From NCBI GenBank assembly GCA_000697335.1, contig JNEM01013035.1, positions 1-35,514 on the forward strand: a stretch of DNA of 35,514 nt, in the 5' to 3' direction. The stretch comes from Conidiobolus incongruus B7586 (lineage: Eukaryota). Positions 1 through 35,514 of the stretch are shown piece after piece (positions within the stretch are counted from its first letter, which is position 1; each line of letters opens with the position of its first letter). The notes below the pieces were generated by a model that did no database searches, was not told where the DNA came from, and saw only the letters and a list, made by a program, of their open reading frames with translations. Position numbers and translations under genes: made by a program.

Positions 1-3000
1 TAAATATACTATCAGTAATTTGATTAAAATTCAACCTAATAATAGTTCTCATTATAAAAAACTAAATTTATTCAAAATATCATTGAATTTGTTTTAATTA
101 TTTAATAGATAATTTATAAATATTTTTTATTAAATTATTTGCTCTATATTATTTTAAGTATAATTTTGATTAATATTGTGGTTTTTAATATTCTATAAAA
201 ATAATATAATATTTTATTATTATTTTTGAAATAACCAACTGAATATTAATATTATTAAGAGACTATATCTTATATCTTTAATTAGGATTATAATATAAAT
301 TCAAAATATATATATCTAAGAATTATTGTTAAATTTTAAAGGAAAATGATATGTATTTGAATAAAATAGCTTGATTTCAAATAATAAACTTGGTTCAGCT
401 ATTTTATATTTAAAGCCTGATGTTTTCCTTATTATATTTTATCAATTTTCATATTAAGCATTGATTTCTTTATTTTTAAACATTGAACCAGTATATATTC
501 TTATATATATCTTCAAATAAATCTCTTACTTATATTTCTAAGCCATATTGCAAATATTTATTTTCCTTTTTTTGTAAAATAGCAAAATATTATTTTTTTT
601 CTCTTATTAAATGAATTTTTTGATTTTCTTTCATTTATTCTCCTTACACTAAAATTTGGATTTTTTGTTGAATAACACGATATTCAATGATTGATTATTG
701 GAATAATTATAATTTGATAAATCATCTAATTTAATATAATATACATATTAATTTTATAGTAAATAAATTTTGCATTAAATGAATAAATTGAATTTAGTAA
801 CCTTATTTCTATAATTTTTTTTATAATGTTAAACATAAATTTGATATATAGTATAATTTTTATATTAATTTACTTGTAAATTATTTTGAAAATTGAATTT
901 CATTAATTTTTGAAATGTAATTTAAACATTTAACTTATTCGATTATATTGCTGTTCATTTATTTTGAAAATTCGTCTATAAGTTGATATATGATTCAATA
1001 TACCAATAACCCTAAATAATAATAGTAATATTATAAAATAGCTGGCCACTATTATTTTAAGTGTTGAATAACTTTAAGAATAATAATATAGATCATTTAC
1101 CCTACGGATATGATTATTTAATTAAAAAATAATTTATTTATATATAATCTAAAAATAATTATTGATTAATTTATTATATAGATATATTATACTTTGATAT
1201 CTTCATAATGAACAAAGGTCTTAAACTATTTATAATATAATATATATAGATTATTTAAATAATAAATTATTATTAAATTCAATTCTTCCAACCAATAATA
1301 TAAATATTATAAGGATATTTATTAATATATATATGATATATATCCTGTCTATTTAAATTCAAATAATACATAACTAATTAATATCTAACTAAATATCAAA
1401 TAATTCATGTTTAACCCTAAAATCATTCTATAACTATTTGGATTTATTTTTTTATTAATTTCATATAAAAATTAGTATTCACTATAACAACAATATCCAA
1501 CAAATTTAAAATAAACCTTAAATATTAACACCAAAATAATCAATCAAATTAAAGATTAATTAATATAAAATTAGCGAATAGCTATCTCTAGTTATCAATT
1601 TAATGTATTTCTATATAATAAATTACAAAATACTAATTAGTATTTTAAAATTTATAATTTTAAACTTTAGTTAATAAATTTATATCAAATTTAAAATCCA
1701 ATAATCAAAAATATTATAAGTTAAAATATATATCATTTCATTTTAATTTATTAATATATTATATTAGTCCACTTTTTGTTAATATAAAATATTATTCTTA
1801 TAAATAAAGATATTGATATATTTTTCAGATTGAATAATATTATATTTAATTATTTTTCATATATGAAAACTTGTTTAATAACTTAAAATATAATATTTCA
1901 CAATCTTTTTATATCATCTCAAATGCTCGATAGTTGTTGTTAAATTTCTAAATATATACTATATTATAATTTATTAATAAATACAACATAATTGCCATTT
2001 CCAAATCATATTTTAGTAAATTAAAATCTTTTTATTAAAATAATTAATATAAGTTATATTCATAGGCAATTATCTTATCTTTTATATAAAAAAATTATTA
2101 TTAGAATTAGTTTTAATTAAAGATTAATTTTTATTTATAATATAAAATAAAAAATAACGATCATATAATTATTAGTATAGTTATTATAAAATTGCATATA
2201 TAACAATATAAGAAAAATATTTTTTTATTAATTAATAAAAATATCAAAATATATCTTTTGTTAATTTTTATAAGCTTATCTTGTATAATCAACTATTATA
2301 TTAAAAAATAAACCAATATATATTAATTTTCAAACCCAAAAGAATATTATATATATAATTAAATTATATCTATAATAATTATTATCTTTAAAATAATAAT
2401 TAAACCTAAATATCAAAATATAGTGGTTTATTATAAATATATTTATCTGATTATTATCTTAAAGAAGATTAAATATATTTTATAATAAAATTTAAAAGAT
2501 TAAATTTTTTTTAATTTTTATTCATATTAAACCTATTGATTGAATTTAAATAAATTTATAAATTAATAATAAAATTTTTTAAATTATTTATTATATTTAA
2601 TTTTAAAAAAATTTTATAATTTTTATTTTATTAGTTATTTTATATAATATGATTAATTAATTATATAAGGTATAAATTTCATATCTCTTAAAAAAGTCTA
2701 TTAGATTTATCAACCTTGTTTTTAAGCCATATATTAATTTAATTATTATTAAATTAAATGATATTATTTATCATTTTTCAAGCTAACAAAAAAATATCAT
2801 ATATTTTAATCAAGTACTATACAAAGCCTAAATATACAAGATATTATTGAAGCTATTTCAATATACTTTTATAAATACTCTTGATCACTTTATAAATATA
2901 TATAGTTCTATTATTGTATTTTAAATTTAATCATTTATTCTATTCTGATAGTTAAACCAATATTAATTCTAATTTAAGCTGGATTTGTCAGTCTATAATT

Positions 3001-6000
3001 GAAGGATACTCTTTGTTCACTTTGTTTTCTTTATTACATTATATTCAAATCCCATAGCATTCATTTAAGCAACTATTTAAACTCAAAAGTGATAAAAATA
3101 AAAGTAGAATAAGTTTTTCTTTTGGATATTCTGCTACAACGCCTCAACAGTAAGTTTTTAAACCTACAGTCCCGATATGTTAAAGAGCAGGATTAATAAA
3201 TAATTTACTAAATCATATTTTGAGTGCTTTTCTAACTACGACCTATATTTATAAAACTTAATATAAAAATACAACACTATTATAAATTATTATTATTGAT
3301 TTTAAAATATAAATGGTATATAAATTATTTATCATTAATATTAATAAAAATAAATTTTTTTTCAATAATTATTATAAATTAAGGAGTTTATATAAAGTAA
3401 TTTTCTAAACTCTTGAATATTTTATAAAAATAATGTTAAATTATTAACATTATAGAAGATCTATATTATTTTTTCATTATATTTATACTTTGAATTATTT
3501 CATGTTAAATTGATACACACTTATTTTTGAGTTTCTTGATATATTTATTAAGTATATGCTATTAAAATTACTCATAGGATTTAATAATCAATTTAACATT
3601 ATGATTTTTATTTTGTTTAATTTTATTATTTGATATTGAAATATAAGTATGGTTTTTGCTGAATTACATTATTATGTGTAGATAATTGTCGATCATCGTT
3701 ATTTCCTTGAAATTTAATAATATTCTTATTCAATCAAATTAACATTTATTTCATTTATTGTTTATGATTACTATTAATAGTCAAAAAAATAATTTTACTA
3801 ATTAAGAAAAATCTTTTCAAATCTTGCTTAGTTCTTCTAAACTATATTATTATCCTTTTTGCTACATTAAAATCACGAATTAAATCCTATTTAAACAATT
3901 TACATAGCACTTTTTTGCTTTGTTAAATTGAACTTTTTATTTGCAATCAATAACATTGTCTAGAGATTTAATACAGTTCCTACCTAGTACTATTAATTTT
4001 GTTAACAATTACCATTATTTGTGAATAATGATTATTAAACAAAATCCAGATATAATTAAAATCAAATTATAAACCCTTATTCCTTAATGCAAATTGTTCC
4101 TTATTTTTATTTAAGCATTAATTATATTGTTTTAAAAGTATTTATTTGAAAATTTTCTTATGAATTATAGTTATTAAAAATCTTTTTTTAAAAATTTTTA
4201 AACTTGTTTTCTATTGTTAAATTATTTGTTTATATTACCTTTAAATTTTTAATTATTAATTAAATTAACTAATATATATTATTGGTTATATAATAATTTA
4301 GTAATAATTATATTAATAACCAAGATATATTTATATATTTACCCTCATTACAAACCTCAATTTATGAAATGAATTAGTTAAATTTTAATAAGTAATAAAC
4401 TTCACTTTTCATCTCGCTCATTTAAATTATCTAGTTACAGATTTTATATAATTATATTATTATTTGAATTTAAAACAAAGAAGGAAGTATTTCTATTTTA
4501 TAACTTTTGCATTTTCTAAGCAATAAACTATTTTTTTTTGATTACAAGTGAATATAACTTTATTTTAATAATTTGAATTCAAATAAATTATAAAAATTTA
4601 TTAATTATTTTCCATAATAATTTTGAATTATAGTTTTTTATAAATAACACTATTTATTCAATGAGATGTTATGTTTATTATTATTTATTAAAAGGCTATC
4701 ATAATTAATATTGTGATAATTAAACATATTATTTATTTGAATATATATCCATTCTAATGAAAAGGTTGCTATTTAGAATTTTTATACTATTAAAAACTTA
4801 ATATATTAATTGCTTTAAATAATTTAATTTAAAAATTTAATAAATATGTATGTATATAGTTTTAATAGTTTAAATAAATAGTATTGGTAATAAATTTTAT
4901 AGGATTAGGGATAAAATATGATAAAATTTTTCAAGTTTATGAAAAATTTATGCATGCAAATTTGATCGTAAATAATCGAATTGATATTATTGAATATCGA
5001 AACTATAATAAAGGTCAAAGAACTATGATTATTCTGTACTTTGTTTTATTTTACTAATATATTGATTGCGATTTTATAAATCACCTTTATGATCTTGGCT
5101 CTAACTTTACCACAAATCAATAATAAAAATATTATCAACATGATTGTATTATGAAAAATAATTATCAAATGATGATTTTTAGTGAAGAGATAATTTTTAT
5201 TTAATTTCAAATATCGATATGAAAAATATTGAATTGGTAAATAAATCCAAATATTTAATCATCATATACATTAAATTATATAATATAAACACAATTAAAT
5301 AATAACTACTCTGAAAAGGTATTAATATTTTCATTGTATCAAGTTAGAGAATTTTAAATAAAAATAGAAAATGATAAATATTCGAATAATATTTATTTTT
5401 CATTAGTATTTATAGAGAAATAACTAAATTTCCCAATACATTGAATAATTAGTTTGTATTCATTAATTTAGCAGAATTTCATTTTGTTATCAAGAATAAT
5501 TACAAGGAGTATATGAAAAAAATTTACAAGAAATTTTTTGATTACTTGTAATATTCTTTGAATGTATATAAAGTTCAAGTATCGGTACCATATTTGGGGA
5601 AATTGTTAATTATGCGAAATAAGAATTTTTTTATCCTTGTTCGATATTTACTATAATATTATTGATAGACAAGCAAAATCATATCTAAATCAAATATCAA
5701 ACATCCCTGAAAGAAGTAAATTAAAATCCAATATGGACAGACAATTGATTGAAATAACCAGATAAAATAACATAACTTAATACATGATATTATGGCATTT
5801 ACAATGATACCTCATTCATAATATTTAAAATGATTGAATGGTTGCTACAGCTTCGCTGATATTTTAATGGTGGCTTGTATTTGATATATAATATAGACAA
5901 AATAATATTGTGTAACTAATAACTATTACATTTGATTGATATTTCACTCTGATCTTAATGCTTAAAATAATCTGAAAGATATTTATATATTTGTATATTT

Positions 6001-8253
6001 GTATACTAATACACTAATATCTTAATAAAGTTAGTACTATTATTTGAATAATATACAAAATAAGTTTCAAACATTATTGGATTCCTTAAATTGGTAAACA
6101 CTATAAATTTACAATTATTTTTCAAAAACAAATTTTAATTCTTGATATATTATTTTAATCTTAAAACAAATAGAATTTTTTATGTATTGTTTCCATTGTT
6201 TTCAATTATATTCATTGTAATAGATATTAATTTAATTATATTAAACAATGAATGCATAATTGATTATTTTGAATTTATATGATGATTTAGATTAATTGAT
6301 AAATTATAATAAAAAACTAATCAAACTTTCAATAATTTACATAACATATTGTTTTAGAACCTGTAATTATTTTCAATTAATAAATAATCTTAATTAAACT
6401 AATTGCTAGGGGTATTCGTCTTGTGTCAAATAAATTGATGTTTTCATAATTGGTATTAAATTTTAATATACTGGTTTAATTTTTCGATGATTGAATACAA
6501 GATAAAATTTTAAAGTACAGTATTACTTGTTAGATCTCAAAATTTAACAATATATACTATAAAAGTAAAATCATGTAATTGATATAAATAATTTAAGAAA
6601 AATTCTGAAATATTAGAAATTATATTATCAAGTAAATGATCAACTTCAATTAGTCTTTACGCTTTTCTGTTACATTGATATCTTGGTGAAAAGTTAATTT
6701 GATCTATATTATTTCGAACCCCTATCAAATCAGATATATTTAAATTTGATTAACTGGATAATCTTTATTATAGGGATGAAAATAAGTTTAGGTTTGTAAT
6801 TGAATATTTATTATTAAATTAAAATCTATATTCAGCTGAACCAGTTGAAATATACTGGCATTTGACCAATCAAATATATATTAATTAATGAATAATTATA
6901 TTGAATATACTAAAGGATATATATCTTCTTGATATTAAAATATAAAAAATAATCATTTAATATATATTGATTTAACGCTCTTTGTATTAAAATATTATCA
7001 TTATTTTAGACATAAAATAAGTGTTCTTTTTTTCATAAAAATCTAATTCATTTTAAAATCAAGATGATTCTAAATAATTTTAACGAATTTGCAATATAAA
7101 ATTTAATCAGGTTATCTGTATTATAATTTCAAATCATAATTAGAATTTTTAGAATACTTTTAGCTTCAATATATGGTATAAAGCGATTATAAATAATTTA
7201 TAAATTAGAAATAATATTTTATAAAATTAGTAACAAAATATGAAACATAGAATATTGAATTAATATCAGCAAATTCTTACCATTTAGAGTGTTACTGAGT
7301 TAATTTGGGAATCTGGCCGAGTAATTTAGAAATATGATGATTAATTGATAGATTTGGTTTATTTAATTAGAAAAAGAGGCTTTAATTTTAATTATGATGT
7401 ACAATTAAATGAAATTTAATAATGAATTAGATTCAAATTATTTCAAGTTCGCTAAATTTTAAAATTAAACAAAATGTGCTTAAAGTCATTCTTATCAATA
7501 CTAAAACCTATACCAAAATACATGTGTGAATAATTAATCTAACAATTTAAATCCTCCAACTCTCAAAGGTGAACTATATTATAATATTAGTTTTTTATTT
7601 CACCTAGAAATTAATTTGAAAATGCGATATTCAAAAAATTCAAGCTTTGGAATAATTATTCGTACAATTAAATATCTTTATAGAATAATGTTTAAAATTT
7701 TTATCTTTGAAATTAATTTTTAGCTGAAAAAAGTTGAAAACTTTTTCTGATAATTTGAAGATAATCAATTTCAACCAATTTATTATAAATTTTACGTAAA
7801 GCTTGATAGATATTTAAATTAATTAGCATTCTTCTTTAGAGGTATATTCAAATTAGTATATTTCAATTACTGTTTATGTTTTATCATTCAAATTTAATTG
7901 CAATACAAGTTGTTTTTTAGCTATTAAAATTGTACCCTTGATGATTAAATATTTATCCATATATTCTTGATATGTCTCAGTTAAAAATTAATAGATGATG
8001 TAAATTTATTCGGTTCTAAAATTGGTAAAGAGAGCTAATCATTTTGAATATTAAATTATTATTTCATACAATAATCAAATAAATTTCATCTGCAATAATA
8101 ATTTGATTTAGCGTTTTAAAAATTACCCTTTAAATTATATATAGAATATTTTAATATAAATATAGGGTCTTGAATTATAACATTAAATCAACAATTTATA
8201 ATTCAATAATTAAATTGAAGTTCGATTCAAAATTTCATCAAAATATTAATATC

Positions 8254-8958
8254 ATGCGCTTCTCTGGAGACAATATTAAAACTAACAACTCAAATTCAAT
8301 AGCTGAATTATTCTATGATAATCATTCCTTGCAGTCTGACTTTGATTCTAGTGATTCATTATCTGAACCCAACTCCATTGAATTATCAGCGATTATCGAT
8401 GCCTTGGCCAGCCCTTTGATCAATACCAATTTAACTAATAGTCAAAAGAAAAAATGCCCTAAAATTCCTCGTCCACCAAACTGCTTTATAATATATCGAA
8501 AATATATTTCTGATATTTTAAAATTGCAGCAAAACTATAACTGTCATACCCATAATACATCCAAAATTGCGTCCATAATGTGGAAAAATGAACCTGAAGA
8601 TGTTAAAATTCACTTTCAACGACTAGCCAAAAAATTAAAGCGTGAACATCAGAGGAAATATCCAGATTACAAATATCAGCCCAAGAGAGAAAAAACGAGA
8701 GAGACTAAAAATACAAAAGCTCTAAGCACAAGTAAACAAGCCACCACGCCGACTAATAACCCTATTGAGTTTAACAACACTCAATATCCAAATCCCCAAG
8801 AATTCAATTATGTTTATCAGAATCACCTCTCATACCCTATACAATTTACCATTTATAATCCGCAATTCGCTAATCAGATGAATTACAGTAATCCTTCAAA
8901 TCTTAACAATTTCATTTGTTTTGTTCCTTATACTCAACCCTATGATACATTTTTATAA
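8254..8958 (+). CDS. MATA_HMG/Sox-type HMG-box transcription factor (about 234 aa, single exon)
   Basis: HMG box KIPRPPNCFIIYRK...SKIASIMWKNEPEDVKIHFQRLAKKLKREHQRKYPDYKYQPKR at about 8461-8689 has the PRPPN-F, W and YPDYKY-P signatures of sequence-specific HMG boxes. First in-frame ATG is 8254 (the track start at 8170 is TTG). The C-terminal tail is rich in N/Q/P/Y. Confidence 0.9.
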   Translation: MRFSGDNIKTNNSNSIAELFYDNHSLQSDFDSSDSLSEPNSIELSAIIDALASPLINTNLTNSQKKKCPKIPRPPNCFIIYRKYISDILKLQQNYNCHTHNTSKIASIMWKNEPEDVKIHFQRLAKKLKREHQRKYPDYKYQPKREKTRETKNTKALSTSKQATTPTNNPIEFNNTQYPNPQEFNYVYQNHLSYPIQFTIYNPQFANQMNYSNPSNLNNFICFVPYTQPYDTFL

Positions 8959-10125
8959 GCTGAATTTTTTTACAGATTATTATTATTCCAATAAATATAT
9001 AATATATTATTGTAATTATTTTATATATTATCAAATTTATTGAAAATAAATTAAATATTTTAATATTAATTAATATTCCTATTTTTAGTTTTAAACAAAA
9101 AGAGATAATTAGGTATAAATTCTAAAAATCGATTATTAAAATGTATTATTATAATTTAATAGTATATATATTTTTTATTTTATTGCAACTTTTCAAAATT
9201 ATTTCATATTATAAAATTTTAAATATTATTTTTAATAATTCATATTTAAAATATTAAAATTAATTAATATTAAAATTTTTAAAATTAAAATTCTTTATAT
9301 AATTATTTATCTTACAATTATTCAAAAAAAAATCTATTCAAAAGGATATGATTTTAAATATCAAATTTATTAAATTGAATCACTAAATCTCAAAGTAATA
9401 TATTTTATAATATTTGAATATTTAATGTTATTAACTCATTTTTACAATTTATGAATTACATTAATATCAAATTCATTATCAAATTATTGCACAAAATTTT
9501 TTTAAAACCCTATTATATCATTGACCAATTATGAATATTTAATATTTATTAATTGATATCTTTTGTTATTAAAATTATTGAAATTTTTTAAACTTAATAA
9601 TTTTCATGTTAGCATTCAAATTGGGATTATATAGATTAAAAATAGTTGGATGATTCCAATATAAATAATATATTAGATAGTAAATTTGTTGATATTAAAT
9701 TCAAAAAGTATATATAATAATAATAATCGATCATTTGAATTTACACATTGATTTAGAAAAAACCCTCGTACAAAGTTTATTTAAAATTAATATAAATTTA
9801 TGATTAATTTAGTGAATAATGTTAAATAATAATGAATTATAGGTCATGTTTAATTATTATCTTCAAATTTCAATATTGTTTGAAACCATATTATGATTAA
9901 TAGGTATTAGAAAAAAAAATACTATAAGCCGGATATAATATTTATTTATTGTTACAGCTATATGCTATTCAATAGCTTTGAAAATAATCAAGAATCAAAT
10001 CAGAGTAAACGAAATTAGGCATCTCACTAAAACTATGGTTACAATAATGAAAAATAATGCAAATTATTTATTAATTAAAACTATAAAACTTACTTTAAAC
10101 TCCTCTAATGAAATCATCTATCTAT

Positions 10126-13100
10126 CTATTCGGATGGATTATCTTTAGAAATTATATCGCATAATTCCTTGAAAGTGGTAGCGTTTGCTAATACGTCAGA
10201 GCATGCAAAGTCCAATAATTGCGCAATGGAGCACTGCTTGGTTTTTTCCATCAAAATTTGGTGAGCAATATTCAAAAAATAAACCGAGTTGGGATCTTCA
10301 ACATCTTGTTCGGTTTCATATTCTTTCCTATGCCAAGCATCGATAATGCTGGGGAGATAATAACATGTGGATGTAGTACTCATGCAAGTGGATGAAATAT
10401 CGTTAGGGGAGTCAGGGGCTAAAAGTCTTGAGATCGCGCACTTGGATTCGACTTCAGAAAGAACCGATTTGTTGAGTGGGAAGAGATTAGAAAGACTCTT
10501 AGAGTTAGCTGCATTGAAATCAGTAGATGGATCAAAGGGAGATGGCATAGATATTAATTCTGTTTTCACCTGACCAATATGAATGCTATCTTCTTTGCTC
10601 TCTAAAATCGTTACCGATGATTGCACAATAGTTTCACTCGTACCATTAGGTTGATTGTTTGTAGATTCATTGCCATTGTGTTCTATACCATTAGATAACT
10701 CTCTAGACTCTTGGACATGAGAGGTTTGATCAAATGAATCTGGTTCGCCATTAGCATGACCATTTTGTCTTTCAGCCAAGGCATTTGGCTCATTATCAGA
10801 ATTTTCTACAACAGGTTCAGTTGGTGGAAACTTCTCTAATCTGGCTTCACTAACTTGCTTATATTGATCCAAAACAAATGGATATTTGCCACCCAAGTTG
10901 TGATAAATGTCATACTCTAGCTGGAGAGCTGTTTGGACTATATAGTGTCCAGGATTTTTCATGTAAATAATAATATTATTGACTATAGAATTCAAATCAT
11001 CAAGCACTTGATCGAATGTTTCATAACTGAGATCGGCAAGCTTGTCCAAGATTGTAAGTAAGCAAACGGGTTTGTATTCTGGGGGCCAAGCACCTTCATT
11101 GTACATAGGCTCGCATAAGAGCGCAAACGAGGAATCGTGGAGGCAACCATGAATCACTTGAATTAAATCCTTGAGAACTAAATCCGATCCGGTAGAGCCA
11201 TCATTTAAAATCAACGAGTTTGCAGATTTTGGGTTAGGAGGAGAAAATCTTCCTCTAAATAGGGACTCTTTATCAGGTTTTGGAAGTTTTGATGAGAAAG
11301 AAGTCTCTAGTAAATTGATTAGGAATCTAGAACGCTGCTCCTCGGATGGATGAGAATTGACCTCATGAAACTGAGCCTGTGGAGGTTGCAAAAAATCGTA
11401 GCCATAGTCTTCGGGTGTTGCATTGGACGTTACTAATAAAACTACCTGGCAGAGTGGGCTTAAATGCTTCAGATACATATTTAGAATAGATATTACTTGA
11501 GTAAAGATTCGCGGGCTACTATCAATGAAGGGAATATATATGACAGATGTGGTGAAAGCAATGGGATGCATGGGAATCGATGCAAGTTGACGCTTCAATG
11601 CTTGGGGCACTGTGATACCGTCTGATTGACGAACAAGGTCAGACGCACTTAGCGTGAGAATTCGATCAACAGCTAACTGGTTTAGAATTGCCGATCCAAT
11701 CGAAGATAAAATATAAGGCGTGGTTCCATAAAGTACAAGCGATTTAGGAAGTTGGGGAACGAGAGGTGTTACAGTAGGTGGCTCAAGGTAGGGAGCAAAC
11801 CACTGACAGCAATAGTCCACTTCAGACTGAAGTAATGCAGACTGGTAGAAAGGCAGTGGAAATACATCCATCGATAATGCACGTCTGCCTGTGGGTACAA
11901 AGGTTGCTAGAGATTGTTCAAAATGAGCTTTGGTTACTTGAAGAGGCTGGTCACTGGCTCGATTAGTCAGCGATGACTGTATCTTCGCTTGAAGCAAAGA
12001 TTCATTACACACTAACTTGATATCCGCAGGTGTATATCCGTTGGTACGTGTAGCAAGCCAGTCTATTAAGTCATTGGGAGGAGGGACAGGCCAGTTTTGT
12101 GTGATCTTACTAAATACTTCCATACGAGAATAATGATCAGGAAGAGTAAATAAGAGCTCAGTACCAAATCTACCAGGTCTTCGGAGAGCAGGATCGATTG
12201 TTTCAGGGTGGTTGGTTGATGCAATTACTACAACCCCCTCGCGTTCCACTGCACCATCCATGAGCCCAAGCAACGTTGATACCATAGCGGTCAAGTGAGT
12301 CTCTTCAGATTCAATACGTGAAGGGGCTAAAGCGTCGATTTCATCCAAATAAATAATTGATGGCGCCCATTTCCTAGCAGCTTCGAATAGCTGAGTCAAA
12401 TTCTTTTCACCATCACCATAGTATTTAGATAGAAACTCTGTGGAATTCCTGAAAAAGAAAGCCCAAGGCTTACCATTACTCGACGTATCATTTGCTAGTG
12501 CCTGAGCGACCATCGTTTTACCAGTTCCGGGAGGCCCATAGAACAAAAAACCATTCTCAGGCTTTAAATTGATAGAGTCGTACAAAGCCTTATATTTGGT
12601 AGGTAGAACAAGTGTCTGGTTCAAAGTTTGAATTTGCTTTTTTAACCCTCCGAATTGATTCCATGTTACAGGTTTCTTGTTAAGGTTAAAAGAATTCAAT
12701 CTATCACCCTCGCTTAATAACTTCAACCTGTCATCGTTAATAATTTCTAAATTATCTGGTAAAATTACATTTTTCTTGATTTTTTCAGTATCTTTCTTTT
12801 CAGTAAAACCACGAAATAGTCTTTGAAGACCTGCTTCATCTTCAAGATCATTTAATTTAGAGGGCTCATGATCTAAGTCAGATAACTGAGCTTTACTAAG
12901 ATTTTGATTATCATAATAGTTGAACATTTCAGACTCTTGTGTTCCCATCATATGTGCAATTCGAGAAGATTTTCTAAATGCTCTGATACCTGTTTTGTTA
13001 TTATTTTGTCTCGTTCTAGATCTTGTTTCGTATCGCGGAGCTATTGTAGATTCAGCTTCAGAATCTTCTTGACGATTTTTGCTTCTTAAGTTATATTTAG

Positions 13101-13407
13101 GTGAAAGAATTTGATTTTGTTTTCGCTTTTTCTTAAGTTTAACTGATTCAGGTTCAGAATAAGATTCATCATATTCAGTGAGTTCAGAATTATCATTTAT
13201 AAAGTCTGAATCTCTGCGTAGTTTTTTATGTATAATCTCCTCTTCAACTTCATCCTCTATTTCCTCTTCACTAAAATCGTCATCGTCTGATTCCGACTTG
13301 TCAGGAACAAAATCCTCATCTTTGGGATTATCCTGAACATGAAAAGTTTCCATCTCTTCTTCAGAGTTGGAAGCGGAGTCATTAGAATTATTGTGATATG
13401 GAGACAT
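10126..13407 (-). CDS. YTA7: Yta7/ATAD2-like AAA+ ATPase histone chaperone with degenerate second AAA domain and bromodomain-like region (1093 aa, single exon)
   Basis: Acidic N-terminus, Walker A GPPGTGKT, ATAD2-type AFFFRNSTEFLSKYYGDGE, Walker B IIYLDEID, STLLGLMDG, SRH DPALRRPGRF. Degenerate AAA2 (LVLYG..., VIYIPFID). Bromodomain-like PVCLLTILDKL...YETFDQVLDDLNSIVNNIIIY at about 10880-11180. Confidence 0.85.
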   Translation of the reverse strand: MSPYHNNSNDSASNSEEEMETFHVQDNPKDEDFVPDKSESDDDDFSEEEIEDEVEEEIIHKKLRRDSDFINDNSELTEYDESYSEPESVKLKKKRKQNQILSPKYNLRSKNRQEDSEAESTIAPRYETRSRTRQNNNKTGIRAFRKSSRIAHMMGTQESEMFNYYDNQNLSKAQLSDLDHEPSKLNDLEDEAGLQRLFRGFTEKKDTEKIKKNVILPDNLEIINDDRLKLLSEGDRLNSFNLNKKPVTWNQFGGLKKQIQTLNQTLVLPTKYKALYDSINLKPENGFLFYGPPGTGKTMVAQALANDTSSNGKPWAFFFRNSTEFLSKYYGDGEKNLTQLFEAARKWAPSIIYLDEIDALAPSRIESEETHLTAMVSTLLGLMDGAVEREGVVVIASTNHPETIDPALRRPGRFGTELLFTLPDHYSRMEVFSKITQNWPVPPPNDLIDWLATRTNGYTPADIKLVCNESLLQAKIQSSLTNRASDQPLQVTKAHFEQSLATFVPTGRRALSMDVFPLPFYQSALLQSEVDYCCQWFAPYLEPPTVTPLVPQLPKSLVLYGTTPYILSSIGSAILNQLAVDRILTLSASDLVRQSDGITVPQALKRQLASIPMHPIAFTTSVIYIPFIDSSPRIFTQVISILNMYLKHLSPLCQVVLLVTSNATPEDYGYDFLQPPQAQFHEVNSHPSEEQRSRFLINLLETSFSSKLPKPDKESLFRGRFSPPNPKSANSLILNDGSTGSDLVLKDLIQVIHGCLHDSSFALLCEPMYNEGAWPPEYKPVCLLTILDKLADLSYETFDQVLDDLNSIVNNIIIYMKNPGHYIVQTALQLEYDIYHNLGGKYPFVLDQYKQVSEARLEKFPPTEPVVENSDNEPNALAERQNGHANGEPDSFDQTSHVQESRELSNGIEHNGNESTNNQPNGTSETIVQSSVTILESKEDSIHIGQVKTELISMPSPFDPSTDFNAANSKSLSNLFPLNKSVLSEVESKCAISRLLAPDSPNDISSTCMSTTSTCYYLPSIIDAWHRKEYETEQDVEDPNSVYFLNIAHQILMEKTKQCSIAQLLDFACSDVLANATTFKELCDIISKDNPSE

Positions 13408-14760
13408 TATAATTTAGTTATAATTTTGGAATAATGTTACAAATAGTACTTATATCTATTGAATGGTTAAATTGTGCATTCAAGTGAATTATAAAAATGC
13501 TTAATTATGTTTACAAATTAAGTACCTTAATTAACCAATATTTAAAATCATTTTAATTCAACCAATCTTGTGGGATTTCAATCAATCATTTTATTCCCAG
13601 AATAACAATAAATATTATTATAATCATATTAAAAACAAATTGTTTATTTAACTATTATTATATACAATAGTTAATATTCAAACGACTATAATTTTAGTAT
13701 TTTTTTTTAATTTTTGAACAAAGATTTCATGTAAATTTAAATAGATTTATTATCAGAAATATAATATTATGTGAATAGAATATTTCAAAATTACTACAAT
13801 GTTATTATTATTACTATTTTCTATTATTTTTTTAATCTGACGATACTATTTCTCAAAAATGTAATATTTCAATACTTGCATTATTTAACCAATTTTCCTG
13901 AAATATAGTAACCAATTGAAAGGAATTTTAAAATTCTAGCCTACAAGACTTATTCAGGGAATAGTAACTAATCCAAACAATAATCTAAAAATAAATATTT
14001 TGATTGATATATAAGATCTAGTACTAGAATCCATTTGGAATTTTCCCTATTTGGTTCGGGTAAAATCTTTATACTTGGAAAATAATAAAAATAATAATTG
14101 CTAATGAAAGATTTTCCTATATAAAATAATAATGCACTTATATTATTTTTTGATTTAATATTTAATTAATATAAATAATTTTGATTGAATCATCATCAAA
14201 GGTATAATCAATAATCAAAACAGTCAAGTAATTTATCTAAATAATTAGATCTGTTGAATAATCTTTTGAAAAGAAATTTTGGCAAGATAATTCAAGTTCC
14301 AATTGAATTTGTTTTGAAACAAAAAATATCAGATATTGAAATAAAGTAATGTTATGAATAAATAAGAATGCATTGTTATTGGGCAATTTATACAAAGGAT
14401 TTGTGTTCTGGATAGAACAAGTAAAATAGACTGTTCAGGTGGATGGATAAATTTGTTTATAACAGATGGCACTCATTAAATGGAAAAATAGGCTATCAAC
14501 GAAGGCTGCAACCACCTCCAAATTATTAATCAATGTAACTTGAGATATACAAAAAAGGTTTCAATCGGATGATTTCATACTGATGAATTCGAAAAATGAT
14601 GAATGAAAAGAGTCATTTTAGGGAGAGTTCATTAAAATTCTCATACAACAATTACAGCAATATAAATAGTGCTCAAGACTGTATAATTACCTAAATTTTT
14701 GTATAATAACAATTTTAAAAATATTAATTATCGATATTAATTTGAATTTTTTGAAACCAA

Positions 14761-14780
14761 TATATATATATATATATATA
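14761..14780. repeat. (TA)10 microsatellite just upstream of CRAL-TRIO copy A
   Basis: Uninterrupted TA run. Confidence 0.9.
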
Positions 14781-14823
14781 TTTAAAATATTAATCTATTT
14801 ACAATAATTTAATTAAATTGAAA

Positions 14824-16122
14824 ATGATGACTTCTAACGTTGTTAAAGCAAGAACTTATAATAAATTAAATTTAAATGATGAACAATTGGCCAAATTGAA
14901 GCAAGTTTGGAAGAAGGTGTTGGACAAATTTAATAATGTAGAGCCTAAGCCTGTTGAGGAGAAGAGCTCTAGCAGCAGTGGTACTTTTGGTCGTTTTAGT
15001 TTAAAGAATATGGTTAGAATGAGTAGCTCATCATCTACTACTTCAGATCTAGATCTCAAGAAATCTGGTGAAGAGTTAAGACGTAGTATGTGGAACGTCG
15101 TACAATCCGATCACCCCGATAGTCTCGTTCTTCGTTATCTAGTTGCTCGTAAATGGAACGTTGACGACGCTGTCAAAATGTTTTTAAGCTCTCTCGAATT
15201 TTTCGATAGCGATGTACTTCACAAGGTGCAAAACGAAGGTGAAAGATGTATTCAAACCAGTCAGCTCGATAGCGGCGCGTTCTATTTCCACCAAACTGAT
15301 AAGGATGGCTATTTAACTCTTTACGTTCATGCTGCCAAAAATTTCCCATCCCAATATACTCAAGATGAGCAATTGATGTATACTTTGAATATTATGATCA
15401 CTGGTTATTTGATGCTAGGTGAATTGGGTACTATTACAGTTGTATTTGATATGAATGGATTTACTATGGCCAATTTGGTAATTAAAATTTTTTCATTAAT
15501 TTTATTGAATCTAATATTTTTTTAGGATTTGAATTATATGAAAACCTTAGCTAAATTGTTAAGCGATCAATATCCTGAAACTCTCAAAAGGGTCATTGTT
15601 CACGGAGCCCCTTGGATTTTCAACAGTAAGTTTTAGTCTTAGTGTATTCATTTAATATTGTTTGTCTAACCACTGATTATTTCATTAGCCGTATGGACCA
15701 CAATTTCTGCCTTCCTCGACCCTGTCATCAAATCCAAAGTTATTTTCACCAATGGAGACGAAATCAAAGAATACATCGAAGAATCCAAATTACCTAAAGT
15801 CCTAGGTGGTTCCAATAACTATGAGTTCAAATATGTTCCACCCTCAGAAGACGAAGTCCTCATGAAAGCTAAGGATGACCAATATGAAAAATTGGCCAAA
15901 GAAAGATCTGAACTGGTTGAGGAATTTGATCGTTTGACAGCTCAATGGATTGAGAGTAACGACGCTGAACTTAAAGCCAAGAGAGATGCTGTAGCTGATC
16001 AATTAGCAGCTAATCACCAAGCCATACACCCTTATATCCACTGTAAAAACATGTATCATCGCATCGGTGTTATTACACCATATGATAATATTAGCTGGGC
16101 CCCAGTAGCCAAGACTGAATAA
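14824..16122 (+). CDS. CRAL-TRIO/Sec14-family lipid transfer protein (Csr1/Sfh2-like), tandem copy A; exons 14824-15477, 15526-15625, 15689-16122 (395 aa)
   Basis: CRAL_TRIO_N motif HPDSLVLRYLVARKWNV, then VVFDMNGFTMANLD, YPETLKRVIVHGAPWIF, FLDPVIKSKV and LPKVLGG. Introns 15478-15525 and 15626-15688 are GT..AG with CTAAT/CTAAC branch sites, and the joined frame is open. Confidence 0.92.
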
Positions 16123-16763
16123 TTACTCTTAGCGGATTGATTTCGCTAAGAATTAGTATTATTTTTGAAATTCTGTCCAAAAACTCAAGATCTCTTATAC
16201 ATTGTAATCAACATTAATATTAATAAAAATTAAAATTTTCATCTGTTTTTCTAAAGACTATTATATCTATAAATAATCATTATTTTATAATCATTCAATT
16301 TAACTACTTAATTTGATAATCAATACTATCAAAATTTTATGATTCTTAAATATTATCAGGATATTTATACTATTGAAGTTGACAGAATTCATGATTTAAT
16401 AATTTGATTTGACAATACTTTAGCTCAATACATTCTACATTAGTCTTTCTTGATGATTCTCGCAATTTTATGTATTAATAATTATGAATTTGATGAAAAT
16501 TATTTCACCAATTGCTGGTTCAAAATTTATGTAGATTGTCCATTATATCATATGTATTGTACTATTTTTCTAGTATTCATTATGATTAATATAAAGATTA
16601 ATGAATATTCCTATATACTTTCGAAACCATATTACTGAATTTTTGGTTTTTCACCTTTAAATATATTTGATGAAATATTTAGATTTGATAATAAATGCTA
16701 AACTACAATACCATTAAATTAATTTTTTTCTCTCAAATCAATGTCTCAAGAGGGTATTAAATA

Positions 16764-16785
16764 ATATATATATATATATATATAT
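16764..16785. repeat. (AT)11 microsatellite
   Basis: Uninterrupted AT run. Confidence 0.9.
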
Positions 16786-16960
16786 TGATATAAAATTGTT
16801 GAAAAGTTATTTTTTTTAACTACTTAATATTTTAGTCAGCTGAATTATAACAAAGTAATCAAAATGTATTAAAAGAATCAAATTTTGTTTAAGTTTTAAA
16901 ATATGATATCATAATGACAAATATAACCAATTCCGAATTTTTGGTTTCGAACTAACTTGA

Positions 16961-16982
16961 TATATATATATATATATATATA
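16961..16982. repeat. (TA)11 microsatellite
   Basis: Uninterrupted TA run. Confidence 0.9.
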
Positions 16983-18088
16983 TGATATCAATATTTTTCA
17001 TACCTTGAAGACTGATTGTAAATAAATTAAAAAATTAATGTAATGGAATTTAATGAAACTTCGTAATTGAAATTGAATTTGATATGTTTTAAAAATGGCG
17101 AAATAATCATCGAGAAACTCAGTATTATTGATTCCTAAATAAATTAAATTTCAAGTACCTCTTTTTCCCAATATAAATTATCGCTAATAATTATCCCATA
17201 TTTAGCATTAAACATACTATTTTATTAATGATAAAATATTCTGGTTGGAATTTATAAAGAATTGATCACCTAGTAATAATTTCCACAATAATATAGAATA
17301 ATTATATATTTATCGATTTTTTTCACAATAAATCACACAACTAAATCATTTAACAACTATTATTAAAAACAATTTTCTTATTTTTTGATCTGGATTATAT
17401 TTTCATTTCTTACTTTTATAATCAATATTATTTGTAAATAATTGGATATGGTTTCTTAGATTAAATTAAAATAGTTCTTAATTTCTGAATTTTTATATTA
17501 AAACTTTAAATTAATTTGGGTTTATTTCAAAAATTTAGTATTATTTTGAAATTGAATTAATATATCTAAATGTCATTATATACTGACAGATTTTGATTTT
17601 TATATTAATCAATATATTTTATTATAAAATGCGATTCCTTTGAAAATATCATCCATTTTATATAATGTTTATGAGGTATAAAAAAGGACTATTAGCTCTT
17701 CTTTCGAATTATTACATTTATTTAATATTGACCTATAAATATAATAATAATACATACAATATTAAATTAATTTAATATGATTATGCTTCGCTTGGATCAT
17801 CCTATTTTAAATTCAACTCAGTTTCAACTTGGGACTGTTAAGAATTTAATCACATCACCTCTATTAACCCATAAGTTTACAACAATTCTGATCATATTTT
17901 ATTTTGTGTAGTGTCAATAGCAAGAATCATAGATACCACGTGTGTGAATGCTACGTGGCTTATGGTATATATCACAAAATACCACAATTTTACTCAACTT
18001 TTTTATATAATTAAATTATTTGGATTTTGATGTCGAATATAATATTGTAAACACATTTTGATTTATTAAATTGATTTTTGAGAATAAT

Positions 18089-19377
18089 ATGATGACTTAT
18101 AACTTAGTCAAAGCTAGAACTTATAATAAATTGGAATTGGAAAAGGACCAATTAGCTATTTTGAAGCAAGTGTGGAAGAAAGTACTGAATAAGTTGAATA
18201 ATATCGAGTCAGAACCTAGCGAGGACGAAAAGAAAAATGCGAGTAATACTGGATCATTCGGCAGGTTGAGCTTGAAGAAGATGCTGAGGATGAATAATTC
18301 ATCCACGTCTGTCAACGAGTTGGAACTGAGTAAGACTGGAGACGAGTTAAAACTTAGTCTTTGGAACTTGTTGCAATCGGACCATCCCGACGCCCTCCTG
18401 ATCCGATATATCGTAGCGCGCAAATGGAATGTGGACGATGCTGCCAAAATGTTCCTAGAGTCTTTGGAGTTTTTTGACGGAGACAATTTGCGCAAGTTGC
18501 AAACTGAAGGTGAGCGATGCATCCCTAGGAGTCAATTGGATAGTGGTGCATTTTACTTCCATCAAACTGACAAAGAGGGTTATTTAACCCTCTATGTTCA
18601 CGCTGCCAAGAATTTTCCTTCCCAATATACTCAAGATGAGCAATTGATGTATACTTTGAATGTGATTACTACCAGTTATTTGATGCTCGGAGAATTGGGA
18701 ACCATTACTATTGTGTTTAATTTGAATGGGTTTACAATGGCTAATTTGGTAATTAATTTTAATATATCACTATTATCATTCTAATATTTTTATAGGATTT
18801 AAATTATATGAAAACTTTAATCCAACTATTAACTGGGAAGATACCCGAAACACTCAAGAGAGTCATTATCCATGGAGCTCCCTGGATTTTCAATAGTAAT
18901 TATCTATATGAATTCACTGTTTATGTAATTAACCATGGGTAAATAGGTGTATGGAGTATAATATCTTCATTTTTGGATCCTGTAATCAAATCCAAAGTAG
19001 TGTTCACCAATGGAGACGAAATCAAAGAATACATCGATGAAGCCAAATTACCCGTGGAATTGGGAGGATCCAATCCCTACAAATATGAATACATTCCACC
19101 TGCTGAAGGTGAGACATTATTACCTAAAGATAGTCATTATGAGCAACTAGTTCAAGATCGTAGTGAATTGGCCCAAGAATTCGAGCGTATCACCTATCAA
19201 TGGATTGAGAGTGATAATGCAGAACTCAAGTCTAAGAGAGATCAATTAGCTGACCAATTGGCGGCTAATCATCAAGCTTTGTATCCTTACATCCACTGTA
19301 AGAATATGTACCATCGACTTGGTGTGATTACTCGCTACGATCAAATCAATTGGGCATCAGTTACCAAAACTGATTAA
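18089..19377 (+). CDS. CRAL-TRIO/Sec14-family lipid transfer protein (Csr1/Sfh2-like), tandem copy B; exons 18089-18748, 18796-18895, 18947-19377 (396 aa)
   Basis: Colinear with copy A (identical block SQLDSGAFYFHQTDK.GYLTLYVHAAKNFPSQYTQDEQLMYTLN). Introns 18749-18795 and 18896-18946 are at the same codon positions and phases, and exon 2 is 100 nt in both copies. Confidence 0.92.
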
Positions 19378-19508
19378 TTATTATATATTTGATATAATAT
19401 AATCTTTAAAAATTTTTCAATTTATGATTAATATATATAACAATTATGGATAATAAACAAAGAGAATTGATGATTCCAATATTTTATTTTCCATCATTAT
19501 TGATTGAA

Positions 19509-21516
19509 TTAACTCCAGCTCTCCAACCAGAATCTCTTCTGTTTCTTCAATTGGTTCCAGAATAATTTACCATCCACTTGTTCTTTAGGGTATTTGTCAA
19601 AGATGTCAATAAGAGTGGATTCCACCTGTTTGGGCATATTATTAGATGATCTAAATATTTATTTAATACAGATATAATAGAGTATATGATGATAATGCTT
19701 ACCCGCATAAATAAATCCAAGCCCCCTTTTCAATGACTAATTCTTGGATTAAAGCTTCGTCTTTTTCTAACAAATGTTGAACATAGACTTTATTATCCTA
19801 GTCCTAAATTAATAAATTATCAAAACAATAACCATGATTAAATTACCTGATATCTTGAATATCCCACCCTATAAACCAACTTGCCATCTCTTTCTAACTG
19901 TTCAAACTCTTGCTTGTAGTACTGGTCTTTGTCAGGATGACGACAACCAAAATATAAATAATTTTCTTGAGTGTTTTGAATGTGTCTAAATTGAATTAAG
20001 CCTCGGAAGGGAGCCACTCCAAGTCCTAATTATCTTGAATGAGCTTCATTGCATTGAATAAATGTAAAATTTATACCTGGACTGATCATTATTACTGGAG
20101 TATTGGGATTGGGAGGTGCTTTCAAAGTTCCTTGAATAATCCTGACGTAAAGGTTATCCTCCTTTTGAAGCTGTTTCGATACCCACTGAGTACATACACC
20201 CGTTCTAATCGTACTCAACTTGGTCTTGTAGTGAATCACCCCAATTGCCAATTGAACCTGGTTGGGCTGGCCAGCTGAGCAATTGGCAATGGAGAAAGAT
20301 CGAGGCTTGAGAGATGGCAAGCTATCCAGCAAATACTCGAGGGGGATGGAACTATTGAAATCTGTTAACACTTCGGGGATGGTGCGCTTCACCCGATAGG
20401 TGTAGGAAAGACGATCATCCATACCTTCAGGAGTGAGCCACTCCAAAATCTTTTCTTTGATCATGTCGTCATCTGTGAAATGGTACAGATACTCGAAGAA
20501 AGTGTATTTGGGAATACTGTTGAAGTCGATGTAGTTGGTTAATAGCTGTCGTAGGGTTTTGGGTGATCTGAGGTATACAGGTACAAAGGTGTCTACAAAG
20601 CGTTAAAGAGATGTGGGATGGTTTGAAGATGATGGGTTACCTTGAGACGTAGGTTCAAACTTATACAATTGATCGGCATAAGCTTCCCATTGATTGAGTT
20701 TTATAAATTTATCAACTGACTCAGGTAGGTTCTGAGGATAGAATGAAGCGATATCACCTGGTAAAATTCTAAAAAACTTATTAATAATATAAAGGAAATA
20801 TATTAGAAATATAATTACTGAATATCGGAATCATCATACTGTAGAATCAAATGTCTACTCTCTTGAAAGTGTTCTTCCGGTGTGATCCTATCATTCTCAA
20901 TGACTTTCATATTAATCCAACCTGAATTATCATCCATGATCATATGATGTGATTGAGCATCTGATAAGGGTTTATCAATGGGAATCATCTTCCATTGGGG
21001 TGGTAAGCATGTCTCCGATGTCAAGGGAGCTTTTTCAGAAGGATAAAGTGCTTTAAGCTTCTCAAGAACACCTTCTGACCATCCCTTCAAACCACCATCA
21101 TAGCCAAGATAGTGCTGATCGTCCCCATCTCCAAACGGATATAGAGGCGTAGCACCAAGTTGACCAATTCTCTTATACAACTTCTTACCCACGACATTAT
21201 AAAGCTCATAACTAGAATCACCCAATCCGAATACACTATACTTCAACTGAGACAAAATATCCGCTGGCAGATTCTTACGCATTAAAAACTTCCAAAACTC
21301 TCTCATACTGTACGGAAACTCGCCCTGACCTGTAGTACTCGCTATGAACAGGACTATGGATTCCCGAATAAGTTCGGTCTTGTCGTATTGATCAATACTC
21401 AACACTCGGTTGGGTATATGATTACGTTGAAGCTGTCTGCTAAGACGTTCACCAACTTCTTGGCTAGTCCCTGTCTGTGTACCGTACAGGATTAGAATGC
21501 TTTGGTTCAGTGTCAT
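19509..21516 (-). CDS. TAH18: NADPH-dependent diflavin oxidoreductase 1 (Tah18/NDOR1, cytosolic Fe-S assembly electron donor); exons 21516-20819, 20768-20641, 20592-20077, 20025-19847, 19797-19703, 19650-19509 (585 aa)
   Basis: FMN domain ILILYGTQTGTS, STTGQGEFP, FWKFLMRKNLP, FGLGDSSY, GDDQHYLGYDG. FAD domain PRSFSIA and GVCT. NADPH domain PGLGVAPFRG, YFGCR, KVYVQH, IYLCG, C-terminal ESWS. No N-terminal membrane anchor, unlike cytochrome P450 reductase. Five GT-AG introns of 48-52 nt give a continuous frame. Confidence 0.93.
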
Positions 21517-21600
21517 TACAGCAGAGAACTAGTTTTAATAATTAATTGCAAAAGATAATTTATAGTAAGAGACTATAATTAAAATTTATTTATTGTTTAG

Positions 21601-21979
21601 CTTTATCAGATAAAGTTAATTATTAAGTGACTTAGTTGATTAAACCTTTGAATCTTAAATTTGAGTGTAAAATTTATGGGTTTAAATCTGATAAAGATTA
21701 AAAAAAATTTTAAGATGTAAGGGAAAATTTGAAAAAATATGGAAATAAAAAGAAAAGGATTTGTAATCAAATAAAATTGAATTGGGATTTAATGGGATTT
21801 GAATAATTATAAAAATAAAAAAAATAAATATTATTAATTAATTTAAATTTATAGTTTATTATTATAAATACTCAAATTAAAACTTAATAAATCTACAAAT
21901 AGAAAAAATTGATTAATAACAAGTTTTAATAACATATCAGAACATTAAAAACAATTATAATAATATTAAAATCAGATAA
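21601..21979. promoter_or_regulatory. Cluster of ATCWGATAA GATA-factor sites in the TAH18/WBP4 divergent promoter
   Basis: Palindrome CTTTATCAGATAAAG at 21601-21615 (a match on each strand), ATCTGATAA at 21686-21694, ATCAGATAA at 21971-21979. Confidence 0.5.
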
Positions 21980-22097
21980 AAGTTTGTCAAAGTGTCATAA
22001 TTTTTCTTCACGATTTTATCAGGTGAAGAAATTCATAAAAACATCATTTTAAAAATAATATATTATTAAAATAGCTTACCTACTCAAAAAATGTAAA

Positions 22098-22100
<3 letters not shown>

Positions 22101-22128
<28 letters not shown>
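22101..22128. repeat. (TA)14 microsatellite in the TAH18/WBP4 intergenic region
   Basis: Uninterrupted TA run. Confidence 0.9.
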
Positions 22129-22131
<3 letters not shown>

Positions 22132-22485
22132 AACAATTAAATTGTTAAATATTAGTAAATAATAATTTCCATTTTAATGGAAATATTATTTTACTAATTG
22201 GTTTGTTGGAATTAATAATTAAAAATTTCTAATTATAAAATTTATTTAAGTAAAATTATTAAATTATAAAGTTGTGGGTTTATTTAAGATTGATAATAAT
22301 TGACCCATATTATAATATTATAAAATGAATATATTTTAAATCCTGATGGTATGTGAAAATTAAGTCACTTAAAAAATTATTAATATTTAAGAGAGACTAT
22401 AATTAATACAAACATTGTTATTTGATTATTAATATCGTAATAATAAATCACTCAATATTATCAATATAACAATAATAAATAAATA

Positions 22486-23112
22486 ATGGCAGATTACTGG
22501 GTTTCTGGACAACGAATATGGTGTAAATTTTGCAGAGTATTCGTTTACGACAATAAACCAAGTCGTCAGAAGCATGATACAAGTAAGAAGCATTTGGATA
22601 ATGTCAAGAGACATCGCCAATCCGTGGATAATCGAACTACTCAGAAAATGAATCAGGATTTGGAGACCAAACGTCAGTTAGAAATGATTGAGAGGGCTGC
22701 TATGAGACAATACGTGCTGGATGGTGGTAAGGTTCCAACTCCTCAGACTACTGTAAATACAGCTCCGCCGCAACCTACAAAAGCTACAGCTGCTCCGCTT
22801 CCACCACCACCTCCACTTTCTGCCTCTGCAGCTCCCCCAGTGCCAATAGTAGGAGAGACTAAAGTGGGCGAATGGGAAGTTGTTGAAGAACCCAAAATCA
22901 ATATCATCAAACATACAGCAACTCAGGATGATGAAGAAGACGAAGATTACCAAGGAGACCCTGACGACCTAAGCAATTTTAAAATTCAAGAAAAGTCCCA
23001 ACCTAATGATGACAATGACGAAGATAATGACGCGAATGGAGGTGATATTACATTTAAAAAGAGAAAACGATCGGGTGGTGCTGGTAGGAGTACAAGGAAG
23101 AAGGTGGAGTAA
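22486..23112 (+). CDS. WBP4: U1/matrin-type C2H2 zinc-finger spliceosomal protein, WBP4/FBP21-like (208 aa, no WW domains seen)
   Basis: N-terminus MADYWVS...WCKFCRVFVYDNKPSRQKHDTSKKHLDNV matches the WBP4/FBP21 zinc finger, followed by a helix (LEMIERAAMRQY), a Pro-rich linker, GEWEVVE, an acidic tract and the FKKRK basic tail. Confidence 0.85.
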   Translation: MADYWVSGQRIWCKFCRVFVYDNKPSRQKHDTSKKHLDNVKRHRQSVDNRTTQKMNQDLETKRQLEMIERAAMRQYVLDGGKVPTPQTTVNTAPPQPTKATAAPLPPPPPLSASAAPPVPIVGETKVGEWEVVEEPKINIIKHTATQDDEEDEDYQGDPDDLSNFKIQEKSQPNDDNDEDNDANGGDITFKKRKRSGGAGRSTRKKVE

Positions 23113-26100
23113 TTAGTTGATATTGATATATTGAATATAATGAGATAAATTTCCAATCGATTATATTACTTAGTTATAGCTGTATACAATCAAAATCATG
23201 AATTCAACTTAAACATAAATTAATACATATTTAACCTTATAAACAACCATATATTATCATTATTAATTAAACCAATTTCTAATAATTTCAGTTTTATAAA
23301 AATAAATTGGGCAAATATTGTATATTGTTATTCATATCAATTATTTTTTATTCGATTAATTCTCAATTTTTATATTCGAAACACAATCTTAGTATAATAT
23401 TTCAAATTTTCTTTTCAATAATTATTTTAGAATTAATTTTCTTTATTGTAAAATTAATGTGTATGATTTTTTTCAAATTAATGTTGATTAATAACGACTT
23501 TATCAGTATAAATGTATGGATTATTGAATCTAATAATAACAATCTGTTTAGTATCAAATATTCAATAAATTTTGAATTAATTTGTATAATAATTGGATTA
23601 AATTAATTGGCTCATTATAAGCTATTATAGAATGGCTCTTTATATAATAATTGACAAATTCAGTAATATATTTGACGGTTTGAGTGAATGAATTTTATCA
23701 GATTTCGCATATCTTTTAATAAGGTGCTCTTTATTCATTGAATTACATTATTATATACCCAGTTTAATATTAATACCCAATATCATTCTTTCAAAGTTAA
23801 AAATATTCATTTTTATCAAATGTTAATAAATAGTATTAATTGTATAATTAAGATTTTATATTTACTTTGTAACAACAATTGCGCAGAAATCTATCAAGTC
23901 TTATTCAAACAAGCATATTCAAATTGTTTATTTATTTTTAATTATATAATAATTAAATAATATTTGAAAAAATTATTGAGTTTATATAAATTACATAAAA
24001 TTGTCAAAATAGCTAGCTTATTTATTAGTAATTATTCTATATAAAATTTATTATTATGGATATAATTTATTTTTAAATCTATAAATTTAATCAAAATTAA
24101 AAAAAAATTACTTATTTTATAAATTTATATTTTCAGGTATTATTTACTAACTCAATAAATATTGATAAAATAAGAATTATAAACAACATTTACATAGGGT
24201 ATAATAATAATAATAACCATTGATATTTAGTGATAATTCTAGAATTTGAAATGATACAATGTTTACAACTTGGCGCTTAATACTGAATTGAAAGTTTCAA
24301 AATTTCATAGTTTAGATTATTTACAAATTTTAAATTGAAAATAATTAATTCTAACAGGTTATTAATTGACGTTTGGAGGATTTAATATAGAAAACACTAA
24401 TTTATGAATTAGTTAATAGTTAATTTATATAAAATATGTGGCATTTCATTAAAGAGATTGGATGGATTATTATTTTAGACAAATATGATCATCCAAAATT
24501 TTAATTAATGATAAAATTATTTGATTAATGTAACATAATAATTAATATTATATAAGATATAAACAATCTACCTTTATTATTTCAAAGTGATTATTATATT
24601 ATTATTAAACCATCACAAATGGCTAACTTTAGTATTAGAAACAAGTTTATTTGAGATCAATTTTTGTCTTAACATTATTTTAGCGAAATTTTACACTATT
24701 ATAGCATGTATCATTACCAAAATAGGTAAATATGTCAAAAGACATCAAGTATAAGGCTTAAAATGTCAATTTTCATAATTAAACATATTTTTTATACACG
24801 AAATTTTAAAGTTTGAAAATTGTTATTGATTGTACTTAATCTTTTTATAAATTGGCTTCTTTTATAATGACATATATAATAATTTGTTTAATAGTTTGAA
24901 TTTTGAATATAATTTGATGACAGTGTCTTAATTATTAATAAAATAGATTATTGGTTGATAAAAGCTTAGCGTCAATAACTCTATGTTATCCAATCTAGAT
25001 TATCATAAAATTTAGAAATCATAATAAACATCAATAACAAAATATATCATACCAATGATAAATTTTTATAATATAAAATAATTTCTTATTCATTTAATTA
25101 TTTTAAAAATAGAATAATATAAATGTCTATTTTCTAAATAATTTGAAACCCACGGCTAATCAATTTAACTATGCTGTGACCAAATTTCTGAAAAAGTTTT
25201 AGGTTGGGAGGAATTCATTACATATTTGATATTTATTTTAATTGTGTAATTCAAATATTTAATTGACAAGTTGCTAAAGTATTAATTCTTAAAATAGATG
25301 ATAATATTATTCAACAGTGTCATAATTACGTGATTAATGTTATAATTGATGAATACTATACCCAATATACATGATTATCCACAATTTTTATTTACACATT
25401 TCAATTCTTGACAAATATTTGGCTTCTAAATTCAGATAACAAATAATCATCAAAAATTGAATTAAAGCATTATTGAAATATTATTATGAATGACGATTAT
25501 TATCATAAGCTTGATAAACTTAATAATATTAACAACTATAATAAAATGAGTTAAACCAATATAATAATATGAATAATAGTAATTTAATAACCCAAAATGA
25601 TAAATTATAAAATATTTAAAATAATAATTAATAATAATAATATAAAATTTACAAAAAATAAAATTACAAATTTAGAAATTTACAATTTAATTAAAATTAA
25701 CTTGATGAAAATTTTTTGATTTAAAATTGAGGTAAAATTTTTAAATTGAGGAAAATTTGTTAAAAGTGAAATAATTATAGCTCTAATATAAATAATTGCT
25801 TATGAATATTAGAGGATTAAGTGAATTTGTGAGTATTATCAATCTTTCAATAAAACTGTCAAATTTCTTATAGTTATAAAACAAATTAATAATATTATAA
25901 AATTTTGATTAAATTTTTATCAAGTTATTAAAATTATTTTTAGTTGCATAAAACCTCGGTAATAAATTTGAGGATCTAATTGGTCCAAATTAATTGAATA
26001 TTTTAGTTAAAATTTGCTTGAAAATATATTCAATGCAAAAATTGACAATTTGTGATTATTAAAATTGATTATATTATAAGTTTAATAGTTTGAAAAAATA

Positions 26101-28237
26101 ATATTAAAGATAATTAAAATATTTTTTAGAGGTTTCAATAGTAACTAGTATTTACGCTTTCATTAATCATATATTATGCTTCAAATTAAAAAAAATTAGA
26201 AATAGTCAATTACTTAATTGAGTAAATTTTTCAATATTGAATTAATTCAATAAACTAAAAAAATTACTGATAATTGATAAAGTTTATAGCTAAATTAATA
26301 TATATATGTATATATATTCAAATTATCTTATAACTTTAATAGTTTTAACCTAACTATGTGATATTGATAAAATAACCGATGCAGTATTAATATCATGAGA
26401 TTTTTTTGTATTATTTGATATAATTTATTATAGTTTTATTCATATATAAATTTCTAAATAACTTAATCAACTTGAATAAGAATAGTAAACTTTTTAAGAG
26501 AATTAGTACTATTATAATTACAATTAACACCAAATTACAAAAAAATATTATATTAAATCCTAATAATATGATTTGAGAACAAATATAAATATAATATCAT
26601 AATATTGAATGATTGATTCTATATTGGTTTAATCATGAAAATGAGATTGATTATAAATAAATTGGAGTATTATATAAAAAATCATGACGAATAAATATAC
26701 CATACTCATTATATAAATTGACAATGCTTTTGATTTATTTTTATAATCATAAATCTAACTTGAATAGTATTAAACCTAATATGATCACTTACACTTTGTT
26801 TTAAAAAGTTAATTAAAACAGTAATAATAACCAGATGTAATTTATACTAACCAAAGAGTGGGGTATTGAAGTTTATAATTTATTTAAATTAATAAAACTA
26901 CCCATTCTCCTCTTCATCTCAAGTAAGCTAAATGAGAATAACTAAGTTAAAGGAAATATATTTGCAAATATTTTAATTAGTATTAAAATTTGAAATTTGG
27001 TAATTCGAAATAAGGCGAACTTGTGAAATTTCCTAAATAAAGTTAAGGATCTGAATGATTTCCCTGTTTATAACAAAATCAAACTAAATAAAAGAGAGCG
27101 ATCCAATCAAGTTAGAGTATAAAATTTAATTCATGTAGAAATGGGTATGATTGCTAATCCTTACGTTAGGATCTATTCTAAACAAAGATATTTTCAACAA
27201 TTACATAATGACTCAATAGTTGGGTAATTTTGCTAACATATTGGGCTTTCTAAATATTGATTTATCTGTATTTTAATTTAGCAGGCTTTTCAGCCAATCT
27301 GATGCAATTAAATAGGCATGGTGACGAGATAATCATCAACTTGGATTCATTTCAAAACTTTGGAATTGTACCATTTTTGGATGACAAGCGATCAATTTGG
27401 GCAAGTAGTCAATATCAAATCAATTAGTTGGTCATTAATGAGTGTGTTATGGGCATAAAACAGAGTTTGAAGTAAAGTGTACTACAAATATTAGAATAAA
27501 ATTAGAGAATATTGGCCAAAATATTACATAATTTGTATCTTTTCAAGATTTTTTTTGTAGTAATGATGCTTTGTTTGAGCTAATGGTTCTCTAACAGGAT
27601 ATTCTGGCCATCATCACTTTAAAAATCTCCATGACCGTTAGGATATTTGAAGCAATGTCATTGGATATTAAACTAAATAGGCCAATAGTTAAATTTAAAA
27701 TAAGAAAATTACTTGCAGCTTGTCAAATAAGAGCAATTAGGCTGGTTGGTCATTATTTAGGTGAAAGATCAACTGGAAAAACGAAGAGAAAGTCAGCCAA
27801 TGAGCGTTTGAGAGGGTTGAAAATGATTCAGGGGATGGACAAAAATGTTTACTGATATAAATCTTATTTCTAACATTTTCAGTCCAATTCAATGCAGTTT
27901 CCTATTATGTCATTTGGTTCATTTAAATTCCAATTGAATTCAACCATTTACTCTTTCCCCCTTCCTCTCCCCTGAATAGCTCAGAGTACAAATTGGGTAT
28001 AAGCTGCTTGTTGAAGGAATTTTATCTTCATACTCTTAAAGTCTCTTAGATCTCGCTCTTTTTGTATTTGTGACATTAGGTGGTTCTCCCTTTTTAATTG
28101 GCACTAGTTTACTCTTCCATTCAAACGGCTTATTTCTTTTTTCTTTCTAAAATACACACTTAAGTGTTATCTATATATTTTGCACTATTCATATCTTTTC
28201 ACTTTTATTCTTGAATTGATCTTGTCTTGTAATTAAA

Positions 28238-29607
28238 ATGGTTGGTGCTACTCCCTGTCCTCCTTCAAGAAGAAAATTTGATCATGCCGTGACAGTAGTT
28301 CGTCATTTACCTACTTCATTAAAATTACAGAGTGACGACCGTTTAAAGGTGCGTATAAATATATCTTATATTTCTTTATTGTCTAATATACTTTATCTTT
28401 CCTAATAGCTTTATGGGTTATATAAACAAGCCTCGGAGGAATTTACTCCTAAAAAGAAGCCGCGAAATAAGGATTGGTTATCACAAGCCAAATGGTACTA
28501 ATAATTTCTTTTAAAATATAATAACTCAATGGCTCGGCAATTTTTTACTTACACCATATATTATTAGGGATTCATGGAAAGAAGTCTCTCATTTAACTCA
28601 AGAGGAAGCTCAAGAAGAATATGTAAGAACCCTTGTTGAGGTAACACAAACTTTAAACGTGTTTTTACTCTTAATATTAACTTTCTCACCCTAGTTTTTA
28701 AAATCCTTTCCTGAGAGGCAACAGGCTGTGGACTTGGTTTCAGGCTTGGAGAGAAGTCTTCGTCTGACAGACTTTCAACTCGGAGTGTATCCTTCCTGGC
28801 CCCGCTCTACTCCACGCACGAAACGCTTTCCAAAATCTTGTTCCGCTGAACTTAACCAAACCAAAAGAGAAGCCATCCTCCAATATTGCCGTGACTCGGC
28901 TATTTACTTGCCCACAACTGACGGTGATGGTCACGATTCTATTCTCACCGACAATCCTCTAGATTCAACATTAAACACCGACATCCTACCTGATCAATAT
29001 CCCCAATATTCCAATCAAATACATCTCATGCACAATCAAAGTTTTAATGACCCTGCTGTCCCGGAGTCACCAATATCAAATGCAACAGAAATCCCAGACG
29101 ACTGTTCTGAGGATTCTTACGCATCTTCAGACGATGGTGAGAGCCTCTCCACTGTCACCATCCGCGCAAGTAACCACAGGTATTACCGAAGCCCTGCAGC
29201 CTCAGATAGACACGACTCTGTTGATTCTGGACTAAGCTCCGAAGCTGAGCTTGCACTTGAGTCTTTACAGTCACAAGTAGCCGTTCTGAACCAAAAAATT
29301 GATCTGCTTAAGCAAGACCTCAGGCAGACCGAAGTGATTCGTGCTCCCATAAGACCGTTTTGGCAAAGATTTTCCATGGATTGGCTTAAGACAGCAGCCT
29401 TGAATTTCTTCATTGGGGTGATTATTTTGACCCAATTCTATCGTATTCGATCCGTCCATCATCGATCAATTATTGTCTATTATTTCAACTATATAAATGC
29501 TTGCTGCCGTCGGTTTATTGGTAAATAATATTCTATATACATAAAATATTATGTATTAACTATTATATTTAGAAGCAGGACGAAGACTAATATCAAAAGA
29601 TTCTTAA
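28238..29607 (+). CDS. Acyl-CoA-binding domain protein with coiled coil and C-terminal transmembrane segment (ACBD4/5, Atg37-like); exons 28238-28348, 28409-28494, 28568-28640, 28695-29520, probable last exon 29573-29607 (or stop at 29528 if the last intron is retained)
   Basis: Spliced translation KFDHAVTVVRHLP...DRLK|LYGLYKQAS...P..KDWLSQAK|WDSW...EEAQEEYV is the ACBP signature. Introns 28349-28408, 28495-28567 and 28641-28694 are GT-AG and join in frame to the 28728-29528 ORF. Coiled coil LESLQSQVAVLNQKIDLLKQDL; hydrophobic segment WLKTAALNFFIGVIILTQFY. Confidence 0.85.
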
Positions 29608-31061
29608 TTGTATAGTGTACTATTCTTCACACTATTCAATTTTTGTATTTTATATATATATATATACATATTTAAAATTATCTTAATCAACCAGCTTAAT
29701 TGATTATATTTAAATTTATAGTTAACTAAAATTAAAATCATTACTATTCCATTATATGAAAATTTATTGTTCTAAATATATGAAAATTTGTACTATTAAC
29801 TATTGGATCCCAAGTTGGAAACTATCCACTTAATCCTATTATTCCCACTAAAGAACCCTGGACTATCCCAGAAAAACTACCAAGCTTAAATGAATTAATG
29901 ATGTGACCGACTAGACCGAATGATCTTTGATATATGATTTGACGAAGATATATCAAACAATCCAATTAGTCAATTAATGCTAAAACTCTTATAAAAATTA
30001 CTATTTGGTTAAACTACAAAATAAATTAGTTGTAAATTTAAAACTAATTGACTCTGATAAAACTAGAGCTAAAATTTCATTTAACAAGTTCTCTAACTCT
30101 ACCAATTTTAACTCTGATGATTTCACAATTGGCTCAATTTAACTCAATTTGCAACTTTTCTTCACTTTTCCATCAACCTCGAGTATATTTTAATTTTACC
30201 CCTATATTTTATATTCTATATAACTTCCCCCACACTTAATAAATAAATCTAAACAACTCTCAAATTTTGGCACATTTTTTTAATTTCGTGTCATAAATTC
30301 ATCCAATTTTTCAATTTCTTGTTCAACACTTGCAAAGATTAATTGTATCAAAGTCTAAATAGAGTAATCTTACTAGACATATTTAAAATTTTGAAGTTTT
30401 AATACAAGTGCAAATCTAGTATAATTTTTCAAATTTCAGCTTGAAACTTGATAAGACATTTAAATTCATCATCATTCAAATATTTAGCTTTTCCATTTAA
30501 CCTATTATTATTGCCAAATTGGACAATTCAAATTTAGATTGATATTGTGAATTTTCAAAAAAAAAAGTTGTTAATCTTTAAAAATATTATTATCGAATGT
30601 AGTTACAGCATATTAATAACTATAAAATATTAATTACAAAAGATAATAAATATATCAGTATTACGATTAATCAATGTCATTTTTAATTTAAGTTGATTTA
30701 TATGAATAAATAAAAAAAATATTATTTATAACCAATAAAAATATGGAAATCAAATCAAATTAAAAACAATTAGTGAAACCAGTAACAAATCAAAACTATT
30801 ATACTTATTAATGAATATCGTCATAATGAAATTATCAAAGTAAACAATTTTTTTATACTTTTTTTATTAGATTTGTAATATATTTTTCGTTATTTATTAT
30901 ATCATAGTATCAATGAAATTTTAGATTTTATTCCTATTTAACTATGGTGATGATTTAATAGTGATAGATAAAATTATAGTAATTCAATAAATTTATTTAT
31001 TTAATTAGGTTATCAATATCAATGTATATCAATTTTAAAATTGTTATCACATCATTCTTTC

Positions 31062-31212
31062 TAACTATATGTTTTTTTAAATGAAACCTGGGCAAGATGT
31101 CATGTCCATGTAATATTGATTTCTAGCTATACTAAATATATTATGTATTTTTAGTCAAAAAAGGGAATTAGGTTATAATAGTGCACAGGTTTCATTTAAA
31201 AAAATATAGTTA
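31062..31212. mobile_element. MITE-like element, about 150 bp, with about 31-33 bp terminal inverted repeats
   Basis: Left arm TAACTATATGTTTTTTTAAATGAAACCTGGGCA (31062-31094) versus reverse complement of the right arm (31182-31212) TAACTATATTTTTTTAAATGAAACCTGTGCA. TA dinucleotide at both ends; no coding capacity. Confidence 0.6.
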
Positions 31213-33024
31213 TAAAATATCAAAAATTTTAAATAAAAATTTAACATTTATTTATAAATATTATATAATAAAAATCTATTCATTGTATTTTATGCTATTA
31301 TTTCATAATATACCTAAAAAATTTTAATAAAATATAAAATTATTATAATTAGTATTTTTTTGAAAAAAAAATTAAAATTTATAATATTACTTAGTATATT
31401 TAGAAATAAAAAATTTAAGGATTTTCAAAAACAAAGTAATTAATCATTTTTTAATGATTTATATCCTTATTGAATTTCTAATAGTATTTAACCCTTTTAT
31501 GATAAAGTTGTCAATTCCCTCAAAAATAGTATTAAATTGAAGGTCAATTCAATTTCAGATGAGAATACAATAATTGATTGCTGTGTATTATCATGATGCA
31601 TTCAACATTACACATTTCTATATTGGGACAATTTCCATCAATATGCATAGTTTGGTATTATGAACACAATTGTTAGTAATTTTGAAATAAAAATTTACTT
31701 GGTTTAATGTTATGTTGCTTAATTTAGTTTTCGTTATGATATATTGGTAAGAGAATATGTTGATAAATTGTTTTGTGTAAATTATTAGTTATTATATCAT
31801 AAATTATTGATTATATATTTCTCAATTATATTTCATATTCAATATTGGTTTAAATGACCATATTAAGGTTGAAAATGACTTTGAATTAGATCATATTAAT
31901 AGACTTATTCAAATATAAACTTTGCCATAATCCTGATATAATTACTATATGATAACATTAATGGATATCTATTATTTTTGAATATGATAAAGTAGTTCAT
32001 ATTAACTTGATTACTATGAATTTAACCATTCATGAAAAGAGAAAATAATATTAACCACAATTTATTATAAGTAATAGACCCACTTCTATAAGCTTGGAAA
32101 AATACTTTTTTGATGTTCTTAGCTATTAAATCCAGAAATAGCAGCTATAAGATTATATCAAATAGCCCTTTTGAATTGATGAAAATCAATAAAATTTCAA
32201 ATGGTTTATATTCACAGACCTGGTTATATAAATAGTTTGATTCAAAAAGTAGAAAGATGGATTATATAATTCCACAGAATAAATTTTAATTTTCAATTCA
32301 GCTTATTATTAGTTAAAGGACAAATAATGACTTTATAATATCAAAAACATTTGAATCAATCATATTCCATTGAAGGTTGTATTGATTGAATCAATATAAC
32401 AGAAGTATTATAAAAAACAATACAATCAAATTATAAATTGGAAAATATATTTTATATTTGTATATTAATAAAATAACAATTATATAAATCGAAATATGAT
32501 CAATGAACTTTAATTGAATAGTGAATTATCATGCGATGGAAAGTATACAAATACTTGTGAGTTGAGATATTTGTACATTGAGCAAAATAAGCTTTAAAGC
32601 ATAATTTTTTATTGTTGTTATATGGACTTTAAAATATGAAGTTAGATTAAATAATATGGTTAATTATTATAAATGGAAAAATGAACACCATTTTTATACA
32701 ATTAAATTCCAATAGCTTATTTGAATTAAAAATACGATATATATAATAAAATACTATACAAAATATTATGGAATAAAATAATGGGATGAATTTGCTACGT
32801 GTAAATAAATAAACCAAAATAGAATTGATCAGGATGGACCAATTAGAATTAACCACCTAAATTCCTACTAATTTATTTTATAATAGTTTTCATCATATAA
32901 ATAAAGTCAATTAATTCTTATTAAAAATTTCCAACAAAAATAATCGTAGAAACAGTCCAATACAATTAGAAAACTCCAGTATTATTAAATCTGATTTATA
33001 TAATTAAGTGTATTTATATTGCCC

Positions 33025-33864
33025 ATGTTCCCCTTTAAACAGTATATTCAACCAACTTACCACTTTGATCAATTAGATAACAGCCAGGGGAACATGGGCG
33101 CTTCACAGCAACAATTATCTGAACAGCCACTAACACCTGAGAATAGCGATCAATTTTGTTCTTCTTATATGCATCATAATTCTGTTCAAACTCCACCCAG
33201 CTATGAGCCTTATTCACCAAGTCATAGTCCACCAGTATATAAGCGCAAGAGGTGCAATCGAAATAGTCAAGCCTTTCTCACTTCCAGTTCACCAAAGCGT
33301 AGCTCCACTTCTACTGATCTAAGGAAGAGGAAAAGCCTCTGCAATTCAAATTTAACAAGAGAGCATAATACTGAACTTAAGCTACAGAACCAATTATTGG
33401 AAGAGAGAATGAAGAAGTTGGAAAAGAGTAATTCTATGGCTCATGAGCGTTTGAACTATTTAATGAATCAGGTAAATAATATTCAAGCTAAGCTTTCTGC
33501 CATCTCCACAGTCCAGTCAACCAATAATACAACAACCCGTGGTTTTGAAGCGTCGGCAGCACGCTTCAAGAGGGAACACTTTTCAGATTCTCGTTCCCTT
33601 TCCCTGCAGCGGAGACTACACTCGCCTTCCAAGAAGGCGCTCGACAGGCCAGTTGGAATTGGTTTCGAAGCAACGCCAAAAGAGTTCAACCAAATATTTT
33701 CAACTTCCTTTCATTCAATCTCCAAAATTGTTCTAAGCTTATTAACCTCATATCAGTTGGGATCTCGACTATGTCTGATAATGTTAGTTATGCTGAAACT
33801 TCAGCAATCTAATCGTCTTCCCCACAATCCTGATACCTCTTCTTATTCAAGTGACTCTCATTGA
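33025..33864 (+). CDS. HAC1: HAC1/XBP1-like leucine-zipper protein; unspliced form 279 aa (stop 33862-33864), predicted IRE1-spliced form 245 aa (33025-33556 joined to 33607-33812)
   Basis: Heptad zipper L-KLQNQL-L-EERMKK-L-EKSNSM-A-HERLNY-L-MNQVNN-I preceded by basic patches PPVYKRKR and RKRK. Twin IRE1-type hairpins lie downstream of the zipper, and the unspliced frame has a hydrophobic tail. The canonical bZIP N-x7-R basic helix is not recognisable, which lowers confidence in orthology. Confidence 0.7.
   Translation: MFPFKQYIQPTYHFDQLDNSQGNMGASQQQLSEQPLTPENSDQFCSSYMHHNSVQTPPSYEPYSPSHSPPVYKRKRCNRNSQAFLTSSSPKRSSTSTDLRKRKSLCNSNLTREHNTELKLQNQLLEERMKKLEKSNSMAHERLNYLMNQVNNIQAKLSAISTVQSTNNTTTRGFEASAARFKREHFSDSRSLSLQRRLHSPSKKALDRPVGIGFEATPKEFNQIFSTSFHSISKIVLSLLTSYQLGSRLCLIMLVMLKLQQSNRLPHNPDTSSYSSDSH
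33557..33606 (+). other. Predicted non-spliceosomal (IRE1-cleaved) 50-nt intron
   Basis: 5' hairpin: TTGAAGCGT (33545-33553) / loop CGGCAGC (33554-33560) / ACGCTTCAA (33561-33569). 3' hairpin: TTTCC (33599-33603) / loop CTGCAGC (33604-33610) / GGAGA (33611-33615). Both loops fit the 7-nt CNG'CNGN consensus, giving cuts after G33556 and G33606. Confidence 0.85.
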
Positions 33865-34727
33865 ATAAATCGGGTGAGATTATTATCATATTTAATTAGT
33901 ATATGCATAGATAAGTATTTAACAACATAACGTTTGCTTTTCCCTTAATTCAAATCATTGGTTCTTCGAAATACTATCTATGATACTCCATGTTCATAGT
34001 CATTAATCTTAACATAAATATTGCTTATTTACCACAAATTGATTAATATATTAATAATTTAATCTCAACGATATTAATATATAAATTAAATAATTATCAT
34101 TCCAATACAAAATACAATTTATTAGATTTATATTGATATTCTAATATAATACAGAGCACAGGTTACTGATGATATATCCAGATACAAAAATTTTTAGCTT
34201 GAGAAAAATATTAGATATTTAACAATATCATAATTAATACTAATATAATATTTCAAATAAATATTAATGTTATTAATTTTTTTTAATATAGGTCATTTAT
34301 AATTTATAATATAAATACATCATAAAGAAAATAAATTACTTTTACTCAAATTTGCTAATATACATTTTTTTAAATATAATTTTAAATATTCGATAATCAA
34401 ATAATGCTATTTCAAGAATATGTGTTTTATATTAAATGTTGCATAATATTGAATATAAAGCTTGATTCTTGAATTAATTCACAGCATACCCTTTTGAATT
34501 ATTACCAAGATTGATGATAAAATATAATTAGTATATAATAAAAAAATACCATTTATAAGTATATTCAAGCATATCAAATATTTGAATTAATTATTACTTT
34601 GTAATTTAAATAATGAAAGTTTTTTAAGATTGAACAAAATAAATATTTTAATATATAATATTGATTTAATACTTTGTTTTATTAATAATAACTATATATA
34701 TTATTTTTAGCAAGCTTTTAATGTTTG

Positions 34728-35339
34728 AAAAATAGTTTTTATATTAAAGACTAAAATTTAATATTTTACAAACTAATTAAATTTTTTATAGAAATTCTCT
34801 TTCTTATAAGCTTGTTTTTAAGCTTTAATTAAATTAAAAGGTATTTATTTTATAATTTTATTAATTAATTTAAGTTTAAACTTTAATATATCTAAAATAC
34901 TTATATAATTAATATTATAATATTTTAATTATTTTATCAATTATTAAAAATTACTATTATTTTATAATTTAAATAATAAAAATTTTTTATGATTAAAAAA
35001 AACATTTTAATATATAATAATAAATTAATATTTTTTTTCTAATAACTTTTTACTATATTTTTAATCAAGTTTTAATACTTAAAAAATAGTTTTTTTTATT
35101 AAAGACTAAAATTTAATATTCTATAAACTAATTAAAGATTTATTAATTATAATAATTTATTATAAAAGTTTTAATTTCTAGTTATACTTTAATAAGTTTT
35201 GTTTAATAATAGCTACTCTAACTTTTTATAAGCTTTAAATAAATTATAAGGTATTTATTTTATATTTTTATTATTTAATTTTAATTTAAACTTTAATATA
35301 TATAAAACACTTATGTAACTAATATTAAAATATTTTAAT
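34728..35339. repeat. Degenerate direct (tandem) duplication in extremely AT-rich DNA
   Basis: About 34728-34791 matches about 35083-35136 (ATTAAAGACTAAAATTTAATATT), and 34821-34929 matches 35231-35339 ungapped (AGCTTTAA.TAAATTA.AAGGTATTTATTTTATA.TTTTATTA...TTTAAACTTTAATATA). Confidence 0.85.
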
Positions 35340-35514
35340 AATTCTTTAACTAAAATAAAGATGTTTTTTAGTATATTTTTTTAATTTATTAACAATTAAA
35401 AAAATAATAGTTAAAATTAATCTTTTAAATTTTAATAAGTTTTAAATATTTTTTTTAATTTTAAAATAATTTACCTAATAATAAATTATTAATTTAAATA
35501 ATATTTTATTATTA

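Follow-up and report, generated by a model that had tools for sequence, protein, structure and literature searches.

A putative HAC1-derived, IRE1-switched zipper protein with a degenerate basic region in Conidiobolus incongruus

The closest described counterparts of the gene reported here are hacA/hac-1 of filamentous ascomycetes (A. niger, N. crassa), in which a bZIP-like region lies 5' of twin CNG/CNG hairpins (the slash standing at the cut), a frameshifting intron of 20-23 nt has a length that leaves 2 on division by three, and the unspliced tail is long. According to PMC6627864, an 18-bp GC-rich inverted repeat at the 5' end of A. niger hacA blocks translation, and the block is relieved by a shift of the transcription start. 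In metazoan XBP1 the exons pair in a central stem that carries two arm stems, and the loop consensus is C(C/U)G, as given in PMC4687415; the unspliced form, XBP1u, carries the moderately hydrophobic HR2 region described in PMC4456659, and in XBP1s the basic region is intact and an activation domain is gained. Across HAC1, XBP1 and bZIP60, the N-x7-R/K element is described in PMC4891664 as strictly conserved. A functional likeness, for which no homology is claimed, can be drawn to CHOP/DDIT3, which is linked to ER stress and has an interrupted bZIP basic region: PMC5712004 describes Pro and Gly residues there that interrupt DNA binding, and a proposed role as dominant-negative heterodimer partner. 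Unlike the present gene, CHOP is a metazoan C/EBP member that is induced transcriptionally and is not spliced by IRE1, and CHOP heterodimers still bind a new site.

The gene described here was found in an early-diverging fungus, Conidiobolus incongruus B7586. Judged by sequence, it is likely to be HAC1-derived and to fall outside membership of the bZIP family, since it has the RNA features of HAC1/XBP1 substrates and fails the protein tests for a bZIP. Table 1 lists its features.

Table 1. Features of the HAC1-like locus (window coordinates)
Feature	Position	Strand	Details
Perfect 14-bp GC-rich inverted repeat	33021..33099	+	Arms 33021-33034 and 33086-33099; 51-nt loop
Unspliced ORF	33025..33864	+	279 aa with ATG 33025 (C at -3)
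Alternative start	ATG 33094	+	256 aa; A at -3, G at +4; likelier start
Degenerate basic region, first half (K73-S87)	33241..33285	+	HacA profile alignment
Ser/Thr/Pro-rich 12-codon stretch (S88-L99)	33286..33321	+	Breaks N-x7-R-x9-L spacing
Long amphipathic helix / leucine-zipper-like coiled coil (T97-I160)	33313..33504	+	AlphaFold helix, heptad table, shuffle test
Second basic cluster and hinge (R100-L110)	33322..33354	+	Sequence reading
Twin-hairpin structure	33539..33619	+	Exon-exon central stem, loop 1, intron hairpin, loop 2
Loop 1 CGG/CAGC	33554-33560	+	
Predicted unconventional intron, 50 nt	33557..33606	+	Removal shifts frame +2
Loop 2 CTG/CAGC	33604-33610	+	
Spliced-frame tail, 68 aa	33607..33812	+	4 acidic, 5 basic residues; unlike an acidic activation tail
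Moderately hydrophobic stretch, unspliced tail residues 239-257	33739..33795	+	Kyte-Doolittle 1.56; gone after splicing

The window and the HacA reference loci

The window is the whole stretch of DNA that was analysed, 35,514 nt of contig JNEM01013035.1 (assembly GCA_000697335.1). It is AT-rich, its introns are short and of the GT-AG type, and its other genes encode an HMG-box protein, an AAA-ATPase with a bromodomain-like match, two CRAL-TRIO proteins, NDOR1 and a U1 zinc-finger protein. The best 40 NDOR1 matches came from Mucoromycota, Basidiobolus, chytrids and Zoopagomycota and were at most 51% identical; a quick NDOR1 tree placed the window sequence on a long branch of unresolved position. 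This pattern suggests an early-diverging fungus, close kin of which are lacking from these matches. Exact look-up of six window proteins returned no match (0/6).

Several neighbouring features are recorded here in their own right. The tandem CRAL-TRIO paralogues (14827-16122 and 18092-19377; 394 and 395 aa) have the same two introns, and in the middle exon the second copy reads KIP against QYP in the first, with RYP in the +1 frame, which resembles a short compensated frameshift. The HMG-box gene (8254-8958; PF00505, E 3e-14) is a single exon isolated in very AT-rich DNA, and any tie to the zygomycete-type HMG genes of sex loci would be conjecture. On the minus strand, 10126-13413 holds an intronless AAA-ATPase of 1095 codons with a sub-threshold bromodomain match, which reads like Yta7/ATAD2. 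A four-exon gene at about 28280-29528 (367 aa) ends in a coiled coil and a hydrophobic segment, has one intron with the donor GTGCGT, and was read by eye as an acyl-CoA-binding protein (ACBP)-like gene. Near the window end (34700-35300), a diverged direct repeat spanning a few hundred bases was seen by eye in very AT-rich DNA, with similar blocks near 34720-34910 and 35075-35340.

Reference sequences were collected by scanning contigs with a hacA intron motif, which gave 123 loci. A HacA-type basic region lay upstream in 66 of these, 59 of which were long enough and free of stops, and 46 were distinct; one frameshifted contig was removed. The intron was 20 nt long in 42/42 reference loci, and the set was taken as filamentous-ascomycete in type for this reason. 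Column invariance in the HacA profile is partly built in, because the loci were selected with a basic-region regular expression. One hacA of fungal type, with a bZIP and a 20-nt IRE1 intron, lies on a bacterial MAG contig titled Trueperaceae (L006:1501-2081, minus strand) and is likely a fungal contaminant of that bin.

The RNA switch and the 5' repeat

The GC content of the gene is 39%, against 13-22% in the flanking DNA, and both other frames are interrupted by stops across 33229-33500. The peptides quoted in a preliminary description of this DNA all lie, correctly placed, within the single open frame. An A at -3, as at the second ATG, is found at all five neighbouring gene starts inspected.

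Two 7-nt CNG/CNGN loops on stems flank the predicted intron, and the exons pair in a central stem, as in XBP1. Among the 40 CNGCNGN sites in the window these two loops have the longest stems (11 and 5 pairs; the next has 4), and twin loops arose in 15 of 20,000 dinucleotide shuffles when stems of at least 3 pairs were required and in 2 of 20,000 when at least 4 were required. The exon-exon stem has a pair probability of 0.81-0.98, and an additional hairpin forms within the 50-nt intron; loop 2 pairs with a probability of just 0.42-0.57. Removal of the intron, whose length leaves the same remainder as in hacA/hac-1, switches the frame into a second open C-terminus. This spliced frame runs for 68 codons without a stop; when the coding exons of the window are read in their +2 frame, 0 of 2370 such stretches are open. 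In the converse test, the unspliced frame would be expected to be open 0.8% of the time. Fold prediction suggests that the exons re-pair once spliced and leave the motif inside a loop of reduced size, as in XBP1. Taken together, the twin loops and the second open frame uphold the earlier proposal of an IRE1-type splicing substrate, with splicing itself predicted, and the RNA side of the switch looks real.

The switch also departs from the described systems. Its intron of 50 nt with an internal hairpin differs from the shorter intron of hacA/hac-1, and the CGG of loop 1 is absent from the HacA 5' loops (0/46) and lies outside the metazoan consensus of PMC4687415. A search of Rfam over 32500-34500 returned no match at E<=5.

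The 14-bp repeat at the 5' end covers both candidate start codons. It is the longest of the six perfect repeats of at least 12 bp in the window (loops to about 100 nt) and the sole GC-rich one; its fold has a z-score of -3.65, with 1 in 200 shuffles equally stable, and its pair probability is about 1 in a 711-nt fold. By analogy with A. niger hacA, where the repeat is longer, it is predicted to act as a translational block; here, unlike in that gene, the repeat spans the start codons themselves. The left arm is 79% complementary to 33565-33578 of the IRE1 intron. Yeast-style pairing that joins the intron to the 5' end was considered and rejected, as its probability was 0.0 in the long fold, which favours the 14-bp repeat. 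A TACGTG at 32796, considered as an autoregulatory site, was likewise set aside, with six copies in the window and no significance.

The encoded protein

A bZIP HMM search, which the preliminary description had proposed, found no bZIP family (PF00170/PF07716) at E<=10 in the whole protein or in four sub-stretches of its bZIP-like region; as a positive control, HacA proteins matched bZIP_1/bZIP_2 in 3/3 cases. The signature N-x7-[RK]-x9-[LIMV] occurs nowhere in the protein, and N-x7-R/K-x9-L arises only when 36 nt are skipped. In single-sequence AlphaFold2 models, residues 57-96 are coil (block pLDDT 51-63) and the helix begins at T97, so that no continuous basic helix runs into the zipper; the HacA control modelled in the same way forms a continuous helix through its basic region (pLDDT 93-98). 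The earlier claim that the canonical basic helix has been lost is borne out by the missing motif, the Pfam result and the modelled coil, but its further claim that the helix has been replaced is not.

The alignments point instead to remnants of a basic region. The best ungapped fit of the HacA profile equates N80 with the invariant Asn, with R76 at -4 and R79 at -1. With this fit PPVYKRKR opens the basic region itself and does not fall on the upstream PPRKRAK motif with which this peptide had been compared. Within the first half, R76, R79, N80, A83 and S87 agree with HacA-invariant columns, while Ser at +1 and Phe at +4 replace Arg and Ala; K91 and R92 bring the ungapped total to 7 of 20 invariant columns, a count reached by 30 of 2000 composition-preserving shuffles. 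In this reading the invariant Arg at +8 has become Ser and +10 is Pro. When one insertion is allowed, the profile skips 12 residues beyond S87 and resumes at R100, which gives exactly the N-x7-R-x9-L spacing and raises the count to 9 of 20, as in 18 of 2000 shuffles. On profile score, 37 of 400 shuffles were as good in the insertion test, and HMMER does not favour the 36-nt skip, which earns 10.6 bits where deletions of 60 and 81 nt earn 15.7-16.1. The skipped form scores 12 on the profile and the HacA training rows at least 73.5, a distance that overstates the divergence of this gene's lineage, the reference being of ascomycete type alone. Statistical support for a bZIP remnant is thin. Going by these alignments, the basic region has degenerated and is divided in two, but it is neither foreign nor replaced, and because of this some residual or partner-assisted DNA binding may persist. 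The R100-L110 cluster, with K73-R76 and K91-R92, is likely to form a nuclear localisation signal.

The Ser/Thr/Pro-rich insert invites the explanation that it is no coding sequence at all: 33287-33323 would be a small spliceosomal intron lying near a miscalled base, and the mature mRNA would encode N-x7-R-x9-L. This 37-nt GT..AG pair does overlap the insert, one base out of frame, and contains a branch-like CTGAT; any 36-nt skip that starts at 33264-33288 restores the spacing, and one CRAL-TRIO copy in the window has the frameshift-like stretch noted above. The pair would work only if the assembly lacks one base, since splicing it as assembled brings a stop 10 codons on and leaves out the zipper. 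It also differs (37 nt, GTT..AAG, 46% GC) from the 12 introns located by eye in neighbouring genes, which are 43-73 nt long, end in TAG (12/12), start with GTA (11/12) and have 10-42% GC, and a second 37-nt GT..AG at 33266-33302 indicates that such pairs arise by chance. The neighbouring gene models run through with no frameshift (the 1095-codon AAA ORF and three spliced models of 367-395 aa), and the skipped form would still be degenerate and the tail still non-acidic. An assembly artefact of this kind is accordingly judged quite improbable. The preliminary description had found no convincing spliceosomal intron that would repair the basic region, and an examination of 7205 in-frame deletions agrees with it, as no motif-restoring deletion had GT/GC..AG ends. 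Two other sources were rejected: for an upstream exon, all 11 loose N-x7-R/K candidates fall in AT-rich intergenic DNA and lack bZIP character, and for an origin of the insert by tandem duplication, 914 of 1000 codon shuffles did as well and TRF gave no rows. It is possible that the insert is an old intron fixed as exon through the loss of one base.

Downstream, L118, L125, L132, A139, L146, I153 and I160 occupy the same position of leucine-zipper heptads, and the AlphaFold helix has block pLDDT values of 83-98 across residues 97-166. The zipper has a profile score of 19.8 against 9.3+/-3.8 in heptad-preserving shuffles, 11 of 2000 of which reach that value. Leucine-zipper heptads are thus present, but the likeness to HacA reported earlier has modest support (hhalign E 0.042, probability 1.25%), and BLASTP found nothing.

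At the C-terminus, the spliced tail is 6% acidic with a net charge of +1, whereas the tails of HacA (42 of 46 loci have complete ones) are 82-218 residues long, 14-21% acidic and of net charge -12 to -31. It is thus short and near neutral beside ascomycete-type HacA tails and shows no acidic activation domain of their kind, and none of 464 extra-intron options yields more than 6 acidic residues. Such a tail makes it look as though activation has been lost as well; neither the intact basic region nor the activation domain of XBP1s is evident. The hydrophobic stretch of the unspliced tail would be HR2-like by analogy with XBP1u. It was rejected as a special XBP1u-like mark, as the unspliced tails of HacA score likewise (mean 1.50). 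On this reading of the two frames, splicing would appear to take away a hydrophobic tail and to put no acidic activator in its place.

Database searches returned no relatives of the protein. Two protein searches confirmed 0 of 485 and 0 of 44 candidates as homologues, and there was none at E<=0.001 among 1.84 billion representative proteins; 0 of 582 pattern matches in metagenome contigs were confirmed as relatives, and no viral contig carried the hairpin-1 pattern. The PDB sequence search gave a weak Atg17 coiled coil alone (E 6.6), Foldseek gave no match, and Atlas scores (0.77-0.79) were in the chance range. These results, with those for Pfam and Rfam, are what would be expected of an unrelated coiled-coil gene in which the hairpins are a chance match or a site of IRE1 decay (RIDD) without a splice. 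Such a gene would have to combine by coincidence the twin loops, an open second frame, ordered bZIP remnants upstream and the 5' repeat, and we regard it as very improbable.

Origin and candidate role

Our best explanation, held tentatively, is that the gene encodes a HAC1/XBP1-derived, IRE1-switched zipper protein that acts through a bZIP partner, which it damps or redirects in the manner of CHOP. A role as dimer partner is the simplest one because an IRE1-switched protein here has a zipper and K/R clusters without a grip on DNA. In unstressed cells, the 14-bp repeat would mask the start codon, and the mRNA would be taken to the ER by the hydrophobic tail of the unspliced form. Under ER stress, IRE1 would excise 33557-33606, and movement of the transcription start into the loop of the repeat would free translation. 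The spliced protein, its hydrophobic tail gone, would reach the nucleus via the K/R clusters and heterodimerise with a bZIP protein that is intact, whether or not a HAC1 paralogue, lowering or retargeting its DNA binding as CHOP does on C/EBP. We infer each of these steps, from splicing and translation control to nuclear entry, dimerisation and inhibition.

The same features could belong to the sole HAC1 of the organism, still the driver of the UPR, in a fast lineage that remodelled its basic region so that it takes up its fold on DNA or, together with a partner, binds half-sites, the activator being the Ser/Pro/Gln-rich N-terminus or the aromatic tail. IRE1 splicing substrates described in PMC4891664 encode the UPR bZIP itself, which argues for this possibility. 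The gene also has the full regulatory kit of HAC1 (14-bp repeat and twin hairpins), and its lineage is long-branched, with an NDOR1 end branch of 1.45 and identities of 44-51% among the best 40 matches. DNA contact in the basic region follows a five-position rule (N, +3, +4, +7 and +8), and with the insert looped out four of these five positions would be kept. On the other side stand the missing N-x7-R/K, strictly conserved according to PMC4891664, the Pro within the insert, the Phe at +4, the score of 12 against at least 73.5 in the HacA training rows, and the non-acidic tail; a sole, working HAC1 is therefore considered unlikely.

A spare HAC1 duplicate in early decay, without function, would explain why the DNA-binding and activation parts both look lost, and the genome does retain duplicates, as the two tandem CRAL-TRIO genes illustrate. 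As read from the sequence, however, the damage is selective: it lies only in the effector parts, DNA binding and activation, while the 14-bp repeat, the 9-bp stem, the two loops and the two overlapping frames have stayed whole. When random substitution was simulated at a level of 5%, all five of these features survived in 2% of runs; at 10%, none of 4000 simulations kept them. These levels may differ from the real amount of change since any duplication. Neutral decay is disfavoured because random substitution would have damaged the RNA stems or the frames. In addition, the GC content of the gene stands above that of its flanks, its GC3 (0.37) falls inside the range of five neighbouring exons (0.31-0.39), and decay is regarded as improbable.

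If the gene is an IRE1-switched dimer partner, it may have company. More doubtful is the proposition that IRE1 has two targets in this early-diverging fungus, one a normal HAC1 and the other a zipper-only derivative that the cut turns from a membrane-directed form into a nuclear inhibitor. The HacA profile, run over six frames of the 35-kb window, found nothing better than E 2 and so no second bZIP there. In the open-access literature no case of an IRE1-spliced, non-DNA-binding partner was found; the species tables of a 2011 survey of Hac1/Xbp1 introns may bear on novelty.

For lineages that dropped the HAC1 branch, PMC13703316 describes loss of the gene (S. pombe) or of the splice (N. glabratus). 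In the present gene the opposite pattern appears, with the RNA switch kept and activator functions lost. Were the gene instead the sole HAC1, it would test how far the N-x7-R/K rule bends. If there are two targets, a brake or retargeting subunit would be built directly into the IRE1 switch. Should the dimer-partner role hold, the reach of IRE1 splicing would extend to a dimer partner that does not bind DNA, in fungi a functional parallel to CHOP.

Follow-up and report, generated by a model that had tools for sequence, protein, structure and literature searches.

A 50-nt element flanked by twin hairpins in an open reading frame (ORF) of Conidiobolus incongruus B7586 (contig JNEM01013035.1) is probably an intron spliced by IRE1. 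The whole stretch of DNA that was analysed, hereafter the window, is 35,514 nt long. The twin-hairpin feature is real, and all elements named in a preceding reading of the letters and translations (the sequence-only reading) are confirmed at their positions (Table 1). We consider it very likely that the 50-nt element is of the IRE1 type by origin, and likely that the intron is spliced at the present time. The host gene is best read as a divergent, IRE1-switched derivative of HAC1 that has likely lost normal DNA binding. The intron is ordinary in type; the interest lies in the host gene, whose DNA-binding motif is not intact, and in a 5′ stem that involves two AUG codons.

Table 1. Features of the host gene and of the predicted intron, in the order of their positions in the window
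Feature	Coordinates	Strand	Description
TACGTG, core of yeast UPRE-2	32796..32801	+	229 nt upstream of the first ATG
Inverted repeat, 5′ arm	33021..33034	+	perfect 14 bp, 9/14 G+C; contains ATG 33025
Host ORF, unspliced form	33025..33864	+	279 aa from the first ATG; other in-frame ATGs at 33094 and 33169
Inverted repeat, 3′ arm	33086..33099	+	contains ATG 33094
Split basic region	33241..33333	+	basic clusters at residues 73–76 and 100–103; Ser/Thr-rich, proline-containing stretch between them
Leucine-zipper-like coiled coil	33355..33504	+	d positions: T, L, L, L, A, L, I, I; a positions: N, N, M, N, L, V, L
Exon–exon closing stem, 5′ strand (S1-like)	33539..33544	+	partner strand 33614–33619
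5′ splice-site hairpin (S2-like)	33545..33569	+	9 bp; loop CGG|CAGC; predicted cut after 33556
Predicted unconventional intron	33557..33606	+	50 nt, 3n+2, 50% G+C
Intron-internal hairpin	33571..33599	+	7 perfect bp (33571–33577/33593–33599), 15-nt loop
3′ splice-site hairpin (S3-like)	33601..33613	+	3 bp; loop CUG|CAGC; predicted cut after 33606
Second frame entered after predicted splicing	33607..33812	+	67 more codons, 245-aa product
Hydrophobic segment in the tail of the unspliced form, absent after predicted splicing	33739..33795	+	residues 239–257; Kyte-Doolittle 19-mer mean 1.56

Hairpins, fold and tests against chance

The 5′ hairpin has the nine-pair stem and the loop CGGCAGC ascribed to it by the sequence-only reading, with positions 33545–33553 pairing with 33561–33569 entirely by Watson-Crick pairs (11 pairs when G·U is counted) around the loop at 33554–33560. 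The claim of a 3–5 bp stem under the loop CUGCAGC (33604–33610) of the second hairpin holds as well, as there are three Watson-Crick pairs and five with G·U included. The same is true of the internal hairpin, in which AGGGAAC and GTTCCCT pair perfectly, and of the spacing of 50 nt between cuts placed after the third base of each loop. In the translation of the ORF frame the splice sites encode SAA and LQ, also as claimed. The splice sites of XBP1 encode SAA and LQ too. Ends of the GT–AG type, which had been said to be missing, and of the GC–AG type are absent from all six equivalent registers of the 50-nt segment, and its G+C content of 50% compares with 10–29% in seven neighbouring introns placed by eye. 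The twin 7-nt loops on their stems fit the IRE1 consensus CNG′CNGN, as given in the available text of PMC8071499.

An RNA of 81 nt takes up a cloverleaf fold with a z-score of −2.25 (4/200 shuffles). The minimum free energy structure partly closes loop 1, and keeping the two 7-nt loops open raises the energy by 1.2 kcal/mol over that minimum. Hairpin 2 is reduced to three pairs in the cloverleaf because its outer bases are taken by the inner and closing stems. When whole mRNAs were folded, hairpin 1 stayed (0.57–1.0 per pair), as did the inner hairpin (0.94–1.0), and the probability of hairpin 2 dropped to 0.18–0.28. As for the exon–exon closing stem proposed by the sequence-only reading, GTGGT and ACTAC do pair (33539–33543 with 33615–33619, four Watson-Crick pairs and one G·U), and the zippering of the exons grows after cleavage from six to eight pairs (+2); the stem is probable in the local fold (0.9) but improbable in whole-mRNA folds (0.08–0.16).

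The sequence-only reading had also proposed a scan with covariance models. The Rfam models of Hac1/Xbp1 introns gave no relevant match to the intron at E values up to 10. According to the available text of PMC11701678, the Hac1/Xbp1 intron family held in Rfam 15 (RF04247) is metazoan, and a 50-nt fungal intron therefore need not match it.

Two additional structures were seen downstream. Local folds contain a further 7-bp hairpin at 33623–33639, directly 3′ of the closing stem. In addition, the region of the 5′ splice hairpin has a degenerate counterpart of 29 nt at positions 33661–33689 (20/29 identical), which lacks an IRE1 loop and lies 120 nt downstream of the hairpin 1 region in the same frame. 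That this copy is a real repeat is unproven: its similarity was reached in 46 of 200 ORF shuffles, and in none of 500 when the query was fixed.

The site was chosen post hoc from a genome-wide scan and its folding z-score is just −2.25, both of which would suit hairpins arranged by chance within a coding stretch rich in G+C. The counts obtained for such arrangements make this explanation highly improbable. Counting both strands, the window holds 40 CNGCNGN sites; the stems of the two intron loops (11 and 5 pairs including G·U) are longer than any other, the next best stem having 4. Dinucleotide shuffles of the ORF, 20,000 in all, never yielded two loops of which one stem reached at least 9 pairs and the other at least 4; both stems reached at least 5 in one shuffle and at least 4 in three. 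With block shuffles of the whole window, neither the combination of at least 9 with at least 4 nor that of two stems of at least 5 appeared (0/300 each). A negative control came from metagenome stretches, at least 120 in number, in which both loop sequences occur; among the matches listed, the probability of closing the 5′ loop reached at least 0.5 in 0 of 120, compared with 0.99 in the host ORF. The best tblastn E value of these stretches was 0.17 and 119 of the 120 listed had more than 40% G+C. None of the matches listed is related to the host ORF, and they serve solely as a negative control. Chance would, moreover, have to account for the independent 14-bp stem at the 5′ end of the same gene and for the effect of the intron on the reading frame.

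Reading frames and the host protein

Removal of the intron converts the 279-aa product into one of 245 aa by a frameshift into a second open frame. The tail acquired in this way is not acidic (4 D/E and 5 K/R in 67 residues). The tail that is lost contains the hydrophobic segment, which begins about 40 residues ahead of the stop codon; the best segment of the spliced form scores 0.92. The AlphaFold2 program predicts a helix at residues 218–262, over the unspliced tail. In synonymous resampling with the unspliced protein held fixed, the second frame was open in 54 of 20,000 sequences, and the reverse test gave 347 of 20,000; the third frame is open as well, for 41 codons, so that these figures overstate the rarity.

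The codon-use test was trained on ten other exons, with stop codons excluded. Upstream of the intron, codon use favours the ORF frame (+0.081 ± 0.037); after the intron it runs against it (−0.18 ± 0.07), and the signal of the spliced frame is neutral (−0.02 ± 0.06; third frame 0.00). In windows of real exons an off frame outscored the true frame in 3 of 41 cases. The G+C content of the window is 12–43% per kb and that of its non-coding DNA is 12–21%; spliceosomal genes are present.

The neutral codon signal of the spliced tail might be expected if the gene were a decaying HAC1 duplicate that has no remaining role and retains inherited hairpins. The 3′ hairpin, which is weak in the context of the mRNA, the split basic region described below, the failure to find homologues and the occurrence of tandem duplication in the window (two CRAL-TRIO genes) point the same way. 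Nevertheless, 279 codons have stayed open in a region where non-coding DNA has so low a G+C content, the coding signal upstream of the intron is intact, both frames are open, and the stems of 9, 7 and 14 bp are perfect. Decay that erased the protein similarity should have broken these stems and frames, and their integrity argues against such a history, which we regard as quite improbable.

As for the protein itself, leucine-zipper-like heptads upstream of the intron are present as a pattern and have no family match. AlphaFold2 models a helix at residues 96–185, with pLDDT values of 88–98 across residues 101–160, and the intron starts 18 codons past the last hydrophobic heptad position of the coil. 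The coil may resemble the zippers of ascomycete HacA proteins. A homodimer prediction for residues 70–170 scored 0.18. Ahead of the coil lies the split basic region, a possible nuclear localisation signal judged by its residues. The Ser/Thr-rich stretch between its clusters makes the spacing about a dozen residues too long. A comparable split signature arose in 21 of 500 shuffles of residues 60–99, and it is therefore at most suggestive of a disrupted basic region. In the available text of PMC4891664 the basic motif N-x7-R/K is described as conserved in Hac1, XBP1 and bZIP60; it is absent from the host ORF in register with the zipper.

A spliceosomal intron that would restore the basic register was sought. 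None is plausible: the ten that are formally possible suffer from a poor donor or a low count of basic residues. The GT–AG candidate within the basic region is 37 nt long with 46% G+C, compared with 47–74 nt and 10–29% in seven neighbours, and it also ends the protein at 97 aa.

Database searches with the protein gave the following results. No Pfam bZIP match was found for the whole ORF or for five fragments, PDB sequences gave no match, and a fold search gave none at E values up to 0.001. No relatives were recovered among 485 word-sharing candidates or among 1.84 billion representatives at E values up to 0.001. Exact sequence look-ups matched in 0 of 6 cases (one query started one codon past the second ATG), and none of the 492 matches of a metagenome peptide-pattern search was confirmed as a homologue. 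The parent collection of these representatives contains a protein of C. coronatus, and, provided that the HAC1 of C. coronatus is annotated there, the absence of relatives in these comparisons would suit a copy that has diverged more than an orthologue that has stayed conserved. The split of the basic region and the absence of a bZIP match were overlooked by the sequence-only reading; with two defining features of HAC1/XBP1 bZIP proteins lacking, the host protein is not filed as a member of that group.

Descent of the host gene from HAC1 is, in our estimate, likely. The protein could alternatively belong to a working HAC1 orthologue that is spliced by IRE1 and drives genes that belong to the unfolded protein response (UPR), using either a strongly diverged basic region or a DNA-binding partner. 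The full HAC1-type set of features (intron, hydrophobic unspliced tail, 5′ stem and a weak UPRE-2 core) would agree with this, and Hac1 orthologues are described in the available parts of PMC10680797 and PMC3154848 as poorly conserved and hard to detect. But the motif reported as conserved in PMC4891664 is absent in register, Pfam recognises no bZIP domain, a match to the protein of the congener would be expected and none was found, and the spliced tail is not acidic. We consider a working orthologue rather unlikely.

It is improbable that the gene is an independent IRE1 substrate unrelated to HAC1, that is, a coiled-coil gene in which twin cleavage hairpins arose to serve either splicing or regulated decay (RIDD). 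Such an origin would be compatible with a bZIP ancestry that has no database support, and RIDD is known in several fungi, according to the available text of PMC13703316. However, basic clusters, coil, SAA/LQ intron and hydrophobic tail follow one another as they do in HAC1/XBP1, and decay needs neither a 3n+2 spacing nor a second open frame.

The 5′ stem and the surroundings of the gene

The inverted repeat at the start of the ORF, also overlooked by the sequence-only reading, forms a 14-bp stem in which the first two in-frame AUGs are paired with each other's flanks. A repeat of the same length with at least 7 G+C was found in 0 of 2,000 shuffles of the gene region and in 0 of 100 shuffles of the window. 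The stem has a probability of 0.9–1.0 in whole-mRNA folds, and the folding z-score of positions 33015–33105 is −4.24. The arms of the repeat and the inner hairpin of the intron have a word of 7–8 nt in common. Yeast-like pairing between the two arms of this 5′ repeat and the intron is unproven, its energies being −12.8 and −16.3 kcal/mol versus −30.4 kcal/mol for pairing of arm with arm.

By analogy, the 14-bp stem recalls the translational block of Aspergillus hacA. In Aspergillus niger a base-paired element at the 5′ end of hacA represses translation until the start site moves downstream, according to the available parts of PMC13703316 and PMC8071499. Upstream of the host ORF there is a TACGTG motif, given as the UPRE-2 core in the available text of PMC8670139; it weighs little, since TACGTG occurs six times in the window against 2.9 expected.

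Several other features of the window were annotated. An HMG-box gene at 8257–8958 (+; PF00505, E value 3e-14) also shows a weak match to the MAT-alpha HMG domain (E value 0.022) and could encode a mating-type-like or SOX-like regulator. The single-ORF gene at 10126–13404 (−), with AAA and bromodomain matches, is one that we take to be Yta7/ATAD2-like. Its identity to P0001, a protein whose 90% cluster includes KXN71493.1 of Conidiobolus coronatus, is 71% overall and 97% in the AAA part. On the basis of this one gene, the source of the DNA is placed with Conidiobolus-like fungi of the Entomophthorales and apart from C. coronatus. Tandem CRAL-TRIO paralogues with an identical exon layout lie at 14794–16122 and 18062–19377 (+). 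The closest upstream neighbour of the host ORF is a multi-exon gene at 28239–29528 (+), presumably acyl-CoA-binding-protein-like as judged by eye, with a C-terminal coil and a hydrophobic end. Between these genes and the host ORF, the intergenic DNA holds an inverted repeat with perfect arms of 19 bp (31072–31204, 133 nt overall), possibly a remnant of a small mobile element. The region 34700–35400 is very A+T-rich and, by eye, appears to hold degenerate direct repeats about 360 nt apart. A search for flavoprotein exons at an overly strict threshold found nothing.

Comparison with known systems and a proposed mechanism

The published systems are compared here as they appear in the available parts of the papers cited. 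Lengths of IRE1-type introns are given as 20–26, 65 and 252 nt (PMC8071499) and, in the CTG clade, as 19–22 nt and up to 848 nt (PMC6222058); the intron of Cryptococcus HXL1 has 56 nt (PMC3154848) and that of Ustilago cib1 has 65 nt (PMC8071499). The sequence-only reading did not recognise the length and fold of the C. incongruus intron from described cases. A claim of novelty on this ground is weak: published lengths span 19–848 nt, so that 50 nt is unremarkable, and the fold corresponds to the bifurcated stem-loop of XBP1 with one intron hairpin added. It also gave known short introns (20, 23, 26, 56 and 65 nt) as being 3n+2 long; the published lengths of 19 and 252 nt do not have this form.

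Metazoan XBP1 (26-nt intron, PMC4687415) shares with the host gene the twin 7-nt G|CAGC loops, an S1 stem (predicted in the host gene) with S2 and S3 arms, and a 3n+2 frameshift. In XBP1u and bZIP60u, as predicted for the host protein, a hydrophobic segment is lost on splicing (PMC11077094). In contrast to XBP1, the host intron has 50 nt and an internal hairpin, its 5′ loop begins with CGG and not with C(C/U)G, zippering of the exons adds two pairs as against five in XBP1 (PMC4687415), there is no match to RF04247 and no intact basic motif, and the spliced tail is short and not acidic.

The hacA/HAC1 genes of filamentous ascomycetes (20–23-nt intron) resemble the host gene in their CNG′CNGN twin hairpins and long unspliced tail. 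Aspergillus niger hacA shares with it strong base pairing at the 5′ end, which in the host gene would block translation. The host gene differs from hacA by its longer intron, by the in-frame AUG in each arm of the stem, and by the lack of a recognisable bZIP domain. Cryptococcus HXL1 and Ustilago cib1 are similar to the host gene as hard-to-find fungal genes with Ire1 introns of middle length and 3n+2 form; however, HXL1 keeps its bZIP domain, which is put in frame by an upstream conventional intron, and the host gene has no plausible equivalent of that intron. Plant bZIP60 (23-nt intron, PMC11077094) likewise has a C-terminal hydrophobic segment that is removed by splicing, and the activation domain does not have to lie in its spliced tail. 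The basic region of bZIP60 is intact and its segment is a true transmembrane one, whereas the hydrophobic mean in the host protein is 1.56. A non-canonical intron was also seen in HAC1 of Rhizopus (PMC10680797).

Among the matches listed in the literature search, no description of an IRE1/HAC1 pathway in Conidiobolus or the Entomophthorales was found, and short Hac1 peptide motifs yielded nothing relevant. The literature search gave no match for an IRE1-spliced gene without a basic region, although early-diverging fungal examples may be in print. A survey of IRE1-type introns was reportedly published by Hooks and Griffiths-Jones in 2011.

By its layout alone, the host protein may be likened to CHOP/DDIT3. 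CHOP has a zipper with a proline-interrupted basic region and works through dimer partners in ER stress. It is induced by transcription and translation and not by IRE1 splicing.

The IRE1 splicing switch proposed by the sequence-only reading has good support from architecture, chance tests, frame effects and 5′ structure; the homologue searches found no orthologue. Our best explanation, advanced tentatively, is that the intron is spliced by IRE1 in a gene descended from HAC1/XBP1, whose product, a zipper-like coil protein without an intact DNA-binding motif, would act as a partner or a brake in the UPR, switched by stress. If IRE1-type origin, present splicing and descent from HAC1 are granted, the role of a zipper partner is slightly favoured.

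The mechanism proposed for this stress-switched partner takes IRE1 cleavage, sealing by tRNA ligase, tethering at the ER and damping of translation from the HAC1/XBP1 pathway. In unstressed cells, the 5′ stem would damp translation of the long mRNA, and the hydrophobic tail of the unspliced protein would tether the ribosome–mRNA complex to the ER. With the onset of ER stress, IRE1 would cleave after G33556 and G33606; the exons would be held together by the closing stem and then sealed by tRNA ligase. The sealed mRNA would yield the 245-aa protein without the hydrophobic tail, and this protein, with its two basic clusters, could enter the nucleus. There, having no N-x7-R/K motif in register, it may pair through its zipper with a true bZIP factor instead of contacting UPR elements in the customary manner.

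A more specific proposal, which must be regarded as speculative, is that the gene is a second IRE1 substrate of the fungus: a zipper-only paralogue of HAC1, with its AUGs gated by the 14-bp stem, that is activated through the same cleavage and ligation as the activator, then quenches or redirects it, and so provides a brake of the UPR timed by splicing.

Programs that call ORFs detect the unspliced form alone. Should the gene be no more than a HAC1 that has diverged, it would count as an ordinary new member of the group, to which the length of the intron adds little. An intact IRE1-type intron beside a split DNA-binding motif would point either to a second, inhibitory substrate of IRE1 or to a HAC1 without a canonical basic region, and it would mark the UPR pathway in the Entomophthorales.
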